From Candidatus Parvarchaeota archaeon (lineage in GTDB: Archaea > Nanobdellota > Nanobdellia > Parvarchaeales > Parvarchaeaceae): DNA of 64,000 nucleotides. This document shows, piece by piece, positions 1 to 64,000 of this stretch (positions are counted from its first letter, which is position 1; every line of letters starts with the position of its first letter). Location: NCBI GenBank assembly GCA_025920305.1, contig JAPDMB010000001.1, positions 538 to 64,537 of the forward strand. Reading direction: 5' to 3'. The position numbers were made by a program, and so were the translations under genes. The notes beneath the pieces were generated by a model, which saw only the letters and a list, made by a program, of their open reading frames with translations, did not search any database and had not been told where the DNA came from.

Positions 1-60
1 AATGAAATATCAGGCATCAACGAACCTATCGATGCCATCACATCCTTAAACATCTCAACG

Positions 61-408
61 TCACTTATTTCCACTTCCATTGTCTAATAATTCACCCCTT
101 ATCTTTAAATACTTATTGAAGTTATCAGCGTCCTTTTCGCTGATTTTCTCAATATTATCCACCCTCAGCTCAGGACCGCCGTCGCTCTTGACGATCTTTC
201 CAGTCACACAGACAAGGTCAGATATGTTCGGCTTGTCCTTCATGTCTGGGGAAGGCATGCATACTATCTTATTGTCCCTCTCATCCTTTATTATGAATAT
301 ACCGATCTCATCTACGTTCATGACCTCTCCCACCGTCCTTATCCTGACTTCCTCCAGCCGGTTTATATCTTCTATACTGCAGTCAATTATCGGTCCAAAT
401 TTTTCCAT
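61..408 (-). CDS. hypothetical OB-fold-like nucleic-acid-binding protein (115 aa)
   Basis: Complete ORF. Small acidic protein whose composition resembles OB-fold/RPA-like proteins. No diagnostic catalytic motif. Confidence 0.3.
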   Translation of the reverse strand: MEKFGPIIDCSIEDINRLEEVRIRTVGEVMNVDEIGIFIIKDERDNKIVCMPSPDMKDKPNISDLVCVTGKIVKSDGGPELRVDNIEKISEKDADNFNKYLKIRGELLDNGSGNK

Positions 409-411
409 ACT

Positions 412-843
412 TTATCCACTAACATTGACAACTATCGGTATGCGTATATACTTTATGCAATTCCCGTATCTTGCGGATATGTTCAGGTTCAGATCATATG
501 AACCGGGTTTGATCGGGGTCACAAGATACTGGAAATACGCTTCTTTGCCGGGGCTGACTACATATGGCGCAGGATACTCCACCTTTATGCCAGACTTATC
601 CGTCGTCCCTGCGTATAGGCTTATATTTTCCGGTACCTTTGCCGTATTTGATACGTATACAACGGACAGAGTGCTCGCATTCGACATGTTAAGGTCAAAC
701 CCGCTGGTCTGCCCGGAGTAGTTAAATGTTAAGTCATTGCAGTTTACAGCCTGATAATAATTTAAGCGGTCAAACGAATAAAATATAAGGTAAAGTGCGA
801 TCACTATAACTATTATTATAATTATCTCCCTTAGTAACTTCAT
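412..843 (-). CDS. membrane-anchored secreted protein, hypothetical
   Basis: N-terminal hydrophobic segment (KLLREIIIIIVIVIALYLIF) followed by an S/N/T-rich region with many N-x-S/T sequons. Confidence 0.4.
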   Translation of the reverse strand: MKLLREIIIIIVIVIALYLIFYSFDRLNYYQAVNCNDLTFNYSGQTSGFDLNMSNASTLSVVYVSNTAKVPENISLYAGTTDKSGIKVEYPAPYVVSPGKEAYFQYLVTPIKPGSYDLNLNISARYGNCIKYIRIPIVVNVSG

Positions 844-871
844 ACTATATTGGAAAATATATTAACTATTT

Positions 872-1204
872 ATGCGTATCAATTCAAGTTTTGGTATGGG
901 TACCGTACAGCATATTGATTTTATAACGGATAGGTATGACATTGATTTGAATGCGATATTCCAGAGAATAATCGAGAAGAACCATAAGAAGGTTGCCATT
1001 CAGCTTCCAGATGGTTTCAAGCGGCATGCTCTAGAGATGGCAAAAGCTATCTCTGAGAATACAGGCGCAGAGGTCTTTATATGGGGCGGGAGCAATTATG
1101 GCGCCTGCGATATACCTTATGGATTAGAGAAATTTGGAATAACCCTCCTTATCCAGTTTGGACATGCTAAATTCAGGGCAGATAACAGGGCCGATGGAAA
1201 ATGA
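872..1204 (+). CDS. dph2: diphthamide synthase Dph2, N-terminal domain only (split-gene fragment, 110 aa)
   Basis: The motifs VAIQLPDGF...EVFIWGGSNYGACD...LLIQFGH match domain 1 of archaeal Dph2 (cf. P. horikoshii Dph2 VLIQSPEGL...GEINYGACD...LIHLGHS), including the first cluster-ligand Cys. The ORF then stops and overlaps rnhB in another frame. Confidence 0.65.
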   Translation: MRINSSFGMGTVQHIDFITDRYDIDLNAIFQRIIEKNHKKVAIQLPDGFKRHALEMAKAISENTGAEVFIWGGSNYGACDIPYGLEKFGITLLIQFGHAKFRADNRADGK

Positions 1205-1859
1205 AGTCGTCATAGGGATAGACGAAGCGGGCAGGGGGCCGGTCATAGGCCCGATGGTGGTGGCCGGCGTGAGCCTTGATCCTGATCTGAACAGACGGTT
1301 TAAGGCAGCAGGGGTGAAGGATTCTAAGATGTTGAGCATAAGGAGGATATACCAGCTGGAAAGGATAATAAAGGAATTCAGCTTGGGCTTTAAAGTCATC
1401 GTAAGAACTGCGGCGGAGATAGACGACAGATTCAAGGCTAAGAAGAACCTAAATTATTTTGAGCTGGATGATATGTCTGATATAGCCAACTCGTTACAGG
1501 GGAAGAAAGTCATAGTGGATTCACCCTCTGCGAACGTCGCAAAGGTGAAGAGCTATCTTGAGAGGCGGGTAAAGGACAAGGAGATAATCGCTAGAAATTA
1601 TGCAGACCGGGATTTTGTAGAGGTGGGAGCTGCGTCGATACTCGCGAAGGCTCAGAGGGAGAGAGAGGTGGAGGCGATAAAGAAAGAACTGTCGTATGAT
1701 TTTGGGAGCGGATACGCCTCGGATCCAAGGACCATCGAATTCCTGAAGATAATAAAGGATAATGGCAGGATATATGATGAGCCATACTCCAAATACATAA
1801 GGAAGACCTGGTTGACGTTCAAAAACCTCACCAGGAAGAGCCTGAATGATTTTACCTAG
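1158..1859 (+). CDS. rnhB: ribonuclease HII
   Basis: VIGIDEAGRGPVIGPMVVAGV is the classic RNase HII active-site block. Length fits, about 220 aa. The true start is probably at MENEVV, position 1194. Confidence 0.9.
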   Translation: MDMLNSGQITGPMENEVVIGIDEAGRGPVIGPMVVAGVSLDPDLNRRFKAAGVKDSKMLSIRRIYQLERIIKEFSLGFKVIVRTAAEIDDRFKAKKNLNYFELDDMSDIANSLQGKKVIVDSPSANVAKVKSYLERRVKDKEIIARNYADRDFVEVGAASILAKAQREREVEAIKKELSYDFGSGYASDPRTIEFLKIIKDNGRIYDEPYSKYIRKTWLTFKNLTRKSLNDFT

Positions 1860-2248
1860 TTTATACGGTTTTTCAGTTCGTCCGGGATAGGCTTGGCTTT
1901 CCACGCCTTTGGGTCTATACAGACCTGTGTGATATACCCCTCAGCAGCAAGCTTTTCCCCGCTGAAGACACTGAAGTCGAATCTTATCGCAGACTTTGAT
2001 ATAATGTTCATATTCATATGTATCTCCAGCACATCGCCCAATTTGACGGGTCTATGATATGTGGCTTTAGATTCGACCGTGACAAACCACGTGTCCTTGC
2101 TTATCTCTGACAGATAATTCCCAAATTTTGACCTAGAGTAATCTTCAAGCGTATCGGTGAAGAACCTATAGTAAGCCGCATAGTGCACGACGCCCTGCGC
2201 GTCGACGTCGTATATTCTTACAGTCTCTTTTTTGATAAATGTATCCAT
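1856..2248 (-). CDS. acyl-CoA thioesterase, hotdog fold (YbgC/4HBT-like)
   Basis: YDVDAQGVVHYAAYYRFF matches the 4HBT thioesterase motif. Start chosen at MDTFIKK (2248) because the longer ORF (to 2323) would overlap the divergent mre11 start. Confidence 0.7.
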   Translation of the reverse strand: MDTFIKKETVRIYDVDAQGVVHYAAYYRFFTDTLEDYSRSKFGNYLSEISKDTWFVTVESKATYHRPVKLGDVLEIHMNMNIISKSAIRFDFSVFSGEKLAAEGYITQVCIDPKAWKAKPIPDELKNRIN

Positions 2249-2287
2249 GTTACAAGTATAAAAATCAGCTGGATATAATATAAAGTT

Positions 2288-3460
2288 ATGTCTTATAGAT
2301 TTATTCATACCGGTGACACGCATATAGGCAACGTATACAAAGATAGCCAGAGAAACAATGACATTAAAGATGCGTTTATACAGCTTATAGACTACGCAAT
2401 AGATTCAAAGGTCGACTTCATAGTTCATTCCGGTGATCTATTCGACAGCGGTACACCAGATATAAACGATCTGCTGTTCATGACAGACCAGCTGCACAGG
2501 CTTAAAGACAATAATATAAAGATCTTCACTGTGCCAGGCTCTCACGATGTAGGCATAGGAGAGGAGCTTAGCATCGTTGATCTATTCGATAGGAATGGGC
2601 TCCTTGTAAATCTTAATTCAAGCAGATACATGAGGATGGAAGGCGGTAAGGTATACCTGAAAGGCGCTACATACCTAAACGCCTTCATAGCAGGGGTAAG
2701 GGGGAAAAGAAGCCGCGTAGAGGACGAGATATTCAAAGTGTTAAGCGTGGAGATGGATCAGAATGCATGGATTAAGATATTCGTCTTCCACCATACCATC
2801 TCTTCTCTAGGCGAAGCATTCAGCGATTTGGATACTGACAGCCTGCCCAAAGGCTTTGATTACTACGCAGCCGGTCATTGGCATGGCCATAAAGACAATA
2901 TTCAATATGGTAGTGGGATAATACAATACCCAGGCTCCACGGAGTACTGTGATGAGAAGGAGATGGTTGACAACCCAAACAGGGGGTTCTACGTAGTGGA
3001 GTACTCTGAGGGCGGTATAACTAGTGTGGAGTATCACCTCCTGAAGACGAGGGACAAGGACATAATACGTATAAACGCAGATGGTAAGGATTCTAAATCC
3101 ATAAAAACTGAGATCGTCTCGAATCTAAAGGAAAATGACGGTAAGATGCTGGTTATACTTGTAAACGGTAAACTCAATGGCAAGAGATCTGAGTTGGATA
3201 CGCAGGATATAAAATTACAGGCTAAGTCACTTGGATATTCATATGTCAGCATAAATACCTCTAAGATGCTAGATTCTGATTCGGACACTATAACTTTGAA
3301 GAGCGAGAACATAACGGATATAGAAGATGAATTTTTGTCGGCAAAAGGCTATAATAAAAAAGAGATAGCCCTCGCTCATACAATAATAGATATGATCGAG
3401 GAAGGCAAGGATCTAAGTGGCGTGAAATCCAAGGTTTTGGAGTTATATGATAATCAATGA
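2288..3460 (+). CDS. mre11: DNA double-strand break repair nuclease Mre11
   Basis: Calcineurin-like phosphoesterase motifs HTGDTHIG, HSGDLFD and GSHD. Immediately followed by rad50 with overlapping stop/start. Confidence 0.9.
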   Translation: MSYRFIHTGDTHIGNVYKDSQRNNDIKDAFIQLIDYAIDSKVDFIVHSGDLFDSGTPDINDLLFMTDQLHRLKDNNIKIFTVPGSHDVGIGEELSIVDLFDRNGLLVNLNSSRYMRMEGGKVYLKGATYLNAFIAGVRGKRSRVEDEIFKVLSVEMDQNAWIKIFVFHHTISSLGEAFSDLDTDSLPKGFDYYAAGHWHGHKDNIQYGSGIIQYPGSTEYCDEKEMVDNPNRGFYVVEYSEGGITSVEYHLLKTRDKDIIRINADGKDSKSIKTEIVSNLKENDGKMLVILVNGKLNGKRSELDTQDIKLQAKSLGYSYVSINTSKMLDSDSDTITLKSENITDIEDEFLSAKGYNKKEIALAHTIIDMIEEGKDLSGVKSKVLELYDNQ

Positions 3461-5837
3461 AATCAGCCTAAAAAACATCAGAAGTCACGTCGAATCAGAG
3501 ATATCGTTTAGCCCCGGGATAAATGTGATAGTGGGCAATACTGGGAGCGGAAAGTCGTCCATACTTATGAGCATAGAGTATGCACTGTTTGGAAAGATAG
3601 GAGAAGGTACAAATGAGGGCAAGATGCTTTTAAGGAGGGGCGAAAACAGCGGAAGAATATCTTTAGTGTTTACTGAAAACGGTAGGGAAATAAGAGTCAT
3701 GCGGGGGCTTAAGCGCGTAAAAGATGCCGTTAGGAACGATGACTCTATGAATAGCATATCCGTAGACGGCAGGGAAGTCGATCTGCAGAACAGATCATCC
3801 GACATAAGCACCTTTGTATCGAAAAGTCTCTCAATGAAAAGTGATCCTTTGAAAACGTTTGAGGCGGTCGTATACATAAAGCAGGATGAGCTTAAGGGTT
3901 TAGTCTTTGATACAACGCAGAAAAAACAAGAATACATAGACGACACTTTGCAAGTAGGGAAGTATGCCCTTGTGTACGATGGTATGCGGTCCCTGATGAT
4001 AGACTTACAGAATGAAGAAGCCCTCCTAAAGAAAGAGATAGAATTCTCCGTGGGAGACAAGGAGATAATAGAGACAAAAAGCAAGCTGCTGGATATAGAG
4101 AAGAATATTAAGAAGCTGTCTGACGACATAAACCTCCTAGAATCGAAGAGTGATGAGCTTGCGAAGGCCAGGAGAGCCTATGAGGAGAAGCTGGAAGCCG
4201 AGAAGGATCTGCAGCTGAAGTTCAATGTCTTGCGATCGTTGATAGATAAAGAAGCTAAAGAATTGGAGAAGCTGAAAGAAAGCGTGAAGGATCTACAGGT
4301 TGAGAGGGATCTTCTGTACGACAGAGTAAAGGACATGAAGCAAGAGGATGAGGGTGAACTCTTAAATAAACTTCATGAAATTGATAAGCTGGCAGACGCA
4401 TGCAATAAAGAGAAGGATATCCGGATAAAAGAGATGCATGAGTTGCAGATGAGGATAAGTGTACTTAATGATAGAAAGGGGAAAATAGAGGAAGAACTTA
4501 AAAAATACATAAAATATGTGGATGAAATCAGTAAATTAATCAGTGAGAAAAAAGCGGCTCTCGATGAAGCGAAAGTCCTTTTAAGTGATGATGAGATAAA
4601 CGCAAAAATCGAGCAGATAAAGGAGGTGATATCGGATATCACAGCGGACATGGAGAGGTCTATATCTAGCGGCATCTGCGTGTTCTGTGGATCTAGTATA
4701 ATAGACAGGCAGCACGTGGAGAAAGAATTCAAAGGGAGAATAAACGGATATAATCAGACCATATCGAAATTACAAGGGTTGAAATCGAATATATCAAAGA
4801 TCTCCAAGGCCAGTTTAGAGAAGGAGCTATTCTCTTTGGAGAAGGACATGTTGAATGCAAAGACCACCATAGATAATTTAACTAAAGAGTCGGATTCCAT
4901 ACATACAAGCGATCTAAGTTCTCAGCTTGAGAAATTTGAGACGGAACTGGACAAGCTGAAGCAGGAGCAGACAAGCCTTTCCGATGAGAAGCTAGAGATA
5001 GCCAGAAAATTGGAGGAGATATCAAAATCAAGGGCATTGTTCATGAAGCTGTCATCCATCGATTCAGAGATAGAACAGCGGTTGAAATTGATAGGAGATA
5101 AGGAGTCTAACATCGAAAAGAATAGATCAGATTTGAAGGACCTTAATTTCGATCCATCAATCTACGCAGGGCTTATGGATGAACTGAAACTCGTAGATGA
5201 AGATTATAATAAAGTTATATCGCAGCTAGCCGAGAGCAGAAAGGAGAAAGCGATGCTGGAAGAGAGGAGATCTGAGGAGAATGCCAGGCTTGAGGAAATA
5301 AAGAGCAAGCTAGAGACGAAGGAGAAGGCAAATTCGAAGCTGGTAAAACTCGAAAAGGCGATTAAAATGCTGTCTAATCTCCGAGAGGATATAAGGAGCA
5401 TAAGGGAATACGTGAGAAACAGGTTCATAGGCGATTTCAGGTCCTTATTTCAGACAAAATTCTACGAGCTTAGGAATGAGACTGACTACGCCGTAGACAT
5501 AGACAACAACTATAATGTTATAATAAAAAGCGACGGCGAAGTCTTTGAGTCAAAAAGCCTCTCCGGAGGGGAAAAAACCATAGTGGCTTTGGCTTATAGG
5601 ATCTCTCTGTCCTCCATAGCTGCGAAGTTGGGCGGGATAAGCCGTAACGAGATATTCATAATGGACGAACCGACGTCCGGCCTAGATAAAAAAGATGTCT
5701 CCTCTTTAGCCGACTCAATAACTAAGATAACTGGCGTGAATCAGATAATAATCGTAACGCACGATGATAACCTTAAGAATATAGCCGACAACATGATACG
5801 TGTTGAGAAAAAGGAAGGCGTTTCCGTGGTGATTTGA
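3447..5837 (+). CDS. rad50: DNA repair ATPase Rad50
   Basis: Walker A GNTGSGKSS. Long heptad coiled coil with a central CxxC zinc hook (CVFCGS). ABC signature LSGGEKTIVALAYRISL and Walker B IFIMDEPTSGLD. Confidence 0.92.
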   Translation: MIINEISLKNIRSHVESEISFSPGINVIVGNTGSGKSSILMSIEYALFGKIGEGTNEGKMLLRRGENSGRISLVFTENGREIRVMRGLKRVKDAVRNDDSMNSISVDGREVDLQNRSSDISTFVSKSLSMKSDPLKTFEAVVYIKQDELKGLVFDTTQKKQEYIDDTLQVGKYALVYDGMRSLMIDLQNEEALLKKEIEFSVGDKEIIETKSKLLDIEKNIKKLSDDINLLESKSDELAKARRAYEEKLEAEKDLQLKFNVLRSLIDKEAKELEKLKESVKDLQVERDLLYDRVKDMKQEDEGELLNKLHEIDKLADACNKEKDIRIKEMHELQMRISVLNDRKGKIEEELKKYIKYVDEISKLISEKKAALDEAKVLLSDDEINAKIEQIKEVISDITADMERSISSGICVFCGSSIIDRQHVEKEFKGRINGYNQTISKLQGLKSNISKISKASLEKELFSLEKDMLNAKTTIDNLTKESDSIHTSDLSSQLEKFETELDKLKQEQTSLSDEKLEIARKLEEISKSRALFMKLSSIDSEIEQRLKLIGDKESNIEKNRSDLKDLNFDPSIYAGLMDELKLVDEDYNKVISQLAESRKEKAMLEERRSEENARLEEIKSKLETKEKANSKLVKLEKAIKMLSNLREDIRSIREYVRNRFIGDFRSLFQTKFYELRNETDYAVDIDNNYNVIIKSDGEVFESKSLSGGEKTIVALAYRISLSSIAAKLGGISRNEIFIMDEPTSGLDKKDVSSLADSITKITGVNQIIIVTHDDNLKNIADNMIRVEKKEGVSVVI

Positions 5838-5875
5838 AGATATAATTATGCTCTAAGCCATATTATTATAGAATT

Positions 5876-6505
5876 ATGATAAAAGGCATAGCTTCGGATC
5901 TTGATGGTACGCTGTTAGACAGCACGGAACTGATCGCAAGAGCTTGGGAGGAAGCCCTGTCTTCGGAGGGCCTGCCAGCTGATTACTATGGAATTTTGAA
6001 GAGGACCAAGGGGATATCCTCTAAGGACATAATAAAGATGTACAAGGAAAACGCGGGGCCGGAGGATATAAAAAGGATTAAGGATAAGAGGAGGAAAAAT
6101 TTTCTTAGGTTGCTGGAAGACAGGAGGGATATCCTTTACCCGGAGACAATCAATGTCATAAGAAAAGTAAAAGAACGCGGCATAAAGTTCGCCATAGCAA
6201 CCGGTCTTTCAAGAGATCTCCTGGATCACGTGTTGGATGTAACTGGCTTGTCTTCGATTGTGGATTGCTCTATAAGTGCAGATGACGTGAGCCGAGGCAA
6301 GCCGGAACCGGATATCTTCTTGGAGGCTTTCAGGAGGCTGAATGTGGATCCGAAGGAAGGACTGGTGATTGGCGACAGCGAAAACGATATAATCCCTGGT
6401 AAGAAGATAGGCGCATTTACTGTCTTCATATCAAGGGAAGGCGGGAAGCTCGATATCGCAGATGCAGACATAAGCAATCTTGAAGAATTGTTCAAATTTC
6501 TATAA
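5876..6505 (+). CDS. HAD-superfamily hydrolase (phosphatase / beta-phosphoglucomutase-like)
   Basis: Motif I DLDGTLLDS at the N-terminus, and HAD motif III/IV GDSENDI near the C-terminus. Confidence 0.8.
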   Translation: MIKGIASDLDGTLLDSTELIARAWEEALSSEGLPADYYGILKRTKGISSKDIIKMYKENAGPEDIKRIKDKRRKNFLRLLEDRRDILYPETINVIRKVKERGIKFAIATGLSRDLLDHVLDVTGLSSIVDCSISADDVSRGKPEPDIFLEAFRRLNVDPKEGLVIGDSENDIIPGKKIGAFTVFISREGGKLDIADADISNLEELFKFL

Positions 6506-6554
6506 TAGGTGAAAAAAGGAATGGCTTAAATATAAGATATGTATAATAATAAAT

Positions 6555-8078
6555 ATGGTGGATATAAAACTCAGTGATAAGTTCTCAGATATATATATTC
6601 CAGGCGAGACCAAGAGATTTAAGATCTTCATCGGCGGTAAATGGGTAGAGACAAAGGACAAGTTCGATCTTATATCACCAATAGACAGCAGAAAAATGGC
6701 TGAAATATCCAGCGCAAGCAAAGAGGATATAGATGCAGCTGTAAAATACGCAGTAGAATCCAAGCATAAGATTAGGGACATGCCGGCTATCGACAGAATT
6801 GAACTCATAAACAAATTCAGGCTTGAGCTTGAAAAATATAAGGATGAGATAGTCGATGTGCTGATGAAGGAGGCTGGAAAAGCCAGGCGTTCTGCGGAGG
6901 GAGAATTCAATGCGACGATAGAGAGGATGCGGTTGGGCATGGAAGACTCAAGGAAGATAACAGGCGAATATATTCCAGGCGATTGGTCAAGCGATACTTC
7001 TCAAAAGGTCGCCTTGGTTTTAAGGGAGCCTCTAGGGGTGGTTTTAGGCATATCCCCTTTCAATTATCCATTTTACACCTCAATGGCAAAGGTCATCCCG
7101 GCATTGCTGTCTGGCAATTCAGTCATAATAAAACCTCCAAGTGTGGATCCTATAGCTTTCCTTATGGCAGCTAAGGTGTTCCAGGACGTAGGCGCCCCGG
7201 ACGGCATATTCCAGGCTGTCACAGGAAAGGGCGATGTAGCTGGCGATTACCTTACCTCGAATCCAAATATAAATATGATAAGCTTCACAGGCAGCACGGA
7301 TGTCGGCAAACATATAGCTGGAATAGCAGGTCTAAGGAAGACCCACCTTGAATTAGGCGGAAAGGGTACTGCGATAGTATTGGAAGACGCTGATCTTGAT
7401 CTAGCTGCGAGGGAATGCGTAAAAGGCTCCTTGGAACTAGCCGGGCAGAGGTGTGATGCAGTCAGCAGGATTTTAGCCGTGGACAAGATATATGACAAAT
7501 TTGTCGAGAAGCTAAAACAGCACCTACAGGATTACAAGTTTGGGAACCCCATTGAATCCCCTGACGTTACGATGGGCCCGGTGATAAGCAAAAGCGCCGC
7601 TAAGAGGATAGATGATCTAGTTAAGGATGCAGTCAGTAAGGGCGCAAAGCTACTAGCTGGAGGCAAATACAATGACTGCTATTATGAACCTACTTTACTT
7701 GTTGACACGCCGTTGAATGCCAAGATAGTCGATGAGGAGACTTTTGGACCGGTTATAACCTTGATAAAGGTGAAAGACAAGGCAGATGCTATAAATTTGG
7801 CTAACCAGTCGCGGTATGGACTTGATTCGAGTGTCTTCACAAATAAATTTTATGATGCTTGGGAGGTGATGAAGGCTTTGCAAGTAGGCAATGTCACTTT
7901 GAATGCCGCCCCATCCCATGGTACCGCTTATTTCCCATTTGGCGGCGTAAAAGACTCAGGCAGCGGGAAAGAAGGGGTAGGATACAGCATAGATGAGATG
8001 ACCTATACAAAGACGATAGTCTTCAATTTAGCGCCTGGAAACTTAGGCAAGAGATACACCGGTCAGTTTAAAGATTGA
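6555..8078 (+). CDS. NAD(P)+-dependent aldehyde dehydrogenase (possibly non-phosphorylating GAPN/glyceraldehyde dehydrogenase type)
   Basis: ALDH family motifs FTGSTDVGKHIA, ELGGKG, the catalytic Cys region QRCDAV and EETFGPV. Confidence 0.85.
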   Translation: MVDIKLSDKFSDIYIPGETKRFKIFIGGKWVETKDKFDLISPIDSRKMAEISSASKEDIDAAVKYAVESKHKIRDMPAIDRIELINKFRLELEKYKDEIVDVLMKEAGKARRSAEGEFNATIERMRLGMEDSRKITGEYIPGDWSSDTSQKVALVLREPLGVVLGISPFNYPFYTSMAKVIPALLSGNSVIIKPPSVDPIAFLMAAKVFQDVGAPDGIFQAVTGKGDVAGDYLTSNPNINMISFTGSTDVGKHIAGIAGLRKTHLELGGKGTAIVLEDADLDLAARECVKGSLELAGQRCDAVSRILAVDKIYDKFVEKLKQHLQDYKFGNPIESPDVTMGPVISKSAAKRIDDLVKDAVSKGAKLLAGGKYNDCYYEPTLLVDTPLNAKIVDEETFGPVITLIKVKDKADAINLANQSRYGLDSSVFTNKFYDAWEVMKALQVGNVTLNAAPSHGTAYFPFGGVKDSGSGKEGVGYSIDEMTYTKTIVFNLAPGNLGKRYTGQFKD

Positions 8079-8143
8079 GTTTAAAGGTTCTAAAACATTA
8101 TATTCTTGAGATGATATTATAATATAAGTGTAAGGTTAGGGGA

Positions 8144-8551
8144 ATGGAGCGTTCTGACTTGAAGCAGGAAGCGCGGAAATTGGCCTTAAGCGAGGTCTCT
8201 AGAAAAGAAGCAGCTTCGAGGCTAGGTTTGAAATACTGGACGGTATATTTTTGGACAAAGGACCTAAAGATACCACGGCATAGGGACACAAGCAAGCAGA
8301 AGAGGATACTGGATAAGATCATTAGCGACGGGTTTTATATCGCGAATGGAACAGACGATTTAAACACTTTGAGAATCATGAAGGAGAGAAAGGGTATAAG
8401 GATAGTTTCCGCTGAGAATACCCACATCGGCTTCTTAAAAGGCAACGAGGAGAAAGCCTTCAACGGTTTAATAAACTATAGAGGATTGAGTGGCGCTAAC
8501 CACCAGAGATTAAATGAGATAAGAAAAGCGTTCGGGATCAAACCGCAGTGA
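8144..8551 (+). CDS. small HTH-domain protein, hypothetical
   Basis: The N-terminus SRKEAASRLGLKYWTVYFWTK looks like a helix-turn-helix of the transposase/resolvase-type. No catalytic domain. Confidence 0.35.
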   Translation: MERSDLKQEARKLALSEVSRKEAASRLGLKYWTVYFWTKDLKIPRHRDTSKQKRILDKIISDGFYIANGTDDLNTLRIMKERKGIRIVSAENTHIGFLKGNEEKAFNGLINYRGLSGANHQRLNEIRKAFGIKPQ

Positions 8552-8680
8552 AATTTAAAGCTTTGTCTGGGATTTTTCTGTTCATTTCGTTAAATATAAA
8601 TAGTAGGAAATCAGATATAGTATCATATAAATAAAATAGATTGGACTTTTGGAAGTCTGATATTTTGGTAGGAGGTAATT

Positions 8681-10324
8681 ATGGCAGAAGCAGTACAACC
8701 AATTTTCATCTTGCCCGAGGGGTACACCAGGACCACAGGTAAGGATGCGCAGAGGAACAACATAGCATCAGCTAAAGCCGTTGCAGCGGCCGTCAAATCT
8801 ACTTTAGGGCCAAGAGGCATGGATAAGATGCTAGTTGACAATCTCGGCGACATAACTATAACAAACGACGGTGTGACCGTCCTGAAGAGCATGGAGGTGG
8901 ATAACCCCGCTGCGAAGATGATAGTGGAGGTCGCAAAAGCCCAGGAGGAGGAAGTGGGAGACGGAACTACTACAGCGGTGATCCTCGCCGGTGAACTGCT
9001 CAAAAATGCTGAAGCTTTGCTGGATCAGGGGATCCACTCAAGTTTGATAAATAGAGGTTATAGACTAGCTGCAGCAAAAGCGCAGGAAACCCTTGATGAG
9101 ATAAAGGTGAAGTTGGATATCAACAATAAAGAAGACCTCAGAAAAATAGTTAGGACTGCGATAATAAGCAAGAACATAAGCGGGGATGAGACCCTTCTGA
9201 ATTTGATAGTCGACGCTATAATGTATGTAAAGGATGCGAATGATAAAAAAGAGGTTGATATAGACGATATCAAAATAGAGAAGAAGGTCGGCGGCGGCTT
9301 ATCTGATTCTAAGCTTATAAAAGGTATTGTAATTGAGAAAGAGAAAGTGCATCCAGACATGCCGAACGAGATTAGGAACGCTAAAATTGCACTGTTGAAC
9401 CTAGCTTTAGAGATCGAGAAGACAAATATCGACGCGCAGTTAAGGATAGATAAGCCAGAGCAGCTGCAGGCTTTCTTAGGCGAAGAGGAGAAGATGTTTA
9501 AGGAGATGGTTGATAAGGTTAAAGCCTCCGGCGCGAATGTCGTAGTGTGCCAAAAAGGTATAGATGATACTGCGCAGTTTTTCCTATCAAAAGCCCACAT
9601 ATTGGCTTTCAGAAGGGTCTCTGAAAGCGATATGAAGAAAATAGGCAAGGCAACTGGGGCAAAGGTAGTATCCACATTAAGTGAGTTAGAACCAGGCGCT
9701 TTAGGCGAAGCTGGGTACGTGCATACTGAGAAAATTGGGGGAGAGGACATGGCTATAATTGAAGAGTGCAAGAACCCGAAGGCCGTCACACTCCTTTTGA
9801 GGGGCGGGACGGAGCACGTTGTGGATGAGGCTAAGAGAGCTGTGGAGGACAGCCTTGGAGACTTGAAGGCATTAATAGAGAGCGGTGGCAGCGTCGTTGC
9901 TGGCGGCGGCGCATGCGAGATGGAAGTCTCTAAGAAACTTAAGGACTTTGCTGCAACCTTGGAAGGAAGAGAGCAGCTTGCTGTCGATGCCTTTGCAGAT
10001 TCTCTGGAGATAATTCCAAAGACATTGGCTGAGAATGCAGGTATGGACCCTATAGATATATTAGTAGATCTAAGGGCCGAGCACAAGAAAGGAAACACTT
10101 GGGCTGGTGTAGACCTGTCAGATATTTCGCAGCCGAAGGTTGCAGATATGCTTAAAGCCAGTGTATTGGAACCGGTCAATGTGAAGAAACAGGCCATAAA
10201 AAGTTCGAGTGAAGTGGCGATAATGATATTAAAGATAGACGATATAATCGCTGCAGGTAAATCTGCGAATCAGTCTGCGCAGCCACCAGCCGGTGGAGGG
10301 TACGGCGGCGGATACGGTGATTAA
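8681..10324 (+). CDS. ths: thermosome subunit (group II chaperonin)
   Basis: [50 protein letters not shown] is diagnostic of CCT/thermosome. Gly/Tyr-rich C-terminal tail. An upstream TATA box (aaatataaata) and SD ggaggt. Confidence 0.95.
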
Positions 10325-10326
10325 GG

Positions 10327-10557
10327 ATGAGCGAGAATGCACGGCCGTTGGACCTGCTCAACAGCGCAAAGGGTAAGAATATCCTTGTGGAGCTTAAGAA
10401 TGGCCATTCCATATCTGGGAAGCTGATCACTTTCGATGTTCATATAAACCTGACTCTGGAGAACGCTGAAGACAAGGTCAATGGAGAGGTCGTAAGAAAG
10501 CTTGGTTACCTCTTCATAAAAGGTGATACGGTGGTGTTAGTTTCCCCTACTTTATGA
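10327..10557 (+). CDS. Sm-like archaeal protein (SmAP/LSm)
   Basis: PLDLLNSAKGKNILVELKNGHSISGKLITFDVHINLTLENAE fits the Sm1/Sm2 pattern. Conserved neighbour of L37e. Confidence 0.85.
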   Translation: MSENARPLDLLNSAKGKNILVELKNGHSISGKLITFDVHINLTLENAEDKVNGEVVRKLGYLFIKGDTVVLVSPTL

Positions 10558-10736
10558 GCACGGCATCGATGGGTTTGCACAACAGGAAGAATCCGCACGT
10601 CAGATGCAGGAGATGCGGTAAATATTCATATAACGCTAGAAAGCATCGCTGCTCCCATTGCGGATACGGTGAGACCTCCAAACTTCGAAATTATTCCTGG
10701 CTGAATAAGGACATAAATGGGAGAAGGAAAAATTAG
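10554..10736 (+). CDS. rpl37e: 50S ribosomal protein L37e
   Basis: C4 zinc ribbon RCRRCG...CSHCGY in a 60-aa basic protein. Stop/start overlap with the Sm gene, as in other archaea. Confidence 0.85.
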   Translation: MSTASMGLHNRKNPHVRCRRCGKYSYNARKHRCSHCGYGETSKLRNYSWLNKDINGRRKN

Positions 10737-10740
10737 AAAT

Positions 10741-11907
10741 TTATCCCTTATTTTCCCTTTTAAGTTGGTCTCTTAGTTTCTCCTCGTCAAACATAAACTT
10801 ATCTAGGTCATCTTTTACTTTCTCTCGGTTCTTCCTAATCTGTTCAAGTACTCTATTTATGGTGTCAGCTGCTATCTCTTTCATCTCTCCGCTGGTTATC
10901 TCCCCCCGGCTGTATTCTTCCCTTATCTTATCTATCTTATCAGCATCGTCTTCCAATGTCATGAATGAATTGAATGCAAAGTCGACTTCTATGTTGGCTC
11001 CATACTTTTTCTGCTCCTCTAGCGTGTCCCTTCCGCCGGAGAAGGCATATTTCATCAGTTTCCTTTTAACTGTCTTTTCATCGTCGTCCAAGAATATGCC
11101 GGTCATCTCATCGGACGAGGACATTTTCGTAGTCTGGCCTCTAAGTGCCGGTATGAATTTTGACATTATGGAAGCGGGTTTTTCAAAGCCTAATTTAGGG
11201 AGGACATCTCTGGCAACCCTGAAGTACGGATCTTGGTCTATGGCATATGGTATAAGGCAGTTATACCTCTCTCCGCTTAACGCAGAAAGCAGAAATGCAG
11301 GCACGATCTGGATGGAAGGGAAGAACAGTTTGCCGATATTGTCAGAATCGTTCACTCCGAAGACGGCTTTTATTGTAGATACAGTCACCTTCTTTGCAAC
11401 ATCCGTGGCATAGTAATACAATGTTTTAGCGGATTGATAGTCCGCTATAACGTGAGTCTTCTCGGGTTTGAAGCCCAGGCTTAGAATACTTATTATATTA
11501 TCCTCTTTTATCCTCTCCACTTCTTCCTTTGTCAGTTTTTCTTTGACCATGAACTTCTCATCATCTGTAATCTGTATCAGTAAATGTACATCAAATTTGT
11601 CCTGCAGCCATTTGGTGAATCTAAACGGTATCAGGTGGCCTATATGCATCTTGCCGGAAGGCCCTCTGCCTGTGTAAAGATAGAATTTCTCGTTTTTCTT
11701 GTATCCGTCCAAAAGGCTATCCAAGTTTCTATGCGCATAGAATAGTCTGTTTTTTAGATATGGATGCAGGTCTTTGGTATAAGATTTGATTTTTTCGAGT
11801 ATCTTATCATCTATGAGGGATGCGCCGAATCTTTGCACAAGTTTTGAGTAAGCAGCTTCGTCTAGCCTTCCGCTTACTTCCCATGGCGTTACATTCAGTT
11901 CTTCCAT
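10741..11907 (-). CDS. trpS: tryptophanyl-tRNA synthetase (archaeal/eukaryotic type)
   Basis: The N-terminus VTPWEVSGRLDEAAYSKL is typical of archaeal TrpRS. HIGH-region GKMHIGHLIPF. KMSKS-equivalent KMSSSD. Confidence 0.8.
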   Translation of the reverse strand: MEELNVTPWEVSGRLDEAAYSKLVQRFGASLIDDKILEKIKSYTKDLHPYLKNRLFYAHRNLDSLLDGYKKNEKFYLYTGRGPSGKMHIGHLIPFRFTKWLQDKFDVHLLIQITDDEKFMVKEKLTKEEVERIKEDNIISILSLGFKPEKTHVIADYQSAKTLYYYATDVAKKVTVSTIKAVFGVNDSDNIGKLFFPSIQIVPAFLLSALSGERYNCLIPYAIDQDPYFRVARDVLPKLGFEKPASIMSKFIPALRGQTTKMSSSDEMTGIFLDDDEKTVKRKLMKYAFSGGRDTLEEQKKYGANIEVDFAFNSFMTLEDDADKIDKIREEYSRGEITSGEMKEIAADTINRVLEQIRKNREKVKDDLDKFMFDEEKLRDQLKRENKG

Positions 11908-12010
11908 GCTCTAATATATCTTTGTCTCGTATTAAAGTTTTAGAGTATTTTCCCCTGATTTTATATGTGCTCACAAACTTTTTTCGAACGGAAAAGTATT
12001 TATACTCTAA

Positions 12011-12030
12011 TTACATATAATTATATGTAA
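12011..12030. promoter_or_regulatory. perfect 20-bp palindrome TTACATATAATTATATGTAA, putative operator, 2 nt upstream of the ribbon-helix-helix gene start
   Basis: Read directly from the sequence: the two 10-nt halves are exact reverse complements. It lies between a TATA-like element (tttatac, about 12000) and the ATG at 12033. Confidence 0.6.
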
Positions 12031-12032
12031 TT

Positions 12033-12269
12033 ATGGAAAGGAAAGGCGCGGGATATAATAGCAGCAAAAAATTCACAACGGTTTCTCTGCCGAAGCCATT
12101 GGCAGTCAAGCTCAATAAGATAATAAGTGGGACAGGGTTTACCTCCTTATCCAGCTTTGTTGAGTATGTTATGAGGGAGATAGTTGTGAACGAAATGGAA
12201 GGAAGTAAAGGTAAGAACGTAGACGTTTCAGACGTCGAAGAAAAACTAAGGAGGTTGGGATATCTATGA
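12033..12269 (+). CDS. ribbon-helix-helix (CopG/MetJ-like) DNA-binding protein with a CysD-like C-terminal tail
   Basis: The N-terminus TTVSLPKPLAVKLNKII...SFVEYVMREI fits a beta-strand plus two-helix ribbon-helix-helix. It ends ...EEKLRRLGYL. The ATGA overlap with the next gene indicates translational coupling. Confidence 0.6.
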   Translation: MERKGAGYNSSKKFTTVSLPKPLAVKLNKIISGTGFTSLSSFVEYVMREIVVNEMEGSKGKNVDVSDVEEKLRRLGYL

Positions 12270-13102
12270 ATTTGGAAAAAAACAGGGATTCAATGCATCC
12301 GAATAGAATAGAGGGCGGGTTATCGCTGGATGCTAAGGAAAGTATAGCCAAGATAGTGATAGAAGATGCCCTTAAGAGATTCAAGAGGCCTACTGTGGTC
12401 TGGAGCGCAGGTAAGGATAGTACCGTCGTGCTGGATCTAGTATTGAAGGTGTGCAAAAAAATTGGAGTGAGTAATCCCCCTGCTTTATTTATAGATCACG
12501 GCCAGCATTATGATGAGACGATGAAGATGCTTTCGGACGTAAGCAACAGATGGAAGTTCAAATTGATATATGCCAGGAACGAGAACGTGCTTAAAAACGT
12601 TGATAAAAATAACAAAATTAAGGTAAAATCTTTGGATAAGAAGAACCAGGAGGAGGTAAGTCGTATAGGTTTTAAGGGCGAGGAGTTTGAATATGGGTTG
12701 GAAACAGAGGTAGGCAATCATCTTCTTAAGACGGTGGCGATGAATGATGCTATAGAAAAATACCGGTTCGATGCCCTGTTCACAGGGATCAGATGGGATG
12801 AAAATGAAGCAAGATCCAGGGAGGTATTTATAAGCCCAAGAGCATATCCAGAGCATGTACGTGTTCAGCCGATACTCCCATTTACCGAAAGAAATGTCTG
12901 GGAGTATATATTTAAGTATAACTTACCGGTGCATCCCCTCTATAAACAAGGCTATCGTTCGATAGACGGCAAATTCGATTCAAAGAAGACAAGCGATTTA
13001 CCGGCCTGGGAGCAGGATCTTGAGAATACAAGGGAGAGGGCTGGCAGGTCCCAGGACAAAGAAGGTGTGATGGAGAAGCTTAGGCTTTTCGGTTACATGT
13101 GA
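12266..13102 (+). CDS. CysD-like PP-loop ATP pyrophosphatase (PAPS reductase / sulfate adenylyltransferase subunit 2 family), no catalytic Cys
   Basis: PP-loop SAGKDSTVVLDL, FIDHGQHYDET and YNLPVHPLYKQGYRSI. The C-terminus RERAGRSQDKEGVMEKLRLFGYM aligns with the E. coli CysD C-terminus ([24 protein letters not shown]). The Cys of the CysH ECGLH motif is absent. Confidence 0.7.
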   Translation: MNLEKNRDSMHPNRIEGGLSLDAKESIAKIVIEDALKRFKRPTVVWSAGKDSTVVLDLVLKVCKKIGVSNPPALFIDHGQHYDETMKMLSDVSNRWKFKLIYARNENVLKNVDKNNKIKVKSLDKKNQEEVSRIGFKGEEFEYGLETEVGNHLLKTVAMNDAIEKYRFDALFTGIRWDENEARSREVFISPRAYPEHVRVQPILPFTERNVWEYIFKYNLPVHPLYKQGYRSIDGKFDSKKTSDLPAWEQDLENTRERAGRSQDKEGVMEKLRLFGYM

Positions 13103-13160
13103 ACCTTCTAGATAGCGGAACATATATATTAAATTGAAACATTAGATACTAAGTACTGGT

Positions 13161-13259
13161 GGCTCGATAGCTTAGCTCGGTTAGAGCACTGCTCTTATAT
13201 AAGCATGCTCCAATATTTAGGTAAAGCAGGGGTCGCGAGTTCAAATCTCGCTCGAGCCA
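13161..13259 (+). tRNA. tRNA-Ile (anticodon UAU) with a 24-nt intron at the canonical 37/38 position (intron 13200..13223)
   Basis: Cloverleaf assembled by hand. Acceptor GGCTCGA/TCGAGCC, discriminator A. D-stem GCTT/GAGC with a GG loop. Anticodon stem CTGCT/AGCAG. T-arm GCGAG-TTCAAAT-CTCGC. No encoded CCA. Anticodon loop nt 32-37 read CTTATA, then the intron. Bulge-helix-bulge: CTTA (32-35) pairs with intron TAGG, flanked by 3-nt bulges TAT and TAA. Confidence 0.7.
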
Positions 13260-13263
13260 TCTT

Positions 13264-13995
13264 TTAGATAGAACTCAGTATTTGCTTCGCGAATCTTGGG
13301 TTATTGCTAGTTATAGAATCCACACCTATGCTGACGGCTCTCCTTATATCCAATTCTGTATCCACAGTCCATGCGGCAACCTTGAACCCGTTCTTATGGG
13401 CTAAGTCTACGTCGTCCTTGTAGATAAGATAAAAATCGGGCTGGACCCAGTTTCCGCCTAATCTTTTCGATATATCCACCATCCAGCTCACCTTTGAAAC
13501 GAAAAGTACGCCTAAACTGATGCTCTTATCAAGCTCTCTCAGCCTCTCTAACGAGTCAAAGTCGAATGATATTATCTGGACGTTATTCTTAAGCTTGAAA
13601 TCATCGATCAGATCGAGGACCTTTTCTTCTATGTGCGGATATATCTTATAGCTCTGTTTGATCTCCAAATAATAATGAATATCAGTCCCAACCTCCTCAA
13701 AGACCTCCTTAAGCGTAGGTACTCGTGTTTTCTCCCATTTTTTTCCGAATTTAATGCCTGCGTCCAGCTTCTTTATCTCATCGAGAGTGTGATCGTGTAT
13801 GAATCCCCTGCCTTCCGTTGTACGGTCTAGGGTTTCATCATGCATCACCACAAGTTCATTGTCCTTCGTGGTGTGGAGATCCATCTCAACGCCATATACA
13901 CCTATCTCTTTAGCGGTTTTAAAGGAGGGGATGGTGTTTTCAGGCGCTTCGAAAGCTGCGCCGCGGTGCCCATATAGAAGCGGCTTTTCCATCAT
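13264..13995 (-). CDS. glycerophosphodiester phosphodiesterase (GDPD/UgpQ family)
   Basis: LLYGHRGAAFEAPENTIPSF...YGVEMDLHTTKDNELVVMHDETLDRTT is the canonical GDPD N-terminal catalytic block. Confidence 0.9.
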   Translation of the reverse strand: MMEKPLLYGHRGAAFEAPENTIPSFKTAKEIGVYGVEMDLHTTKDNELVVMHDETLDRTTEGRGFIHDHTLDEIKKLDAGIKFGKKWEKTRVPTLKEVFEEVGTDIHYYLEIKQSYKIYPHIEEKVLDLIDDFKLKNNVQIISFDFDSLERLRELDKSISLGVLFVSKVSWMVDISKRLGGNWVQPDFYLIYKDDVDLAHKNGFKVAAWTVDTELDIRRAVSIGVDSITSNNPRFAKQILSSI

Positions 13996-14065
13996 TGAAT
14001 TAGTCTTCCCTGAAATATAAGCCTTTAAAGCGTTAAAAACGGTAAGATGATGATAAATAAATCAG

Positions 14066-14743
14066 ATGAATGCTCAATACTTACACATGGTTAGATACGC
14101 CCTTGTTTTTAGTAAAGACATCAGAGAAGAAGCTCATAAATTCTATATGATCTGCCATAGACTGAAGAGATGGCATTCTAATGTGGTTTTAATCGTTTTG
14201 GATGCGTGCTTAACCAGCAGCGGTTTGAACTACTTCAATGTCGTGGTGCCGAGGGTTGAGGCCTTCTATAAAGACTATATGAGGGATGATGCTAACCGCG
14301 GTATAGATTGGGCTCTATCAAAGAGAGATTCGATGGATCTCTTGTCATTATTTAACAATAAGAGGATATGGGGTTGCTTCTTTGACATACTGTCAAGATT
14401 GTCTGATTCAAGGATCAAGGGCGAGAAGGACATGGAAACCTTTAAAAGGTGGGCTGTGTCAGCTGATTATAAGAGCATTGATTCTGATCCTATAGGGATG
14501 ATAAAAGGCGTTGGAATAAACACTTTCCAATATCTCAGGATGCAGGCTGGCGTAGACACAATCATGCCGGATAAAATAATAAAGAGGTGGATTGAAAATT
14601 ACACCGGTAAGAAGATCAAAGATGAGTTCGAATGCATAGATTTAGGGGCTAAAATATCAAAGAGCATGAAGGTAAGCCCGATAGAGCTATGCTGGGCGGT
14701 CTGGATAAAGGAAAGCGATGAACGCGGGAGGCCTATAGTCTAA
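14066..14743 (+). CDS. hypothetical protein with a helix-hairpin-helix/GPD-like segment (possible DNA glycosylase-like)
   Basis: IKGVGINTFQYLRMQAGVDTIMPD resembles the HhH-GPD loop of EndoIII/AlkA-type glycosylases (LPGVG...VDTH). The rest has no recognisable motifs. Confidence 0.35.
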   Translation: MNAQYLHMVRYALVFSKDIREEAHKFYMICHRLKRWHSNVVLIVLDACLTSSGLNYFNVVVPRVEAFYKDYMRDDANRGIDWALSKRDSMDLLSLFNNKRIWGCFFDILSRLSDSRIKGEKDMETFKRWAVSADYKSIDSDPIGMIKGVGINTFQYLRMQAGVDTIMPDKIIKRWIENYTGKKIKDEFECIDLGAKISKSMKVSPIELCWAVWIKESDERGRPIV

Positions 14744-14875
14744 CAAAGTGAGCTGGAAATCCCTTCGAATTAGCAAGTGGATGAAAGCGAGCAAAGCGAT
14801 GGCATATAAGTTCAGGATGCATCCAGATGCAGAAAACAGGAAGAGATTATACTGCGCCGTAGGACGAATCATCCA

Positions 14876-15400
14876 TCAGCTCTTTATCGACGCCTCTTTA
14901 AGTTCTTTGATAGCCCCGTCTTTATTAGAAAAACCCTTGAATCTTACAAATTTGCCTTTTTCAAGTTCTTTCATATGCTCAAAAAAGTGCTTTATTTTAT
15001 CTTTTAAATACTGCGGTATATCATCCATGGTCTTTATCATCGATGATGCAGGGTCTACTTTGTCTACGGGTACAGCGATTATCTTGTTGTCCGTACCAGC
15101 TTCATCTTCCATTAGCAAGAGCCCGATCGCCCTGCATTTTACAATGGTATTGGATGATATAGAAGCGGAGGATATGACCAAGACATCTAGTGGATCCCCG
15201 TCTTTGCTCTTCGTGTTAAGCGCAAAGCCATAATTTGTAGGGTATACCATGGATGTGAACAGTATCCTATCTAGTTTTATGTTTTCTAGCTCCTCATCAT
15301 ATTCATACTTCATGTTGCTCCCCGCAGGTATCTCTATGAAGGTATAAAAGGTCTCAGGGAAGTCATCAGTTTGCTTATTGAATTCCATCAGACATATCAT
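14876..15400 (-). CDS. ppa: inorganic pyrophosphatase (family I)
   Basis: EIPAGSNMKYEYDEE...DRILFTSMVYPTNYGFALNTKSKDGDPLDVLVIS is the soluble PPase signature. Confidence 0.92.
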   Translation of the reverse strand: MICLMEFNKQTDDFPETFYTFIEIPAGSNMKYEYDEELENIKLDRILFTSMVYPTNYGFALNTKSKDGDPLDVLVISSASISSNTIVKCRAIGLLLMEDEAGTDNKIIAVPVDKVDPASSMIKTMDDIPQYLKDKIKHFFEHMKELEKGKFVRFKGFSNKDGAIKELKEASIKS

Positions 15401-15482
15401 TATATTCTGGTATATAAATATTGCTGTCCATTGTAATCAGATGCGGAAAGTATTTTAACTTCATGCAAATTTGTTATTCATA

Positions 15483-15556
15483 GGGTCGTTGGCCAAGTGG
15501 CCTAAGGCACTCGACTGATAATCGAGAGATCGGGGGTTCGAATCCCCCACGGCCCA
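15483..15556 (+). tRNA. tRNA-Ile (anticodon GAU)
   Basis: Acceptor GGGTCGT/ACGGCCC. Anticodon stem CTCGA/TCGAG with loop CTGATAA. T-arm GGGGG-TTCGAAT-CCCCC. Discriminator A. No encoded CCA. Upstream TATA tatataaata. Confidence 0.85.
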
Positions 15557-15620
15557 TCCTCTTGTATGCTGCCTTTATCCAGAAAAAAGTTATTTAACTC
15601 TAGGAATCCTTATAATCCGT

Positions 15621-15998
15621 ATGGTATTCACCATACCGGGAGCAGTCGTGCTGGTAGTATTCTCCATCCTTGCCGTACTTGGGTTTATATTGTTATATTT
15701 CATGGGCATTATCCTGGCAGTGATAAATAAGCACAAAGACGATAAGGCCCCTTTCACCTCATTTATGCTCCATCCGGATGATACAAAGAAGGAGATTGAC
15801 AAGTTTCTATATGTCGGTGTAGCGATACTTTTAACGGGTATTTTTACCATCACACAAAAGCTTCTTGGACCAGTAAATCTGAATAACCCGTTGATACTTG
15901 TGACTTATCTGCTGGCATACGTGTTTGGAATAGTAAGCGCTGTTCTTGTAGTGTACATTGGATACAGGTGGTACAGAAAATTTAAGAGGTTCCTATGA
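15621..15998 (+). CDS. small integral membrane protein (about 4 TM), hypothetical
   Basis: Four hydrophobic helices. Overlaps the next paralogous membrane-protein gene by 4 nt. Confidence 0.45.
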   Translation: MVFTIPGAVVLVVFSILAVLGFILLYFMGIILAVINKHKDDKAPFTSFMLHPDDTKKEIDKFLYVGVAILLTGIFTITQKLLGPVNLNNPLILVTYLLAYVFGIVSAVLVVYIGYRWYRKFKRFL

Positions 15999-16462
15999 AT
16001 TTTGATTTGATATACGGAGTTGCGACTTTTATCTTTAATATAGTAACCTTCATAGCCGTAATACTTCTAATCAATGATTACAAGGATAAGAATACCATAG
16101 CTCAGGCTACGAGGATGTTTTTGGATGCAAGAAGATTTACACTTGCCTTTGTGTTCTTGCTGATCGCAGCGCTGTCCCTGGCGGTAGGCTATAGCATTAG
16201 CGCCTTTATCGCCGTCAATAATCCTCAAACTACTTTCTGGGAGTATACGAATATACTCGTCTTTCTATTCCTTATGCTATTCTTTGTATTATTCTCAGGG
16301 TTCTACACTAGCCGGAGAGTGAAGAGGAAGTTGCTGAAGCCGACAAGTGTAGAAGTTCCTACGAATAATTTGAACCAGAACCCTCCTGCCCAGTCAGGGG
16401 ATTCAAGCATACCAGGGCAGCCTGCATCTCCTGGGGATGAGCAGGTGCATCAGAAGCAATAA
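15995..16462 (+). CDS. small integral membrane protein with a Pro/Gln-rich C-terminal tail, hypothetical
   Basis: Hydrophobic helices similar in layout to the preceding ORF. Low-complexity C-terminus. Confidence 0.45.
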   Translation: MNFDLIYGVATFIFNIVTFIAVILLINDYKDKNTIAQATRMFLDARRFTLAFVFLLIAALSLAVGYSISAFIAVNNPQTTFWEYTNILVFLFLMLFFVLFSGFYTSRRVKRKLLKPTSVEVPTNNLNQNPPAQSGDSSIPGQPASPGDEQVHQKQ

Positions 16463-16493
16463 AGTATTAAAGTGATTATAGAGTCTATTAAAG

Positions 16494-18134
16494 ATGCAGG
16501 CAAAGTTCATCGTTGTCACTGGTTCCTTGATGAGCGGTCTTGGAAAGGGAATTCTCGTTTCATCAATAATGAAGGTTCTGGATATGTATGATTTAAAGGT
16601 CCTTCCGATAAAATTCGATGGCTACCTGAATTTCGACTGCGGTACGATGAATCCATATCGCCATGGCGAGGTCTTCGTACTGGAGGATGGCGGAGAAGTT
16701 GACATGGATTTCGGAACGTATGAAAGATTTTTAGACAGAGATCTAGATAGAGATTCATCCATAACGGGCGGGAAGATAATCAGCAGTATAATAGAGAAGG
16801 AGAGGAGGGGAGACTTCCTGGGAGAAGATGTACAGGTGACCCCTCATCTCACAGGAGAGGTAATAAAGTATATAGAAGATTTCGCAGAGAAGAAGAAAAT
16901 TGATATAGTCGTTATAGAAGTCGGTGGTACAGTAGGCGACATAGAGAATGGATACTTCATAGAGGCGATGAGACAGCTTTCCTTGAAGAGAAAAGTAGAG
17001 TTTATAAATTTGACTTATGTACCGGTTATAAGCAGCGTTGGTGAGCAGAAGACTAAGCCGTCACAGATAGGCATACGCCTACTTATGCAGGCTGGTATAA
17101 AGCCAGATATATTGGTAAGCAGAACGCATGAGCCGCTATCAGAAAAAACAAGGGAAAAATTGGCATTTTTCTCAAGCCTAGACAAAAGCAGAATAATAAG
17201 CGATGAAGATCTGAACAACATATACAGGTTCCCAATTAATCTGCTTAAGCAGGGAGTGGATAGGATATTATTAGATGATTTGGGCATCAAGGGACTTAAA
17301 ATCAATAGAGACAAGTTGCGCTCCTGGGAAGAGATAGCCGATGACACAGTCGGTATAGAAGGCGAGTCAATAAGGATAGGGATCGTTGGTAAGTATATAG
17401 ATCTGAAAGATTCATATGTAAGTGTAAGAGAAGCCGTGTATCACGCCTCTCATGCACTTGGCATAAATACGGATATAAAATGGATAGAAGCGACAAACCT
17501 CAGAGATGAGAAGCAGGTATCAAATGAGCTTGCAGGGCTGGATGGTGTGATAATCCCAGGCGGCTTCGGTGCCAGGGGCATAGAAGGGAAGATAATGGCG
17601 ATAAAATATGCGAGGGAAAATAAAATACCCCTCCTCGGGTTATGCCTCGGCATGCAGTTGATGGCGGTTGAATTTGCGCGCAATGTCTGCAAGCTTAAGG
17701 GGGCAAACTCGACTGAGTTCGACCCAAAGACTAAATATAAGATAATAGATTTAATGCCCGCACAAGTTGCCGTAAAGAATAAAGGTGGAACTATGAGATT
17801 AGGCGCTTGGAAGGCGAGGATAACCGTCAATGATTCGATCGCATATAGAGCTTATAAAAAGAAAATCATCTCCGAGAGGCATAGGCACAGATACGAATTG
17901 AATAACAGATACAGGCATCTGCTCGAAAAAGCAGGGCTCATCGTTTCAGCCACCACCTTAGACGGTAAATTAGTTGAGATCATGGAATGGAAGAACAGTT
18001 ATGGCATTGGCACGCAGGCCCATCCGGAGTTGAAGTCTAGGCCAAGTAGGCCTTCGCCTCTGTTCTTGTCGTTTATAAATGCGGCATCAGAAGTCAAGAA
18101 GCAAAGTTTAAATACATCGACTAAATCAGAATAA
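16494..18134 (+). CDS. pyrG: CTP synthase
   Basis: N-terminal synthetase domain (KFIVVTGSLMSGLGKG) and C-terminal class I glutamine amidotransferase with GLCLGMQ and HPE. Confidence 0.95.
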   Translation: MQAKFIVVTGSLMSGLGKGILVSSIMKVLDMYDLKVLPIKFDGYLNFDCGTMNPYRHGEVFVLEDGGEVDMDFGTYERFLDRDLDRDSSITGGKIISSIIEKERRGDFLGEDVQVTPHLTGEVIKYIEDFAEKKKIDIVVIEVGGTVGDIENGYFIEAMRQLSLKRKVEFINLTYVPVISSVGEQKTKPSQIGIRLLMQAGIKPDILVSRTHEPLSEKTREKLAFFSSLDKSRIISDEDLNNIYRFPINLLKQGVDRILLDDLGIKGLKINRDKLRSWEEIADDTVGIEGESIRIGIVGKYIDLKDSYVSVREAVYHASHALGINTDIKWIEATNLRDEKQVSNELAGLDGVIIPGGFGARGIEGKIMAIKYARENKIPLLGLCLGMQLMAVEFARNVCKLKGANSTEFDPKTKYKIIDLMPAQVAVKNKGGTMRLGAWKARITVNDSIAYRAYKKKIISERHRHRYELNNRYRHLLEKAGLIVSATTLDGKLVEIMEWKNSYGIGTQAHPELKSRPSRPSPLFLSFINAASEVKKQSLNTSTKSE

Positions 18135-18136
18135 AG

Positions 18137-18454
18137 ATGGCAGAAAATTTGGATGAGGACAACTTTCATCAGACTTTAAAGGGAGTCGATCTTGCTTTGG
18201 TTGACTTCTGGGCGGAATGGTGTATGCCTTGTAAGATGCTTGAGCCAGTTCTGGCAGAAGTAGAAAAAGAGATGGGCGGTAAGCTGAAATTCTTTAGATT
18301 AAATGTGGATGAGAATCCAAACATTGCAAGCGAATACGGTATAGAGGGCATACCTACTTTGATAGTGTTCAAAGGCGGTAAGCCTATAAACGCAATCGTT
18401 GGATTCAGACCTAAAGCTCAGCTAGAGAAAGATATAAATGATTCAATAAAGTAG
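18137..18454 (+). CDS. trxA: thioredoxin
   Basis: Active site WAEWCMPCK (CxxC) in a 105-aa protein. Confidence 0.9.
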   Translation: MAENLDEDNFHQTLKGVDLALVDFWAEWCMPCKMLEPVLAEVEKEMGGKLKFFRLNVDENPNIASEYGIEGIPTLIVFKGGKPINAIVGFRPKAQLEKDINDSIK

Positions 18455-18473
18455 ACATACTATGATTTGAGCT

Positions 18474-18992
18474 ATGGATAAAATGCTTTTAGTCGGTAGT
18501 AGAGTTGTAATATCCGATCAGCCGCTTGCATCTTCGATATATAATAAAGGCGCATTTGGCGTCTTTGAAGATGGAAAGTTGTATCTCTCGCTGGAGGAAG
18601 CTCTCTATCTGAAAGAAAAGAAAAAACTTGAGATTATCGATAATAGCGGAAAGCGGATGAATGACACGACTATCTTAAGAGTTTTCGGGAGGAGAGAGAA
18701 GGGTTTCGCAAAGAGATATATCGTTTTCAAGAATCTCAGAGATAAAGGTTACATCCCGAAGGCCGCATTCAAATACGGTGGTGATTTCAGGGTATACGAT
18801 AAGGGCGACAGGCCTGGTAAAGAGCATGCCGAATGGATATTAAAGATATATGAACAGGGCGATACGGTGAAGTTCAAAGATTTCTCAGCCTTGAATAGGG
18901 TAGCTCACAGTGTGAAGAAGAGTCTGCTTATTGCAGTAGTAGACGATGAAAATTCAGTTACATTTTATGAAGTGAACTGGAGAAATATCTGA
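18474..18992 (+). CDS. endA: tRNA-splicing endonuclease (EndA, homotetramer/homodimer-type subunit)
   Basis: LSLEEALYL, VFKNLRDKGYIPKAAFKYGGDFRVY and the conserved His/Lys region match archaeal EndA. Consistent with the intron-bearing tRNAs in this window. Confidence 0.85.
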   Translation: MDKMLLVGSRVVISDQPLASSIYNKGAFGVFEDGKLYLSLEEALYLKEKKKLEIIDNSGKRMNDTTILRVFGRREKGFAKRYIVFKNLRDKGYIPKAAFKYGGDFRVYDKGDRPGKEHAEWILKIYEQGDTVKFKDFSALNRVAHSVKKSLLIAVVDDENSVTFYEVNWRNI

Positions 18993-19095
18993 CATGGCAA
19001 AATTATCCATGAAACGTTTAGCGAAGTATAGGCGATTACAGAATAAGATTAGGAGAGATAGTATTAGGCTGCAGGCAGTTTTGAGAGAATATAAA

Positions 19096-19359
19096 TCAAA
19101 TTAATCCAAGCTGCGTTGCAAGGTCCATAGCATTGTTTTCTTTGTTTAGCTTAACGATTGCAATCTTGTCTCCATTCATTCTATTGATTATATTTATGGC
19201 TTCTACCTTTACAGAGAATAAGGACTCTATCTCCTTTTTTAGTTCTATCTTATTCGAGTGTTTTGTGACGATAAATGATAGTTTATTATCCTGCTGCATC
19301 AGTCTTATAGACTTCTCTCCCCCAACTACACTCACTATGTTTTTGATCTTTTTCTCCAT
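19096..19359 (-). CDS. rpl23: 50S ribosomal protein L23
   Basis: Motifs: [26 protein letters not shown], and GDKIAIVKL. Last gene of an L3-L4-L23 run. Confidence 0.85.
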
Positions 19360-19361
19360 AT

Positions 19362-20153
19362 CTAAATCTTAAGCGAAGCCACTGCGCTTTGAGTCCATAC
19401 GATTAATCTACCTGGTTTCCCAGCATGCGATACATCGCTTACATTTAGTTTCCTAACGTCTGCAACGTCGATGTTCATATTTGCGGCGGACCTTCTCAGT
19501 TTATCTGGCTCTGTGGTGATTATAATCATCCCAAGTTTCTTTTTATACTTTCTGCCCCGCATCTTCCCCTTTCCGGCTCGTATGATCCTCTTTTTTGTGC
19601 GTATCAATTCCGATTCCAAACCAATAGCAGACAATGTCTTGTAAAGTTCCTTTGTCTTTGATATATCATTTAATTTATCCTCTATCACTATTGGGAGTTC
19701 AATATCTCCTATTTCGTGTGAAGATTTGACGATATCACGGTTTGCTGAGGCAGCTATCGCGCTTTTTATTGCCGCTATTTTCTCCTTTTTATTGAGTTTT
19801 TTCTCCAAAACTTTCTCTTTCTTCGGGGGATGCGCTTCTCTTCCACCTACCGTATTTGGCGCAGTTGCACCTACATATACAAACTGAGTTCCCATCCTCC
19901 ATGTTACCTTCTTCGGGGTTCTTGTCAGCCCATGACCGTAGACTGTCTTGTAAGTTCTTCTTGTTTTGGAGAGTGTAGAAGATTTTCTCTTTCCAGCCAT
20001 AGGGTCAGTATACTTTAACTGGAAGTTTCTAGATTGCTCAGCTAAAAATGCCTTCTGTATCAACTTCTTGTTTATTATGTATTCGAAAGCATCAGGCAGA
20101 TCTATCTCCCCAACTTTTTGATTGTTTAATGACAATACATTGGCTTTTTTCAT
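19362..20153 (-). CDS. rpl4: 50S ribosomal protein L4 (L4/L1e)
   Basis: Archaeal L4 layout and N-terminus [23 protein letters not shown]. Stop/start overlaps with rpl3 and rpl23. Confidence 0.88.
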
Positions 20154-21094
20154 ATTAACGTCACCTTGGTTGGTCCGAGTTTTTTGTTTGGCCTTATGGC
20201 TTTCCTGATCATTATAAGCCTGCTTGGGCTTCCCGGTACAGAGCCCTTCAGCACCATGGCTGGAGCATTCAGATTTCCATACCTATAATAACCTTGCGGT
20301 ATGTTCGCTTCCATGGGATCATTCAATACCTTCAGTACAAACTTATTGTATTCAGTCCTGGAATTGAAACCTAATCGTCCATGTTGCGGCACTGTAAATT
20401 GCACCTTTGCCATGCTTTCTGCGCCTAAATTTCCGGCTTTTCTTCTGGACTTGCTGGCGTGTACTGGATATATCTTAACCCCAAATCTTTTCACTGAGCC
20501 GGAAAAGCCTTTGCCCTTCGTCACAGCGCCGACGTCTACGAAGGTGCCTTCTTTTATGAATTCAGAGGCATTTATTTCTTTTCCCATCAGGGATTTAATT
20601 TTTTCAAGTTTTTTATTTATATCCCCTCCAATATCAACTTCGAACAGTTCCGGTGTTTTTTTCAGGCCTATCTTCCATGGCATTGTTGATACGATCAGCC
20701 TTGCATCCGAAGCCTTTTTTGAAAGTTCATCAAAATCAGCATTATTCGGTTTATATTTTACCCTCCTTTCGATATTCTTATCTGCTTCGGTCCACACATC
20801 TCCTATAGATTTTCCATCCTTATAGAATCTAGCCGCTGCAACAAGCAGTGGCGGGGTTTCTATTATTGTTACTGGGGATATAATCTCCGTTTTGAAGGTG
20901 GGCGAATCTTTATCATTGTCTACATAAATTGCCTGTCTCATACCAGCTTTGTAGCCCGCAAATAGCGATAGTTCGCCGTCTTCAAGGGTAACGTGTGATT
21001 CTAACCTATGAAAAGGCCGCTGACTCTTCTTTATTGGATAATACTGTAGACTGCCCCTCCTAGGCGTGCTCTTCTTCGTTATTTGGTGTCCCAT
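20150..21094 (-). CDS. rpl3: 50S ribosomal protein L3
   Basis: About 314 aa with the L3 hallmark FKTEIISPVTIIETPPL and the FAGYKAGM region. Confidence 0.9.
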   Translation of the reverse strand: MGHQITKKSTPRRGSLQYYPIKKSQRPFHRLESHVTLEDGELSLFAGYKAGMRQAIYVDNDKDSPTFKTEIISPVTIIETPPLLVAAARFYKDGKSIGDVWTEADKNIERRVKYKPNNADFDELSKKASDARLIVSTMPWKIGLKKTPELFEVDIGGDINKKLEKIKSLMGKEINASEFIKEGTFVDVGAVTKGKGFSGSVKRFGVKIYPVHASKSRRKAGNLGAESMAKVQFTVPQHGRLGFNSRTEYNKFVLKVLNDPMEANIPQGYYRYGNLNAPAMVLKGSVPGSPSRLIMIRKAIRPNKKLGPTKVTLI

Positions 21095-21156
21095 ATCAAA
21101 TATGAATAAAAATTTGTTATAGTGTAGAGATAATATTTAGTAATAAATACTTTATC

Positions 21157-22509
21157 TTATAGATCTAAAATCTCTATCTTTGTAGTAGAACCAGCTTTTC
21201 CGAAAACTCCTGCGACAAGTATCACTTTTTTTGCCTTTAATTTGTTCTTCAAATATTTTTTTATCTCCATGAGTCCATAATCTAGGTTTTTGTAAAGGAA
21301 TGGTTCTATCCCCCTCCCAAAGGCCAGCTTTTCAAACGTTGAAAGCCTTGGTGTCAATGCGAATAGCCGTATGCCGCTGTCGAAATAACGTGAAAGTCTA
21401 AATGCGCTTGCGCCATCCACAGTCCTAATAATCATGTTCTTGATCCCAGTGGATTCAGCTAGTTTTACGGCTACTTCTGCAACTGAATCGTCCTCTGATC
21501 TTATAGTGTAGCTACTTTTTCTAATTGCTTCGCTTTTGAATGTATCTATAAGATGCATGAGCGTCTTCACAGATTTCAATGGATAATTGCCTATCGCAGT
21601 TTCCTCAGACAGCATCAATGAATCAGCGCCTTCTTCGACCGCTGTGAAAACGTCATCGGCTTCAGCTCTGGTTGGTATGGAGTTGTTTACCATTGATTCG
21701 AGCATCTGTGTCGCTACGATTACCGGTTTCTTCAGCTGATGTGCTTCTAATATTAGTTTCTCCTGCAGCTTTGGAACATTAGATATATCCATGTTGAGGC
21801 CTAAGTCTCCCCTTGCCACCATAACTATATCAGAAGCCTTAGCGATCTCCTTAAAATTGTTTACACCCTCTTTTCGTTCTATTTTCGATATTAATATAGA
21901 ATCTTTCCCAGCTATCTTCCTAACTTTTTCCACGTCTTTCGAGCTCGATATGAACGATAGAGCGAAAGTATTCAGGTTGTTTTTCAAGCCAAATTTTATC
22001 CCCTCTATATCATCTTTTGTAGGGTATATATGCGGATAACTTATCCCATCCTGGTTTATGCTCTGTTCACTGAGCAGGCTGTATGAATTCAACGCTTTCG
22101 TGATTATGTATCCCCTCTCCCTTTTTATCGGCTTCAATTCTAGTTTTCCATCGGAAAGCTTTATGTTTTTATTGGCTGAAAGCGAGCTTAAAATGCTTTC
22201 GCTTACCGGTATATCACCGTTAACACCAATCGTGTAATTTCTACCTTCCTCTACATTCAAATTTCCATTAGGTAGCTTTCCTATCCTGAATTTTGGACCA
22301 GGAAGATCAAGTACTATTACAATCTTTTCGTTTATGGATCTTCCGATGTCCTCTATCCTGTTTATCACATCTTTATGCCAGTTGAAGTCTCCGTGCGACA
22401 GGTTCAGCCTGAATATCCTGATGCCATCTCTTATCATCTTTTTGAGTGTTTGGCTGCTTTCAGACGCTGGGCCTATTGTTACTATAGCCTTCACAGTTTT
22501 ATATGTCAT
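21157..22509 (-). CDS. pyk: pyruvate kinase
   Basis: KTVKAIVTIGPAS..., FRLNLSHGD, MVARGDLG and the C-terminal regulatory domain. Start placed at MTYKT (22509); the ORF track extends to 22533. Confidence 0.9.
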   Translation of the reverse strand: MTYKTVKAIVTIGPASESSQTLKKMIRDGIRIFRLNLSHGDFNWHKDVINRIEDIGRSINEKIVIVLDLPGPKFRIGKLPNGNLNVEEGRNYTIGVNGDIPVSESILSSLSANKNIKLSDGKLELKPIKRERGYIITKALNSYSLLSEQSINQDGISYPHIYPTKDDIEGIKFGLKNNLNTFALSFISSSKDVEKVRKIAGKDSILISKIERKEGVNNFKEIAKASDIVMVARGDLGLNMDISNVPKLQEKLILEAHQLKKPVIVATQMLESMVNNSIPTRAEADDVFTAVEEGADSLMLSEETAIGNYPLKSVKTLMHLIDTFKSEAIRKSSYTIRSEDDSVAEVAVKLAESTGIKNMIIRTVDGASAFRLSRYFDSGIRLFALTPRLSTFEKLAFGRGIEPFLYKNLDYGLMEIKKYLKNKLKAKKVILVAGVFGKAGSTTKIEILDL

Positions 22510-22587
22510 ATTATCAACCCTGTCTCCCAACATTAATTACCTGGATTAGAATATAAATTTAGTCTAACAGCTAAGATGGTTTTAATT

Positions 22588-23277
22588 TTAAGGCGGTACG
22601 CATTGGGCGGATTCCTCAGAGTACGTTGGTACATATACCACCATTATTACTGAGTTCACTGAAGATGGCAGCGAGGAGCTACCGGCTACATTACCAGAAT
22701 TCGCTGACTTCGGCAGGCTGAATATCTGCGTGCCGTTCATATAAAGCGCTGTCAGATTGAAATTAGTTGGCACAGCGGAATTTGAGGCATTAAGGAAGGT
22801 AATATTGTAAGAGATAGATCCTGGACTTAAACTATAATCGCTTATGATCTTTGATATTGGCAGGTCAAGACTAAGCATAGCTACGGCTCCATTTGAAGTT
22901 TTTAAGATGGATACATAAGCCTGAAATTGGCCGCCATTTAGCGGTAAGATTCCGCTCATATTCATATTAGAGGTAGTTGAGACTTCATGTCCAGTTTTTG
23001 AGTTTAGCACCAGAATGTCTCCGCAGAAAAAAGAAGGGCTAGCCAGTCCTGGAGAAAAAAATGAGAGACTATACGTCGAACCTACACTCTGGCTGGATAG
23101 CTCATCTACGGTGTTCACTATCCCGTTGCTCATCTCAGAAAGTTGATTATAGTTAGCAGAGTTATTGAAACTAGAGTACATGTACATCGCTATGAACAGG
23201 AAAACCGCAAGGATCATCAGCGCGACCCCTATAAGTGTTATGTACTCTATCGATGCCTGTGCAGCTCTGGTTTTCAT
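22588..23277 (-). CDS. archaeal type IV pilin-like protein (class III signal peptide)
   Basis: N-terminus MKTRAAQASIEYITLIGVALMIL: short positive region, Q-x-S-I-E-Y like the Methanococcus QISLEF pilin motif, then a hydrophobic helix. S/N/T-rich body with many N-glycosylation sequons. Confidence 0.6.
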   Translation of the reverse strand: MKTRAAQASIEYITLIGVALMILAVFLFIAMYMYSSFNNSANYNQLSEMSNGIVNTVDELSSQSVGSTYSLSFFSPGLASPSFFCGDILVLNSKTGHEVSTTSNMNMSGILPLNGGQFQAYVSILKTSNGAVAMLSLDLPISKIISDYSLSPGSISYNITFLNASNSAVPTNFNLTALYMNGTQIFSLPKSANSGNVAGSSSLPSSVNSVIMVVYVPTYSEESAQCVPP

Positions 23278-23879
23278 ATTTTATTTTTCTTTAGATATTT
23301 GTCTACAATATTTATTATCTTGTTTTTTACCGTCTCCACATTGCCATTTCCATCCACGACCTTGATATGAAAATTGTTCGCTATCATCAGGAAAGCCTTC
23401 CTTACATCCGAGAGCTGCTTCGCCGTATTAAACATCTCAAAGCTTGTAGTGAGGTCGGATATCCTGCTTAAGCTAACCGTCGGCTTAACGTCTATAAGTA
23501 TCCCTAAATCAGGTAGTCTAAATGACAGATTGACCTGTCTAAGCCATTTATAGTTCAGTCCTGAAGCATACCCATACGCTAAGGTAGAAAATATATACCT
23601 ATCGCATATTACGATCTTGTTCGCGTTTATTGCAGGCTGTATCGTTGTCTCCAGATGGTTCGCTCTATCCGCCGAGAACAGCAGCTGTAATACTCTTCCT
23701 GACAATTTTATATCCCTATTTAGGCTGCTTCTTATTATCCCCCCTATAACACTGTTCGTTGGCTCACTCGTAAGCAGAGTGTGATATCCTTTCTCTTTAA
23801 GATAGATCTCCAGCAATGTAGCCTGAGTATTAAGACCGGCGCCGTCTAAGCCCTCAAGCACTATCAATTTTCCAGCCAT
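23274..23879 (-). CDS. thymidylate kinase paralogue with degenerate P-loop and LID (probably inactive or with changed function)
   Basis: Thymidylate-kinase fold signature DRYIFSTLAYG is present. The Walker A reads EGLDGAGLNTQ, with the Lys replaced by Leu. There is no Arg-rich LID. Stop/start overlap with the pilin gene downstream. Confidence 0.65.
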   Translation of the reverse strand: MAGKLIVLEGLDGAGLNTQATLLEIYLKEKGYHTLLTSEPTNSVIGGIIRSSLNRDIKLSGRVLQLLFSADRANHLETTIQPAINANKIVICDRYIFSTLAYGYASGLNYKWLRQVNLSFRLPDLGILIDVKPTVSLSRISDLTTSFEMFNTAKQLSDVRKAFLMIANNFHIKVVDGNGNVETVKNKIINIVDKYLKKNKI

Positions 23880-23937
23880 AGTTTTTTATATGATACAACA
23901 GCTAAGACTTTCTTCATACATTATTAGCCTTATATGT

Positions 23938-24552
23938 TTATTTACTTTTTATTATTGATTTTATACGGCTGGATACCTCTAAATTTACTTCATCTATGTC
24001 ATTTGATGCGTCCACAGTTATCCAGTTCTTGGTTGGAAAACGTTCTTTTTTCAGTTTCAAATAATTCTCCCTTATCCTTTTTAGTCTCTTCAAGTCACCT
24101 TCGAATCTCTCCGCTTTTCCGGTTCTCAGCCTGCGTAGAGATGTCTCAGGCGGTATATCTAAGTATATTACTACATCCGGCTTCCTTAGACGTAAGATCC
24201 TTATGATCTCCTTTATATCTCTACACCCCACTCCATCTTTCGTCTGATAAGCCAGGGTGGAGACGAAATATCTGTCTAATATTACAGTGTATCCCTCTCT
24301 TAATTTTTTCGTCAAATCTGGCTGGTCCATAGACATGTCCAAAAGGAATAACATTACCTGCTCATATTCGTTGAGTTCTACTTTATTCCTTATAAAATCT
24401 CTAAGTAGTTTTCCATACACATTGTTTTTACTTGGATATTTATAGACTTTATTTTTAATATGCATCCTTTTTAGTAATGCGACGGTCCGTCTTATCTGTG
24501 TGCTTTTTCCAGCTTTATCTATGCCTTCGAAATCTACCAGTTTTCCGTTCAT
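23938..24552 (-). CDS. tmk: thymidylate kinase
   Basis: Canonical P-loop EGIDKAGKSTQ, DRYFVSTLAYQ and an Arg-rich LID (LRRLRTGKAERFEGD). Confidence 0.9.
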   Translation of the reverse strand: MNGKLVDFEGIDKAGKSTQIRRTVALLKRMHIKNKVYKYPSKNNVYGKLLRDFIRNKVELNEYEQVMLFLLDMSMDQPDLTKKLREGYTVILDRYFVSTLAYQTKDGVGCRDIKEIIRILRLRKPDVVIYLDIPPETSLRRLRTGKAERFEGDLKRLKRIRENYLKLKKERFPTKNWITVDASNDIDEVNLEVSSRIKSIIKSK

Positions 24553-25985
24553 ACAGCGTTGCCTTCGAGCACCCCGATTTTTTCATTTAAGAAATCTAGC
24601 ATGATTGTGCGTTTGTTTTTTAGGTTTACCACCGGTAATTTAGCAACCTGCGGTATTATCCCATACTTTTTCTGGTACTTAGTTTGAAACTGCCAGCAGG
24701 AAGAATTTATCATGACTGTACTCTTATACTTTGATATGAACGCATTATGCACATGCCCGGTTGCGTATATATCCGGCACTTCATCTATCACTAGGTAGTC
24801 GTGCTTCAGAGGCATCAGCTGGGTAGACCCATGCGTAGGTGCCAGGTGTCTTGATTTTAATTGCAAGGTCATTATACTTGCTATATCTTCATTTCTCATC
24901 TTGTTATATTTAGGTATCGTATTTACGTAGTACATCAATCCAAACCCATGGTAGAGCAGGATGTTTCTCTTTATTCCGTCGTATATAACATTGAAACTAG
25001 ACGGGTTTGATAAGAACATCGCATTTTCTAAGTTGTACAGTTTTCCGGCAAAATACGGGTCTACATGCGGCTGTGGCTCAGCTATATGGATGGCATCGTG
25101 ATTGCCGGGCGTTATGATCAATTTCTTATCATCCGGTATCCTATTCAATATCTCATATAAGCTGTTGTACTGCTCTATAACATTCTTTATAGAGAGTTCT
25201 CCTTCCTGTTCTGGATAGACGCCGATCCCATCGACTAGGTCTCCATTTAGTACGATAATCTTCACTTTCTTTGCAATATCTGAAAAATCCTCTATAGAAC
25301 CATTTAACCACGAAACCAGGCGATCTAATTGTCTCTCTGCGAATAAACTCGAGCCAGTGTGGATATCCGATAAGAATATGGCATATACATCATCGGCTTG
25401 ATTCTGTGTCTCTTCCTTTATAGAGATGTCCGGCAGATTTATCTCGTCTATGAATACAGCATCATTTATCTTCTTCCCCCTTACAAATATTACTTGGTCT
25501 TTAACTAATTCTTCGTCTATCGTCTTGGATATCACCTTGCATGTCCCAGACCTATCCTCCAGCGTTATTATGGTATATTTTTTCACAGGGCTGATAGATA
25601 TATCGGAGATCATCCCAATAAGTTCCACTTCGTCTCCCTGTGGGACATTTCGTATATTTGAGATTGATATAGCTCGGACATTCCCATTAAGTCGTGTTAT
25701 CAGTAGATTTTTTAATTGTTCAAATCTATCATTAAAATACTCCACCCACGCCTGCGGTGTAGATATAGATTTATCTCCGTTGTAATCTTTCAAAGGAGAG
25801 ATCTTAAAGTCACCATCAGACTCGAAGCCCAGAATATCATGCAGAGTCTTTGAATCAAGGATAAATATATTCCTTTCTTTCATCTGTTTGATCAGCTTAT
25901 CTATATCTGTTATCTGCTTCTCCTTTACGGAAGTCGTGACGAGTATGCCATTTTGTGTAAATGAATCTATCTGCTTCTGATCCAT
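24549..25985 (-). CDS. DNA polymerase II (PolD) small subunit DP1
   Basis: C-terminal calcineurin-like phosphoesterase domain (IVLNGDLVD, ITPGNHD, GHVH) preceded by an OB-fold. Length 478 aa. Archaea-specific. Confidence 0.85.
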   Translation of the reverse strand: MDQKQIDSFTQNGILVTTSVKEKQITDIDKLIKQMKERNIFILDSKTLHDILGFESDGDFKISPLKDYNGDKSISTPQAWVEYFNDRFEQLKNLLITRLNGNVRAISISNIRNVPQGDEVELIGMISDISISPVKKYTIITLEDRSGTCKVISKTIDEELVKDQVIFVRGKKINDAVFIDEINLPDISIKEETQNQADDVYAIFLSDIHTGSSLFAERQLDRLVSWLNGSIEDFSDIAKKVKIIVLNGDLVDGIGVYPEQEGELSIKNVIEQYNSLYEILNRIPDDKKLIITPGNHDAIHIAEPQPHVDPYFAGKLYNLENAMFLSNPSSFNVIYDGIKRNILLYHGFGLMYYVNTIPKYNKMRNEDIASIMTLQLKSRHLAPTHGSTQLMPLKHDYLVIDEVPDIYATGHVHNAFISKYKSTVMINSSCWQFQTKYQKKYGIIPQVAKLPVVNLKNKRTIMLDFLNEKIGVLEGNAV

Positions 25986-26028
25986 CCTGTGAAATACATT
26001 ATCTCCAGATTAAAATGTTTATGAACTT

Positions 26029-26331
26029 TTATGACGATATGGAATTTTCATCGAATCCGTTTTTTATGAGTATCTGCCTGACTTTATCCGTGTGGTCACC
26101 TTGAAGCTCTATATGGTTATCCTTGTATGTCCCGCCGCATGCTATCTCCGTCTTTAATTTTTTAGTAAGTTCTTTTATGTCGTGCAGTTTCGGATCGAAT
26201 CCGCTTATTATGGTCATAGTCTTTTTAAAAGATACTTTCTTTGTAAATATTTTAATCTTCTGGCTAGTCTGCGATATGGAACCACAAACGCACATATCCT
26301 TCGGTAGGCCGCAAACAGGGCAGATTTCCAT
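26029..26331 (-). CDS. translation initiation factor aIF1 (SUI1 family) with an N-terminal zinc knuckle
   Basis: N-terminus CPVCGLPKDMCVCG followed by the SUI1 fold (IKIFTKKVSFKKTMTIISGF...IACGGT). Confidence 0.85.
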   Translation of the reverse strand: MEICPVCGLPKDMCVCGSISQTSQKIKIFTKKVSFKKTMTIISGFDPKLHDIKELTKKLKTEIACGGTYKDNHIELQGDHTDKVRQILIKNGFDENSISS

Positions 26332-26523
26332 TAAATCAGTTTATCACCTAAATTTACCTCAAGACAATTAAGCATATCTTTTGTTAATCTCATTATACTA
26401 TCTATCTGAATATTCAAGTATATAAAGGTTTTATCTTGTATTCAGATATATAGCTGACCTTCCCGCTGAAACAGCTGTGAAAGGTGCCTCAGTGGATAAC
26501 ATACCACTCAATTGGGCCAATAT

Positions 26524-26620
26524 TGCAGGGGAAGGGATTTGAACCCTTGAACTCCAAAGAGAGCAGATTTCGCAGTGTTACACTTGAGTCTGCCGCGTTT
26601 GACCACTTCGCTACCCCTGC
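26524..26620 (-). tRNA. tRNA-Leu (anticodon CAA) with a 14-nt intron at position 37/38 (intron 26569..26582)
   Basis: Reverse complement folds as: acceptor GCAGGGG/CCCCTGC, discriminator A. 3-bp D-stem with a GG loop. Anticodon stem GCAGA/TCTGC with loop CUCAAG|A (CAA), interrupted by TGTAACACTGCGAA. Long variable arm (CTC-TTTG-GAG). T-arm AAGGG-TTCAAAT-CCCTT. Confidence 0.8.
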
Positions 26621-26622
26621 GT

Positions 26623-26952
26623 TCATTGATTCGATATCTCTTTCTCCAACTCATCTATATCCTTCTCTATGATCTCAACTTCTGGGCTTTCTTCAGTCTT
26701 TACTTCTGGCTCTGCAGCAGCTGGCTCATTTAAGTTCTTTAAATCCTTGAAAAATTTTGCGGTCAAGTCGCCGATTTTAAGCACCTCACTTACGAATGCT
26801 TTATCTACTTCCTCTTCCTCCTGTATCTGCTTAGAGAAGGCATCGTTGTATCCTTTTAACGTACTATCTAGGTTTGTAAGTGTTTCATTGTCGAATTTCA
26901 AGGTTAACGTAGGCACTCCGACAAATATCTCTCTCTTTAGCTCCGTTTCCAT
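26623..26952 (-). CDS. hypothetical acidic protein
   Basis: ORF with a Glu-rich C-terminus. No recognisable motif. Confidence 0.3.
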   Translation of the reverse strand: METELKREIFVGVPTLTLKFDNETLTNLDSTLKGYNDAFSKQIQEEEEVDKAFVSEVLKIGDLTAKFFKDLKNLNEPAAAEPEVKTEESPEVEIIEKDIDELEKEISNQ

Positions 26953-26988
26953 ATAATAAAATAGAATAGCTCATTATATTTATAAGCC

Positions 26989-27336
<348 letters not shown>

Positions 27337-27367
27337 TTAGTTGCGTAATCTCTATAAAAAAATAGAA

Positions 27368-27441
27368 GCTCCCGTAGTCTAACTTGGATAGAACACAGGC
27401 CTGCGAAGCCTGGTATCTGGATTCAAATTCCAGCGGGGGCA
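27368..27441 (+). tRNA. tRNA-Arg (anticodon GCG)
   Basis: Acceptor GCTCCCG/CGGGGGC (one G-U pair). Anticodon stem CAGGC/GCCTG with loop CTGCGAA. T-arm CTGGA-TTCAAAT-TCCAG. No CCA. Confidence 0.8.
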
Positions 27442-27571
27442 TATCGGATGATATGCGGCTCAAAGCAGGTAGTCAAATAGCCGGAGTATAACCCGCTTAC
27501 AAAATGCATAGCAGAAAGCCCCTATCCTTCAGATAGGAGAGGATGTCAGTATAATCGAATAGAGGCTTTTT

Positions 27572-28264
27572 CTATTCATCGATTATGAGCCTCTTCTTTG
27601 ACGGAATAATGGCTCCGATTATATTATAGTAAATGTTGTTTATCAGCTTGAAAAACTTATAAAATATCTTTGAGTCTTTCAAATAATATACAGCGACTAT
27701 AGCTATGCCTGCGCCGAGAAAGCTGCCGGCAAGGATATCAGTCGGGTAATGTAAACCCACATATACACGTGAATAAGTGACGACGAGGGCCTCGATCAGC
27801 AGCGGTAACGAATACCGTTTCTTCAGCATTAGCAAAGCCACAGTCGCTCCGCCGATAACTATAAGTGCATGTCCTGAAGGAAACGATGAATCTGTAGGCC
27901 TTGGAAGCAGCGTGATCGCACTCGATATTGAATCAAATGGTCTTGGTCTAAAGTATACTGCTTTGATGGCTAATCCAACGATGATGATTATTATGAAGAC
28001 TATCGCCATCATCAACGCAGCTTTCTTATAATCACGGCTTCCAAATATCCAGAGTATTGCTACCACAGGTATCCAGAAATAGGTTCTTCCATACAGTGAA
28101 GCATACTCGAAAAATTTATCAAGGAAAGGAACATTCAGCCTCTGGTTGATAAGATTGAATAAGCTGTCGTCAAATGATTTAGATACGCCTAAGTATACGA
28201 GCAGGAAAACAACAAAGAATAGGGCAATCAGACTGAATCCTATTATTTTATACTCAGATCTCAT
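27572..28264 (-). CDS. PAP2-family membrane phosphatase
   Basis: PAP2 motifs KAVYFRPRPF, SFPSGHA and SRVYVGLHYPTDILAG, with multiple TM helices. Confidence 0.85.
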   Translation of the reverse strand: MRSEYKIIGFSLIALFFVVFLLVYLGVSKSFDDSLFNLINQRLNVPFLDKFFEYASLYGRTYFWIPVVAILWIFGSRDYKKAALMMAIVFIIIIIVGLAIKAVYFRPRPFDSISSAITLLPRPTDSSFPSGHALIVIGGATVALLMLKKRYSLPLLIEALVVTYSRVYVGLHYPTDILAGSFLGAGIAIVAVYYLKDSKIFYKFFKLINNIYYNIIGAIIPSKKRLIIDE

Positions 28265-28325
28265 CCTAGATTCAGAGGCAAGTTTTATTTATAAATGTGA
28301 TGATATTTCTATTCTAACAAAGGGT

Positions 28326-29135
28326 ATGGATGATCTAAACTCGCTCGAAGGGCTGCGTTCAAAGATAGAGTCTTTGCTATCAAGGGGGCCGGCGCTTATA
28401 GGAGATATATCGGAAGCTATAGGCAAGGACACAGCTCAGACAAGCGTGATACTTGATTATTATGCCTCGGCAGGGAAGATCTTTAAAACACGCAGAAAAT
28501 ATGGTTTATCCCCTGTTTATTCGCTGGATAGAGATGCGGCTTTAGGCAAGTTATATGAGTCTCTATCTATAGCTGAGAAAAAGATCGTGGATAAGTTTAA
28601 GTCAAATGGGCTTATCAGGGGAGATGAGCTAACGTCTGCCGAAAGGTACCTCCTCCAATCTTTGGAAGACTTCGTTAAAAAATTTACCGCCATTGACAGA
28701 GATAGCGGAGAGAAAGTGGATATGTACAGCTACTATAAGCTTTCTGAAGAGGACATCAAAAGGGAGTTAAACAAAGGGAAGGAGAGCGAACCAGTCGGAT
28801 ATTATAAAGCTAATGGCATGGAGGCCAATACTCCTAGGAGGCAGGCAAAAACCGCGCATAATGCTAGCAGCACCGATGAGATTAATCTTATATTATCGAA
28901 TAAATTTATAAGGCCGGAGAAGCTTTCAAAGAATATATACATAGCAGGATACGGGCAATATAATACGCAGGTCATAGTCGCGGTCATGCTTAAAAGCAGC
29001 CTGACAAAGAAAGATATCCTGAGGGTACTAGGCTACTCAACAGATAAAAAGACCATCGCATTTATACTGACGAATGCCTCAAAGATAACCGGATTAGAAG
29101 GCTATGGCAGCTCTATAAACATAGTAAAGATATGA
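28326..29135 (+). CDS. hypothetical protein with an N-terminal winged-helix-like segment
   Basis: Start placed at MDDLN, because the longer ORF overlaps the PAP2 gene. LSRGPALIGDISEAIGKDTAQTSVILDYYASAGKIF looks like a winged-helix DNA-binding segment. No other motifs. Confidence 0.4.
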   Translation: MDDLNSLEGLRSKIESLLSRGPALIGDISEAIGKDTAQTSVILDYYASAGKIFKTRRKYGLSPVYSLDRDAALGKLYESLSIAEKKIVDKFKSNGLIRGDELTSAERYLLQSLEDFVKKFTAIDRDSGEKVDMYSYYKLSEEDIKRELNKGKESEPVGYYKANGMEANTPRRQAKTAHNASSTDEINLILSNKFIRPEKLSKNIYIAGYGQYNTQVIVAVMLKSSLTKKDILRVLGYSTDKKTIAFILTNASKITGLEGYGSSINIVKI

Positions 29136-29878
29136 AAAGGGTGTTTTTTATTGGCGAAAATGCAGTCATATCCGCAGAGGAAGGCAAAGATATAAACACC
29201 GAATTCGGCATAATATACGCAAATAAACTGAAGGGTAAGAAGCCAGGTTCGCTTATAAAGACGCATAAAGGCGTTCCTTTCATAATTGTCGAGCCAAGTT
29301 CTATGGATCTTTTTAGGAAATTTGTCAGGTCGCCGCAGATAATCACCTTAAAAGACTTAGGCAGCATCATCGCTTATACTGGGATAAACTCAAAGAGTAA
29401 GATCCTAGATGCTGGTACAGGTTCCGGCTTTGCAGCCTGTATCCTCTCCACCATCGCTAAGAAGGTGGTGTCCTATGAGATCCGCGAAGACTTCGCAAAG
29501 ATAGCAGAGAAAAACAAGGCGCTGTTCCATGCCAACAACCTGAAGATAATAAAAGGCGACGTAGGGTCGGCTCTTAAGGAGAAAGGATTTGATGTTGCCT
29601 TACTGGACCTGCCAGAACCGCATAAAGTGATAGGTGGTATTAAGGAGCATGTAAAGGTTGGCGGCTACATAGTATGCTACCTTCCATCTACGATACAGGT
29701 AGAAAAACTGCTGCGCAGTATCCCAGAGGATCTTAAAGTTGTAAAACTGCTCCAGAATTTGGAGTTGCAATGGAAAGCAGACATAGGATCTGACATTTTA
29801 CGGCCTGAAAGCAGCGGAATAACTCATACTGCCTTCGTAATAATATTGAGGAGATATTTAGATAAGATAGGCAAATAA
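29132..29878 (+). CDS. trmI: tRNA (adenine57/58-N1)-methyltransferase TrmI
   Basis: SAM-binding ILDAGTGSGF, and SYEIREDFAK identical to the archaeal TrmI/Gcd14 block. Confidence 0.8.
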   Translation: MKRVFFIGENAVISAEEGKDINTEFGIIYANKLKGKKPGSLIKTHKGVPFIIVEPSSMDLFRKFVRSPQIITLKDLGSIIAYTGINSKSKILDAGTGSGFAACILSTIAKKVVSYEIREDFAKIAEKNKALFHANNLKIIKGDVGSALKEKGFDVALLDLPEPHKVIGGIKEHVKVGGYIVCYLPSTIQVEKLLRSIPEDLKVVKLLQNLELQWKADIGSDILRPESSGITHTAFVIILRRYLDKIGK

Positions 29879-29915
29879 ATGGAAGATTTTTATATGCGCT
29901 AAGTATTCAATTGAA

Positions 29916-31088
29916 ATGAAGATAAAAAACGTCGTGTCTAGGAAGATACTTAATTCGAATACGAATTATACTATAGAGGTGAAGCTCGTAACTGAAAACG
30001 GACTGTTCAGGGGATCCTCTCCAGCTGGTGAAAGCACAAGCGAGTATGAAGTTAAGCAATTCAAGGAGGACATAGATCAGATAGTGAGCAAGTTCAATAC
30101 ATTCCTCAAAGGCTTTTCCGGTAGATCTATAAGTTCCTTGGATGAGATATTCGACATAGAGAAAAATATACCTGAAGAATTCATAGGCGGGGCTTCTCTA
30201 TCGTTAAGTTACGCTTTGATAAGCGGCTTAGCCGCTTCTAAGGGCTTGGAGCCTTTTCAGTTATTTAGCTCAAAACAGAGGTCAAAGGTCCTCCCAATCT
30301 GCAAGATGATAGGAGGGGGAATGCATGCATCAAGGGCAGATATGAGCATACAGGAAATATTGGCGGTGACTATAAGCGATTCTGTGCAAGAGAGTATAGA
30401 TTCCACAATAAAGGTGTACAACGAGGTCAAAAGGCTTCTTTCTGATAAGACGATAAGTTTCATCGGTGGAGTGGATCCAGAGGGAGGGCTTATATCCGGA
30501 CTTGATGATTATGAATCTTTAAGTGTGGTGAGCAAGGCCGTGAACAAAATTATGAAAGAGACAGGTGAGGACATAAGGCTGGGTATAGATGCAGCCGCTT
30601 CAACTTTCTTCAAGGATGAAAGATACACATACAAGAAGCCCATCTATGGGAAGCTCGTGCTGTCGAAGGAGGAGCAGATAGATCTGATGGTGAAACTAGC
30701 AGAGGAATTCAATTTATATTATATAGAGGACCCAGTTGATGAAAATTTTCAGGAGGGGTACAAAGAGGTCATGAGAAAAACTAAGGCGTTAGTCGTAGGG
30801 GACGACTTGACAGCGACCAAGACTGAAAGGCTGGAGAAAGCTAAGGGAGACATAAATGCCACGCTTATAAAGCCGAATCAAGTAGGCTTGATGGGGGAAG
30901 TTGTGAGGTATTCAGCCCTATCGGATAAATATAAATTGACAAAGGTGCTATCTCATCGCTCAGAGGAAACTAACTCGTCGATGATTTCGGATCTTGCAGT
31001 CGGTTTAGGTGCTAAATACATAAAGGTAGGTATAAATAGGGGCGAAAGGATAGAAAAGTTAAATAGATTAAGCGAGATAACTGGATGA
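29916..31088 (+). CDS. eno: enolase (divergent)
   Basis: N-terminus RKILNS...TIEVKL...GSSPAGESTSEYE. C-terminus VVGDDL, LIKPNQVG, SHRSEET, DLAVGLGAKYIKVG, all aligning to enolase catalytic motifs. Followed by rps2 as in other archaea. Confidence 0.75.
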   Translation: MKIKNVVSRKILNSNTNYTIEVKLVTENGLFRGSSPAGESTSEYEVKQFKEDIDQIVSKFNTFLKGFSGRSISSLDEIFDIEKNIPEEFIGGASLSLSYALISGLAASKGLEPFQLFSSKQRSKVLPICKMIGGGMHASRADMSIQEILAVTISDSVQESIDSTIKVYNEVKRLLSDKTISFIGGVDPEGGLISGLDDYESLSVVSKAVNKIMKETGEDIRLGIDAAASTFFKDERYTYKKPIYGKLVLSKEEQIDLMVKLAEEFNLYYIEDPVDENFQEGYKEVMRKTKALVVGDDLTATKTERLEKAKGDINATLIKPNQVGLMGEVVRYSALSDKYKLTKVLSHRSEETNSSMISDLAVGLGAKYIKVGINRGERIEKLNRLSEITG

Positions 31089-31684
31089 CTATGAACAAAG
31101 CAGATAAACTGGAAGCGTATAAGAAATACGGTGTCAGGATAGGCACGAAGGGAGCCAACAAGTTCATGGAAAAGTTCGTATTCAAGAGAATACCTAATAA
31201 ATTTGTCATATTCAATGTGAAGATGATAGACGAGAGGATAAAACTGGGAGCCAAGCTGCTTAATAATTACAAACGCAAGGAGGTGCTGCTTGTTTCAACC
31301 TTTGATGAGGCTTACTATGCCGTTTATAACTTTTCGAGGATAATGGGCGTAAGTGTCAATTTCGGCAGGTATCTGGCCGGCTCCTTGACTAATATCTCAT
31401 ATGATAACTTCTTTGAGCCGAAGATAGTTTTCGTAACTGATCCGTTGACTGATAGAAGGGCAATAAAAGACGCTAAGAGGATCAATATACCTGTCATGGC
31501 TATATGCAACAATGACAGCAGTCTGCGTTTTATAGACCTAATAATACCCGGCAATAATAAAAAGGCAGAAAGCGTAGGCTTCATCCTATTCCTGCTTGCA
31601 AATGATATGGCTAATGACAAGGAGCGAAGCGTTCTTAGTAAGATAACCTTTGAAGATTTCATATCAAAGGAGATCTCAATATGA
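31085..31684 (+). CDS. rps2: 30S ribosomal protein S2
   Basis: About 199 aa, archaeal S2 layout (GVRIGTK...FVIFNV...ICNND). Conserved eno-rps2 adjacency. Confidence 0.85.
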   Translation: MTMNKADKLEAYKKYGVRIGTKGANKFMEKFVFKRIPNKFVIFNVKMIDERIKLGAKLLNNYKRKEVLLVSTFDEAYYAVYNFSRIMGVSVNFGRYLAGSLTNISYDNFFEPKIVFVTDPLTDRRAIKDAKRINIPVMAICNNDSSLRFIDLIIPGNNKKAESVGFILFLLANDMANDKERSVLSKITFEDFISKEISI

Positions 31685-31714
31685 TTCCAAATCTATAGAT
31701 TTTGTCGGATACAT

Positions 31715-32059
31715 ATGTTTTTAGTAGATGTATATGACGGGCAGAAGCTGGTGCGTAAGTCTGTGAAGTACTGCCAGGATCTTGGATCTAAAGTAATTGG
31801 TTTGATGTTCGTATCCTCTCCAGGTAATGGAGTTTTCTTACCGGATGTCAAAGACATCCATATGAACTTTGTGAGATTTAATCTGGATGTTATATGGCTT
31901 GATGCTAACAATACGGTCGTCAAGAAAGTTACAGCTAAGCCTTGGAAGCTTTACTATGGCCCGCCAAATGCAAGGCATGTGTTAGAGCTACCGGAGCGGG
32001 CTGGCTCAAAGATCAAACTTCGGGATAAGTTGTACCTTAAGAACAAGAGGAAAGTATAG
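31715..32059 (+). CDS. DUF192 (COG1430) family protein
   Basis: GLMFVSSPGNGVFLP...MNFVRFNLDVIWLDANNTVV fits the DUF192 pattern (GLM...F.F....MKNT..PLD.IF.D). Confidence 0.6.
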   Translation: MFLVDVYDGQKLVRKSVKYCQDLGSKVIGLMFVSSPGNGVFLPDVKDIHMNFVRFNLDVIWLDANNTVVKKVTAKPWKLYYGPPNARHVLELPERAGSKIKLRDKLYLKNKRKV

Positions 32060-32060
32060 A

Positions 32061-32972
32061 ATGGAAGAATTAAAGACGGACCTGGTCAATTCAAACAGCA
32101 GATTCAAGAAATTTGGAAAGTTCTCCTTCGTATTCCCAGGTAATTCAATGGTCAGGCTCGGTGATGGGATCCAAGTACACAGATTAGATTTTCCTCATTT
32201 AGAGGTCGCCGATTTGAAGAGATCGGTTAAAGAGTCCCTATGCAGCTCGATTGGAGTAGCGGATGCGGTTTTGCTGTCCGGAGGGATAGACTCCTCAGTG
32301 ATCGCCAAGCTGGAATATGATGTAAATAAACATGTAAAATTTATATCCTGCGGTTTTGCCGGCAGTCATGACCTTATATACGCCAACATACTGGCTAAAC
32401 AGCTGAATGCAGATATAATAAATGTGAATTTGAGTGAGGATATTGTGGTTGATACGATGAAGACGCTGAAAGGATTAGGTTTCACTGGCTATGATCTGAT
32501 CCTGGGCATAGTCGAGTATAACTGCCTAAAAAAGATGAGCGATCTTAATTTAAAGACGGCTTTGACGGGTATGGGGAGCGATGAGCTTTTGTTTGGTTAT
32601 GATAAGTATAAATACCTTGATAGGCATTCATTAATAGACTATAGGCTAGATAGGGTCTCATATATCAGTGTGACAGATGGTTTCAGGATAAACAAGTTGG
32701 CCAAACTATTCAAGGTTAATGTATTATCTCCTTACCTAGACACTGAATTTGTAAGACTAGCTATGAACTATGATATCACAGGAGAAAAGTATGAAGATAT
32801 GTCAGGTAAAAAGGTGCTTAGAATGATCGCCGATGAGATCGGTATAGACAAGAGGATAGTAAACCGTGAGAAAAAGGCCATGCAGTATGGAAGCGGTGTA
32901 CTGCCAGCTCTGCGAGCTATATCAAAGGCGAGAGGATTTAAGGGTGTAAATGAACTAGCAAATGCATTATGA
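32061..32972 (+). CDS. asparagine synthetase-like PP-loop ATP pyrophosphatase, synthetase domain only (no glutaminase domain)
   Basis: PP-loop LLSGGIDSSVIAKL. A C-terminal block KKVLRMIADEIGIDKRIVNREKKAMQYGSG like the AsnB C-terminal region. Only 303 aa. Confidence 0.55.
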   Translation: MEELKTDLVNSNSRFKKFGKFSFVFPGNSMVRLGDGIQVHRLDFPHLEVADLKRSVKESLCSSIGVADAVLLSGGIDSSVIAKLEYDVNKHVKFISCGFAGSHDLIYANILAKQLNADIINVNLSEDIVVDTMKTLKGLGFTGYDLILGIVEYNCLKKMSDLNLKTALTGMGSDELLFGYDKYKYLDRHSLIDYRLDRVSYISVTDGFRINKLAKLFKVNVLSPYLDTEFVRLAMNYDITGEKYEDMSGKKVLRMIADEIGIDKRIVNREKKAMQYGSGVLPALRAISKARGFKGVNELANAL

Positions 32973-33035
32973 TGCCGAAATCGATGTGAATCGGACGGCA
33001 TCCATTAACTAGCATCTGCTAAAAGGAGGTAAAAT

Positions 33036-34370
33036 ATGATAAAGATAACAGCTTTGGGCGGATACAGTAAGATAGGCAAGAATATGACAGCCATAGACAT
33101 AGATGGCGAGATAGTTATAACGGACATGGGCGCCGACATGGAGAGACTTGTTGATTTTCAAGAGGATTCTAAGACCATCACTGCGAAGGATTCAAGCAAG
33201 CTTATAGAAAGCGGTATAATACCAGATGATAGGGAATTCTTTGAAAAAGAAGGGAAAAAGGTGAAGGCCATAGTCATAGGGCACGGGCACCTTGACCATA
33301 TTTGGGCTGTGCCTTTTCTAGCCGCTAAATATAAATGCCCAGTCATAACGACTTTATTTACATCCAAGATATTGACCCATCTGATGACGGATTATAACAG
33401 CTTTAACTTGAAGATCGTCAGACTAATCGAAGGGAACCTGTTCAAGATATCAGACAAGATCAGCATCGAGCTTGTCCATATAACTCATTCTATACCAAAT
33501 AGTACTTTGATCGTTATACATACCCCTTATGGGGCGGTGATATATGCCAATGACTGGAAATTTGACAATTATCCGACGCTCGGGAAGAAACCAAACTATG
33601 AGAGACTGGAGGAGATAAGCAAGAAAGGGATAGCAGCGGTCATCTCCGACTCTACAAGGATAGACTATGACGGTTATTCGTTCTCGGAAAGCGTCGCGAA
33701 AATAATGCTCGAAGACGTTATAAGGAAGAGCCTTAAGCATAAAACTATATTCGTTACCACCTTCTCTTCGCATATAGCGAGGATAAGGAACATAATCGAG
33801 GTCGCAAACAGATTTAACAGGCAGGTTATGATATTTGGAAGGAGCATGGACCTTTACATAGAATCAGCTATATCCGCAAATATAGTGGACAAAAAGATGT
33901 TTCCGAAGGTATATAAAGCGTTTCCGCTGGTAAATAGGGCGTTGAGGGTTGTAAATGAGAATCCAGGCAAGTATCTTATAATATGTACTGGCCATCAGGG
34001 CGAGCCGAACTCCTTTTTGAGGAGGTTGTCTGCAGAAGAGTATAACTATAAGGTTTCTAGTGAGGATGCCATAATATTCTCGTCTGAGACAATCCCGACA
34101 CCTGTAAATATAGCAAACAAAAACATTCTGAAGAAAGGTCTGTTAGAGAAAGGCGCTTACATCGTCGAAAATGTCCACGTATCTGGCCATGCATACAAGA
34201 ATGACCACAGAAACTTCATAAAGATGCTTATGCCGAAGCATTATATACCATCCCATGGCGGTATAGACAAAATAAGCGTCGGCATATCCTTAAGCAGAGA
34301 GTTCGGGTACGAGCTTGGGAAGACCTCGCATATACTTCTGGACAACCAAGAACTCGAATTGAACGTGTGA
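33036..34370 (+). CDS. rnj: archaeal RNase J (beta-CASP metallo-beta-lactamase ribonuclease)
   Basis: N-terminus KITALGGYSKIGKNMTAIDIDGEIVITDMG, HGHLDH motif, beta-CASP region. 444 aa. Confidence 0.85.
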   Translation: MIKITALGGYSKIGKNMTAIDIDGEIVITDMGADMERLVDFQEDSKTITAKDSSKLIESGIIPDDREFFEKEGKKVKAIVIGHGHLDHIWAVPFLAAKYKCPVITTLFTSKILTHLMTDYNSFNLKIVRLIEGNLFKISDKISIELVHITHSIPNSTLIVIHTPYGAVIYANDWKFDNYPTLGKKPNYERLEEISKKGIAAVISDSTRIDYDGYSFSESVAKIMLEDVIRKSLKHKTIFVTTFSSHIARIRNIIEVANRFNRQVMIFGRSMDLYIESAISANIVDKKMFPKVYKAFPLVNRALRVVNENPGKYLIICTGHQGEPNSFLRRLSAEEYNYKVSSEDAIIFSSETIPTPVNIANKNILKKGLLEKGAYIVENVHVSGHAYKNDHRNFIKMLMPKHYIPSHGGIDKISVGISLSREFGYELGKTSHILLDNQELELNV

Positions 34371-34434
34371 GTATGCTCTTAATCTAGCGTCATACCGCAT
34401 AAAGGTTAAATTTGAGAGCATTCTCAGGTTTTAG

Positions 34435-36759
34435 ATGGGCGAGATTAAGAACTGGGGCAGTGATTCAGAATTGAAGGTGCTCGATAGATGGAAAAAAGAA
34501 GAGAAGTCTAATTTTTCCATCGACTCAAAGAAGCCTTATTTCGGTATGGATACCCCTCCCCCGTATACTTCTGGAAGGCCCTGGCATCTAGGTGCAGCAG
34601 CGCATTACTCTAAAATAGATATGATAGGCAGAGCTGCTAGGATGCTGGGATATAACGTTCTATTCCCAATCGGTATGGATAGAAATGGGATACCTGTTGA
34701 AAAATACGTCGAGAAGAGATATAATATTAAGATACAGGAGACTGAAAGAGCGAAGTTCTTGAAGTTATGTCAGAGCGCACTCGATGAGTTAGAGAAGGAG
34801 ATGGTCGGTATCCTGGAGCGGCTTGGTTATTCCGGAGACATGAAGAATATGTACAGGACAGATTCCGAGGAATACAGGAGATTTACACAAGCCACATTTA
34901 TAGATCTATGGAAGAGAGGTCTGGTCTATAGGGGCACAAGACCTAGCAACTACTGTTCGGACTGCAATACTACGATAGCAGACGCTGAGATAATCTATAA
35001 AGATGTGCCTTCAAAATTGGTATATATCAAGTTTAAACTTAAAGGCGCAGACGAATCCATAGTAATAGCTACTACTAGGCCGGAGATGCTGGCTGCCTGC
35101 GAAGCTGTAATAGTGAATCCGAGCGACAGCAGGTATAGAAATCTGACTGGAAAGACCGTTATCACCCCTATATATGGCAAAGAGGTTCCCATAGTCGCAG
35201 ATGAGTCGGCGGATAAAGAATACGGCTCAGGAGCTGAGATGCTGTGTACGTATGGGGATTATAATGATATCCTCTTATCCAGAAAATTGAAAGTAAAAGA
35301 AACTATAATCATAAATGATAAAGGCAGGATGACAGATTCAGCCGGTGAACTGCTGAGCGGCTTGACTGTTAATGACGCCAGGAAGAAGATGATAGAAACT
35401 TTGGAAAGAGAGGGATATATCGATAAGATAGTGGATATAATGCATCGTTCTCCTTTTTGTGAGAGAAGTAACACTTTAATAGAGATCATACCGATGGATG
35501 AATATTATGTAAAGGTGGTGGATTTCAAGCCGAAATTGCTCGAGCTTGCTAATCAAATCGATTTTGTCCCAGATAGAAGCAGGCAGCTGCTTCTTAATTG
35601 GATAGATACCGCTATGGATTGGCCTATATCAAGGAGGAGGTTTTACGGCACGGAGATACCTATATGGTACTGTAAGAATTGCGGAGAACCATACGTGCCG
35701 GAACCAGGCAGATACTACAGGCCATGGCTTGAAGACCCACCTGCCGGCGCTGTATGTAAAAAATGCGGCGGCACAGAATTCATCGGAGACACACGAACGT
35801 TTGATACATGGGTGGATTCAAGCATAACCCCGCTGTATGTGACTAGATATCTTATAGACGAAAAGTTCAATTCTATAACTTACCCTCTTACGATAAGGAC
35901 GCAGGGATTAGACATAGTCAGGACATGGCTTTTTTATAGCCTCCTTAGAGGTTACCAGTTGACGAATAAAGCGCCGTGGAAGACTGTATGGATAGATGGA
36001 GTAGGCTTGGATGAACACGGGGAAAAGATGTCTAAGAGTAAGGGCAATGTGCTGGATCCGGTCCCTATAATCGAGAAATATGGGGCAGACGCATTTAGGT
36101 TCTGGGCGGCATCAGAGGCATCTCCCGGAAGCAATATGCTTTTCTCGGAGAAGAAACTGCAAGGCGCATCCAAATTTTTAAATAAAGTCTTGAACATATC
36201 GAATTTTATCAGCTTGTTCAAATTTGAAAATGATATAAAAGAAGCTGAGCTTCTACCCACAGATAAATGGATACTAGCCAACCTGTCGAAGCTTACGGAT
36301 AAGGTGGTCTCTGCTTACAGGTCCTTTGATTTATTCACCTCCTCGAATAGCATCAGAGAGTTCATTTGGAATATATTTGCACCGCATTACTTAGAGATGA
36401 TAAAGGCCAGGGTTTATGGAAGCGGCTTCTCTAAATCCGAGAGAGATTCAGCGATTTATACACTTCATAAGGTGTTCAAGGTCTTGTTGCTCTTGCTATC
36501 GCCAATAACCCCGTTCATAACGGATGAACTATGGAATAGGGAGTATGGTGAGACTATAAGTTCCAAAGTCCTTCCGGAGACGAGCGGAATCGAGGAGAGT
36601 TATCTTTCTCTCAATGAAGCTATAATATCCTTCAACACGAAGATCTGGAAGGAGAAGAAATCCGCCGGTAAATCGCTTAGAGACAGTATCTCTATAACTC
36701 TACCCGATGAATTGAAGCCGTTTGAGAAGGATCTGATCTCTATGCATAATATAATCTGA
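34435..36759 (+). CDS. leuS: class Ia aminoacyl-tRNA synthetase, LeuRS-like (ValRS/IleRS not excluded), short, with altered HIGH motif
   Basis: PPPYTSGRPWHLGAAAHY; GYNVLFPIGMDRNGIPVE (cf. archaeal LeuRS GYNVLFPMAWHVTGAPV); KMSKSKGNVLDP...YGADAFRFW; zinc knuckles CSDCNT/CKNCG. Only 774 aa. Confidence 0.55.
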   Translation: MGEIKNWGSDSELKVLDRWKKEEKSNFSIDSKKPYFGMDTPPPYTSGRPWHLGAAAHYSKIDMIGRAARMLGYNVLFPIGMDRNGIPVEKYVEKRYNIKIQETERAKFLKLCQSALDELEKEMVGILERLGYSGDMKNMYRTDSEEYRRFTQATFIDLWKRGLVYRGTRPSNYCSDCNTTIADAEIIYKDVPSKLVYIKFKLKGADESIVIATTRPEMLAACEAVIVNPSDSRYRNLTGKTVITPIYGKEVPIVADESADKEYGSGAEMLCTYGDYNDILLSRKLKVKETIIINDKGRMTDSAGELLSGLTVNDARKKMIETLEREGYIDKIVDIMHRSPFCERSNTLIEIIPMDEYYVKVVDFKPKLLELANQIDFVPDRSRQLLLNWIDTAMDWPISRRRFYGTEIPIWYCKNCGEPYVPEPGRYYRPWLEDPPAGAVCKKCGGTEFIGDTRTFDTWVDSSITPLYVTRYLIDEKFNSITYPLTIRTQGLDIVRTWLFYSLLRGYQLTNKAPWKTVWIDGVGLDEHGEKMSKSKGNVLDPVPIIEKYGADAFRFWAASEASPGSNMLFSEKKLQGASKFLNKVLNISNFISLFKFENDIKEAELLPTDKWILANLSKLTDKVVSAYRSFDLFTSSNSIREFIWNIFAPHYLEMIKARVYGSGFSKSERDSAIYTLHKVFKVLLLLLSPITPFITDELWNREYGETISSKVLPETSGIEESYLSLNEAIISFNTKIWKEKKSAGKSLRDSISITLPDELKPFEKDLISMHNII

Positions 36760-36760
36760 T

Positions 36761-36967
36761 ATGGTCAAGGTTAAGGTAAGAAACATAAATTTTGGGGAGA
36801 AGGAAGTGGACATTAAATCTGGCGCTGTGTCGGAGATAATGGATGCACTCGGGAAGAACGATGATTCTGTTATATTTGTGGACGAAGAAGGCAAAATATA
36901 CACATCGGATGTGGTCGTAGAGGATGGAAAGGCCCTTAATATGATCGAAGTCTTCTCTGGAGGATGA
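36761..36967 (+). CDS. ubiquitin-like small archaeal modifier / sulfur carrier (MoaD/ThiS/SAMP family)
   Basis: 68-aa protein ending ...VFSGG (C-terminal Gly-Gly). Immediately upstream of the PP-loop/zinc-finger thiolase gene. Confidence 0.7.
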   Translation: MVKVKVRNINFGEKEVDIKSGAVSEIMDALGKNDDSVIFVDEEGKIYTSDVVVEDGKALNMIEVFSGG

Positions 36968-36970
36968 ACT

Positions 36971-37879
36971 ATGTTCTGTCAGATATGCGGTAAGGAAGCG
37001 GTCATATCGTCTGCCAGCGGTACGTTCTGCAGGGAGCATTTCCTGGACTATTTTGAGGATGCTGTTTTAGAGACCATCTCCAAGTACAGCCTCATAAATC
37101 CGCATGAGAAGATCGTAGTTGCGAATTCTGGAGGGAAGGATTCTCTGTCCTTGCTTTACGTGCTGAATAAATTCTTTAGAAATACAAACGACATACTGTC
37201 TGTGACTATAGATGAAGGAATCAAAGGCTATAGAGATAAGACGATAGACATAATGAAACATTATTGCGAGGCATGGGGTATAAAGTATAAAATATACTCT
37301 TATAAGGATTTCACAGAAAAGAGCATGGATGAGCTTACGAAGATAAGGCACGGTATACCATGTTCGTACTGCGGAACATTGAGGAGGTACCTGCTCAACA
37401 AAGCTGCACTTGAAAACAATGCGGACAAGATGGCGACAGCGCATAACCTTGACGATGAAGCTGAGAGCGTCCTAATGAACTTGATACAAAATGACAATAG
37501 TCGATTTTTGAGGATCGGTGCGAACGTAGGGTTTGTAAACGACGATAAATTCATCCCCAGGATAAAACCGCTTATGTTTATAAGTGAAAAGGAGACTATG
37601 ATGTACTCTATAATGATGGGCATAAATGCTATCCACTCTGAATGCCCTTATGCAAAGTTCGGGATACGTAGTACGGTATCGGAGATAGTGAAGGAGATAG
37701 AGACTTCACATCGAGGTGGAAAGAGAAATATCGTGGAATGCGCGCTGACAGTTGCAAACAGCTTAAGAGGCGTCGCAGAGCGCAGAGAACTGAATAGGTG
37801 CCGCATATGCGGAGCGCCATCATCTAAAGAAGTATGTGAAGCTTGTTCAATAAAATTGTCTTTAAAGATCAGTATATAG
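36971..37879 (+). CDS. ncsA: tRNA 2-thiolation protein (TtuA/NcsA/Ncs6 family)
   Basis: N-terminal CxxC...C..H zinc finger (CQICG...CREHF), PP-loop VANSGGKDS, central CSYCG, C-terminal CRICG...CEAC. Confidence 0.8.
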   Translation: MFCQICGKEAVISSASGTFCREHFLDYFEDAVLETISKYSLINPHEKIVVANSGGKDSLSLLYVLNKFFRNTNDILSVTIDEGIKGYRDKTIDIMKHYCEAWGIKYKIYSYKDFTEKSMDELTKIRHGIPCSYCGTLRRYLLNKAALENNADKMATAHNLDDEAESVLMNLIQNDNSRFLRIGANVGFVNDDKFIPRIKPLMFISEKETMMYSIMMGINAIHSECPYAKFGIRSTVSEIVKEIETSHRGGKRNIVECALTVANSLRGVAERRELNRCRICGAPSSKEVCEACSIKLSLKISI

Positions 37880-37939
37880 AAATTAGTTCTGGAGCTCAGC
37901 AATTAAATCTTTAAATATCAAAATAATTAATATACTTAA

Positions 37940-39187
37940 ATGGCAGATTTAGCATATATCAATGTTTCTCAGAATTACGATGATTACAAAAGAAGTGTAG
38001 ACGCATTCAATTTATCCCTGCATTCGATTGTCTCTGAGATCTATAATCAGCTTCGCACACTGGCTGATTCAGTTTCAAGCACGAATAATATAATTAAGGA
38101 CTATGGTGATAGGATCTCAAGACTGAATGCAGATACCGGCCGACTTGATGCCCAGTTGAAGCAGGTGTTTCAGACGATATACACGCTATCAAACAGCGTG
38201 AATAACCTTAATAAATCGACATCAGGCGCAATATCTGGGCTTTCTTCAGCTATAGATGGCGTAGATGCAAAGCTGACGAAACTTTCAGATACAACTCTGA
38301 AATCAATCCCATCTATAAATGAACTTATAGAGCAGATCAACACCTTAAAAGAGGGCTATAAGACCATTACGACCATAAGTTCTAGCTTCAATGATCTTGC
38401 TAAGAATGTCAATGCTGCGATTTCAAATCAGAATTCTGCTATAAACGACTTGAATTCTAGGATGACGAAACTTTCGGACACAGTTGTAAATTCTATACCA
38501 TCATTGAACGGGGCGGTAGAGGAAATAGATAACGTAAAAAGAGATCTTTCAGGCGTGAAGAATGAGATAAAAACAGTGGTCGACTCAGTTAATTCCCTTA
38601 ATGTGCAGACGAACGGCTTCCAGTTGAAGTTGGATTCAATCGGCTCAGAGTTCGCCAACATAGAGAAGAACATATCTGATTTACATAAATCTTCATTAGA
38701 TTTTATAAATACAAGTAAGGGGATCATGTCAGCGTTCTCGAGCGCGGACATGGAGAATATAATGACCTCAATAAAAATGCTAACAGATAAACTGGAATCG
38801 ACTGTCGCTCAGGTGAATAAACTTTCTGACGATAATATATCTATTAGAAAGGATTTAAGTGGCATATCTAGTAAGATGTCTGATTTGAGCGTCCTAAAGA
38901 ACTCAAATAAGATCCTAGAGGAAGCCGTGAGCACAGCGAAAACTATAAGCGACGCAGAAAGCAGGATAAACAGCATAAGTTCAAAGACCGAGCTCATATT
39001 CAATCAGGTAACAGAGTCCGCGGGTAAGTTCACGCAGTTCGATGATAAGCTGAACGATTTAAGCAGAAAGATTTTCGAGCTTGGAAAGGAGATAGATAGA
39101 CTGAAGACCGCTCTGCCGATGTTTGCTACTAAGGATGATATTCTTGCATTGAATAAAAAAATAAATGAAAATGTGAAGACAAGTTAA
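37940..39187 (+). CDS. repeat-containing coiled-coil protein, hypothetical (415 aa)
   Basis: Recurring blocks (LTKLSDTTLKSIPSINELIEQINTLK / MTKLSDTVVNSIPSLNGAVEEIDNVK). S/N/T-rich, predicted long alpha-helical coiled coil. No signal peptide. Confidence 0.5.
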   Translation: MADLAYINVSQNYDDYKRSVDAFNLSLHSIVSEIYNQLRTLADSVSSTNNIIKDYGDRISRLNADTGRLDAQLKQVFQTIYTLSNSVNNLNKSTSGAISGLSSAIDGVDAKLTKLSDTTLKSIPSINELIEQINTLKEGYKTITTISSSFNDLAKNVNAAISNQNSAINDLNSRMTKLSDTVVNSIPSLNGAVEEIDNVKRDLSGVKNEIKTVVDSVNSLNVQTNGFQLKLDSIGSEFANIEKNISDLHKSSLDFINTSKGIMSAFSSADMENIMTSIKMLTDKLESTVAQVNKLSDDNISIRKDLSGISSKMSDLSVLKNSNKILEEAVSTAKTISDAESRINSISSKTELIFNQVTESAGKFTQFDDKLNDLSRKIFELGKEIDRLKTALPMFATKDDILALNKKINENVKTS

Positions 39188-39188
39188 T

Positions 39189-39662
39189 ATGAAGTATGAA
39201 CTTAAATTTAAAAATAAACTATTCAAGGACAAGCCCCTATATAGGGTTGTCTTAAGTGAATTTGAGAAACCCACTGCAGATTACTTCTCCAATCTCCGCA
39301 GATTCTGCATATCCTTAGGTCTTGTGAATCCAGGGGAGAGCCGCATAGGGATAGTCTACATACTTGATATACTGCTTAGATCCAGGAAAGACAAAACCGG
39401 CGGCTTAAGCAGTTATGACATAATAAAAAAACTATACAGCAGTAACGTGAAGATAGTCTACGCAAACATACTTAGAGATCTAAGGAAATTAATAGCCGCA
39501 GGTTTAGTAGAGAAGATAGATGGGAACTATAGGATCAAGGAAAACATGGATCTTCCAGAGATTATGGATAAGTTCGTCAGACCGTACATCATAGACAGGG
39601 TACTGAAGAAAATAGGAGACTACGCTAGCGCCGTAGAGAGAGATATAAAGAAGAAGAGCTAA
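39189..39662 (+). CDS. small winged-helix-like protein, hypothetical, translationally coupled to the coiled-coil gene
   Basis: Start 1 nt after the upstream stop. SYDIIKKL...ANILRDLRKLIAAGLVEKIDGNYRI resembles a winged-helix recognition helix plus wing. Confidence 0.45.
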   Translation: MKYELKFKNKLFKDKPLYRVVLSEFEKPTADYFSNLRRFCISLGLVNPGESRIGIVYILDILLRSRKDKTGGLSSYDIIKKLYSSNVKIVYANILRDLRKLIAAGLVEKIDGNYRIKENMDLPEIMDKFVRPYIIDRVLKKIGDYASAVERDIKKKS

Positions 39663-39667
39663 TTTTT

Positions 39668-39991
39668 CTATTTTATCGCCGAAGCTGCCATCAGTAATTT
39701 GAATAATTTCTTTCCTTTGTCGGTGAGTTTTATTATCTTCTTGTGTCTGTCATTGGATACCTTGACTATATCCAGCTTGCTCATTTTGTTCAGTAGTTTT
39801 ACAATATACGAGTAACTGCAGTCTATCTTCCTGGAGATAATAGCCGCGTAGACATGGTTATCGTTGAAGTATATCATCTTTAGTATTAGAAAAGGCTTGC
39901 TATGTAAAAATAGTCTCTGTACCTGCCCCTTATCTTCACCTACGCCCTTCATAACTAGTTTAGTTATGCTATCTATTAATACATTTGTCAT
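39668..39991 (-). CDS. winged-helix transcriptional regulator (MarR/ArsR-like)
   Basis: 107 aa. ILKMIYFNDNHVYAAIISRKIDCSYSYIVKLLNKMSKLDIVKV fits an HTH plus wing. Confidence 0.6.
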   Translation of the reverse strand: MTNVLIDSITKLVMKGVGEDKGQVQRLFLHSKPFLILKMIYFNDNHVYAAIISRKIDCSYSYIVKLLNKMSKLDIVKVSNDRHKKIIKLTDKGKKLFKLLMAASAIK

Positions 39992-40044
39992 AAATTTATA
40001 TCCATTATTTTTGTCTGAAACCTCTTAAGATAGAATGAAAAATA

Positions 40045-40350
40045 AACTCATCAGAAGTTTGTGCAGGGCATGGCAAAGTCCGAAAGGTGTAAAGTTCTTT
40101 GTCCTAAGCAATTGTCAGATGCATGACCTAAGAAATATATTGCACTTTACTTCAACAATGCTTTTAAATAGGGAACTTATAAGTAATATCATTGAAAATG
40201 TCTGAATAAATTAAGAAAATCCGAACGTTTTGCAGAACGTTCAGATTTTAAGCAGACTGTAAGCGAAATTTGGCGCATCACTTACTTTTCTTAATAAAAT
40301 AATAAGGAATAACTAGAATATAAACCTTTCGGTTTACATTTTAGTTATTA
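40045..40350 (+). ncRNA. rnpB: candidate RNase P RNA
   Basis: 370-nt gene-free interval. GGCAAAGUCCGAAAGG (40072-40087) matches the conserved P4 5' strand (GGAAAGUCCG). About 250 nt downstream, CCUUUCGGUUUACA (40325-40338) matches the P4 3' strand/CR-V (CCGGCUUA) and is an exact 8-bp complement of CCGAAAGG. Ends not mapped. Confidence 0.45.
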
Positions 40351-40363
40351 AAAGGAGGGAAAA

Positions 40364-41449
40364 ATGGTAATGGATATTTTGGTGGAAAGTGCTTTACGAG
40401 CCGGTAAAGAGCAGATTTCGTCTGAAGATGCGCTCTTCAATCAAGCGCAGATAAAAGTTATTGGAATCGGCGGTGCAGGGAATAATATGGCCTCATGGCT
40501 TCATAAAAAAGGAGTAAAGGGAGCGGAGATAGTGATAGCTAACACTGATCAGGTGCAGTTGAACTCTAGGACAGCAGATAAGAAACTGCTCATCGGGAAG
40601 GAGACCACAAGAGGATTGGGCGCCGGCGGGTTCCCTGAGAAGGGGAAACAAGCTGCAGAGGAGTCCGCTCAGTCCATAAAGGACTCTTTGAGAGGCAGTG
40701 ACCTTGTATTTATATGCGCCGGACTTGGCGGCGGAACTGGCACTGGCGGTGCGCCAGTTGTAGCTAAGATCGCAAAGGAACTTGGTGCTATAGTTATAAG
40801 CACTGTGACCATGCCTTTCAAGACCGAGAGGAAGCGGGTGGAGAACGCTGAAATGGGGCTCCAGGAGCTCAGGAACGTATCTGATACCGTGATAGTGATA
40901 GACAATAACAGACTCGTCAACTTTGCCGGTAATCTGCCCATAGACCAGGCTTTCAACATAGCCAATGAAGTCGTGGCTACAATGATAAAAGGGATAGTTG
41001 AGACTATTGCTATACCTTCTCTCGTCAACCTGGATTTCGCCGATATAAAGGCGATAATGAACAAAGGCGGTGTTTCTGTGATAGGTATAGGAGAGACAGA
41101 CGCTTCTGATTCAAGGGTCGCAGAGGTGGTCAAGCGTGCGCTTAACAACCCACTTTTGGATGTAAGCTACAAAGGCGCTAAGGGCGCATTGATACATATA
41201 ACCGGCGGACCAGACATGACCTTGTCAGAGGTCAATGAGATCGGAGAGCTAGCCACCCAATCGCTGGATTCCGATGCGATTGTGATCTGGGGTGCTAGGG
41301 TGGATGAATCATTCTCAGGCAAGCTGAGGGTGATGACAATCGTGACTGGAGTAAGTTCGCCTTACCTATTGGGCCCGGAGGACACAGCGGTCATCTCTAA
41401 GACGAGCTCGGCTATAAGCAAAGAGCTTGGCATAGAGATACTAAAGTAA
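40364..41449 (+). CDS. ftsZ: cell division GTPase FtsZ (paralogue 1)
   Basis: Tubulin/FtsZ signature GGGTGTGGAP. N-terminus IKVIGIGGAGNN. Strong SD (aaaggaggg) upstream. Confidence 0.95.
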   Translation: MVMDILVESALRAGKEQISSEDALFNQAQIKVIGIGGAGNNMASWLHKKGVKGAEIVIANTDQVQLNSRTADKKLLIGKETTRGLGAGGFPEKGKQAAEESAQSIKDSLRGSDLVFICAGLGGGTGTGGAPVVAKIAKELGAIVISTVTMPFKTERKRVENAEMGLQELRNVSDTVIVIDNNRLVNFAGNLPIDQAFNIANEVVATMIKGIVETIAIPSLVNLDFADIKAIMNKGGVSVIGIGETDASDSRVAEVVKRALNNPLLDVSYKGAKGALIHITGGPDMTLSEVNEIGELATQSLDSDAIVIWGARVDESFSGKLRVMTIVTGVSSPYLLGPEDTAVISKTSSAISKELGIEILK

Positions 41450-41462
41450 AACTTGTTGGCAT

Positions 41463-41486
41463 GCAGCCCGTCTCTTTTCGGGCTGC
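41463..41486 (+). terminator. hairpin GCAGCCCG-(8 nt)-CGGGCTGC immediately after the ftsZ1 stop, followed by a T-rich tract
   Basis: Perfect 8-bp inverted repeat read from the sequence, 14 nt after the stop codon. Confidence 0.5.
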
Positions 41487-41766
41487 TTCGCGTTCTTCAT
41501 GAAATCCCCTACTATGGTTGGGGTAATACCCCAACCATATTTAACGAAGCTAGTGGCAAATCCCAAAATCTTCAGAAGGGGATGAAAGCAAACTAATAAA
41601 TAGGAGAAAAGATATAATAAAAATATAACAAAAATGAAGATGTAGATGAGGCAGATAAAGTACGTCCTCTGCAGGGTGCGGTGAATGCATGAACGCAGGG
41701 GAAGCCCATGCCATTTACGGTTAGGGGTGCCATATACAGGGTTGTAAACGATAGGAGGGAATTACT

Positions 41767-42027
41767 ATGGAAAATTGGTATAAATTTTTTAAGGAGCAGT
41801 CTAATAGGACTATAAAGGTAGGCGAGTACGAAATAGTCTACAAAGGCAAGAACCTTGAGGAAAGTTGGAGTTCAGCGGAAAAACCACCGGTCTCAGTTCA
41901 TAAGGAGAGCATCAAAGTACTTAAGAACGGCGAAAAAGTAAAACTTAAGAAAGCGGATAAACTCAAGCTGATAGAGGCACTAAAGCGCGGTAACCTGGAT
42001 GAGGTTTCTGGTTTGCTTCCAAAATAA
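41767..42027 (+). CDS. hypothetical small Lys-rich protein
   Basis: 86-aa ORF with an upstream SD (ggaggg). No motif. Confidence 0.35.
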   Translation: MENWYKFFKEQSNRTIKVGEYEIVYKGKNLEESWSSAEKPPVSVHKESIKVLKNGEKVKLKKADKLKLIEALKRGNLDEVSGLLPK

Positions 42028-42202
42028 ACTTAAGATTCCCTATCGCAAAATGCCTTGTGGCGCAGCTGCCAGCAGTTTGCTGACAATCTGCGACAAACAT
42101 GCATCGCAATACGAGCGGACACCTCTCTCCCCTATCTTTCGAAAGGGGAATTCTCGGCGGGCTTGTTAAAAGGATAAATATTAATAACTGTTTCTATCTT
42201 AA

Positions 42203-42808
42203 ATGGTGGAAGCATTGGATGATCTCTTAGATCAGATAAACAGCTTAGAGAATCAGATAAGGTCGGTTGAGATGGAGCTGCGTTTTAGCGATAGCCTATT
42301 CAATGAGGGTCAGACCAATATACCCCCTGAAGAGATATCGCGTATTATGCATCAAAAGAGTGCGGAGAATAAGGCGCCAGCTATCCAGCCAATCGTACAA
42401 AAGCCGGAATCAGCAATTCAGGCAAACCCAGAGATTCAAATGAATAAGCCAAAGGCAGAGATCGGGGCGGGAAAAGCGGAGATTAATGCATCGGTTAAGA
42501 CAGAACCCAGTAAAAGCACTGAAATAGGTAGCACCAGCAAAAGCACTGAAATAAAAGGTGTAGCGTCTGCCGGCGTCCAGCCCCCTCAGGCGCAGCAAGA
42601 AGTCGTACAGATTCCAAGCGTACAATATGGAGCAGCCGACATACCATCGATAGCTTTTGTTATAAAGAAATTATCCGAGTTGATAGACCTTAACTCAAAG
42701 ATATCCGAAGAGCTGCAGGAGATAATATCAACCTCCTCTAAAGCCGACGCGTCTAAGAGACTCTCCTCTCTGATAAATAAGCTTGCCTATGCGAGCATCT
42801 ATGGCTAA
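42203..42808 (+). CDS. hypothetical protein (N-terminal coiled coil, low-complexity linker, conserved-looking C-terminal domain)
   Basis: 201-aa ORF. Located between ftsZ1 and apgM. No catalytic motifs. Confidence 0.35.
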   Translation: MVEALDDLLDQINSLENQIRSVEMELRFSDSLFNEGQTNIPPEEISRIMHQKSAENKAPAIQPIVQKPESAIQANPEIQMNKPKAEIGAGKAEINASVKTEPSKSTEIGSTSKSTEIKGVASAGVQPPQAQQEVVQIPSVQYGAADIPSIAFVIKKLSELIDLNSKISEELQEIISTSSKADASKRLSSLINKLAYASIYG

Positions 42809-44051
42809 GCTTGTATTCCTTATAGTGGACGGGATGGGCGATAGGCCGATAAAGCTGCTGTCCAATAAAACTCCCCTGGAATATGCAGATAAGCTAAATA
42901 TTAATTCTACCCTCACGCATGCAGCTTTAGCATTTCCATCAGTTTTGGGGAAGTTGGCTCCAGAGAGCGACTCTGGGGTGATGGCCGATCTAGGTTATGA
43001 CCCAAAGAGATACTCCACTGGGAGGGGGTGGTTTGAGTGCCTTGGCTTAGGTATGGCTCCTACCGAAGGAGACTTGAGTGTCAGGGTAAATATAGCCGAG
43101 GCTGCAGGCAGCAAGTTGAAGTCTGTGAGGACTTACCTCTCCAAGGAGGAGTTTGCAGAGATAGAGAAGGATATAAATGAGCGCGTGAAATTGCCTATAG
43201 AATTTGAATTCAAGGCCGGGGAGGGCTATAGGGGAGGCCTGATAGTACATGACGGCAAAGGTAGACTCTCTCAATTCGTTTCAAACAATGAGCCAGGATA
43301 TACAGTCAGGTTCTTTGGAGATAAGAAATTAAGTTTTGCTTCCAGTACGGCTAAGACAAAAATCCCCAGAATAAAGGCGCTGAAGCCGGGCGCTGCTTTC
43401 ACAGCGGATATACTGAACCGTTTCATATCCGAATCTAAAAAAGTGCTTCTAAAGAGCGATGTTTATAGAAAAAGGAAGGAAAGCGGCCAGCCTCTGCCGA
43501 ATTATGTGCTCTTGAGGGATGGAGCTGTACATGATCCTAAATTACCAGACATAAACGAGAGATATGGCAGGAGATGGGCGGCGGTCGTAGGCATGCCGCT
43601 AGAGAAGGGCATAGCGCTTGCATCTGGGATGTCCTTGATGGATATCCATGAATTAGACGATTTGAGCGAAGATCTGGAAAATAAAGCGGAGTACGTTTCA
43701 AAAGCTATGGATGCATACGATGCCGTTTATGTGCATGTAAAACAAACGGATGCATTGTCTCATTTGGGCAAGTATGCAGAAAAGTACGATGCAATAGAAA
43801 AGATAGACAAGATTCTAATCGGTAGGATTCTCCGGAGATTGAGTTTTTCAGATGGGGATACTTTGGTGGTAACCTGCGACCACCGGACGTCTTCTGATCT
43901 GAAGAGGCATACGAATGATAATATCCCGGTCTTGATAGCGAATAAAAAATTTGGCTCGGTCAAAGAGTTTGGCGAGACTGAATGCAGTAAGCATCATATC
44001 AAGAGCATAAAGAAAGCGACTGATATTATGCCTTTTGTGGTAAGACTATGA
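42801..44051 (+). CDS. apgM: 2,3-bisphosphoglycerate-independent phosphoglycerate mutase, archaeal type
   Basis: N-terminus KLVFLIVDGMGDRP (metal-binding D...G.GD). About 415 aa, alkaline-phosphatase-like core. Start placed at MAKL. Confidence 0.85.
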   Translation: MAKLVFLIVDGMGDRPIKLLSNKTPLEYADKLNINSTLTHAALAFPSVLGKLAPESDSGVMADLGYDPKRYSTGRGWFECLGLGMAPTEGDLSVRVNIAEAAGSKLKSVRTYLSKEEFAEIEKDINERVKLPIEFEFKAGEGYRGGLIVHDGKGRLSQFVSNNEPGYTVRFFGDKKLSFASSTAKTKIPRIKALKPGAAFTADILNRFISESKKVLLKSDVYRKRKESGQPLPNYVLLRDGAVHDPKLPDINERYGRRWAAVVGMPLEKGIALASGMSLMDIHELDDLSEDLENKAEYVSKAMDAYDAVYVHVKQTDALSHLGKYAEKYDAIEKIDKILIGRILRRLSFSDGDTLVVTCDHRTSSDLKRHTNDNIPVLIANKKFGSVKEFGETECSKHHIKSIKKATDIMPFVVRL

Positions 44052-45751
44052 GCAATAAGCAGCTGGCAGACATTTTCTACACCATCGCGGACATCTTAGA
44101 GATAGAAGGTGTCAATTGGAAGCCAGTAGCATACAGAAAAGCTGCGCTTAGCATCTCCACGTTGTCTGGCGACATCTCAGATTACTATAAGAATGGCAAA
44201 CTAGAACGGATAGAGGGGGTAGGAGAAGGGATAGGGAAGAAGATAATAGAGTACATCAAGACCGGAAAGGTAGAAAAATATGAAGAGCTGAAGAAAAAGT
44301 ATCCCATTGATTTTGATTCCCTTAGGCAGGTTAGAGGTCTAGGACCTAAGAAGATATTCTCCCTCTACAAATCATTAGGCATAAAAAATATTGATGACCT
44401 GAGGGAGGCGGTGTCTAAGCATAAACTCAGAGAACTGGAAGGGTTCGGGGAGAAAACCGAAGCCAATCTGTCTAACACCCTTGCGTCAGTTGTAGAGAGC
44501 ACAGAGAAGAGGGTCCCGCTCGGTTTCATGCTGGAAAGCGCGGAGAACTTGGTCTCAGAGCTTAGGAGAAGCGGTCTATTCAATAAGGTTGAGATAGCCG
44601 GATCCACCAGGAGGATGAAGGAGACGATAGGCGACTTGGATATACTTGCTACGTCGAATAAGCCAGAGGAAGCGATGCGATTCTTCACTAAAATGAAGGA
44701 GGTCTCAGACGTCCTTGTCAGTGGCCCGACAAAGACTTCCGTAGAGCTAAAGTTCGGTCTTAACTGCGATCTTAGAGTCGTGGAAGACGAATCATTTGGC
44801 TCAGCTATGCAGTACTTCACTGGCAATAAAGAACATAACATAAAGCTGAGAAGGATAGCTTTGTCAAAGGGGTTGAAGCTGAACGAGTACGGCATATTTA
44901 GAGGAGACAAGAAAGTAGCAGGCGAATCCGAAGAGGGGGTATATTCTTATCTTGGCCTAGACTACATGCCTCCAGAGCTTAGAGAGGACACAGGCGAAAT
45001 AGAAGCTGCTCAGGTCCATCAGCTGCCAAAACTAGTCCAATATGAGGAAATCTTAGGGGATCTACATACCCATACAAACGACAGCGATGGCGCGGATTCG
45101 CTGGGCGAATTGGTATCAGAGGCAAAAAAGATCGGACTTAAGTATATCGCCGTAACAAATCATAGCTACAGTTTAAGAGTGTCTAAGGGACTGGATGACA
45201 AGAGGTTTGAAGCATTGAACAGGAGGATAGAAGCGCTGAATGGCAAAGAAAACTTCAGCGTGCTAAAGGGGGTAGAGCTGGAGATACTTAAGGATGGTTC
45301 ATTGGATCTAAGCAGCAAGACTCTTTTGGGGATGGACTTTGTGATAGGCGCACTGCACCAGAATATCAGCAACGATCGCAAGACCAACACAGACCGGCTT
45401 ATCAAAGCCATAGAAAGCGGGAAGTTATCCGCGATAGCGCATCCGACCGATAGAATTATAGGTGAGAGGCCTCCTATCAATCTGGATCTAGATAAGGTAT
45501 TCGAAGCCTGCGAAAAAAACGATGTTATGCTGGAGATAAACGGCTATCCAACACGCTCTGATTTACCTTTTGATCTGGTGAAGAGGGCTTCGAAGTACCG
45601 CGTTAAATTCAGCCTTGGAAGCGATTCCCACCGGTTGGCTCATCTAAGATTCTTGAGGCTGGCAACTGCCATAGCAAGGAGGGGGTGGCTCACTAAGAAA
45701 GACGTCATCAACACCCTCACCTATGAGCAGATTATAAAACTTAAGCGTTAA
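44048..45751 (+). CDS. polX: family X DNA polymerase with C-terminal PHP domain
   Basis: N-terminal HhH (GVGEGIGKKIIEY), Pol-beta nucleotidyltransferase core (GSTRRMKETIGDLDIL), C-terminal PHP (HTHTNDSDG...HP). Confidence 0.88.
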   Translation: MSNKQLADIFYTIADILEIEGVNWKPVAYRKAALSISTLSGDISDYYKNGKLERIEGVGEGIGKKIIEYIKTGKVEKYEELKKKYPIDFDSLRQVRGLGPKKIFSLYKSLGIKNIDDLREAVSKHKLRELEGFGEKTEANLSNTLASVVESTEKRVPLGFMLESAENLVSELRRSGLFNKVEIAGSTRRMKETIGDLDILATSNKPEEAMRFFTKMKEVSDVLVSGPTKTSVELKFGLNCDLRVVEDESFGSAMQYFTGNKEHNIKLRRIALSKGLKLNEYGIFRGDKKVAGESEEGVYSYLGLDYMPPELREDTGEIEAAQVHQLPKLVQYEEILGDLHTHTNDSDGADSLGELVSEAKKIGLKYIAVTNHSYSLRVSKGLDDKRFEALNRRIEALNGKENFSVLKGVELEILKDGSLDLSSKTLLGMDFVIGALHQNISNDRKTNTDRLIKAIESGKLSAIAHPTDRIIGERPPINLDLDKVFEACEKNDVMLEINGYPTRSDLPFDLVKRASKYRVKFSLGSDSHRLAHLRFLRLATAIARRGWLTKKDVINTLTYEQIIKLKR

Positions 45752-45759
45752 ATATTAAA

Positions 45760-46485
45760 ATGTATTTCATAATAGATGTCATGGAACCTACATCTTTCAG
45801 GGTCAGCAGTGGAATAACAGGCTTCGATCAGCTTGTAAATGGCGGTTTGGTGTCAAATACCGTCTCAGCGCTTTTCGGCTCCCCTGGCGCAGGGAAAAGT
45901 ATATTCGCCCTTAGCTTTCTAAGGGCTGGATTGAAGGAAAATGAGAAGGTGTTCTACATCAGTTTAGAGCAGGACTTGGATGCAATACTTAGGGAAGCGG
46001 ATTCTCTTGGTTTTACTGAGTTTAGGGAGAACATGAACACAAACTTCGTTTTCGTTAGGATGACCGGCCACGATTTCAAGGAGTTCTTACTTGTGGATCT
46101 GCCAAAGATATTAGAAAGCAGGACTGGAAAACATTCAAGGATAGTCGTGGATCCGTTGACACCGCTGTTCTGGGAAATCCATGATATAGCGATGCAGAGG
46201 AATCTTTTGAGTAATGCCTTCGATATGCTTCGCTCATTTGGCACGTCTATCGTCACGGTAGAAAAATATGGTAATCTAAACGTGCTGGACTTATCAGAGG
46301 AGCTGGCCATACCGCTATATTTGTCGGACTGTGTGATATTGCTCACGATGATATTCAATCAAAACTTCTATCAAAAGGCCATATCCATCCTCAAGTTCAG
46401 ATATTCCTCCCACAGTTCAGGCTTGCACCCCTTCGATATAGAGCAGGGTGGGATAAAGATATTCCAGGACCAGCCTGTCTTCTGA
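45760..46485 (+). CDS. KaiC/RecA-superfamily ATPase (RadB/KaiC-like)
   Basis: GFDQLVNGGL...ALFGSPGAGKS Walker A in the RecA-like arrangement. 241 aa. Confidence 0.7.
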   Translation: MYFIIDVMEPTSFRVSSGITGFDQLVNGGLVSNTVSALFGSPGAGKSIFALSFLRAGLKENEKVFYISLEQDLDAILREADSLGFTEFRENMNTNFVFVRMTGHDFKEFLLVDLPKILESRTGKHSRIVVDPLTPLFWEIHDIAMQRNLLSNAFDMLRSFGTSIVTVEKYGNLNVLDLSEELAIPLYLSDCVILLTMIFNQNFYQKAISILKFRYSSHSSGLHPFDIEQGGIKIFQDQPVF

Positions 46486-46490
46486 GAGGC

Positions 46491-48398
46491 GTGGATATGA
46501 AAGTAAAGTTCAGAGATAAGATTTACGAATCGAATGAGAGAAGCTCTTTCTTGAAGCTCGCGGAATCAGTCGGCATAGATATAAAAGAGGTAATAACTGT
46601 AAAAGCGGGTGGTAAACTATTCGATTTATCCTCAAGTGTCCCGGATGTAAACGAAGTCGAGTTCCTAGATTTCAATAGCCCAGAGGGGAAGATGGTATTT
46701 TGGCATTCATCTGCGCATATCTTGGCTGACGCGGTAAAGCGTCTGTATCCCGAGGCTTTATTGGGTATAGGTCCTCCAATCGACGGAGGTTTTTACTATG
46801 ATTTTTATAATCTAAACATAGGAGACAATGACCTTAAAAGGATAGAGGAGGAGATGAAGGCGATCTCGAAGGAGAATAATAAGTTCGAGAGGATACCATT
46901 GACAAGGGAAGAGGCCGAGAAGAGACTAAGTGGAGAGAGGTTCAAACTTGAGATATTGAATGACCTGACAGGTGAAATAACACTTTATAGAGATGGAAAA
47001 TTCGAGGATCTATGCAGGGGGCCTCATATTCTATCAACAGGGGCGGTTAAGGCGGTAAAGCTCCTTAAGGTATCAGGCGCCTATTGGAAGGGGGATAATA
47101 AGCGCGAGTCCATGACTAGAATATACGGCATAACTTTTCCTTCAAAAGAGGAGTTGGATGAATATCTCAAATTCTTAGAGGAGCGAAAGGCACATGACCA
47201 CAAGAAGATAGGCAGAGAATTAGAATTGTTCGAATTTTTAGATGTATCGCCAGGTTCTCCTTTCATGCTGCCAAAAGGGACGATAATCTACAATGAACTT
47301 GTCAAACTTGCAAGAGAATACGACACTAAATATGGCTATCAGGAGGTAATAACTCCCTTCATCGCGAAGGTCGATCTTTGGAAGATAAGCGGGCATTTTG
47401 ATAAATATAGAGAGAATATGTTTGAGGTCAAACCATTTGAATCCGATGAAGAATACGCTTTGAAGCCGATGAGCTGCCCATTTCATGTACTAATATTTAA
47501 ATCGAAGACACGTAGTTACAAGGAACTTCCTCTTCGGATATCTGAGCACGGCATAGTGCATAGGTACGAACTGGAGGGGGCGCTGGATGGTCTTTTAAGA
47601 ACAAGGGTGCTGCAGCAGAATGACGCGCATGTCTTCGTCAGCGAGGATCAGATAGAGGATGAGATACTGTTCGAACTGAAAGAACTCAAAGAGATATATG
47701 AGATATTTGATCTATCTCCAGTATTTATCGCTGCTACAAGGCCTGATAAAAGGATAGGGGAGGATGAGCTTTGGGATAAAGCGGAGAATGCAATCTTCAG
47801 AGCGCTTGAAAAGGCCGGCTATAAGTACACCATTAAGGAAAAAGACGGGTCATTTTATGGACCGAAGATAGATATATATGTCCTTGACTTTACAGGCAAG
47901 CCGGAAGCGGCTTATGCTGTGTCGACGATACAGGTAGACTTCAATTTAGCCAGAAGGTTTGATGCAAAGTACACCGGGAAGGACGACAAAGAGCACATAC
48001 CTGTCGTGATACACCGCTCAATACTAGGCTCCTTTGGCAGGTTTATGGGGGTAATACTTTCGAATTCTAAAGGCGAGCTTCCGTTATGGCTGTCTCCAGT
48101 GCAGGTAAAAGTGCTGCCTATAAGTGACAGCAATAAGCCGTATGCCGAGGAGGTTGCGGAAAGACTAATGAAGGATAAAATAAGGGTTGAATTGGATGAA
48201 TCAAATTCGACATTGGACAGAAAAATACGCACTTCTCAGTTGGAGAAAGTTCCATACACGGTTGTGGTAGGCGAGAAAGAGGAAAAGAGTAAAACTATAG
48301 CAGTTAGGGATAGGTCAGGCAAAACCAGTTATAATGTAGATTTAAGTAAGTTTATATCGGATTTGACGGAGAAAATCAGGCTAAGGTCTAAAGCTTAA
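46491..48398 (+). CDS. thrS: threonyl-tRNA synthetase
   Basis: Class II motifs (FRALEKAGYKY..., HRSILGSFGRFMGVIL), N-terminal archaeal editing/TGS region, C-terminal anticodon-binding domain. 635 aa. Confidence 0.92.
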   Translation: MDMKVKFRDKIYESNERSSFLKLAESVGIDIKEVITVKAGGKLFDLSSSVPDVNEVEFLDFNSPEGKMVFWHSSAHILADAVKRLYPEALLGIGPPIDGGFYYDFYNLNIGDNDLKRIEEEMKAISKENNKFERIPLTREEAEKRLSGERFKLEILNDLTGEITLYRDGKFEDLCRGPHILSTGAVKAVKLLKVSGAYWKGDNKRESMTRIYGITFPSKEELDEYLKFLEERKAHDHKKIGRELELFEFLDVSPGSPFMLPKGTIIYNELVKLAREYDTKYGYQEVITPFIAKVDLWKISGHFDKYRENMFEVKPFESDEEYALKPMSCPFHVLIFKSKTRSYKELPLRISEHGIVHRYELEGALDGLLRTRVLQQNDAHVFVSEDQIEDEILFELKELKEIYEIFDLSPVFIAATRPDKRIGEDELWDKAENAIFRALEKAGYKYTIKEKDGSFYGPKIDIYVLDFTGKPEAAYAVSTIQVDFNLARRFDAKYTGKDDKEHIPVVIHRSILGSFGRFMGVILSNSKGELPLWLSPVQVKVLPISDSNKPYAEEVAERLMKDKIRVELDESNSTLDRKIRTSQLEKVPYTVVVGEKEEKSKTIAVRDRSGKTSYNVDLSKFISDLTEKIRLRSKA

Positions 48399-48939
48399 TC
48401 TCCTCATCTACGAAGCTTCTGACTTTGTCTATAAATGCAGAATCTAAACCGTCGTCGCTCATCACAACAAACACCGTCTTCTGCTTCTTTTCATGCGTCA
48501 AAGAAGAGATGTAGTGTATAAATCTGAGCATCTCGTTCTGCGAGTTGTAGATCGAAAAAGAGGTTATAGAATCTATAAATATGAATAAATTTTTCTCCAA
48601 ATTTATCATATTCTCCAGGTTTATACTCAGCCTCGTTAGATCAGCAGGCGAATCTAGCACTATTATATTTTCGCTAGGCTTTGGTATCTTCCTATAAAGC
48701 GAGCTTGTTATAGTGTCTATAATCTTGTATTTTTTTATACCAGTGGATGATAATTGGCTTTCAATCGTATCCCCAGGGACGCTTCCCGTGACATAGATCG
48801 GCATGAAGCCCATGCTGTTGATATTATTGAAGATATAATTAAAGTTGTCGTTTAATTTATCCCTTTCGTTAAGGAGTAGAAGGCTTACATTCGAATTTAT
48901 CAGCCTTTTGATGCTGTTAGTTATATCATCTCCATTCAT
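48388..48939 (-). CDS. KaiC/RecA-like domain protein with degenerate Walker A
   Basis: Composition and layout look like a KaiC-like fold (IYVTGSVPGDT where a P-loop would be). No GK[ST]. Confidence 0.4.
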   Translation of the reverse strand: MNGDDITNSIKRLINSNVSLLLLNERDKLNDNFNYIFNNINSMGFMPIYVTGSVPGDTIESQLSSTGIKKYKIIDTITSSLYRKIPKPSENIIVLDSPADLTRLSINLENMINLEKNLFIFIDSITSFSIYNSQNEMLRFIHYISSLTHEKKQKTVFVVMSDDGLDSAFIDKVRSFVDEEIKL

Positions 48940-48988
48940 ATAGTTGATTAGGGGTTACCTCAATTAATACTTTGTATCTATTATACTA

Positions 48989-49071
48989 CGCTGGGAATGG
49001 GATTCGAACCCATGCATCCTTTCGGAAACAGGCTCTCCAAACCTGCGCCGTAACCGCTTGGCTATCCCAGC
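48989..49071 (-). tRNA. tRNA-Ser (anticodon GGA)
   Basis: Reverse complement: acceptor GCTGGGA/TCCCAGC, discriminator G. 3-bp D-stem. Anticodon stem CAGGT/GCCTG with loop TTGGAGA. Long variable arm (TCC-GAAA-GGA). T-arm ATGGG-TTCGAAT-CCCAT. Confidence 0.8.
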
Positions 49072-49100
49072 TAAAGTATGATATTATAATTAATTTTGTC

Positions 49101-49790
49101 TCAATTATTTAAATAATCTCTTAGATCTTCAACGTTCACTATCGGCTTTTCCAGCTTATCCATATCGTCGATGGCAATCCTTTGGCATGCTGTATTTATG
49201 AAGACATCCACATCTCTAAACTCGTTCAGCCTTTGAAAGTTTATCTCATCGAACACAATCGTATATACCTCTACGCCTCTCTCTGCAAGTTTTTCTTTTA
49301 TATCCTTTGCACCAGCCGTCTGCCCTGACTTTATCGACTCTACGAACATGACCTTCTTAGCATTCAAGGCGATGCCTATGGCCTGCATCATCCTTTTTTT
49401 GTAATTTTGTACGAGCTTCTCGTCCATCTCCTCTATATTCTCATTTTCTACGTCAACATTTATCACCTTCTTTTCAGTCTTCATAAGGACACCCATTATA
49501 TGGAACATACCCTGCGTAAAAGCCAGGATCACATCGCAGTCATCGCATTCTGCGGCATATTGATCGCATCCAAGTATCTGCCCCGGATACGCGGCTCTGT
49601 ATTTGGAAGAAAGCAGGACGAACTCTTTGTCTTTTATCTTATCTTTCACATAAGCCATCTGATCTAAATATTGTATCACTCCAATCAAGTTAACCTTTTT
49701 GTATGGTTTTAGCTTCTCCTTTATTCTCTCCAAAAGCGCATCGCTTATCTTCCCCTTATACCTCGATTCTACAAACATAGTTTCCATCAT
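49101..49790 (-). CDS. dph2: diphthamide synthase Dph2, C-terminal two domains (split-gene fragment, 229 aa)
   Basis: Aligns from the domain 1/2 boundary to the end of archaeal Dph2: FVESRY...ISDALLERIKEKL, AAYPGQILGCD (second cluster Cys, cf. WPGQVLGCN), VFINTACQRIAIDD (third Cys, cf. VVVACPRVPLDD). The N-terminal domain is the ORF at 872..1204. Confidence 0.7.
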   Translation of the reverse strand: MMETMFVESRYKGKISDALLERIKEKLKPYKKVNLIGVIQYLDQMAYVKDKIKDKEFVLLSSKYRAAYPGQILGCDQYAAECDDCDVILAFTQGMFHIMGVLMKTEKKVINVDVENENIEEMDEKLVQNYKKRMMQAIGIALNAKKVMFVESIKSGQTAGAKDIKEKLAERGVEVYTIVFDEINFQRLNEFRDVDVFINTACQRIAIDDMDKLEKPIVNVEDLRDYLNN

Positions 49791-49844
49791 GTGTTTAATG
49801 TATTAGCAAATATTTATAAATAGAGATACATTTAGAATCAGCAT

Positions 49845-50213
49845 ATGGAAGCGAAGCTAGTGTTAAATGATCCGTCTACGGAAAAGTCATACAGCCGGGT
49901 CATATCCAATGAGGAGATCGATAATCTGCTTGGATTGAAGATAGGTGACGAATTCGATATGTCATTTTTAGGATTGGACGGTTACAAGGGCAGAGTAACT
50001 GGTGGAAGCTACATGACAGGCACTCCTATGGATAAAAGCATAGACGGCACCGGATTGAAGAGGGTGCTCAAGGTCTTAAATAAGCATGGGCTGAGAAAGA
50101 GGAAGAGCGTCGCAGGAAATACGATAAGCCAGTTCACCTCTCAGATAAATGTAAAGATAGTTAGTTATGGCAGTAAGAAGTTGGATGAGATTTTCGTGAA
50201 AAATAATGGTTGA
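49845..50213 (+). CDS. rps6e: 30S ribosomal protein S6e
   Basis: KLVLNDPSTEKSY...KIGDEFDMSFLGLDGYKGRVTGGS...GTPMDKSIDG matches the S6e pattern. Confidence 0.88.
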   Translation: MEAKLVLNDPSTEKSYSRVISNEEIDNLLGLKIGDEFDMSFLGLDGYKGRVTGGSYMTGTPMDKSIDGTGLKRVLKVLNKHGLRKRKSVAGNTISQFTSQINVKIVSYGSKKLDEIFVKNNG

Positions 50214-51390
50214 AGATATAATCGTTGATCTCGTAGGTAATTTTGCAGACGGTAAGACTACCCTTGTAAAGGCTCTGACAAACGAATCAGCGCTTAGACA
50301 CAGCGAAGAGAAGAAGAGGGGGATAACCATACGTCTTGGCTATGCGCACTTCAAGCTTTTCAAATGCAATAGCTGTGGCAAGTTCAGCAGGTTTGAAAGA
50401 TGCGAGTTTTGCGGAGGCAGCACCGAATTGTTCCGCAGGGTCTCAATAATAGATTCTCCTGGACATAGGATGCTGATGACCACTATGCTCAGTGGCATAG
50501 GCTTGGCAGATGGAGCGATTATGGTCATCTCAGCGATAAATCCATGCCCCCAGCCTCAGACTGAGGAGCACATGGAAGCCATAAATCTGTTGGGTATAAA
50601 GAACTTAGTCGTTGCCCAAACTAAAGTGGACTTAGCTGGTGAGTCAAAAGCTAAGGAGAATTACAATCAGATAAGAGCTTTCTTGGAGAAGAATGGATTC
50701 TCAAATACGAATATAATACCGACTTTTGCCAATCAAAATATAAACATCCAAGAGATAATCCAGGAGATCGGTAAATTTGATATCTCTAACAGAGACGTCA
50801 GCGGGAAGCCTAAGATGCAGGTTATAAGGAGCTTCGATGTGAATAAGCCAGGCACGAGGATAGAGGATCTGAAAGGCGGTGTTTTGGGAGGCGGGCTCGT
50901 TTCCGGTAGGCTTTCCGTAGGCGATGAAGTGGTCTTAACTCCAAATGTTTCGGCAGGCAGTAAATTCAAGTCTATAAGAACAAAGATCATGTACATACAG
51001 AGCGAATTCGGTGAAGAAAAATCCGCTACAAGGGGGCTGTCCATCGGAGTCCTAACCAAATTAGACCCATCTATAGTAAGGAGAGACGCCTTAGTTGGGA
51101 GTTTGATCACCGACGCCGACAACTTGCCAATTCTTGATAATAAGCTGCGGATGACATATGATCCTATACCAGGCAAGACCATATTTGATAAACCTCTTCA
51201 AAAGGGGGAGAGCATACTTATAAACGTTCTGTCTTCCAGAGCGATCGGGATAATACAGGACATCTCTAAGGGAGGGATATCGCTGGTTTTAGGCGAGGTT
51301 TCCATACCTTTCTTTACGGGCGATAAGGTGATAGTATCCAGAAAGGTAAAGAATGCATGGACATTGGCTGGCTCTGGCATAATTTTATGA
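50206..51390 (+). CDS. translation initiation factor aIF2 gamma subunit
   Basis: G domain (GNFADGKTTL, DSPGH, QTKVD). Zinc ribbon CNSCGKFSRFERCEFCGG inserted in the G domain. Domains II/III follow. Confidence 0.9.
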   Translation: MVEDIIVDLVGNFADGKTTLVKALTNESALRHSEEKKRGITIRLGYAHFKLFKCNSCGKFSRFERCEFCGGSTELFRRVSIIDSPGHRMLMTTMLSGIGLADGAIMVISAINPCPQPQTEEHMEAINLLGIKNLVVAQTKVDLAGESKAKENYNQIRAFLEKNGFSNTNIIPTFANQNINIQEIIQEIGKFDISNRDVSGKPKMQVIRSFDVNKPGTRIEDLKGGVLGGGLVSGRLSVGDEVVLTPNVSAGSKFKSIRTKIMYIQSEFGEEKSATRGLSIGVLTKLDPSIVRRDALVGSLITDADNLPILDNKLRMTYDPIPGKTIFDKPLQKGESILINVLSSRAIGIIQDISKGGISLVLGEVSIPFFTGDKVIVSRKVKNAWTLAGSGIIL

Positions 51391-51749
51391 TGAACATACT
51401 CTTGGACACTAACTTCTTAATTTACACCTTTGATAGAAAAATAGACTTAAGCGAATTTTTGAACACCCCTCTGTCCTCCCCGTATAAACTGTTCTGCATC
51501 GATAAGAACATCGAAGAACTGAATAGATTGGGCAGAAGAGATGTGATCGGACTTGTCGATCATCTAAAGGTGGAAATCTTGAAGACGGGGCACTCGCATC
51601 TGCATGTAGATGATTTAATGATAAAAGTCGCCAAAGAAGGCGGGTTCTGTATAGCTACACAGGATAGAGAATTGATACAGAAGTCTATGGATGCCGGGGT
51701 CCCTGTCATTTTGAGAGGAAATAAAAATAAGGCAAGGGTCATCATATAA
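51387..51749 (+). CDS. PIN-domain protein (conserved neighbour of aIF2-gamma)
   Basis: MNILLDTNFLIYTF carries the first PIN acidic residue. ATGA overlap with the aIF2-gamma stop. Start moved to the internal Met. Confidence 0.7.
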   Translation: MMNILLDTNFLIYTFDRKIDLSEFLNTPLSSPYKLFCIDKNIEELNRLGRRDVIGLVDHLKVEILKTGHSHLHVDDLMIKVAKEGGFCIATQDRELIQKSMDAGVPVILRGNKNKARVII

Positions 51750-51796
51750 ATTAATGGCCGCGGATTCCATTCATATCGTATAGGAAGTGTTAAATA

Positions 51797-52090
51797 TTGT
51801 TGGATCTATCTAATAAAGGTATGGAAAATGACGTGATCTTCATCGGTAAAAAGCCGACAATGTCGTATGTTCTCGCCATACTCACTCATATAAATTCTGG
51901 TCATGACAGCGTTACTTTAAAAGCAAGAGGCATGCTTATCTCCAAAGCAGTCGATATATCTCAACTGGTTGTGAGGAAATTCTCTAAGGAGTTGAAGGTA
52001 TCTAGCATATCTATAGGCTCTGAGGAGATAACTGACAAGGATAACAACAAGAGGATGGTGTCTTATATCTCAATAGACCTTAAGAGATGA
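51797..52090 (+). CDS. albA: Alba (Sso10b) DNA/RNA-binding protein
   Basis: NDVIFIGKKPTMSYVLAILTHINSGHDSVTLKARGMLISKAVDISQLVVRKF matches the Alba pattern. Confidence 0.88.
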   Translation: MLDLSNKGMENDVIFIGKKPTMSYVLAILTHINSGHDSVTLKARGMLISKAVDISQLVVRKFSKELKVSSISIGSEEITDKDNNKRMVSYISIDLKR

Positions 52091-52096
52091 GATTTT

Positions 52097-52744
52097 ATGA
52101 TAGGCGATGATGACGTAGTGCTTATAAATTTTGTCGGCAAGATAAAGGCGACAGGCCAGGTGATAGATTTCACTTATAGAGATATTGCAGAGAAAGAGAA
52201 GATAGATGTAGATAAATCAGACCTCTCACCTATAGTCGTCATCCCAAGCGCAAATTATACGTTGAAAGCAATATCCAAGTCATTGATAGGCAAAAATGAA
52301 GGAGATAAGTATACATTGGATTTAAAACCAGAGGATGCCTTTGGGAGGTTCAACCCAAGGTTAGTGAAAACATACTCATTGGACGCATTTAGAGAGAACA
52401 ACATAAAACCATCGGCTGGAGACATAGTTAGCTTGGATGGCATGACCGCTACAGTGATGTCAGTTGGGGCTGGCAGGGTGATGGTCAATTTTAACCACAT
52501 GCTGGCTGGTAAGGAGTTAATATATGATATAGAGGTCTTCAAAGTAATAACAGATGACGCTGAGAAAGCAGCCGCAATTTTTAGGCATTACACCGGGAAG
52601 CAGCCAGATAAGGTTGAGATAAACGAAAGTAATGTCAGGATACTTTATAAGGATTCGATAGATAAACACGTGGCCGATGCGATAGCCGACGATATAGACA
52701 AATATGTAAGAAAAGGATTTAAAGTTGAAATAACTTCATCTTAG
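52097..52744 (+). CDS. FKBP-type peptidyl-prolyl cis-trans isomerase (SlyD-like, with IF insert and C-terminal extension)
   Basis: VMVNFNHMLAGKELIYDIEVFKV matches the FKBP C-terminal consensus (VDFNHPLAGK.L.F.VEL). N-terminal FKBP beta-strands. Confidence 0.8.
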   Translation: MIGDDDVVLINFVGKIKATGQVIDFTYRDIAEKEKIDVDKSDLSPIVVIPSANYTLKAISKSLIGKNEGDKYTLDLKPEDAFGRFNPRLVKTYSLDAFRENNIKPSAGDIVSLDGMTATVMSVGAGRVMVNFNHMLAGKELIYDIEVFKVITDDAEKAAAIFRHYTGKQPDKVEINESNVRILYKDSIDKHVADAIADDIDKYVRKGFKVEITSS

Positions 52745-52745
52745 C

Positions 52746-53879
52746 ATGGAAATGAATAGGATTACTGCATCAAGCATATCTAATGAGGGGGTCAAGGCCC
52801 CAAATATCGACATAAGTAGGACCAAGGAATTCGATAAGGCTTTAGAAGATCTTATAACCAATAGGCGGACCAGTATAAAGGTGGTAGGTGTCGGCGGCTC
52901 CGGCAACAATACTCTGAACAGAATGTTCGAGGTGGGCATCAAAGGCGCAGAGCTGATCGCGATGAATACAGATGCCGCTGATCTTCTATGTACCCCTTCT
53001 GATAAGAAGGTACTGCTTGGAAAGGAACTTACGAAAGGGCTCGGTGCCGGTGCTAATTCAGAGATTGGCGAAGCGGCTGCCAAAGAGCAGGAGCAGGAGA
53101 TAAAAGACGTCCTTCAAGGAGCCGATATGGTTTTCATATGCGGCGGCATGGGCGGTGGCACAGGGACTGGCGGTATACCTGTCGTAGCCAGGGTGGCTAA
53201 AAAACTGAACGCTCTAACCATAGCCGTCGTTACGTTACCATTCAAGATGGAAGGCAAGAATAGGATGAATACAGCGATGAGTGGCATAGAGAAACTGAAA
53301 GATGTGGTTGATACGCTGATAGTGATACCAAATGAGAAATTAAGGGCTATAGCTCCTGATCTCCCTCTACCTATAGCTTTGAAGGTTGCCGATGATGTTC
53401 TTACTAACGCTGTCAAGGGCATAACAGAGCTGATAACAAGGCCTGGTCTGATAAATGTGGATTTTGCTGATGTGAAGGCGATAATGTCAAACGGTGGAGT
53501 AGCTCTTATAAGTTCTGCGGAAAGCGACGCGAAGGACAAGAAGATAGAGACTATAGTCGAAAAAGTCTTGAATAACCCTCTGATAGACGTGGATCTTTCA
53601 ACTGCTAAAGGCATGCTGATAGATGTAAGCGGCGGCTCGTCCCTGACGTTGGAAGAGGCTAGTTCAGTTGTAGATTTGGTCAGCAGGAGGCTCCCAGAAA
53701 ATATAAATGTCATCTGGGGTGCGCATATCTTCCCGGATCTTAAGAATACTATAAGGGTTATGGCTATAATAACGGGCGTGACTTCTAAGCAGATATTCGG
53801 TAAATCCATATCGGAAGAGAAGGAACTTAAGGATAAGCGGGAAGTGGAAGAAGAGCTGGGCATAAAGTTTTTAGGGTAG
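52746..53879 (+). CDS. ftsZ: cell division GTPase FtsZ (paralogue 2)
   Basis: Motifs: IKVVGVGGSGNN, GGGTGTGGIP. Followed by secE as in Euryarchaeota. Confidence 0.93.
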   Translation: MEMNRITASSISNEGVKAPNIDISRTKEFDKALEDLITNRRTSIKVVGVGGSGNNTLNRMFEVGIKGAELIAMNTDAADLLCTPSDKKVLLGKELTKGLGAGANSEIGEAAAKEQEQEIKDVLQGADMVFICGGMGGGTGTGGIPVVARVAKKLNALTIAVVTLPFKMEGKNRMNTAMSGIEKLKDVVDTLIVIPNEKLRAIAPDLPLPIALKVADDVLTNAVKGITELITRPGLINVDFADVKAIMSNGGVALISSAESDAKDKKIETIVEKVLNNPLIDVDLSTAKGMLIDVSGGSSLTLEEASSVVDLVSRRLPENINVIWGAHIFPDLKNTIRVMAIITGVTSKQIFGKSISEEKELKDKREVEEELGIKFLG

Positions 53880-53884
53880 ATTTT

Positions 53885-54358
53885 TTGATGGAAGAAAAAA
53901 GTCTAGCCGATGCAAATACCTCAGGTCAAAATGATAATACTGGTGCAGCTGGCGGAAAGGCAGATTCTACCAACCAGCATACATCTCCAACTGAAGGAGC
54001 GCAGAACGGCGAAAAGACCGTGGATGAAGCCGCTGGCAAAGAGGATAAGAGCGCAAAACAGGACGAGCAAAAAAAAGAGCAGCCCCAGCCAGCCGCTCCA
54101 AGCGCAAAAAGAGTGGAAAGGAGGAAGATAGACATATCTAGGTTCGGTAGGAGGGTAAAGCATGTTTTGGGATTCATAAGCCCATGGTTTATCTCCTCTA
54201 AATTGAAGTACTACTACTCAGAGTATAGACGGATACTACTGCTATCAAGAAAACCAACCTCGAAGGAGTACAAGGAACTTACGATAATGGTGGTGATCGG
54301 CACGCTGGTCGTAGGCATGATAGGGTTTGTCATCCAGCTTATAATCCAGTTCATCTGA
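53885..54358 (+). CDS. secE: preprotein translocase subunit SecE/Sec61-gamma with a long acidic/low-complexity N-terminal extension
   Basis: C-terminus EYRRILLLSRKPTSKEYKELTIMVVIGTLVVGMIGFVIQLI is the conserved amphipathic helix plus TM of SecE. Confidence 0.75.
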   Translation: MMEEKSLADANTSGQNDNTGAAGGKADSTNQHTSPTEGAQNGEKTVDEAAGKEDKSAKQDEQKKEQPQPAAPSAKRVERRKIDISRFGRRVKHVLGFISPWFISSKLKYYYSEYRRILLLSRKPTSKEYKELTIMVVIGTLVVGMIGFVIQLIIQFI

Positions 54359-55045
54359 TCATTGGTTGTTTGCTATGGCTAACATGCATTCGTTATAATA
54401 TGGACAGTACTTGCACTCCCATACCTTTTTATCATCAAAATAGTACTCTGCAAATGGCAGTTCGTTGTCCTTCAAGTGTTTGTCAAGCTCCTTGAACCTC
54501 TGCATAGTTTTTTCATACAGCTGTTCGTCTAATCTTACTTCGAACTGCTTTATGGACATGTTTTTCTTGTCTACGTAGATTAAGAACCCGAGGTCTGGAT
54601 TTTCATACTTCATGTAGAGGTTAAGCTGCATTAGGTGTTTTTCCTGCGGTTCGACTATGCTATTCACATCAGAGGCAGATTTCACCTCTATCAGTATCTT
54701 TCTCCCATCTTTAGTTATTATGAAGTCATCTATCCTTCCATATACTGAAAATGTAGTCTCGCTATCGCTGTAATTTATCTTGATAGGCTTCTCCTCTATA
54801 ACGTACCCGAACTTATCAGACGACTTCAGGGCTTCGGTTATGAATAGGTGTATATTATTCCCCAGCGCGAATATCCGCAGGGTGCTTTCGTCTACCTTCT
54901 TTGGATTGAGATATGAGTAGAACTGCCTCCTTAAGCACATGCCGATCTCACTCGGGTAATAGCTCCCTATCGCCCTAGGCCTTTCCTCGGTTTTTAGGTA
55001 GTCATCTATCACCTTATCTATCTGAAAGTCGTCTGTGCCTTCCAT
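54359..55045 (-). CDS. Cas4-family (DUF83) PD-(D/E)xK exonuclease with 4-Cys cluster, standalone
   Basis: Cas4 N-terminal YYPSEIGMCLRRQFYSYL. Nuclease motifs GRIDDFI, LIEVKS and QLNLY. C-terminal CKYCPYYNEC. No cas genes or repeats nearby. Confidence 0.75.
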   Translation of the reverse strand: MEGTDDFQIDKVIDDYLKTEERPRAIGSYYPSEIGMCLRRQFYSYLNPKKVDESTLRIFALGNNIHLFITEALKSSDKFGYVIEEKPIKINYSDSETTFSVYGRIDDFIITKDGRKILIEVKSASDVNSIVEPQEKHLMQLNLYMKYENPDLGFLIYVDKKNMSIKQFEVRLDEQLYEKTMQRFKELDKHLKDNELPFAEYYFDDKKVWECKYCPYYNECMLAIANNQ

Positions 55046-55278
55046 ATTCCTTGCTGTAGGGGCAAGTGCAGTTTAAATGTATCATGTCCCAAGTTTATTT
55101 GTTTACCTCTATACACGTTCGAAATTATATGGCTTTCCGCTAATTTAAGTATTTTGTCAAAATGAGCTTTAAGACCCATAATCTACATAGGCGGGATGAA
55201 AGCGGACAGCGAACATATAAATGCATGGAGAAAATAAAGATGATATGTTGACGCCGTATCAGCAGTTGTAGTCGTCTT

Positions 55279-55803
55279 ATGAACAGAAAAGGACAGGTTT
55301 TTTCGCTTGATTTGATGTTTGCGGTCTTGATATTCCTGCTTATCTTTATGTCGCTATTAATCTTTATATATACCGTTTCAGACGTGTATAATCCTTATTC
55401 ATACCTATCAATAACCCTGTCTTTGGAAAAGCTCAATTTAATCGGGAACATTGGGATAGATTCTCTGTCTAATTCATTTGGGACCCCGCCGAACTGGGTG
55501 GGCTTGCCGTGCTCAAGCATAAAGTCTTTTGGGCTGCTCAAGACTTATTATACATTAAGCCTTAACAAAGCCTATTCATTGGTTTCGTCTTACCCGTCGT
55601 GTTTTTACAACATGTCTAAGGTCGGCGCTGATTTCAACTTATCAATATCCCACCTGAACGGCACACCCTTATACATAAATGGTTCAGATATTACAATTGG
55701 ATCAAAGCCGCCGGCAAATTCGAGTTACATCGTCTCCCTTGTAAGGTTCCTAGCGCTATCTTCAGGCGCGATAGTGGAGGTCAACTATAAGATATGGACA
55801 TGA
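55279..55803 (+). CDS. pilin-like protein with class III (prepilin-type) signal peptide
   Basis: MNRKGQVFSLDLMFAVLIFLLIF: basic region, G-Q, then a hydrophobic helix. Secreted-type S/N-rich body. Confidence 0.6.
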   Translation: MNRKGQVFSLDLMFAVLIFLLIFMSLLIFIYTVSDVYNPYSYLSITLSLEKLNLIGNIGIDSLSNSFGTPPNWVGLPCSSIKSFGLLKTYYTLSLNKAYSLVSSYPSCFYNMSKVGADFNLSISHLNGTPLYINGSDITIGSKPPANSSYIVSLVRFLALSSGAIVEVNYKIWT

Positions 55804-56276
55804 AAGCCCAGATATTCACCTTGGATTTGATAATCGGATTGATACTTGTAATCTCAATAATCTCAGCGTCGTACTATATATTCAATTATTATCTGAAGTA
55901 TAACCTCCAAACAATGTCCCAGGACAATAAAGTCCTATCGATCTACTCCGCATTCAATTCTTTCTTGGCTTCAAATTCCACGGTCTACAAATTTGCTGGT
56001 TTTGAGGAGTCAACCGTTTCAGCTAGTTCCCTGAACGCATATATAGCGGGTACGCTTAAAGCTGAGATTGGTTCGCCTTTCTCCCTGTTAGTCTACACAA
56101 ACTCAACCGCTGGAAGCTCCGCTCTGCCGAATAATCTAATATACACATATAATTCGTCAGGTTTCAGCCCCAACTCAGGGAACACGCTGGCGACATCGCA
56201 GCTTGTGGTAATCTACAACCCAGGTACATCAACTCTCGTGTCTTTTGACCTTTTTACCTTGAAGGTCGATGTTTAG
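55794..56276 (+). CDS. pilin-like protein with class III signal peptide (paralogue of the preceding gene)
   Basis: MDMKAQIFTLDLIIGLILVISII has the same KxQ(I/V)F(S/T)LDL motif. Overlaps the upstream gene by 10 nt. Confidence 0.6.
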   Translation: MDMKAQIFTLDLIIGLILVISIISASYYIFNYYLKYNLQTMSQDNKVLSIYSAFNSFLASNSTVYKFAGFEESTVSASSLNAYIAGTLKAEIGSPFSLLVYTNSTAGSSALPNNLIYTYNSSGFSPNSGNTLATSQLVVIYNPGTSTLVSFDLFTLKVDV

Positions 56277-56506
56277 TTCGATGTATTTGAAGCCAGTAGT
56301 CTTTTAAGTTCGTCTATCTTTGTTTTTATCTCTTCGCCTTTCTTTATGTTGTTAAGGACAAGCATGTCGTTCACGGCCAATAACTGCTGTCCTAGGTCTG
56401 CGGACCTGTCAAAGTCTAGGTTGTTCCTGTACTGGTTGTACAGTATTATCCCCTCCATTGCTCTTCTGTACACTAGCTTCAATTCCTTGTCTTCCATTTC
56501 CCCCAC
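56273..56506 (-). CDS. hypothetical small protein
   Basis: 77-aa ORF between a pilin-like gene and the ABCE1 gene. No motif. Confidence 0.3.
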   Translation of the reverse strand: MGEMEDKELKLVYRRAMEGIILYNQYRNNLDFDRSADLGQQLLAVNDMLVLNNIKKGEEIKTKIDELKRLLASNTSN

Positions 56507-56567
56507 ATTGTTATATATGGGTATTTAGAATAAAAGCCGTTCATTCATATTACTCAGATATTACTTC

Positions 56568-58286
56568 TCACGTTTCGAAGAACTTTCCGGCCTCTTTTTG
56601 CTCCATGTCTAATCTGCTGCCAGGTAGATTTATCCTAGGTCTACCGCTTTCAGCGTCTTTTCTCATAGTTACATTGGCTCTCTTAAGCAGATTATTTATA
56701 GCCTCATCTGTCCTGGATATACGGGTCGCTATGCCCGTTTTATCCGGGTCTCCTTCGAATAGGAGGGCCCTCGTACTGACCGCGTTTATAAGCGTGAGAT
56801 CGTGGTCTATTATCATTGCGCTCTTCCTATTCGCCTTTATGAACGAACCTATTATGTTTATCGTCTCCAACCTGTCTTCCAGGTCTAAATTTGCAGACGG
56901 TTCATCAAATAGGTAAATATCCGCGTCCCTTAAAATCGTCGAAAATATGGCTAATTTCTGCAGTTCCCCTCCGGACAGGTTTTTCACGTTTTTGCTGAGG
57001 ACTCTGTCAATCTCAAGTTTTTTCATAACGTTTCCGAAGGATTCATTCGACGTGAAATCTGCCCTTATCGATGCGAGGAGGTCTTTTACTAGTACGTCAG
57101 GAGCCTCTATAAACTGCGGTTTATAAGAGATCCTTATCCCAAGTTCTAATTTGCCTGCATCTGTATCTATAGCCCCTGTCATAGCTCTTGCGAAGGTCGT
57201 CTTTCCGATTCCGTTCTCTCCGATGATGCCTATTATCTCACCTTTATATATTGTACCTTCCTTCACAAAGAGTTTGAATCCACCGACTTCTACATTAAAA
57301 TCCGGCCAGGACGTCAGCGGTTCTAAACTGCCCTCCGGCACATTTCCTTTGATGTTCAGTCCATGATCCCTAAATCTCATGTTTTCGGCGGGTAGATATC
57401 CTCTTAGGTAGTTGTTTATGCCCTGTCTGGTCGGCATTATATGCGAGACTATGCCGTAGTTTGATTCAGAGCCGTACATTATCTGCACGAAGTCTGTGAG
57501 GTAATCGAGCATGATCAGGTCATGCTCTACGATTACTACCGTTTTATCCTTAAGATTCTCCTTTATTGTTTTAGCCACCTTTAGCCGCTGAGATATATCC
57601 AAATAATTCATCGGCTCGTCCAATATGTATACATCTGCGTCTTTATCCAACGCGGCAGAGATCTCCACCAGCTGCGCCTGCCCTCCAGATAATGATGAGA
57701 TGTCCCTATCCATTATATCCCTGCTTATTAGATTATACTTATTCTCCTTCACAGCGTCCTTGACTGCGCCCGTTAATGCTAAATTTTGTTCTTTTTTGGA
57801 TACTTTTAGCTCCCCGCTATACAGTCTCTCCAAATACGGCTGGATCTCCCTGCCCCGAAACCTCCTTATTATCTCTTTGTCCTCCGTCTTATCGACAAAA
57901 TTGCCGAAGTTAGGCTTCAGAGAATTTGATATCAGATTTATATTAGTAGTCTTGCCGATTCCGTTTTTCCCTAGTATGCCAACTACCTTGCCGTTCATCG
58001 GGGATATTATATTATACGTCCTGAATGAATTTACGCCGTATTGGAAGGTCAGCTCTCTATTCAGCTCATCAGGCAGGTTTATCACCCTTATCGCATCATA
58101 CGGGCACCTATTTACACATATCCCGCACGCTATACACAGCTCTTCATCTATTGCGGCTTTCTTGTTCTCTCTTTTATAAACAGTATTAATAGCCCCCTCT
58201 CTCACCCTCGGGCATACCTGTGCGCATATATAGTCGCAGGCTTGCGGTGCCTGGCATTCTTTCTCCTTTATCGTGACGATCTTCAT
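56568..58286 (-). CDS. abcE1: ABCE1 (RNase L inhibitor / ribosome recycling factor)
   Basis: N-terminal 2x[4Fe-4S] domain (CDYICAQVCP, CIACGICVNRCP) followed by two ABC ATPase cassettes (GKNGIGKTT...LSGGQAQ; GENGIGKTT...LSGGELQ). Confidence 0.95.
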   Translation of the reverse strand: MKIVTIKEKECQAPQACDYICAQVCPRVREGAINTVYKRENKKAAIDEELCIACGICVNRCPYDAIRVINLPDELNRELTFQYGVNSFRTYNIISPMNGKVVGILGKNGIGKTTNINLISNSLKPNFGNFVDKTEDKEIIRRFRGREIQPYLERLYSGELKVSKKEQNLALTGAVKDAVKENKYNLISRDIMDRDISSLSGGQAQLVEISAALDKDADVYILDEPMNYLDISQRLKVAKTIKENLKDKTVVIVEHDLIMLDYLTDFVQIMYGSESNYGIVSHIMPTRQGINNYLRGYLPAENMRFRDHGLNIKGNVPEGSLEPLTSWPDFNVEVGGFKLFVKEGTIYKGEIIGIIGENGIGKTTFARAMTGAIDTDAGKLELGIRISYKPQFIEAPDVLVKDLLASIRADFTSNESFGNVMKKLEIDRVLSKNVKNLSGGELQKLAIFSTILRDADIYLFDEPSANLDLEDRLETINIIGSFIKANRKSAMIIDHDLTLINAVSTRALLFEGDPDKTGIATRISRTDEAINNLLKRANVTMRKDAESGRPRINLPGSRLDMEQKEAGKFFET

Positions 58287-58337
58287 AGTATTTCAGCGAG
58301 ATAGCATTTTATATCCACATCTATATAAATTTGTGAT

Positions 58338-58787
58338 ATGGACACCGGAGACACATGCGAGTATGTACCTTTCAAAGATAAGCATTCCGATCCTGAGATT
58401 AAGGGAGTGCTTGAAAGATATAAGGTAATCTGCGTGGTGGGCGCTTCTGATATCAGCGGTAAAGCAGCACATGACGTCCCGGAGTATCTTATCTCAAAGG
58501 GATATAATGTAATACCGGTCAATCCAAATCATGCCGAAGTATTCGGTTTAAAGGCCTATAAATCCATAGGAGAGGTAAGAGGCAATGTGGATGTTGTTGA
58601 GATATTCAGGCCTTCTGAAGAGGTCTACGGCATAGTTTCTGAAGCGATCAAAAAGCATCCGAAGGTCATTTGGATGCAGGAAGGCATCTACAATAAAGAC
58701 GCAGTTGAACTTGCGGAGAAAGAGGGGATATTCACCGTCTTCAATAGGTGCATGTTCAAGGAACACGTTAGACTGTTCGGAGATTAA
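58338..58787 (+). CDS. CoA-binding domain protein (COG1832/YccU-like)
   Basis: KVICVVGASDISGKAAHDVPEYLISKGYNVIPVNPN fits the CoA-binding Rossmann-like pattern. Confidence 0.75.
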   Translation: MDTGDTCEYVPFKDKHSDPEIKGVLERYKVICVVGASDISGKAAHDVPEYLISKGYNVIPVNPNHAEVFGLKAYKSIGEVRGNVDVVEIFRPSEEVYGIVSEAIKKHPKVIWMQEGIYNKDAVELAEKEGIFTVFNRCMFKEHVRLFGD

Positions 58788-58867
58788 GATCTCCCTTTCT
58801 CAAAGTTTATAAGTGTATATCGACAATATTAATAAAGTGGGCGGAAGCCCCGGATATCGCAATCTAT

Positions 58868-60574
58868 ATGGCAGAATATGAAGTGGATAGCAATTTCAAT
58901 GATGCTTTCAAACAGTATTCTCTCGGCGTCTCAATAGATAGCAAAAATCAACTGGATGAGTTTGCCAAGGTCCTTAGGAGCGGTGCGCAGATGACGGAGA
59001 TAAATATAGCGAGCATGTATCAAGGCGAGGGCGGGACACCGGCTGCTAGGATAGGCAAAGAAGAACGGGAGGCGATTGGGCACCTTGCCGAGGTCAATAA
59101 GGTCAATCTAAGCGTGCATGCCCCGTGGTCTTTGAACTTTGCTGGTATAAATCAGCGCGGTGAGGTAGACCCGGTTTATAGGGAGACTTTGATGAGAGAG
59201 ATAGAGGCTTCTCTGAAATTTTCAGATGATTTGAGTTCAAGCATTAAGATGAATAACATGCCCGTGATATTTCATGCCTCCTATGATCAATTCGGCAACC
59301 CTGACCCGAAGAGATTGATCAATGTATACAGCAAGCAGGAGGGGAAGGTCATACCTTTAAAGGAGGAGATCATACCAGGTATAACAAAAGAGGAGTTCGA
59401 GAGCAAGAAATTCTACGGTGACGATCTGGATAAGGTCACAGCCGGGATGTCGCCGGAGGAGAAGAAAAAGTTCCTAGATACGCAGATAATAGAAGACAAG
59501 GTTAACAATGCGGTTGTTCTTACACCAATCGCTAGACTGAAGCTGATAAATGTGCGAGCGAGGGAACAATTAAGCCAGCAGCTTGCGAATATAGAGTCTT
59601 CCAGATACAGCATAGAAAAGCTTCAGAAACCAAGCATAGCGAGGGAGTTGACCGATGCGATGAGAGCGGGTGACGCAGAGAAGGTGAAGACGCTGACGGA
59701 GTCGGTAGATGCCCTCGACAAAGCATTGAAGGATCTGGAGAGGCGGAGGAATCTCCTGGAAAAGCAGATGCAGGCAACGGAGGACGAATATGTGGAGTAT
59801 GAGAAGGTGGCGCCGGAGCTCGCAGCAGAGGGCATAAAGGACGCAGCTTTATATTCCGCATTCAATACTAAGACGAAGCCGCAGATACTCATTGAGAACC
59901 CTATGTCGCCAAACATGTCCTTAAGCGATCCGAAAGGGCTTTCGGAGACGGTAAGAAGGGCGAGGGAACTATTCGTAGAAGACGCAGTGAAAAAAGGCAT
60001 GCCGAGGGAAGAGGCTCTCAGGCTAAGCCAGGACCTTATTGGAATAAACTTGGATACAGGCCATCTAAATACGTTTAAGCAGTACGAGAATCCCCAGACA
60101 GGCAAGCCTTATGAGGACAAAGATATTGTAGATATGGCTTTGTCTCTAAAAGATATGATAAAGCGTTACCACCTTAGCGACAATATGGGTGATATAGACG
60201 CCCATCTTCCCCTCGGACAGGGAACCACGCCGACAAAGAAGATTTACGATGAGCTGAGAGCGGCTGGCGTAGACGTTCCTGCCATAATGGAAGTTTTCGG
60301 GGGCGTTGGCGGGCTTGAAACCGGCATGGTCCAGTCCTACCAGTACATGAATGCTCCTATATATGGCTCGGTGCCTTACACCAGTATCCCGACATATGCA
60401 GCTCACCCTTATTCGTCGATCGTGGGGGATTATTCCTCATACAGTAACCTCGGGCTTAGGAATGATTTCTTCGCATATGGCGGTTTCTCCGGCCTGTTTC
60501 CGGCTTTGGGAGGCGGATATATGAATGAAGGCGACAGAAGCAAGCAGGGCTTCTCTGGCGCCCCAATGAGTTAA
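58868..60574 (+). CDS. endonuclease IV / xylose-isomerase-like TIM-barrel protein with a roughly 230-aa coiled-coil insertion and a Tyr/Gly/Ser-rich C-terminal tail
   Basis: N-terminal part VNLSVHAPW and MPVIFHAS. C-terminal part INLDTGHLN and YHLSDNMGDIDAHLPLGQG. These resemble the Nfo/AP-endonuclease-2 metal-binding blocks (HAPY, DTCH, HLND...H). They are separated by a charged coiled-coil region (aa about 170-400). Tail ...YGGFSGLFPALGGGYMNEGD. Confidence 0.4.
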   Translation: MAEYEVDSNFNDAFKQYSLGVSIDSKNQLDEFAKVLRSGAQMTEINIASMYQGEGGTPAARIGKEEREAIGHLAEVNKVNLSVHAPWSLNFAGINQRGEVDPVYRETLMREIEASLKFSDDLSSSIKMNNMPVIFHASYDQFGNPDPKRLINVYSKQEGKVIPLKEEIIPGITKEEFESKKFYGDDLDKVTAGMSPEEKKKFLDTQIIEDKVNNAVVLTPIARLKLINVRAREQLSQQLANIESSRYSIEKLQKPSIARELTDAMRAGDAEKVKTLTESVDALDKALKDLERRRNLLEKQMQATEDEYVEYEKVAPELAAEGIKDAALYSAFNTKTKPQILIENPMSPNMSLSDPKGLSETVRRARELFVEDAVKKGMPREEALRLSQDLIGINLDTGHLNTFKQYENPQTGKPYEDKDIVDMALSLKDMIKRYHLSDNMGDIDAHLPLGQGTTPTKKIYDELRAAGVDVPAIMEVFGGVGGLETGMVQSYQYMNAPIYGSVPYTSIPTYAAHPYSSIVGDYSSYSNLGLRNDFFAYGGFSGLFPALGGGYMNEGDRSKQGFSGAPMS

Positions 60575-60578
60575 ATCT

Positions 60579-61376
60579 ATGGAAGAGAACAATGAAGAGG
60601 GGAAGTTGAAACTGATAGGGTATGATGCAGCATATAAGTTCGCAAAGGACATATTCGTGAAATATCCAAGGGTGATAAAGTCTATAATCCTCTTTGGTTC
60701 GTACTCCAAGGGCAAAGAGACGCAGAGTAGCGACGTAGACATCATGATCGTGATGGATGATATACTGAACAAACTAGATGAATCTTTCCTAGGGGTGTTT
60801 TACAAGGACGTGGACGAACATGTGAAAGAGGAGAGATCAATTAAACTGCACATAAATTTCGTGACGTTAACAGCTTTCTGGAAGGGTGTGCTTAATGCCG
60901 ACCCTGTCTCCGTTAATGTGTTAAAATATGGGGTAGCGCTGGTGGACACTGGTTATTTCGAGCCATTACAGGTGCTCCTGCAGAGAGGGGAGATAAAACC
61001 CACTGAGGAGTCGATATATGCGGCTCTCTCTCGGAGTCAACTTTACTATGACTCTGCAAAGCTGAGGATGGCGGGCGCCGTTTTAGATCTGTACTGGAGC
61101 GTGATAAACTCGGCTCAGGCTCTTATAATGAGGAACGGAGACGTCCCTCCTTCCCCCGAGTTGATAGGCGAGATGATGGATTCCCTCCAGAGGATGAGCG
61201 TGATAAGCAAGGAGGATGTGGAAAGCTTCAATGAACTGTATTCTATAGGTAAGAGACTTATGCACAATGAGAAATTAGACTTCACCGGAGCAGAGGTAGA
61301 TGCTCTGGCGTCAAAAGCGATGAAGCTGACCGAGAAAATAGAGAATATAATAGATAAAGAGAGGCCAAGCCATTGA
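60579..61376 (+). CDS. nucleotidyltransferase (Pol-beta superfamily minimal NTase) with C-terminal helical domain
   Basis: ILFGSYSKGKETQSSDVDIMIVMDD is the G-S...D-x-D nucleotidyltransferase motif. Start 5 nt after the upstream gene. Confidence 0.7.
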   Translation: MEENNEEGKLKLIGYDAAYKFAKDIFVKYPRVIKSIILFGSYSKGKETQSSDVDIMIVMDDILNKLDESFLGVFYKDVDEHVKEERSIKLHINFVTLTAFWKGVLNADPVSVNVLKYGVALVDTGYFEPLQVLLQRGEIKPTEESIYAALSRSQLYYDSAKLRMAGAVLDLYWSVINSAQALIMRNGDVPPSPELIGEMMDSLQRMSVISKEDVESFNELYSIGKRLMHNEKLDFTGAEVDALASKAMKLTEKIENIIDKERPSH

Positions 61377-61441
61377 TGTTTTTGGTAGATATATGAAATT
61401 CATGTAGAAACCTTTAAATATAAGAAAAAGTTAAGGATATT

Positions 61442-61822
61442 ATGGGTTTTCCATTTAGCGCTCGTATCGGTCAGGGGTTGCCCATCAACACGATAATCTT
61501 AATCGCTGTCGGGCTCCTTATACTTGTTTTGATGATAGTATTTGTCACGGGTGGGTTCAAAGGTCTGGCTCCGGCGACATCCAATAGTGGCCTGTCTGCT
61601 TTTCAGTCCGAATGTAACACCTACTGCGCAGACGCAGGTGCATCTTATCCATACACTTGGTGTACTACTCATACAGTTATAGCTGGAACATATTATGCAT
61701 GTTCGAACGCCACCGGTCCATCTACCACTTGCACGGTTAACTTAGCCAATGGATCCACGGGCGTTTGGGGTTACAGCGCACCTGTTAATGGCAATTATTG
61801 TAAGTTAGACTCAATGAGTTGA
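61442..61822 (+). CDS. secreted Cys-rich pilin-like/surface protein
   Basis: N-terminus ARIGQGLPINTIILIAVGLLILVLMIV (basic-G-Q-G then a hydrophobic helix). The C-terminal half has 6 Cys. Confidence 0.45.
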   Translation: MGFPFSARIGQGLPINTIILIAVGLLILVLMIVFVTGGFKGLAPATSNSGLSAFQSECNTYCADAGASYPYTWCTTHTVIAGTYYACSNATGPSTTCTVNLANGSTGVWGYSAPVNGNYCKLDSMS

Positions 61823-61865
61823 TCCTTGATCTAACCCTTTTATATACATACTCCTTCCTAACTTT

Positions 61866-62432
61866 ATGTCTTTTAAAGTCGTTATACTAGTTGTCATTGT
61901 GATCGGATTGCTGTCCTTGTTTATGTATTTGACGTATTCCCGCTATCTAATCTTAAATGAATGCCATGGCGAATCATTGTTCGTGTCCAGCAGCCAAGAA
62001 TACTGTGTGCCGGGATATGTCAATGCTGTGGTGGTGAACAGCTCGATTTACGCGTCTAATTTCCAGTTTTTGGATGGTAAACCTTTCTTGACGATTTGGA
62101 CGGAGAGTATGACAGAACCAGGGGACAAATATCTGTTCTCGAGCATCCCCGATACGTTTGCTGTCCATATGTCTTACACCTCTAATGTGACTTTAGAAGT
62201 CATGATAATGACAAATCAGCAGTACGTTAAGTGGGCAGAGTCAAATGAGACAGTGGTAGGATACGTTTTAAGGTATGTAAACTCCACCGCTTCATTCTGG
62301 TTCAATCAAAGCGAAGGATGCGGAGCATACGTTATGGTGATAAAATCTGCAAATAATACCCCTTTCACGGTCGTCCCGGATGAACAAGCCCTATATGATC
62401 CTTCAACCAATGCCACAGGAGTATGCGCATGA
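61866..62432 (+). CDS. membrane-anchored extracellular protein, hypothetical
   Basis: Single N-terminal TM (KVVILVVIVIGLLSLFMYL), then a domain with N-glycosylation sequons and Cys pairs. Confidence 0.4.
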   Translation: MSFKVVILVVIVIGLLSLFMYLTYSRYLILNECHGESLFVSSSQEYCVPGYVNAVVVNSSIYASNFQFLDGKPFLTIWTESMTEPGDKYLFSSIPDTFAVHMSYTSNVTLEVMIMTNQQYVKWAESNETVVGYVLRYVNSTASFWFNQSEGCGAYVMVIKSANNTPFTVVPDEQALYDPSTNATGVCA

Positions 62433-62644
62433 TGACTTATTTTTAACAAACCCGCCGAGAATTCCCCTTTTGAAAGATGAGGGGATGAAAGACAGTAAAA
62501 ATAAGTATTTATGTATAAAGGATAATAAAATAGTCGTGGTATACAATTTAGACAAGGAAAAGCAGAAGGCAAAAATATATGTGTAATTACACCATATGAA
62601 AGCCTGGGGTAGTTCACATATAAGGCATTGCTTAGTTAAACGAT

Positions 62645-63262
62645 ATGGATGCGAACGCTTTTGATGTATCTAATGATTTAAATAAACTGTACACGGACAG
62701 CGGCCCTTTGAAGGTGCTGCAGAACATATTGGATCACAATAACCTTGATCTATACATGGCTTACGCACCTGACGGCTCGATAAAGCTGAAGTCTACCCAT
62801 CCGATAAGGATATACGCAAAGGATATCTATGGCGTGCTTCTTAGGCTTAACCTGGTAAGTTATATAAATCTCAGTGTGGAGTACACATACAACGATGTTA
62901 AAAAGTCAGTTTCAAAGAAATTCAGTCAGCAGGAAGATATTGATGAGATAGTGGACGATCTAGTGAGCCTGCCGCATGATAGGATAATCGATATAATAAT
63001 AGATACAGATGTATTCAAGATAGTAGAGGTACCGGAGAGCATCGAGGACAGCGTCTCCGTTATACTGAAGAAAGGCGATCCAAAGCTCCTGTTTAAAAGC
63101 CTCCTTCTATATCTCTTCCCCTTCGTTAGCGTACCAGTTGAGAAATCCGTCAAATACACGATCAATTTTGAAAAAGCCGGCGATGGGTTTGATATTAGCA
63201 CGACACTGCATGTCGATGACGCATCTATAGGTATAAAGTCAAAGAAGGTGAGGTTCATTTAG
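62645..63262 (+). CDS. hypothetical protein
   Basis: 205-aa ORF with no recognisable motif. Sits between pilin-like genes and a FlaH-like ATPase gene. Confidence 0.3.
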   Translation: MDANAFDVSNDLNKLYTDSGPLKVLQNILDHNNLDLYMAYAPDGSIKLKSTHPIRIYAKDIYGVLLRLNLVSYINLSVEYTYNDVKKSVSKKFSQQEDIDEIVDDLVSLPHDRIIDIIIDTDVFKIVEVPESIEDSVSVILKKGDPKLLFKSLLLYLFPFVSVPVEKSVKYTINFEKAGDGFDISTTLHVDDASIGIKSKKVRFI

Positions 63263-63267
63263 CGATT

Positions 63268-63933
63268 ATGGACTCTCTTGCAGTCGGCATAGATTCCTTC
63301 GATAAGGTTGTCGGGGGGATACCAATGCATAGGAATTACCTGCTCAATGGATCGAAGGAGAGTGGGAAGGACCTATTCGCTTATCATCTTACGCTGTCAG
63401 CCCTGGCTAATAAGGTCGGTGTGATCTATATAACCTCCAGTAAAAGTGCAAGTGACCTTCTATCTAGCTTCTCCCTGAGGAATATAAATATATCCCAATA
63501 TCTTGGGAATTCGCTCAAAATAGTGGATAACTTCATCAGAAACATCCAGCCGGATGCGAAGGATAACGCCTACACAAGGGTATTGAACGGACCGTTGGAT
63601 TTGACAGGCCTTGCTGTGGCGGTGTCATCGCTGAACAGCGATTTCATAAAGGATGGGAAGACGACCATCAATATCTTCGATTCTGTGTCCTCCCTGCTTC
63701 TATCCAATAACTCAAACACCATCTTCAGATTTTTACAGTTCATATGCGGCAAGTCAAAGATATCCGGCGTTACCAGTCTGTTTTTAATAGACAGTGATAT
63801 GCATCCCCCGGATATCAATGAGACTATAAAGTCTCTGATGGATGGGGTCATAAATCTTAAGTTAGAGAATGGTGTTAGATATTTCACTTTTACAGGGACT
63901 GAGAAGGAGGTGCTCAATTGGACGCAGTTATAA
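63268..63933 (+). CDS. KaiC-like / FlaH(ArlH)-like RecA-superfamily protein with a non-canonical P-loop
   Basis: GIDSFDKVVGGIPMHRNYLLNGSKESGKDLFAYHL: RecA/KaiC-type layout with the P-loop reading GSKESGKD (Asp in place of Ser/Thr). 221 aa, similar in size to archaellum FlaH. Confidence 0.5.
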   Translation: MDSLAVGIDSFDKVVGGIPMHRNYLLNGSKESGKDLFAYHLTLSALANKVGVIYITSSKSASDLLSSFSLRNINISQYLGNSLKIVDNFIRNIQPDAKDNAYTRVLNGPLDLTGLAVAVSSLNSDFIKDGKTTINIFDSVSSLLLSNNSNTIFRFLQFICGKSKISGVTSLFLIDSDMHPPDINETIKSLMDGVINLKLENGVRYFTFTGTEKEVLNWTQL

Positions 63934-64000
63934 AGGTTTAAATTCTTTTAAATGTTTTGGATAAGCTATGGAGGATAATATCTTTGGAATAGCGAAACTG

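Follow-up and report, generated by a model that had tools for sequence, protein, structure and literature searches.

The 64,000-nucleotide stretch of DNA analysed here (the window) encodes the archaeal diphthamide synthase Dph2 as two separate genes, dph2-N and dph2-C, and the products of these genes together cover the whole Dph2 fold. Dph2 belongs to the non-canonical radical-SAM [4Fe-4S] enzymes; it moves the 3-amino-3-carboxypropyl group from SAM onto a histidine of EF-2, which is the first step of diphthamide synthesis. In the host, a tiny acid-mine archaeon of the DPANN lineage Parvarchaeota, Dph2 is most likely a complete enzyme formed from two separately transcribed genes whose products associate non-covalently (probability about 85%). 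Judging from sequence comparisons, the split Dph2 of the window is very probably real and functional. The nearest named relative among the loci listed is Ca. Acidifodinimicrobium mancum, with 85% identity on the N piece.

An earlier note, made from the letters of the window, had placed the two parts of Dph2 in ORFs at 872..1204 (+) and 49101..49790 (-), and both ORFs are present. The note had linked split genes of this kind to Nanoarchaeota-like reduced archaeal genomes; the host is a member of the Parvarchaeota and is not Nanoarchaeota-like. The two genes and their neighbours are listed below.

872..1204, + strand: dph2-N, N-terminal piece of Dph2; ORF of 110 aa from the ATG at 872
1194..1859, + strand: rnhB (RNase HII); begins inside the end of dph2-N, in a conserved gene pair
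48989..49071, - strand: tRNA-Ser(GGA), 29 nt downstream of dph2-C
49101..49790, - strand: dph2-C, C-terminal piece of Dph2; ORF of 229 aa, annotated start at 49787 giving 228 aa
49845..50213, + strand: rps6e, divergent from dph2-C; conserved neighbour
50206..51390, + strand: aIF2-gamma, after rps6e; conserved neighbour of dph2-C

The dph2-N product matches positions 1-58 of the 302 positions of the Pfam profile PF01866 (E 1.4e-11, 44.8 bits) and positions 1-66 of the 308 positions of TIGR03682, the archaeal Dph2 model. In an alignment to the solved structure 6bxm_A (Ca. Methanoperedens Dph2), it spans residues 4-85. The N piece corresponds to the first ~85 residues of archaeal Dph2. Its likelier start is the annotated ATG at 896, the second Met, which is used by gene callers in the public assemblies and gives a protein of 102 aa. 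The lengths of 110 and 229 aa in the earlier note are correct for the ORFs, and the gene callers give 102 and 228 aa. The N piece ends with the GH motif and the tail AKFRADNRADGK, leaving 11 residues after GH. The stop codon of dph2-N (1202-1204) lies within rnhB, and the two genes overlap by 11 nt in different frames if rnhB begins at its probable ATG at 1194; the earlier note had described an overlap with rnhB in another frame.

The dph2-C product matches PF01866 over profile positions 64-288 of 302 (E 6e-39, 134.6 bits) and TIGR03682 over positions 72-297 of 308. In the alignment to 6bxm_A it spans residues 93-308. Both pieces exceed the PF01866 gathering score of 33.2. The dph2-C gene has an ATG start behind an A/T-rich, TATA-like stretch.

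The N and C pieces are complementary in PF01866, TIGR03682, 6bxm, 6q2d and 3lzc, with no overlap and a gap of a few residues. This complementary coverage bears out the proposed division into an N gene and a C gene, and the C ORF resumes where the N ORF ends, as had been noted. Both pieces are significant matches to the three-domain Dph2 family PF01866, and the two genes lie 48 kb apart on opposite strands, an arrangement that does not encode a single-polypeptide homodimer. On TIGR03682 the N piece scores 58.9 bits and the C piece 153.5 bits, each below an equivalog cut-off (202.8) that was built for one chain; their simple sum is 212.4. A tblastn search with four full-length Dph2 proteins found no further Dph2-like segment within the 64-kb window.

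All three cluster ligands are kept: the N piece supplies one and the C piece the other two. In the P. horikoshii enzyme (PhDph2) the [4Fe-4S] ligands are Cys59, Cys163 and Cys287, one per domain (PMC11048331). The tagged 3lzc chain is numbered with an offset of 36, which was set by the Cys-Asp pair. In the N piece, Cys79 (GACD, codon 1106..1108) is aligned with 3lzc chain residue 95, which is PhDph2 Cys59. In the C piece, Cys75 (ILGCD, 49566..49568) is aligned with chain residue 199, which is PhDph2 Cys163, and Cys202 (TACQR, 49185..49187) with chain residue 323, which is PhDph2 Cys287. These are the one N-piece and two C-piece cysteines that the earlier note had pointed out. Across 40 diverse aligned N pieces, neither the ligand Cys-Asp nor the GH motif varies.

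All SAM-contact residues fall in the C piece. In CmnDph2 these contacts are G158, H180, Q237, V265, R285, D289 and D290 (PMC10669111). This residue list was mapped by hand on the alignment of the C piece to the structure. The predicted SAM-pocket residues of the C piece are G74, H97, Q157, I183, R204, D208 and D209; six of the seven are identical to those of CmnDph2, and V265 is replaced by Ile. An alignment of 17 C pieces shows no variation at the ligand cysteines, at Q157 or at H97.

AlphaFold2 was run on an artificial fusion of the N and C pieces, not on two chains. Given a block alignment that combined N-piece, C-piece and two full-length homologues, the fused model has a mean pLDDT of 87.6 and a pTM of 0.80; without an alignment the pLDDT was 41 and the model was unusable. 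The junction is the sole weak internal stretch of the fused model, with a mean pLDDT of 53 over residues 91-100 and values below 50 at residues 99-101. In a Foldseek search, the fused model matches 6q2d, 6q2e, 6bxm-o and 3lzc/d over 314-332 columns with TM scores of 0.73-0.84, and nothing significant was found besides the solved Dph2 structures. DSSP assigns four main strands to each of three alpha/beta units in the fused model, and a further strand (220-224) separates unit 2 from unit 3. In unit 1, the fourth strand is formed by fusion residues 105-109 (ETMFV), with which the C piece opens. A comparison of the N and C profiles with hhalign gives a weak internal-repeat match (E 0.03, probability 1.7%). 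Its register, which is a hint only, sets the N-piece sequence ending in LLIQFGHAKFRA opposite the domain 2 sequence ending in VILAFTQGMFHI, before the last strand of that unit.

The break would fall in a low-confidence surface loop of the model, after strand 3 (the GH motif) of the first alpha/beta unit. Given the pattern of four strands per unit in the fused model and the weak internal-repeat alignment, the C-piece strand ETMFV probably completes the domain 1 sheet of the N piece. The proposal that the break lies at a domain boundary is thus approximate: the cut appears to come slightly earlier, with the last strand of domain 1 probably supplied by the C piece. A first joint MAFFT alignment placed the N homologues on domain 2 of the C piece and was discarded; this misplacement arose because the three Dph2 domains are internal repeats. 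Automated annotation, or the concatenation of split halves, could be led astray in the same way.

Each piece is found as a stand-alone protein across the Parvarchaeota. The N-piece homologues, from relatives of ARMAN-4/5, are 95-117 aa long and 61-85% identical, and the C-piece homologues are 226-242 aa long (226-245 aa among the stand-alone homologues) and 52-86% identical. The nearest matches to the C piece that approach intact length are proteins of 310 aa (37% identity) and 340 aa (33% identity). The earlier note had suggested looking for both halves in related genomes, where they are conserved down to 61% (N) and 52% (C) identity. In a search of a representative library with the N piece, the best match is no better than 1e-16; another protein collection has N-piece homologues at 100-61% identity. 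The Parvarchaeota N-piece cluster seems to be absent from the representative library or to be otherwise represented in it.

Each gene also keeps its own neighbours. The dph2-N/rnhB overlap followed by mre11 and rad50 is the same in the window and in a relative with 63% identity (L001), and this arrangement also occurs in L089-L091. The divergent arrangement of dph2-C and rps6e-aIF2gamma is the same in L002-L008, where the C pieces are 57-65% identical, and in L092 and L093. The downstream side of dph2-C is variable among relatives (L002 and L005 differ), and the upstream rps6e-aIF2gamma pair is fixed. In one Parvarchaeota group (L005-L008, positions 5001-6882), a gene for an archaeal AdoMet synthetase, the enzyme that makes the Dph2 co-substrate, begins two bases after dph2-C. 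In the window, the tRNA-Ser gene and a KaiC-like ORF are found there instead.

The window has three KaiC/RecA-like ATPase ORFs (45760..46485, +; 48388..48939, -; 63268..63933, +). The middle ORF encodes 183 aa and scores 27.7 bits (E 2e-6) against a gathering score of 26.6. The window also contains two FtsZ genes within 12 kb (40364..41449, +; 52746..53879, +) and two tandem thymidylate-kinase paralogues (23274..23879, -; 23938..24552, -) that match PF02223 with E values of 6.5e-42 and 1.4e-37. The thymidylate-kinase duplication stands in an otherwise reduced genome. A sigma-70 promoter and terminator scan is inapplicable to an archaeon and was disregarded.

These patterns bear on gene decay, in which a rearrangement would have broken dph2 and left two ORFs without function while the lineage loses diphthamide. 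PMC6143161 describes diphthamide genes as missing from several archaeal lineages, and the remaining pathway (dph5, dph6 and EF-2) is absent among the ORFs scanned in the 64-kb window. However, neither ORF is disrupted, conservation reaches down to 52-61% identity in many Parvarchaeota genomes, every ligand and SAM-contact residue is retained, each piece has conserved neighbours, and the split persists in all of the best 80 of at least 595 species-level loci. Frameshifts or stops across many relatives were not seen. Decay is very improbable, as remnants would not survive such divergence.

An assembly artefact is less credible still. The window comes from a metagenome-assembled genome, in which a chimeric contig or a misjoin could have placed one gene in two spots. 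Against this, the N ORF has its own stop codon and overlaps rnhB, and the C ORF has its own ATG behind the TATA-like stretch. The 102-aa N protein and the C protein have identical copies in three NCBI assemblies, and the contexts are identical in these three independent assemblies, in two of which the halves lie on different contigs. The two contexts also recur in relatives from other samples. Because both pieces are conserved as stand-alone proteins, each with its own conserved neighbours and in three assemblies, the two genes are best regarded as a genuine split. The earlier note had likewise preferred a split gene to decay, and the complementary halves, the retained catalytic residues and the lineage-wide conservation of the contexts agree with it.

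The split form extends beyond the Parvarchaeota. A search with the N piece against 1.84 billion cluster representatives gave 611 matches, and among the best 150 of these, which were examined, 69 are proteins of at most 140 aa. Long repetitive proteins that fit only the Gly-rich Cys loop were excluded as spurious. The best 150 of the 611 matches and 21 N-piece homologues together provide 87 short proteins with the motifs. The tail after GH is 4-24 residues long in 83 of the 87 and 33-44 residues long in the remaining four, at least some of which look as if they were cut by a contig end. Proteins of intact length in the same match set (at least 290 aa, n = 28) have 229-333 residues after GH, and the figure for intact Dph2 is about 250.

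In a genome scan that took a single genome for each GTDB species, at least 595 loci were confirmed, and the best 80 of these were examined. The reading frame is usable in 78 of the 80, and all 78 stop 4-19 residues after GH. In one further locus the contig ends 6 residues beyond GH, and the frame of the last is unusable. The scan pattern, W-x-[GS]-...-CD, favours split-type sequences, so the finding that all of the best 80 loci are split indicates that the split form is widespread and gives no measure of its fraction among archaea. The titles of the 80 loci name Parvarchaeota/Acidifodinimicrobium, Woesearchaeota, Nanoarchaeota and many doubtful 'Methanosarcinales'. A Woesearchaeota-type split N piece with the tail GHSTWRGTWY or GHSTWRGSWY occurs in dozens of MAGs that bear the title 'uncultured Methanosarcinales archaeon' and come from binchicken assemblies (L015, L020, L023, L025-L028 and many others). 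The 'Methanosarcinales' label of these MAG records looks wrong.

The distance between the two genes varies. A C-piece gene lies on the same strand within 1.3 kb downstream of the N gene in 19 of the best 80 loci. In some of these, stop and start overlap or abut, as TGG TAA TGG in L022, L066 and L069 (near 3265-3270 or 915); other adjacent N and C genes are separated by 1-94 nt. One unrelated gene stands between the halves in five loci. The intervening gene belongs to the UDG family in L056 and L072 and is a YhcG/DUF1016 nuclease in L083; those in L055 and L086 have no Pfam match. Halves that overlap, abut or are one gene apart occur in some Woesearchaeota/Nanoarchaeota genomes, and in the Parvarchaeota the halves are fully separated.

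The split N pieces share sequence features. Of 83 split N pieces, 74 have a Trp at the position 8 residues ahead of the ligand Cys, where 2 of 31 intact proteins have one and most intact enzymes have Ser. These counts are biased, since the matches were ranked by how similar they are to a split query. The enrichment of Trp hints at common descent of the split N pieces. The tails after GH are rich in aromatic residues and conserved within lineages (for example, L013-L021 and P0081, P0100 and P0108). Parvarchaeota have the tail FRAD, many Woesearchaeota have STWRG[ST]W[YH], and in another group the protein finishes with N-x-F-x-K-x(3)-G-W. This conservation suggests a role for the N-piece tail, perhaps in docking to the C piece.

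The gene arrangements and the piece ends also bear on whether the two halves are joined after expression. The halves of the Nanoarchaeum equitans DNA polymerase are joined by a split intein. Another DPANN lineage offers a precedent in the trans-joined tRNAs and the split DNA polymerase I listed for N. equitans (PMC3655853), and a single-chain Dph2 could in principle be restored by split-intein protein trans-splicing or by RNA trans-splicing. However, the N piece has 11 residues after GH and the C piece starts at a conserved strand, which leaves no room for a split intein, and PF01866 is the sole Pfam family in both pieces. The abutting genes of related genomes, with a stop/start overlap or a few nucleotides between them, resemble ordinary coupled genes. 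Joining into one chain is highly improbable.

A division of labour is also very unlikely. The two pieces could have separate functions, with, for example, the C piece alone acting as the enzyme and the N piece working alongside RNase HII; the SAM pocket and two of the three ligands are in the C piece, and the N gene forms a conserved overlapping pair with rnhB. Yet the ligand Cys-Asp and GH are invariant in the aligned N pieces, and in lineage-level searches neither piece was found alone in any lineage. The close relatives of the C piece are all of C-only length and those of the N piece all of N-only length. In some genomes the two are adjacent genes on the same strand, which is consistent with co-transcription. 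Non-covalent association of the two products into one complete Dph2 remains the preferred reading.

In the proposed mechanism, the two polypeptides would associate non-covalently, with the first C-piece strand, ETMFV, probably completing the N-piece beta-sheet. Ligation of the [4Fe-4S] cluster would span the interface through N Cys79, C Cys75 and C Cys202, so that the 12-kDa N piece would give one ligand and the 26-kDa C piece two. SAM would bind in a pocket wholly within the C piece. If the pair behaves like the archaeal Dph2 homodimer, its active form may be a heterotetramer, (N+C)2.

Fission in place, at the loop after GH, is the most likely origin of the split. A stop codon and a new start would have appeared in this surface loop, and a later insertion followed by genome rearrangement would have dispersed the dph2 halves. 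The order of fission and then dispersal is suggested by the series of adjacent or overlapping, one-gene-inserted and dispersed halves in the genomes. A single ancient fission common to a large DPANN clade, giving an obligate two-chain enzyme with a cross-interface cluster, is put forward tentatively and at less than even odds. This clade may comprise the Parvarchaeota, the Woesearchaeota/Pacearchaeota and the 'Nanoarchaeota' in the wide sense. The points in favour of a single fission are the derived Trp before the ligand Cys that is common to the split forms, the lineage-specific conserved aromatic tails (for example, GHSTWRGTWY) and the gene-order series, which begins with adjacent overlapping genes, passes by way of a single inserted gene and ends in dispersal.

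The split Dph2 of the window is already known as an instance of the published DPANN split Dph1/2. Split Dph1/2 in DPANN archaea is described by Narrowe et al. 2018 (Genome Biol Evol, PMC6143161), and the summary of it in Dombrowski et al. 2019 (PMC6349945) lists it for Parvarchaeota, Pacearchaeota, Woesearchaeota and Altiarchaeota. With the split already in the literature for DPANN archaea, including Parvarchaeota, what is seen here is a correct rediscovery, and NCBI already names the window proteins as diphthamide synthesis proteins of Parvarchaeota. The separate N and C genes are the same as those of Narrowe et al., with nothing essential different. The passages of PMC6143161 and PMC6349945 on the split genes describe neither the exact break point (4-19 residues after GH) nor the conserved rnhB and rps6e-aIF2gamma contexts, and the same passages do not describe the adjacent-to-dispersed series or a chain-bridging Fe-S cluster. 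The break point, contexts, series and cross-chain cluster are incremental additions to the published split. For Nst1, a nanoarchaeon from Yellowstone, Podar et al. 2013 (PMC3655853) listed a split DPH2 (Nst 222 and Nst 440). This system is alike in having two distant genes in a reduced DPANN genome and differs in belonging to another phylum. The same paper lists Nanoarchaeum equitans as being without Dph2. The Undinarchaeota paper uses 'split' in another sense and contains nothing on Dph.

Compared with the single-chain archaeal Dph2 homodimers (3LZC/3LZD, P. horikoshii; 6BXM-O, Ca. Methanoperedens nitroreducens; 6Q2D/E, Methanobrevibacter smithii), the split Dph2 is 28-33% identical over the whole fold. 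It has the same three Cys ligands and SAM-pocket residues but consists of two polypeptides rather than one. Where intact Dph2 has a loop of 7-11 residues after GH, the split form has the chain end AKFRADNRADGK and the new start MMET. The eukaryotic Dph1-Dph2 heterodimer is likewise made of two different polypeptides of the Dph2 family. Unlike the split Dph2, in which one three-domain protomer is cut in two, Dph1 and Dph2 are full-length three-domain paralogues. The searched literature contains no biochemical study of a two-chain Dph2.

Dph2 is a single-copy marker in archaeal completeness sets, and the split leads to miscounts in these genomes, a problem of which Narrowe et al. warn (PMC6143161). 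The split Dph2 predicts a [4Fe-4S] cluster held jointly by a 12-kDa and a 26-kDa polypeptide, and it would be a natural test of how much chain connectivity the non-canonical radical-SAM fold needs. If the two-chain radical-SAM Dph2 is true, biochemistry would gain an Fe-S enzyme that is split by nature. The common break point and the adjacent-to-dispersed series illustrate gene fission in reduced genomes. The break point and the gene-order series may also give a rare-genomic-change character for relationships within DPANN, and a single fission, if true, would be a marker of this kind usable for DPANN phylogeny.

Follow-up and report, generated by a model that had tools for sequence, protein, structure and literature searches.

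A C-terminal tail shared by an archaeal ribbon-helix-helix regulator and a CysN-less CysD-like enzyme in a putative sulfate-activation operon

Gene pair, promoter and putative operator

A two-gene operon lies in a 64,000-nucleotide stretch of a Parvarchaeota (DPANN) genome, which we call the window. The first gene (positions 12033-12269, plus strand) codes for a small ribbon-helix-helix (RHH) protein of 78 amino acids that ends in EEKLRRLGYL and is the proposed repressor. The second gene (12266-13102, plus strand) codes for a stand-alone CysD-like ATP pyrophosphatase of the PAPS_reduct fold, with 278 amino acids and the C-terminus MEKLRLFGYM. These coordinates and termini agree with those of an earlier reading that used only the DNA letters (the sequence-only reading), as does the 4-nt ATGA overlap of the two frames. 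That reading took the overlap as a sign of translational coupling. The exact overlap is not kept in orthologues, in which the distance between the genes ranges from -14 to +10 nt. A Shine-Dalgarno-like GGAGG (12250..12254, plus strand) lies within the RHH coding sequence, 11 nt 5' of the enzyme ATG, and may serve translation of the enzyme. The pairing of RHH and enzyme genes is retained in 23 of the 24 Parvarchaeota-type loci that have enough upstream sequence, and it is vertically conserved beside housekeeping genes.

As had been stated from the sequence, no CysN, Sat or CysC gene adjoins the pair. In the 64-kb window, we found no gene for Sat, CysC, TauE, a sulfatase-like protein, a CysN-type protein, a sulfotransferase or an APS kinase. 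Searches of the window with two archaeal CysN queries (tblastn) gave one weak match (31% over 103 amino acids, 50434-50730), and no CysN gene adjoins the enzyme gene across 29 related loci.

An archaeal promoter is predicted at 11992..12004 (plus strand), where a BRE-like AAAAG is followed by the TATA box TATTTATA; its role is assigned from the archaeal BRE/TATA consensus. Transcription is predicted to start a few nucleotides before the RHH ATG, which would yield a leaderless or near-leaderless mRNA. Between this promoter and the start codon is a putative operator (12008..12033, assigned to neither strand) composed of three TAATTA boxes at 12008-12013, 12018-12023 and 12028-12033, in 10-bp phase. 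Here the three boxes form a perfect palindrome, TAATTACATATAATTATATGTAATTA, whose final base is the A of the RHH ATG, so that the third box overlaps the start codon. A perfect palindrome of 20 bp, 2 nt ahead of the start, had previously been noted. Its operator-like character and its location at the start codon stand, but it is 26 bp long and extends into the ATG. No other palindrome in the window is as long, and its arm length of 13 was attained in 0 of 200 Markov-1 simulations. For the three-box pattern, the window has a single occurrence where 0.02 would be expected.

Comparative analysis shifts the emphasis from the palindrome to the boxes. Of 46 distinct regions upstream of RHH genes, 42 contain TAATTA-N4-TAATTA with no more than one mismatch, against a frequency of 0.18 per kb for all loci together, and the element is also found 5' of distant family members (loci L036, L046, L049, L050, L057, L079, L085 and L088). 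Sites of this kind in the window are confined to the RHH-enzyme promoter. Across the family, arrays contain two to four boxes in 10-bp phase, and their conserved position is between the BRE/TATA promoter and the start codon. The promoter block 'aaagtatttatac' is kept at a constant distance from the boxes in approximately 23 orthologous loci. Judged by these alignments, conservation lies in the TAATTA boxes and their 10-bp phase, and the perfect palindrome is one local form that the array takes. Members of the RHH family thus appear to have, at their own promoters, short repeated boxes that we predict to be operators.

The regulator family and the CysD-like enzyme

The RHH protein comprises a beta-strand region with the conserved sequence KFTTVSLP, two helices (residues 21-31 and 39-58), a disordered linker (59-64) and a tail helix (65-74) followed by LGYL. 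An AF2 model recovers the first two helices after KFTTVSLP, although the strand pair cannot arise in a model of one chain. No Pfam family matched better than E = 0.23, and no NCBIfam model scored above its cut-off; weak matches were limited to the N-terminus of NikR (E = 0.006, 17 bits versus a cut-off of 119). Homologues are labelled RHH or CopG in their source annotations, in agreement with the original assignment of the protein as an RHH-type regulator. Relatives amount to more than 2,191 word-indexed matches and to 1,445 representative clusters at E<=1e-3. By sequence similarity, the protein belongs to a large, unnamed and mostly archaeal RHH family.

Genes near members of this family point to sulfate metabolism. 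A sulfate gene adjoins the RHH gene in 40 of 42 metagenome loci, and the gene directly 3' of it codes for Sat (~24 loci), CysD or a CysD-like protein (~9), TauE (~5) or an ABC binding protein (1). Full operons have the order RHH-Sat-DHH-APS kinase-sulfotransferase or RHH-CysD-CysN-APS kinase-sulfotransferase, and the CysD-like gene occupies the slot held by Sat or CysD behind the same family. Members of the family lie at the front of operons for sulfate uptake and activation that include Sat, CysDN, CysD-like enzymes, TauE, sulfate-type ABC transporters, APS kinase and sulfotransferases. Pairs of RHH and CysD-like genes such as the one in the window recur among these loci.

The enzyme matches the Pfam family PAPS_reduct (2.6e-36), and its best NCBIfam match is CysD. 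Nonetheless, all three CysD models scored it below their cut-offs: NF003587 gave 105.1 bits (cut-off 195), TIGR02039 gave 83.4 (396.6) and NF009214 gave 82.5 (413). As controls for the CysD models, CysD of locus L088 scored 435 and 403 bits, and the proteins of L055 and L036 scored 343 and 305 bits. CysH models also failed (84.6 bits with a cut-off of 154, and 74.7 with 165), and the catalytic Cys of CysH, which lies in a C-terminal ECG[LI]H motif, is absent from the enzyme, whose tail reads GYM. The protein had been described as a cysteine-less, non-canonical relative of CysD. The latter part of this description is borne out by the profile scores. The former part is apt in the functional sense, in that the single Cys is not conserved and many homologues have no Cys, but is not literally true.

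Other features of the CysD type are intact. The PP-loop SAGKDS (residues 47-52; 12404..12421, plus strand), predicted to bind the alpha/beta-phosphates of ATP, aligns to the N-terminus of CysD. The C-terminal segment ERAGRSQDKEGVMEKLRLFGYM (13034..13099, plus strand), invariant in homologues, contains an ERxGR motif and a helix-GYM segment that corresponds to a mobile lid. Residues S47, G49, K50, D51, S52, E257, R258, G260, R261, G276, Y277 and M278 are invariant in 60 homologues, and ERxGR aligns with APS-reductase-like 4bwv and CysD 1zun. The AF2 model has a pLDDT of 89 overall and of 54-69 in the C-terminal segment, with a helix at residues 263-274. Foldseek matched this model to APS/PAPS reductases, the PAPS domain of FAD synthase, CysD 1zun and TtuA-TtuB (5gha). 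On the basis of sequence and predicted structure, we consider the enzyme to be a distinct, CysN-less relative of CysD with a PAPS-reductase fold, an intact PP-loop and ERxGR.

Because the enzyme falls below every CysD cut-off, its substrate is assigned from context. The sequence-only reading had left the substrate unclear, between an adenylyltransferase and a thiolation- or phosphorothioation-type enzyme. Operon position and neighbouring genes point to sulfate, which the enzyme would most likely convert with ATP to APS. Against this, the sulfurylation of ATP is strongly unfavourable, and canonical CysD requires CysN-GTP. Roles in thiolation, phosphorothioation or defence were rejected: the DndC model gave 9.3 bits (cut-off 290), PADLOC reported only BrxP, a generic domain match of 38 bits over 72 residues, and there is no conserved Cys. 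We also place FMN adenylyltransferase low, since FAD synthase matches are partial (residues ~158-239 only) and weak (E of 1e-3 to 1e-6), and the genomic context concerns sulfate throughout.

Close homologues of the enzyme outside the Parvarchaeota-type clade, in Thermoplasmata and other lineages, have no accompanying RHH gene. In all five such loci that were looked up, a sulfatase-like gene lies beside the homologue within a glycosyltransferase cluster, four times immediately downstream and once with one gene in between; in locus L020 the sulfatase-like gene is divergent. Triads of RHH, CysD-like and sulfatase-like genes occur in L045, L036 and L050. Neighbours of the enzyme family elsewhere include sulfatase-like, TauE and DsrE proteins, and in homologue loci from Halobium and Fraserbacteria (L025-L027), RHH and sulfatase-like genes are both missing beside the enzyme gene.

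The shared tail and its possible roles

Both proteins of the pair end in E-K-L-R-x-h-G-Y-h. In the RHH protein, the tail DVEEKLRRLGYL (12231..12266, plus strand) is identified by family profiles and a position-specific scoring matrix (PSSM) as a peptide resembling the CysD lid. It consists of an acidic linker, an amphipathic helix with the pattern E-[KR]-L-R-x-h, and G-Y-h. Among 404 stop-to-stop segments of the window, only the RHH protein and the enzyme carry the motif. A PSSM of the last 15 residues of the enzyme scores the RHH protein at +10, whereas 2,638 background C-termini have a mean of -46, a standard deviation of 7 and a maximum of -8. The profiles of the two families are alike at 11 of 15 tail positions, of which K/R, R and Y are invariant. 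The resemblance first noticed by eye is thus real, and it persists in orthologues: G, Y and M are each present in 100% of 120 enzyme homologues, and the RHH tail is kept in 18 of 18 close homologues despite varying linkers. Neither outcome named beforehand as overturning the sequence-only reading, a canonical CysD profile or loss of the tail likeness among orthologues, was observed. In the 1zun_A alignment, the enzyme tail lines up with SMEEKKRQGY, the tail of bacterial CysD. Foldseek lists 204 residues for 1zun_A, compared with 325 in the chain sequence, and so much of this chain, probably including the tail, appears to be unmodelled.

The tail also characterizes the wider RHH family. Metagenome loci were retrieved in part with a pattern that encodes the tail and so cannot show its universality, a question addressed by the survey of 1,445 clusters and 148 representatives, at least 122 of which have the LGY tail; the remainder are mostly fragments or minor variants. 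In each of the four lineages whose CysD-like operons lack CysN, GY[LMI] forms the very end of the RHH proteins. The tail is present in Sat-type operons that have no nearby enzyme of the PAPS_reduct fold, and is internal in the triple-RHH protein P0243. Locus L065 codes for a weakly sulfatase-like protein that also bears the tail. At 12-17 amino acids on a variable, disordered linker, the tail seems ill suited to forming a ligand site by itself.

These distributions bear on what the tail might contact. According to a secondary source, CysN contacts CysD at a site equivalent to that by which EF-Tu contacts aminoacyl-tRNA. Docking to CysN is disfavoured as the role of the tail, which is invariant in CysN-less enzymes and kept in Sat-type RHH proteins. 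It had been suggested that the two proteins of the pair dock to the same partner. Since RHH proteins at the head of Sat, CysDN and TauE operons bear the tail as well, a partner that belongs to this enzyme alone cannot account for the tail in general.

Our preferred reading, to which we give about an even chance, is that the operon is autorepressed and codes for a sulfate adenylyltransferase that works without CysN and supplies glycan sulfation, the repressor reusing a lid of the CysD/CysH type as its signal input. Comparative evidence suggests that the RHH protein represses the sulfate-activation operon that it heads. Its dimers would sit next to one another on TAATTA boxes that repeat every helical turn. 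Because these boxes take up the space from the TATA box to the start codon, their occupancy would block transcription initiation of the operon. The enzyme would convert ATP and sulfate to APS without CysN. In related genomes, the product presumably passes to the adjacent sulfatase-like protein of the alkaline-phosphatase superfamily, making a short pathway for sulfation of surface glycans. The window itself contains no CysN, APS kinase or sulfatase-like gene, and this observation counts against the preferred reading.

The least certain step concerns the tail, which may be the mobile C-terminal lid of the CysD/CysH superfamily, copied onto the flexible tether of the RHH protein. Most likely, it would either dock in the lid/sulfonucleotide cleft of the enzyme or bind the same sulfonucleotide directly, and repression would then track the state of sulfate activation. 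TtuA-TtuB (5gha) provides a precedent in the PP-loop superfamily, in which the C-terminus of a partner enters the active site. The presence of the tail in Sat-type operons that lack a PAPS_reduct enzyme and its internal location in P0243 argue against enzyme docking as a role for the whole family. A bolder version, which we regard as improbable though worth stating, holds that the RHH family captured the CysD lid as a pseudo-lid that plugs the sulfonucleotide cleft or competes for APS, and that sulfate passes via APS to sulfated glycan on a PAPS-independent, two-enzyme route.

Alternatively, the enzyme might be left untouched, and tail and RHH core together might bind APS, PAPS, PAP or sulfate as corepressor or inducer, as MetJ does with its own ligand. 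The likeness to the CysD lid would then arise because both peptides recognize the same ligand. Although well short of an even chance, this is the rival that we take most seriously, and it is the sole reading that explains a near-invariant tail ahead of the non-homologous Sat, CysDN, CysD-like, TauE and ABC genes. The order beta-alphaA-alphaB-alphaC and the tandem boxes recall MetJ, and the invariant tail residues are basic or aromatic (K/R, R, Y), but a linker of variable length and low model confidence separates tail from core, and no pocket is evident. It is rather unlikely, in our estimation, that the tail is an oligomerization helix bridging RHH dimers on neighbouring boxes, with its similarity to CysD being convergent or the relic of a gene fragment. 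Cooperative DNA binding is established for many RHH repressors (Arc, MetJ, omega), which favours this view, as do the 10-bp phase of the boxes, their occurrence in arrays of two to four, and the internal location of the tail in one tandem-RHH protein. Against it, likeness at 11 of 15 positions is far outside the background, chance is an unlikely reason for two often-adjacent families of one pathway to bear the tail, and the L065 protein bears it too.

Two further alternatives change the identity of the enzyme. We are similarly doubtful that it is another adenylyltransferase or ATP pyrophosphatase of the PAPS_reduct fold (acting on FMN, for example), or a transferase that uses APS or PAPS with a partner of the alkaline-phosphatase type, the RHH protein being a local regulator. 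Failure at the CysD and CysH cut-offs, the FAD synthase PAPS domains among the top fold matches and the lack in the window of a CysN to drive an unfavourable reaction are compatible with this idea. On the other side, a CysD-type PP-loop, ERxGR and CysD tail are all retained, the gene holds the place of Sat or CysD after RHH genes of one family, neighbouring genes in related loci code for sulfatase-like, TauE and DsrE proteins, and the FAD synthase matches cover only the limited segment given above. A toxin-antitoxin pair of type II, in which the tail of an RHH antitoxin neutralizes a toxic enzyme, is disfavoured and in our view very improbable. The RHH domain, disordered linker, C-terminal helix, promoter operator and overlapping genes fit such a layout, but the enzyme is widespread without RHH in glycan biosynthesis clusters, and the RHH family occurs also with Sat, CysDN and transporters, contrary to an obligate pairing. 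Moreover, PADLOC returned only the generic BrxP-domain match, and the pair is vertically conserved beside housekeeping genes.

Significance and relationship to known systems

To our knowledge, almost nothing is known about regulation of sulfate activation in archaea. This analysis defines a large, unnamed and mostly archaeal regulator family with a predicted operator (10-bp-phased TAATTA) and a predicted regulon covering sulfate uptake, activation and sulfation. A regulator that copies the mobile lid of an enzyme superfamily would be an unusual means of coupling transcription to an enzyme or its product; were the pseudo-lid proposal correct, the catalytic state of the enzyme would set transcription of the sulfate-activation operon. 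Within glycosyltransferase clusters, the CysD-like enzyme recurs beside sulfatase-like proteins, which makes it a candidate for the donor-making step of archaeal glycan sulfation, and a route that joins the CysN-less enzyme to a sulfatase-like transferase, if it exists, would supply that step. We know of no defined sulfate donor for the sulfotransferases Agl30 and Agl31, which were found only recently, and the CysD-like enzyme offers a concrete candidate for their donor step.

Agl30 and Agl31 of Halobacterium salinarum have been shown genetically to be N-glycan sulfotransferases of the alkaline-phosphatase superfamily (PMC11980604). Sulfatase-like genes that follow homologues of the enzyme code for proteins of the same superfamily, although no such gene lies within the 64-kb window. 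A link between the sulfatase-like partner and Haloferax Agl7 (HVO_2046), which "contributes to sulfation", is conceivable, but its family is not stated in the literature searched.

With CysD of CysDN (1zun; NF003587/TIGR02039), the enzyme shares the fold, the PP-loop SxGKDS, the H/D-x-G and RxDE blocks, ERxGR and the helix-GY[FM] tail. It differs in scoring 105 bits with a model whose cut-off is 195, and in having only ~27-31% identity to E. coli CysD and archaeal CysD-like proteins of the L036 type. Also, it stands without CysN in the window, and its relatives are paired with a sulfatase-like protein, not with CysN or CysC.

Resemblance to RHH antitoxins (RelB, ParD and CcdA types) lies in the predicted RHH dimer, disordered linker, short C-terminal helix and promoter-overlapping operator. 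In type II systems, the antitoxin helix binds the product of the downstream gene, and the pair is autoregulated. In contrast, the downstream protein here is a metabolic enzyme that is found also without RHH, and the RHH family pairs with unrelated enzymes. MetJ, which controls methionine genes with SAM as corepressor, has no detected sequence relationship with the RHH protein, and its 8-bp metboxes differ from 6-bp boxes in a 10-bp repeat. The RHH protein nevertheless resembles MetJ in its predicted fold, to which a further C-terminal helix is added, in the short tandem boxes that rows of its dimers would occupy and in its proposed place over a sulfur pathway, and an adenosine-containing effector is possible for it as well.

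The closest published arrangement, a "putative copG" ahead of sat-pApase-NPP-cysC, has been mentioned in passing in Thermococcales (Pyrococcus yayanosii) and other archaea (PMC8268124). That report calls copG a putative regulator and does not describe an operator, a family definition or the tail. The architecture in the window, which the sequence-only reading could not match to any described system, is consequently not wholly undescribed, but the tail mimicry and the pairing of CysD-like with sulfatase-like proteins appear to be. In both cases, a small CopG/RHH gene (PYCH_17520, a putative family member, in P. yayanosii) heads a sulfate-activation operon. The published cluster has alkaline-phosphatase-superfamily and TauE genes nearby, a layout that is matched by L085/L086; in the present locus, a stand-alone CysD-like enzyme replaces both Sat and CysC.

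The operon and its CysD-like enzyme

In this Parvarchaeota genome, that of an ARMAN-type DPANN archaeon, the ribbon-helix-helix (RHH) gene (12033-12269, + strand) encodes 78 amino acids ending in EEKLRRLGYL, and the enzyme gene (12266-13102, + strand) encodes 278 amino acids ending in MEKLRLFGYM. The ORFs share an ATGA overlap, with GGAGG 11 nt ahead of the enzyme ATG. When read again from the sequence, the overlap and both C-termini were as claimed by the sequence-only reading. The enzyme is 100% identical to [quoted passage not shown].

The immediate neighbors are all housekeeping genes, with no sulfur-related gene among them: thermosome, LSm, L37e and a Trp/Tyr-type tRNA synthetase upstream, and an intron-containing tRNA, GDPD, inorganic pyrophosphatase and CTP synthase downstream. 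The tRNA (13161-13259, + strand; 60 nt 3' of the enzyme gene) matches the Rfam tRNA model at 58.5 bits (E = 1.6e-12) and was unreported by ARAGORN. It has an insert of ~25 nt after the anticodon loop CUUAUA, so its anticodon reads UAU (Ile). The pyrophosphatase (14876-15400, - strand; Pfam 1.2e-51), 1.8 kb downstream of the enzyme gene, could aid an APS-forming reaction by pulling it forward; this placement may be coincidence.

The enzyme matches Pfam PAPS_reduct (2.6e-36). Among NCBIfam models, CysD matches best, but the score of 105 bits falls short of the 195-bit cut-off; CysH models score below cut-off, and DndC is at noise level. Canonical archaeal CysD proteins reach 305-435 bits with the same CysD model, and the enzyme therefore belongs to a separate subfamily, which agrees with its earlier description as CysD-like but not canonical. 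It had also been described as a cysteine-less PP-loop protein, and this is borne out in the functional sense: 60 homologues have an invariant PP-loop (SAGKDS), ERAGR motif and entire C-terminal segment, and no Cys is conserved among the homologues, the enzyme's single one included. The AF2 model has an overall pLDDT of 89 and a confident core; its final 28 residues (pLDDT 54-69), comprising helix 263-274 and then GYM, read as a mobile tail. Fold searches matched APS/PAPS reductases, the PAPS domain of FAD synthase and CysD 1zun, whose entry in the search has 204 residues, compared with 325 in the chain sequence. Halobium salinum (locus L027) has tandem CysD-like paralogues of 323 and 326 amino acids (2818-3789 and 3899-4879, + strand), both ending in MERLRDLGYM, with no RHH or sulfatase-like gene within 4 kb.

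Predicted operator boxes at the RHH promoter

A perfect palindrome is indeed present at the RHH start, but its length is 26 bp (TAATTACATATAATTATATGTAATTA, 12008-12033), not the 20 bp originally claimed, and it ends on the first base (A) of the start codon. No other palindrome in the window is as long, and its arm length was reached in 0 of 200 simulations. Orthologous loci keep the block "aaagtatttatac", which we infer to be BRE plus TATA box, followed by TAATTA-N4-TAATTA-N4-TAATTA with the last box fused to ATG. In most orthologues, the spacers between boxes are non-complementary; the perfect symmetry is therefore an accident of this locus, in an array of boxes that repeats every 10 bp. The window has a single three-box match (0.02 expected), and no window site matches TAATTA-N4-TAATTA (at most one mismatch) outside the RHH promoter. 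Distant family members with different downstream genes have the same boxes upstream. At the same stringency, at least one two-box site occurs in 42 of 46 distinct RHH-upstream regions, compared with a background of 0.18 sites per kb (589 kb, all loci). These sequence patterns support the prediction that RHH family proteins, encoded ahead of sulfate genes, recognize TAATTA boxes in their own promoters.

The TATA box begins 36 nt ahead of the RHH ATG. Therefore, the transcript probably has no leader or a very short one, and the boxes lie over the initiation region. Arrays of RHH dimers on boxes one helical turn apart would occlude the initiation site, leading to autorepression. High-GC soil metagenome loci (L069, L072-L078 and L081) also carry RHH-Sat pairs, with a bacterial-looking -10 (TATAAT), RHHs ending in KDKLRRLGYLD, and TAATTA boxes that are absent or altered. 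The family may thus reach beyond AT-rich archaea, with another operator.

Sulfate genes and the sulfatase-like partner

A word-indexed search with the RHH profile found more than 2,191 matches, including proteins labeled Heimdallarchaeaceae, Thermoplasmatota and Hydrothermarchaeota. The family comprises 1,445 representative clusters at E ≤ 1e-3 and matches no Pfam or NCBIfam model. A typical member has 77 amino acids and ends in ...FSKEDEEKVKERLRALGYLD; the LGY tail is present in at least 122 of 148 representatives, the remainder being mostly fragments or minor variants. Long forms (~203-214 amino acids: P0248, P0289, P0303, P0314, P0317, L054 2072-2698 and L083 2063-2704) have a second, N-terminal RHH-like segment (RTTIQISD..RKRLKVLA), an uncharacterized middle domain of ~90 amino acids and, after it, a normal tail-bearing RHH. 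In P0243 there are three RHH repeats, and one of them has an internal LGYL.

Scanning metagenomes with the RHH alignment gave 42 loci, and in 40 of them a sulfate gene adjoins the RHH gene; the set is skewed to tail-bearing RHHs, because the scan patterns contained the tail, and not towards any particular neighbor gene. Directly 3' of RHH lies Sat in ~24 of the 42 (ATP-sulfurylase plus PUA_2, 1.8e-95), CysD or a CysD-like gene in ~9, TauE in ~5 and a sulfate/phosphate-type ABC binding protein in one. Complete operons read RHH-Sat-DHH-APS kinase-sulfotransferase and RHH-CysD-CysN-(unknown)-APS kinase-sulfotransferase. The RHH gene thus leads operons for sulfate activation and sulfation, and the window CysD-like gene occupies the slot held elsewhere by Sat or CysD. 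In L062, an RHH of the family precedes a CysD gene (2683-4716, + strand) that an intein interrupts; in the 677-amino-acid product, Hint/Intein_splicing and LAGLIDADG_3 domains divide the PAPS_reduct domain.

Close homologues of the enzyme outside the Parvarchaeota clade are 59-74% identical, and none has an RHH gene beside it. All five that were looked up adjoin a gene for a Sulfatase/Phosphodiest protein of 436-456 amino acids (alkaline phosphatase superfamily), immediately 3' in four, often with overlapping stop and start, and one gene away in the fifth (L033-L035). Glycosyltransferase genes surround these pairs, once with DsrE and TauE as well. In the DPANN locus L020, the sulfatase-like gene is adjacent and divergent, and RHH, CysD-like and alkaline-phosphatase-type proteins are all present in L045, L036 and L050; the 64-kb window contains no sulfatase-like gene. 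The partners (L030 4807-6177 and L045 3561-4889) appear to have the nucleophile motif of the NPP type, T-P-T-S-H-M-S-I-F-S-G-L-Y-P-R-E-H-G, in place of the sulfatase C/S-x-P-x-R. This distinction bears on sulfuryl versus nucleotidyl transfer.

Deletion and heterologous expression established Agl30 and Agl31, sulfatase-like proteins of the alkaline phosphatase superfamily, as N-glycan sulfotransferases of Halobacterium salinarum (PMC11980604); the sulfate donor is not discussed in that report. Given this role, the most economical reading of the pair is that it would activate sulfate and then transfer it onto a glycan. From its context, the enzyme would make APS without CysN, and the reaction would be driven forward by pyrophosphatase and immediate APS use.

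The shared tail and known systems

The similarity between the RHH and enzyme tails is real, as the sequence-only reading had proposed. Anchored at GY, 11 of 15 positions agree: D-12, E-10, hydrophobic -8, acidic -6, K/R-5, L-4, R-3, hydrophobic -1, G, Y and M/L. With an enzyme-tail PSSM, the score is +10 for the window RHH and as high as +28 for other RHHs, versus a maximum of -8 for 2,638 unrelated C-termini. The enzyme tail, ...ERAGRSQDKEG[MV]ME[KR]LRx[FLM]GYM, is invariant in 120 homologues (Parvarchaeota, Thermoplasmata, a "Nitrososphaerota" MAG, Halobium and Fraserbacteria), and [DE]x[KR]LR[RK]LGY[LMI] is kept in 18 close RHH homologues despite linkers of varied length and sequence. The enzyme tail segment also aligns with CysD of P. 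syringae (1zun_A). In PAPS/APS reductases, the homologous part is a mobile C-terminal segment, which bears the catalytic Cys and folds over the substrate. Models of both proteins show the tail, at low to moderate confidence, as a tethered helix-GYh peptide. Among 2,805 ORF segments, the sole tail carrier that is neither RHH nor CysD-like is a 335-amino-acid protein (L065 40-1047, - strand) with a weak Sulfatase/PglZ match, ending in ...KEKLRALGYA; its gene is 1.4 kb away from one of the RHH family.

What the tail does is the least certain step of the proposed mechanism. The CysD-like enzyme might receive the RHH tail in its lid cleft and so act as a co-regulator. This is attractive for the window operon, and RHHs end exactly at GY[LMI] in the four lineages with CysN-less CysD-like operons, but Sat-type operons keep the tail as well. 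Only if the tail helped direct binding of APS, PAPS or sulfate, in a MetJ-like manner, would every operon type be accommodated, yet the linker is variable and disordered. Phased boxes in arrays would suit a tail that solely mediates dimer-dimer cooperativity, a role hard to reconcile with the 11/15 match to an enzyme of the same pathway. The tail is invariant even in enzymes without CysN, which makes docking to CysN unlikely.

The window operon is a real, conserved and partly new system. The sequence-only reading knew of no described system with its architecture, but the "copG plus sulfate activation genes" type of cluster has one earlier mention: in 2021, a "putative copG" was noted before sat-pApase-NPP-cysC in Pyrococcus yayanosii and four other archaea, with no further analysis (PMC8268124). 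Our literature search, in which PMC8268124 and PMC11980604 were the only relevant papers, found no description of a family-wide operator for the RHH family, of an RHH tail shared with CysD, or of a stand-alone CysD-like enzyme paired with a sulfatase-like protein; to this extent the novelty stands. In the proposed mechanism, the RHH protein resembles MetJ or an RHH antitoxin in how it works but has no detectable sequence relation to either, and the enzyme works like CysD, yet is no member of that family by curated models.

Follow-up and report, generated by a model that had tools for sequence, protein, structure and literature searches.

The window, that is, the whole 64,000-nt stretch of DNA analysed here, carries at 13161..13259 (+) a tRNA gene that is interrupted by an intron and has the anticodon UAU. 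The gene matched the Rfam model RF00005 over model positions 1–71 of 71 with a score of 58.5 bits (gathering score 29), corresponding to E = 4.7e-10 with the whole 64-kb window as search space. All elements of the cloverleaf can be read from the sequence: the acceptor stem is formed by GGCTCGA and TCGAGCC, the D stem by GCTT and GAGC, and the anticodon stem by CTGCT (13189–13193) and AGCAG (13225–13229), while the T arm consists of GCGAG-TTCAAAT-CTCGC. The discriminator is the A at 13259 and CCA is not encoded. Exon 1 (13161..13199, +) supplies tRNA positions 1–37, including the anticodon TAT at 13196–13198 (+), and is supported by the Rfam score together with compensatory changes in three stems (acceptor, anticodon and T). 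Exon 2 (13224..13259, +) supplies positions 38–73 and is supported by both the Rfam alignment and the alignment of orthologues. An AT-rich, TATA-like box, CATATATATTAAAT, is located at 13121..13134 (+), 27–40 nt upstream of the mature 5’ end, and a T-rich trailer, TCTTTT, directly follows the gene at 13260..13265 (+). A comparable AT-rich stretch is present 25–45 nt upstream of most orthologues, and most are also followed by a T-rich trailer. Judged by their sequence, the two elements are a putative archaeal promoter and a putative archaeal transcription terminator, respectively.

Orthologues were collected by searching species-representative genomes with the PAPS-reductase-like protein encoded beside the tRNA (12266–13102), which returned 29 loci (L001–L029). 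An exact-sequence look-up of this flanking protein matched no record. Parvarchaeales-type MAGs account for 24 of the 29 loci, with flanking proteins 71–85% identical to that of the window, and many of these MAGs are carried under Nanoarchaeota in GTDB-derived naming. The relatives include Parvarchaeum, Acidifodinimicrobium and GTDB-Nanoarchaeota MAGs, with 83–85% identity in the nearest MAGs, 78% in ARMAN-4 (L007) and 77% in ARMAN-5 (L015). A tRNA-Ile(UAU) gene lies near the PAPS-reductase-like gene in 22 related genomes, and the copy at L002 is 100% identical to that of the window. The alignment A1 comprised 14 distinct sequences, window included. Across these 14 sequences the cloverleaf and splice motif were 98.7% paired, compared to no more than 54.5% in slid controls, and changes on both sides of a pair were found at five of seven acceptor pairs, three of five T-stem pairs and one of five anticodon-stem pairs. 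None of 500 shuffles matched the observed covariation score. The orientation of the tRNA gene differs in the ARMAN-5 branch (L011 11276..11372 and L015 11278..11374), where it is inverted relative to the PAPS-reductase-like gene; at the remaining loci that carry it, both genes are on the same strand.

The two strands of the anticodon stem are separated by 31 nt, so that a 24-nt intron has to be removed to leave an anticodon loop of seven. In the Rfam alignment, a 25-nt insertion (the 24-nt intron and A38) falls directly behind CUUAUA, which occupies loop positions 32–37. To place the intron, all eight positions that leave a 7-nt loop were scored in each of the 14 sequences. The canonical position 37/38 (k=6), which defines an intron at 13200..13223 (+), was the only one compatible with a bulge-helix-bulge (BHB) motif, with a central helix of 4/4 pairs (3/4 in ARMAN-4) that stacks on an h helix of 5 bp, the anticodon stem; other placements retaining UAU lacked a BHB. 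Splicing at 37/38 gives the mature loop CTTATAA in 14/14 distinct syntenic sequences, corresponding to CUUAUAA with the anticodon UAU in the RNA. The BHB extends over 13194..13224 (+) and consists of a central helix between CTTA (13194–13197) and TAGG (13218–13221), two 3-nt bulges, TAT on the 5’ side (13198–13200) and TAA on the 3’ side (13222–13224), each with its cut behind the second base, and a weak outer helix h’. An earlier note made from this DNA had proposed the 24-nt intron at 37/38, this BHB, the anticodon UAU and a discriminator A73 consistent with isoleucine identity. The placement scan and the Rfam insertion bear out the intron, the BHB reads exactly as claimed, and the anticodon and the A at 13259 are likewise as the note had them.

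Throughout the orthologues, 98.2% of the central-helix cells are paired, and variation is confined to the intron side (U33-G to U33-A), with no two-sided covariation; this is to be expected, the exon strand being the anticodon loop, which does not vary. The outer helix h’ is far less regular. In the window it joins 13201–13202 to 13216–13217 through just two base pairs (AA/UU), and among the orthologues its length ranges from 1 to 5 bp, with 1 bp in ARMAN-5 and 88.9% of cells paired. A mini-hairpin that competes with h’ is 95.2% paired, and a helix between exon and intron, described below, fits the same region too.

Nearest-neighbour folding assigned −24.6 to −27.5 kcal/mol to the cloverleaf with BHB, compared to −35.5 kcal/mol for the minimum free energy (MFE) structure. 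Neither thermodynamic folding of the whole precursor nor that of isolated anticodon arms recovered the BHB, and z-scores were not significant. The placement of the intron was therefore based on comparative evidence. An MFE fold that is not a cloverleaf, together with the silence of plain ARAGORN, which did not report the 13161..13259 tRNA in the window, is what might be expected of a decaying pseudogene or of a chance tRNA-like sequence. Such an origin is nevertheless almost certainly wrong, given the Rfam score of the gene, its synteny in the 22 related genomes, the compensatory changes in its stems and its invariant anticodon loop.

A candidate enzyme for removal of the intron has its gene 5 kb downstream of the tRNA. 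The protein at 18474..18992 (+) is a tRNA-splicing endonuclease EndA of 172 aa, a single unit of the size of an α4-type enzyme, with both the N- and the C-terminal domain (PF01974 and PF02778 in Pfam) and a score of 104.7 bits for TIGR00324 endA (NCBIfam), whose cut-off is 59.6. From these domain matches, cutting of the BHB would be expected to fall to this protein. Splicing endonucleases of the α4 type are thought to require a strict BHB. An h’ of 2 bp in the window, or 1 bp in ARMAN-5, is marginal for an enzyme of this type acting on a strict hBHBh’ substrate.

A different name for the gene was produced by ARAGORN when run with its intron option (-i). The gene was found, yet the intron was set three bases further 5’ (13197–13220), which yields tRNA-Thr(UGU); a further shift would yield Thr(GGU). 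The window does contain a ThrRS gene (46497–48398), an observation that is uninformative on this point. Against the threonine placement, it is without a BHB, having a central helix of 1/4 pairs and an h of 0 bp, and Rfam keeps CUUAUA as loop positions 32–37. Archaeal tRNA-Thr usually carries U73, and the A73 present here is atypical for it. On the orthologues, ARAGORN -i issued the labels Thr, Ser, Leu, Ile and Thr(AGU), and its placement led to five anticodons, UGA (Ser), UAA (Leu), UGU, AGU and UAU. Five anticodons for a single orthologous gene are not explicable by selection on the anticodon. The threonine call is regarded as an artefact, because ARAGORN does not model the BHB, and a tRNA-Thr at this locus is considered very improbable. 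The ARAGORN placement was rejected as a guide to the anticodon on account of its missing BHB and its inconstant anticodons in the orthologues. The earlier note had named a tRNA finder placing the intron elsewhere, with a Thr anticodon as the example, as the result that would count against its reading. That result was obtained in form, but the placement behind it fails on both the BHB and the orthologues, and the tRNA is described as tRNA-Ile(UAU) in what follows.

AUA is heavily used in the window. No other codon is as frequent in its 61 non-overlapping ORFs, where AUA accounts for 1118 of 18,404 codons (6.1%), making up 68% of all Ile codons and occurring 2.4 times as often as AUG. Other A-ending codons in the same ORFs are not similarly favoured (GUA 28%, ACA 28% and CUA 13%), which argues that the bias towards AUA is codon-specific rather than compositional. 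When one window protein was compared with distant homologues, its AUA sites, a small sample of 44, were aligned to I (14), L (9), V (4) and M (2). With I, L and V predominating at these sites, AUA is taken to mean Ile, and as AUA is also the most frequent codon, tRNA-Ile(UAU) would be a major tRNA. The Ile identity of the tRNA itself is suggested by its anticodon, by A73 and by precedent.

The remaining Ile codons, AUU and AUC, are served by an intron-less tRNA-Ile(GAU) at 15483..15556 (+), 2.3 kb downstream of tRNA-Ile(UAU). This gene was detected by ARAGORN and by Rfam (69.7 bits), in agreement with the earlier note, which had described a normal tRNA-Ile(GAU) alongside the intron-containing gene. 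The mature tRNA-Ile(UAU) is 63% identical to tRNA-Ile(GAU) and 52–60% identical to unrelated tRNAs. A recent duplication of tRNA-Ile(GAU), in the style of K. cryptofilum, was rejected given that an identity of 63% is close to this background.

In archaea, AUA is usually read by tRNA-Ile2(CAU), which is made to carry agmatidine by TiaS. Neither component was detected at the loci that were searched. With the A. fulgidus TiaS sequence as query, which is identical to PDB 4RVZ over 420 aa, tblastn against the window and L001–L029 gave no match better than E = 1.3, and a Pfam scan of 60 window ORFs found no TiaS. None of the five window tRNAs has a CAU anticodon, nor do any of the tRNAs of L001–L029, as judged by Rfam and ARAGORN. 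The tRNA-Ile(UAU) could be real but redundant if tiaS and tRNA-Ile2(CAU) were both encoded elsewhere in the genome, in which case AUA decoding would not depend on UAU. In its favour, the search covered about 64 kb of a genome of roughly 1 Mb. It is nonetheless improbable in view of the near-complete genomes of ARMAN-4 and ARMAN-5, members of the same order that were reported to lack both (PMC3239211). Both tiaS and tRNA(CAU) are also missing from the window and from L001–L029 (mostly 10–21 kb each), and the use of AUA as the most frequent codon fits a dedicated major tRNA. Genome-wide, TiaS and tRNA-Ile(CAU) would then be absent from this organism too, as the literature reports for ARMAN-4/5, and tRNA-Ile(UAU) would be the tRNA on which AUA decoding depends.

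Among the other proteins of the window is a PP-loop protein (36971..37879, +) that adjoins ValRS (34435..36759) and is of the TtuA/NcsA-type tRNA 2-thiolation family, its scores of 210 and 185 bits both lying under the equivalog cut-offs. Assignment of this protein as a TilS-like enzyme was rejected, the TilS N-domain scoring 71.9 bits against a cut-off of 93.6. A second intron-containing tRNA is located at 26524..26620 (−) (Rfam 52.7 bits) and is a tRNA-Leu(CAA) with a 14-nt intron at 37/38 (26569..26582), a long variable arm, A73 and a BHB with a central helix of 3/4 pairs and an h of 6 bp; ARAGORN -i misnames it tRNA Pyl(CTA) with a 5-nt intron. Two gene families are represented by paralogues in the window of this small-genome archaeon. 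Thymidylate kinase is present as two tandem paralogues (23274..24552, −), and FtsZ as two paralogues at 40364..41449 and 52746..53879 (+).

Genes resembling tRNA-Ile(UAU) were also sought in metagenomes through their shared pattern of D arm and anticodon arm, and at least 120 stretches were obtained (L030–L149). With 94 metagenomic genes that could be parsed among the matches listed and the 14 from A1, the set amounted to 108 genes, of which 30 are intron-less, 18 have short introns and 60 have introns of 44–64 nt. The 78 intron-containing genes of this set reduce to 77 distinct ones (the window, 13 orthologues from genomes and 63 metagenomic), most of which have a central helix of 4/4 pairs at 37/38. 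Groundwater, lake and sediment metagenomes are abundant sources of tRNA(UAU) with the same D and anticodon arms. The 60 introns of 44–64 nt among the matches listed are located at 37/38, start with N-GAR and have an internal hairpin that is conserved (YTCGTTAGRA is one example), and some of the 30 intron-less metagenomic genes among them look bacterial. In two Parvarchaeales-like tRNA(UAU) genes (L074 1658.. and L082 ..1685), an apparent further break is located behind TTCAAA in the T loop and may represent a second, non-canonical intron.

An RNAalifold consensus of the precursors differs from the mature fold around the anticodon. The D and anticodon stems are absent from it, and exon columns 24–34 instead pair with intron columns 41–50. 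The resulting candidate precursor helix covers 13184..13210 (+) in the window and pairs exon 13184–13188 with intron 13206–13210 and exon 13190–13193 with intron 13202–13205. Its exon side corresponds to tRNA positions 22–31, comprising the 3’ strand of the D stem (GAGC), N26 and the 5’ strand of the anticodon stem. The alternative helix cannot coexist with the mature fold, competing with the D stem, the anticodon stem and h’ of the BHB, and would leave a hairpin loop of 6–8 nt that displays U34-A35-U36 along with the 5’ splice site.

Conservation of this helix was assessed in a second alignment, A2, in which the 14 sequences of A1 were joined by four Parvarchaeales-like metagenomic sequences to give 18. 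The whole helix is 95.7% paired in these, and its 5-bp core, columns 24–28 with 46–50, is paired in 18/18. Column pair 28/46 is A-U in ten sequences, G-C in six and G-U in two, with no mismatch, and 24/50 and 30/45 show one compensatory event each. Of 500 shuffled controls, 4 reached the observed covariation score, a figure to be read with the caveat that 5–25% of alignments under no constraint can give as good a result. The covariation of the alternative helix is accordingly suggestive, not conclusive. The helix may be a folding intermediate, it may be a relic of the origin of the intron, or the pattern may reflect chance covariation among related sequences. A more specific proposal, for which the 18-sequence pattern provides the grounds, is that the intron has been kept in all Parvarchaeales orthologues since its 5’ half forms a selected helix that would be the substrate for an intron-dependent modification of U34. 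This proposal is considered unlikely. If it were true, modification of U34 on the alternative helix, in the way that yeast Pus1 makes ΨAΨ, would stop UAU from reading AUG.

Taken together, the gene at 13161..13259 very probably encodes the tRNA-Ile(UAU) (‘Ile3’) that reads AUA in a DPANN archaeon of the Parvarchaeales (ARMAN-4/5-like); this tRNA would be spliced by EndA and would replace the agmatidine route. In the proposed pathway, transcription from the upstream TATA-like box would produce a precursor of 99 nt, in which the anticodon arm and intron would form the BHB. EndA would cut in both 3-nt bulges, between 13199 and 13200 and between 13223 and 13224. Ligation of the halves is expected to join ...CUCUUAUA to AAGCAGG at the splice junction, and CCA would be added. 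The mature 75-nt tRNA would have the loop CUUAUAA. Once charged by IleRS, this tRNA would read AUA through pairing of U34 with A, leaving AUU and AUC to tRNA-Ile(GAU), and any modification of U34 would be expected to act against misreading of AUG. The directly encoded UAU would in this way stand in for the route through tRNA-Ile2(CAU), agmatidine and TiaS, the two solutions sharing the same task of reading AUA as Ile without reading AUG.

A tRNA of this kind has precedent in the same order. Fujishima et al. (2011) reported that tRNA-Ile(UAU) is present, and that tRNA-Ile(CAU) and TiaS are absent, in ARMAN-2, -4 and -5, that the ARMAN-2 pre-tRNA-Ile(UAU) with its 25-nt intron at 37/38 is correctly cut in vitro, and that ARMAN-4/5 carry an α4-type EndA of 177 aa (PMC3239211). 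The window gene is an orthologue of the ARMAN-4/5 tRNA-Ile(UAU) in another member of the order, and has in this sense been known since 2011. The genes of ARMAN-4 and -5 (Ca. Parvarchaeum) and ARMAN-2 (Ca. Micrarchaeum) share with it the anticodon and an intron of 24–25 nt at 37/38; ARMAN-4 and -5 both hold the orthologue and, like the window, encode EndA as a single unit of about 175 aa. The window differs in being from another species, in an intron of 24 nt rather than 25 and in an h’ of only 2 bp. The splicing in vitro, moreover, was performed with the ARMAN-2 precursor and an ε2 enzyme, not with a Parvarchaeum precursor and an α4-type enzyme. In a search of the literature on TiaS or agmatidine in DPANN lineages, the best-ranked matches included no report, and the 2011 ARMAN paper was the sole one found.

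Elsewhere in the archaea, tRNA-Ile(UAU) has been documented in N. equitans and K. cryptofilum (PMC6000648, PMC8450103). In both Nanoarchaeum equitans and Korarchaeum cryptofilum, where it is termed ‘Ile3’, a genomic UAU replaces tRNA-Ile2(CAU) and TiaS (PMC8450103, PMC6000648). The earlier note had held that a genomically encoded UAU is confined to a few lineages such as these; the nanoarchaeal and korarchaeal cases stand, whereas the restriction does not, since ARMAN-2, -4 and -5 have it too (PMC3239211). The K. cryptofilum gene is also intron-bearing, like that of the window, but its UAU tRNA is closely similar to the GAU isoacceptor of the same organism (PMC6000648), whereas the pair in the window is the divergent one described above.

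Comparable solutions exist outside the archaea. In Mycoplasma mobile, a tRNA-Ile(UAU) has taken the place of the cytidine-modification enzyme, which was lost (Taniguchi et al. 2013; PMC3575796). That tRNA differs from the one described here in being bacterial and intron-less, with a bacterial-type IleRS and an unmodified U34 (PMC3575796). The yeast tRNA-Ile(UAU) shares with the window gene the anticodon, an intron at 37/38 and the need to tell AUA from AUG, and the intron of its precursor is required for Ψ34 and Ψ36, which are made by Pus1 (PMC4090602). Eukaryotic tRNA-Ile(UAU) is spliced by a ruler mechanism as opposed to the archaeal BHB and EndA, and the intron in the window is much shorter.

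The practical value of the gene is mainly as a warning for annotation, as standard ARAGORN settings miss it or label it Thr, Ser or Leu. In biological terms, AUA alone among the codons demands a special device in each of bacteria, archaea and eukaryotes if Ile is not to be confused with Met, and a tRNA-Ile(UAU) that serves the top codon of the genome region sharpens the question of how U34 is kept from AUG. The agmatidine/TiaS system is dispensable, as is shown by lineages with a directly encoded UAU, and the window provides a further data point for the conservation of an intron-containing tRNA-Ile(UAU) throughout Parvarchaeales and for its frequent occurrence in environmental metagenomes.

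Follow-up and report, generated by a model that had tools for sequence, protein, structure and literature searches.

Complementary pieces of Dph2 encoded by two separate genes in a Candidatus Parvarchaeota archaeon

The division of Dph2 between two genes is an already known feature, as the reports by Narrowe, Dombrowski and Podar make clear. In their passages on Dph1/2, Narrowe et al. (2018; PMC6143161) describe the DPANN protein as split into separate NTD and CTD genes; the halves were concatenated for phylogeny and the use of dph2 as a completeness marker was discouraged, and in the legend of Fig. 1 the single DPANN footnote marks these archaea only as having the split, and not as lacking the EF-2 motif. 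The corresponding passages of Dombrowski et al. (2019; PMC6349945) report split Dph1/2 in Parvarchaeota, Pacearchaeota, Woesearchaeota and Altiarchaeota. For the Yellowstone nanoarchaeote Nst1 a split Dph2 (Nst 222 and Nst 440) is listed by Podar et al. (2013; PMC3655853), who give the protein as absent from N. equitans. For the undivided enzyme, the [4Fe-4S] ligands of PhDph2 are Cys59, Cys163 and Cys287, one per domain (PMC11048331), and the SAM pocket of CmnDph2 is formed by Gly158, His180, Gln237, Val265, Arg285, Asp289 and Asp290 (PMC10669111).

The two genes considered here lie in a stretch of 64,000 nucleotides from a Candidatus Parvarchaeota archaeon (contig JAPDMB010000001.1 of GCA_025920305.1), the whole of which is called the window in the following. 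They are members of the same phenomenon, in the same phylum-level group, as the split Dph1/2 of DPANN archaea (PMC6143161, PMC6349945). The split Dph2 of Nst1 is likewise encoded by two unlinked genes in a reduced DPANN genome, but differs in lineage.

The two Dph2 pieces of the window

The two open reading frames, named C-half and N-half according to the part of Dph2 that they match, are the following:

49101..49790, minus strand: C-half of the split Dph2, with the predicted last β-strand of domain 1 and domains 2 and 3 (PF01866, TIGR03682, 6bxm, 6q2d)
896..1204, the frame opening at ATG 872, plus strand: N-half of the split Dph2, with the first three β-strands of domain 1 together with the first Fe-S cysteine (PF01866 1-58)

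The sequence-only reading had taken the ORF at 49101..49790 for the C-terminal two-thirds of Dph2 and had named a profile alignment as one check; the alignment upholds the family membership and points to no different family. Indeed, the C-half matches PF01866 (Diphthamide_syn) over positions 64-288 of 302 (E 6.2e-39, 134.6 bits, cut-off 33.2), the archaeal Dph2 equivalog model TIGR03682 (arCOG04112) from position 72 to 297 of 308 (153.5 bits) and the domain model TIGR00322 with 124.8 bits (cut-off 35). It is aligned by HMMER to residues 93-308 of the Dph2 of Ca. Methanoperedens nitroreducens (6bxm), and also to residues 94-318 of that of Methanobrevibacter smithii (6q2d). The protein has 229 aa from the first ATG (49790) and 228 aa from the second (49787), the latter being the start of the identical public protein P0001; the nearest species representative is Ca. 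Acidifodinimicrobium mancum, with 85% amino-acid identity to the C-half.

The same reading had assigned to this ORF a partner, an N-terminal Dph2 fragment at 872..1204, and this assignment is borne out. The N-half supplies positions 1-58 of PF01866 (E 1.4e-11, 44.8 bits, cut-off 33.2) and 1-66 of TIGR03682 (58.9 bits), reaches 73.9 bits with TIGR00322 (cut-off 35) and is aligned to residues 4-85 of 6bxm. Its length is 102 aa from ATG 896 and 110 aa from ATG 872; the former start is the more likely one, and is common to the homologues P0057, P0059 and P0060. The profile and structure matches of both ORFs lie far beyond chance. Neither half alone passes the TIGR03682 cut-off of 202.8 bits, which is exceeded by their sum (153.5 + 58.9 = 212.4), and their coverage of this model is complementary and without overlap (1-66 and 72-297 of 308). 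The two ORFs, whose genes are 48 kb apart, cover complementary parts of a chain that is single elsewhere, and the profile coverage confirms that together they would make up one complete Dph2; an HMM search of all window ORFs found no further Dph2-like ORF besides these two.

Break point, fold and catalytic residues

The N-half ends with ...LLIQFGHAKFRADNRADGK and the C-half begins with M(M)ETMFVESRYKG. In full-length relatives, the segment from the GH motif to the h-[FY]-h-E strand forms a loop of about 8 to 20 residues, whose length and sequence both vary. The break falls in this variable loop, between β3 ('FGHA') and β4 ('MFVESR') of domain 1, with the true domain 1/2 boundary about 10-14 residues further downstream. 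The strand that follows the break is located as follows:

49761..49781, minus strand: predicted fourth β-strand of domain 1 and proposed docking strand, residues 4-10 TMFVESR (AF2 model, hhalign)

A model of the whole protein was obtained with AF2 from an artificial single chain, N(102)+C(228), and an alignment of 147 rows that includes full-length homologues; it was used in place of a single-sequence prediction of the fused halves, whose pLDDT was 42. The model has a pLDDT of 94.2 and a pTM of 0.89, and its sole internal dip in confidence (mean 74) is at residues 91-100, which correspond to the junction. It displays the three-domain α/β fold of the solved Dph2 structures: Foldseek superposes it on M. 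smithii Dph2 (6q2d_A) with TM 0.87 and rmsd 2.1 Å and on the other Dph2 structures with TM 0.80-0.86, the next non-Dph2 match having E 0.02. Since the chain is artificial and full-length homologues are present in the alignment, these values speak for compatibility with the fold and not for the association of two chains.

DSSP assigns to domain 1 of the model β1 (32-36), a helix, β2 (59-62), a short helix, β3 (84-88), a loop, a β-strand at 104-108, which corresponds to MFVESR of the C-half, and a helix at 118-128; this pattern of strands and helices recurs two more times in the chain. When the three internal repeats are compared by hhalign, 'METMFVESR' pairs with 'KKVINVD' in repeat 2 and with 'KPIVNVED' in repeat 3, each of which is the last strand of its repeat; the E values are 7e-5 for D1-D2, 1.4e-5 for D2-D3 and only 0.018, a weak score, for D1-D3. 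The register of the repeats is shown again by the N-half HMM, whose best match in several full-length proteins is in domain 2 or 3 and not in domain 1. Thus, because the MFVESR strand has its counterpart in the fourth strand of domains 2 and 3, the C-half is predicted to supply the last strand of domain 1, and E8, close to its N-terminus, is invariant in all eight aligned split C-halves. On this point the sequence-only reading has to be corrected: it had placed the start of the C-half at the domain 1/2 boundary and had left it without any part of domain 1, whereas the break precedes the last strand of that domain, which is retained at the N-terminus of the C-half. The strand order, that is, the topology, and the weak repeat alignments suggest that this first strand may pair with the sheet of the N-half.

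The residues expected of the catalytic centre are distributed over both pieces:

1106..1108, plus strand: Cys79 (110-aa numbering) of YGACD, first [4Fe-4S] ligand, in the invariant G-x-C-D of the N-half alignment
49566..49568, minus strand: Cys75 of GQILGC, second [4Fe-4S] ligand, invariant and aligned with a ligand Cys of CmnDph2
49185..49187, minus strand: Cys202 of NTACQRIAIDD, third [4Fe-4S] ligand, invariant in the alignment
49536..49547, minus strand: extra Cys82-x-x-Cys85, 7 residues after the ligand Cys75, specific to Parvarchaeales

Cys79 of the N-half is the equivalent of Cys59 in P. horikoshii Dph2, and all three cysteines of the Dph2 family are present and invariant, one in the N-half (YGAC) and two in the C-half. 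The earlier assignment of the second and third cluster-ligand cysteines to the C-half therefore stands, with Cys75 in GQILGC and Cys202 in NTAC. Because one ligand is on the N-half and two are on the C-half, the cluster site would comprise both polypeptides. The predicted SAM pocket is instead wholly within the C-half: by HMMER alignment with 6bxm, in which the chain index equals the residue number + 4, the CmnDph2 pocket maps to G74, H97, Q157, an Ile in place of Val, R204, D208 and D209. In the alignment of C-halves G74, H97, Q157 and D208 are invariant, and R204 and D209 near-invariant. Gly74, a SAM-pocket residue, adjoins Cys75, and Arg204, Asp208 and Asp209 follow Cys202. The extra CxxC is found in 49 of 51 Parvarchaeota C-halves, as against one of the 118 other Dph2 cluster representatives that carry QxLGC.

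Gene contexts, conservation and distribution

The neighbours of the two genes are the following:

48989..49071, minus strand: tRNA-Ser(GGA) (ARAGORN), 29 nt downstream of the C-half stop and on the same strand
49791..49844, no strand assigned: divergent intergenic region of 54 bp between C-half and rps6e, from reading of the sequence
49845..50213, plus strand: rps6e (PF01092, E 6e-25), divergent neighbour of the C-half
50206..51390, plus strand: aIF2-gamma (domain matches), directly after rps6e
1194..1859, plus strand: rnhB, for RNase HII (PF01351, E 1.4e-38)

The C-half is thus flanked, as had been claimed, by tRNA-Ser and rps6e, and the promoter-like context of its own that had been attributed to it is recognizable in the 54-bp divergent spacer. 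Here a palindromic TATA-like TATTTATAAATA is found at 49809..49820, about 25-30 nt from the ATGs of both the C-half and rps6e, and close relatives retain TTTATAAATA or ATTTATA upstream of the C-half. The palindrome may be a promoter element serving both genes, and its spacing would be compatible with transcription in both directions that yields leaderless or near-leaderless transcripts. A bacterial promoter/terminator scan was set aside, the host being an archaeon. As for the N-half, an A/T-rich stretch, AAAATATATTA, lies at 853..863, about 35-40 nt upstream of ATG 896. At its other end, the rnhB ATG (1194) precedes the N-half stop by 11 nt; this overlap of the two ORFs makes it probable that they are co-transcribed and translationally coupled. 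The same overlap is annotated at loci L087, L088, L089, L093 and L095, and one of 20 nt at L001. These distinct surroundings imply separate promoters and unrelated neighbours for the two genes, whose expression, as the sequence-only reading had already proposed, would have to be coordinated in trans.

The synteny of both halves is kept at about 60% identity. In close relatives, the order is N-half, rnhB, a 4HBT thioesterase on the opposite strand, mre11 and rad50, and in a relative at 63% identity the order N-half-rnhB-mre11-rad50 is kept without the thioesterase. The position of the C-half beside rps6e-aIF2γ is kept at 63% identity (L002, L003) and is not kept at 53% identity. Identical halves with identical neighbours are present in several independent assemblies, and the proteins P0001 and P0057 are labelled Candidatus Parvarchaeota archaeon; the window is matched by the 140 kb contig JAVYWT010000001.1 of GCA_038877375.1.

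A word-indexed search found in Parvarchaeota 51 clusters of C-halves, of 226-242 aa and 52-100% identity, and 21 clusters of N-halves, of 95-117 aa. With one genome counted per species, the C-half is present at about 38 Parvarchaeales-type loci; at these the stop-to-stop frame barely exceeds the ORF, which places an in-frame stop shortly before the C-half, and the surrounding ±10 kb contain no N-half. Both halves were found in one and the same assembly in GCA_015121965.1 (C-half at L007, N-half at L093) and in GCA_023269965.1 (C-half at L041, N-half at L095). Both are under strong purifying selection: comparison of the window with relatives at 80-89% identity gives pN of 0.06-0.12 and pS of 0.72-0.89, the latter saturated, with pN/pS of about 0.1-0.15 for both halves. 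The two pieces are therefore kept, and kept under selection, across related genomes.

The split extends well beyond this group. When 1.84 billion cluster representatives were scanned in full by HMMER with the split C-half profile, 1823 matches were obtained, and among the best 149 of these, with the query's own cluster excluded, 118 are of 171-258 aa; most of these 118 split representatives start at profile position 1 with M-x-x-h-F-[IVL]-E. With the N-terminus profile, the best 120 matches are all stand-alone proteins of 77-132 aa; with the original Parvarchaeota set left aside, 108 of them remain, each of which has the G-x-C ligand motif and ends 3-26 residues past the GH motif. Named sources of N-halves outside Parvarchaeota include Altiarchaeota and Woesearchaeota. 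Split C-halves are also present in MAGs labelled Woesearchaeota, Nanoarchaeota and Nanoarchaeia, and dph2 is full-length in Micrarchaeota, Aenigmatarchaeota, Nanohaloarchaea and Fermentimicrarchaeum. In a rough NJ tree of the C-regions, which has short deep branches, the split forms make two groups with full-length forms between them.

Proposed enzyme, alternative explanations and known systems

The explanation that we hold with considerable confidence is that the C-half is the larger subunit of a naturally split Dph2, which would be assembled with the N-half and act on EF-2. The enzyme would be a radical-SAM enzyme of non-canonical type, moving the 3-amino-3-carboxypropyl group of SAM onto the diphthamide His of EF-2. 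Its ancestral single dph2 gene would have been broken in the surface loop of domain 1, between β3 and β4, and the pieces would now belong to separate transcription units, the N-half placed before rnhB-mre11-rad50 and the C-half, probably monocistronic, divergent from rps6e-aIF2γ. The two polypeptides would join non-covalently, with the N-terminal strand of the C-half completing the β-sheet of the N-half and the [4Fe-4S] cluster presumably held by Cys79 of the one and Cys75 and Cys202 of the other; if the homodimer of archaeal Dph2 is taken as the analogue, (N·C)2 might be the active form. The homology of the two pieces, their complementarity, their conservation under purifying selection and their separate gene contexts are direct observations, and their recurrence in about 38 species, with halves never within 10 kb of each other, argues, together with the selection, for a working two-gene enzyme; physical assembly, cluster sharing and activity on EF-2 are what these observations suggest.

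The substrate and the other genes of the pathway were looked for nearby. No EF-2, Dph5 or Dph6 was found in the window or in 95 fetched loci; the search consisted of a Pfam scan of the largest and the size-appropriate window ORFs and of a search for the motifs HRGxxQ, ExYTS and SGGKDS in all ORFs of the window and of loci L001-L086. An ORF at 36971..37879 (302 aa) has SGGKDS at about residue 55 and was taken for another PP-loop ATPase, not for Dph6. In the contig beyond both window ends no EF-2 was seen, the genes found there being those for ribosomal proteins, SecY, PCNA, fibrillarin/Nop and GatDE.

Other explanations of the two ORFs can be considered. It is unlikely, though less so than the other alternatives, that the C-half works without the N-half, either alone or with another partner, Cys82-x-x-Cys85 replacing the first ligand and the N-half having drifted to a role linked to rnhB, mre11 and rad50. 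This alternative would agree with the near restriction of the CxxC, close to Cys75, to the Parvarchaeota C-halves (49 of 51) and with the unrelated neighbourhoods of the two genes; but the N-half retains the invariant G-A-C-D and GH motifs under purifying selection, the split lineages that have no CxxC (labelled Woesearchaeota and Altiarchaeota) retain N-halves with the Cys, and without domain 1 there is no obvious function for the conserved strand with which the C-half begins. That both ORFs are pseudogene remnants, left by a dph2 decaying in a reduced genome on its way to losing diphthamide, is very improbable. DPANN genomes are indeed reduced and some archaea, N. equitans included, have no Dph2; however, in about 38 species, with identities as low as 52%, both ORFs are intact and have constant lengths and invariant catalytic residues, and the low pN/pS with saturated synonymous sites, that is, the strong purifying selection on both halves, excludes pseudogene status.

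In N. equitans the split DNA polymerase relies on a split intein, and the joining of tRNA halves takes place at the RNA level. This precedent is all that speaks for a covalent rejoining of the Dph2 halves, be it trans-splicing of the proteins through a split intein or trans-splicing of the RNAs, and such a route has hardly any probability here. The N-half continues for about 10 residues past its last homologous position and the C-half has 3-4 residues before its first, which leaves no room for intein halves; none were seen flanking the break at the N-half and C-half termini, and the terminal tails vary in length and sequence among relatives. As for RNA trans-splicing, the 3' region of the N-half and the 5' region of the C-half have no complementary run longer than 6 nt, a length that shuffled sequences equal or exceed. 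The least credence is due to an artefact of assembly or sequencing, for example a chimeric contig or an erroneous frameshift. The sequence does come from a metagenome-assembled genome, but the identical genes and neighbours in independent assemblies exclude this origin, and dozens of species, as well as over 100 protein clusters at 50% identity, show the same split.

A wider evolutionary scheme can be put forward, which is possible but rather doubtful. The gene would have been broken in a single, very old event, precisely at the β3-β4 loop of domain 1, and a large DPANN assemblage would have inherited the break (Parvarchaeales, Woesearchaeales/Pacearchaeales, some Nanoarchaeales and perhaps Altiarchaeota); the product would be a two-chain radical-SAM enzyme, with a [4Fe-4S] cluster bridging polypeptides joined by β-strand complementation, and the CxxC of Parvarchaeales might be a metal or redox site newly acquired once the split had taken place. 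If the fission was indeed a single event, it would provide a discrete character, of the rare-genomic-change type, for ordering deep DPANN lineages. A split dph2 also skews completeness estimates based on single-copy markers and requires concatenated halves for phylogeny, consequences that are already in the literature; the understanding of diphthamide synthesis itself is unchanged by the finding.

With respect to the split Dph1/2 reports, whose passages on the subject (PMC6143161, PMC6349945) give no exact break point, structural logic, gene contexts or selection measures, what is new here is one break point shared by over 100 sequence clusters, the data on selection and synteny, the lineage-specific CxxC and a structural reading, based on the model, in which the last strand of domain 1 would be on the C-half and the cluster site would extend across both chains. 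The archaeal Dph2 homodimers of P. horikoshii (3LZD), Ca. M. nitroreducens (6BXM/N/O) and M. smithii (6Q2D/E) share with the window proteins the fold (TM 0.80-0.87), the Cys ligands and the SAM-pocket residues, but are single chains of 330-340 aa, whereas the chain of the window is interrupted in the β3-β4 loop of domain 1. The eukaryotic Dph1-Dph2 heterodimer is likewise a two-gene version of the same enzyme family; however, its subunits are full-length paralogues that arose by duplication and have three domains each, whereas the window genes encode complementary fragments of one chain. Other split genes of Nanoarchaeota, such as those for reverse gyrase, AlaRS, RNA polymerase B and GatE of N. 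equitans, are also products of gene fission, with unlinked halves and a presumed non-covalent association. Many of these Nanoarchaeota splits are limited to one or a few species, whereas the split of Dph2 is found at one site across many lineages.

The Dph2 C-half and its spacer from rps6e

The larger piece of the split Dph2, the C-half, carries next to the second [4Fe-4S] ligand (Cys75, in GQILGC) a further pair of cysteines, Cys82-x-x-Cys85, which sits 7 residues past this ligand. The C-x-x-C is kept in 49 of the 51 Parvarchaeota C-halves, whereas among the other Dph2 cluster representatives it is found in 1 of 118; possible roles are metal binding, redox chemistry or an interface. The gene is divergent from rps6e, and the intergenic region contains a single palindromic TATA-like element, TATTTATAAATA, with each of the two start codons lying about 25-30 nt away; an element resembling it is retained in close relatives. 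The spacer may act as a shared bidirectional promoter, giving rise to leaderless transcripts.

Features of the C-half and its upstream region
49536..49547, minus strand: Cys82-x-x-Cys85 of the C-half
49791..49844: divergent intergenic region between the C-half and rps6e, just 54 bp
49809..49820: palindromic TATA-like element

Split C-halves of the DPANN type are also present in several MAGs named "uncultured Methanosarcinales" or "uncultured bacterium" (loci L062, L065, L082, L083 and L080), where they cluster with Woesearchaeota sequences; these may represent wrong bin labels or mis-binned contigs.

Gene neighbourhood of the N-half

The gene for the smaller piece, the N-half, shares 11 nt with rnhB, after which come mre11 and rad50, the stretch from rnhB onwards covering positions 1194..5837; the order N-half, rnhB, mre11, rad50 is kept down to 63% identity.

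Genes downstream of the N-half
1856..2323, opposite strand: 4HBT thioesterase, between rnhB and mre11-rad50
2288..3460: mre11
3447..5837: rad50

Deoxyhypusine synthase (PF01916) is likewise an enzyme that modifies a translation factor. In the MAG KMA_Bin11 its gene (L095, 1..741) precedes the N-half by about 2.3 kb; this proximity may be a coincidence.

Other genes of the window, its contig and a relative

Three paralogues of the KaiC/RecA superfamily of ATPases are encoded in the window; one of them is short (183 aa) and convergent with thrS, with an 11-nt overlap at the thrS end. Another ORF (302 aa) has an SGGKDS motif near residue 55 or so; the motif and its position suggest that the product is a PP-loop ATPase distinct from the diphthamide-pathway protein Dph6.

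Other ORFs
36971..37879: candidate PP-loop ATPase
45760..46485, 48388..48939 and 63268..63933: KaiC/RecA-superfamily ATPases

Just past the right end of the window, at L090 10701..12303, the contig encodes a protein of 401 aa that matches small GTPases of the Arf/Ras type and adjoins a Roadblock/LC7 protein; the two are an MglA/MglB-like pair. Farther along, a 1245-aa protein without Pfam match adjoins the Nop and fibrillarin genes.

In a Parvarchaeota relative (L001, 823..4100), RNA polymerase subunit B is encoded by two adjoining genes, one for Rpb2 domains 1-3 (492 aa) and one for domains 4-7 (600 aa); the Dph2 N-half is only a few kb away. A two-gene subunit B is frequent among archaea.
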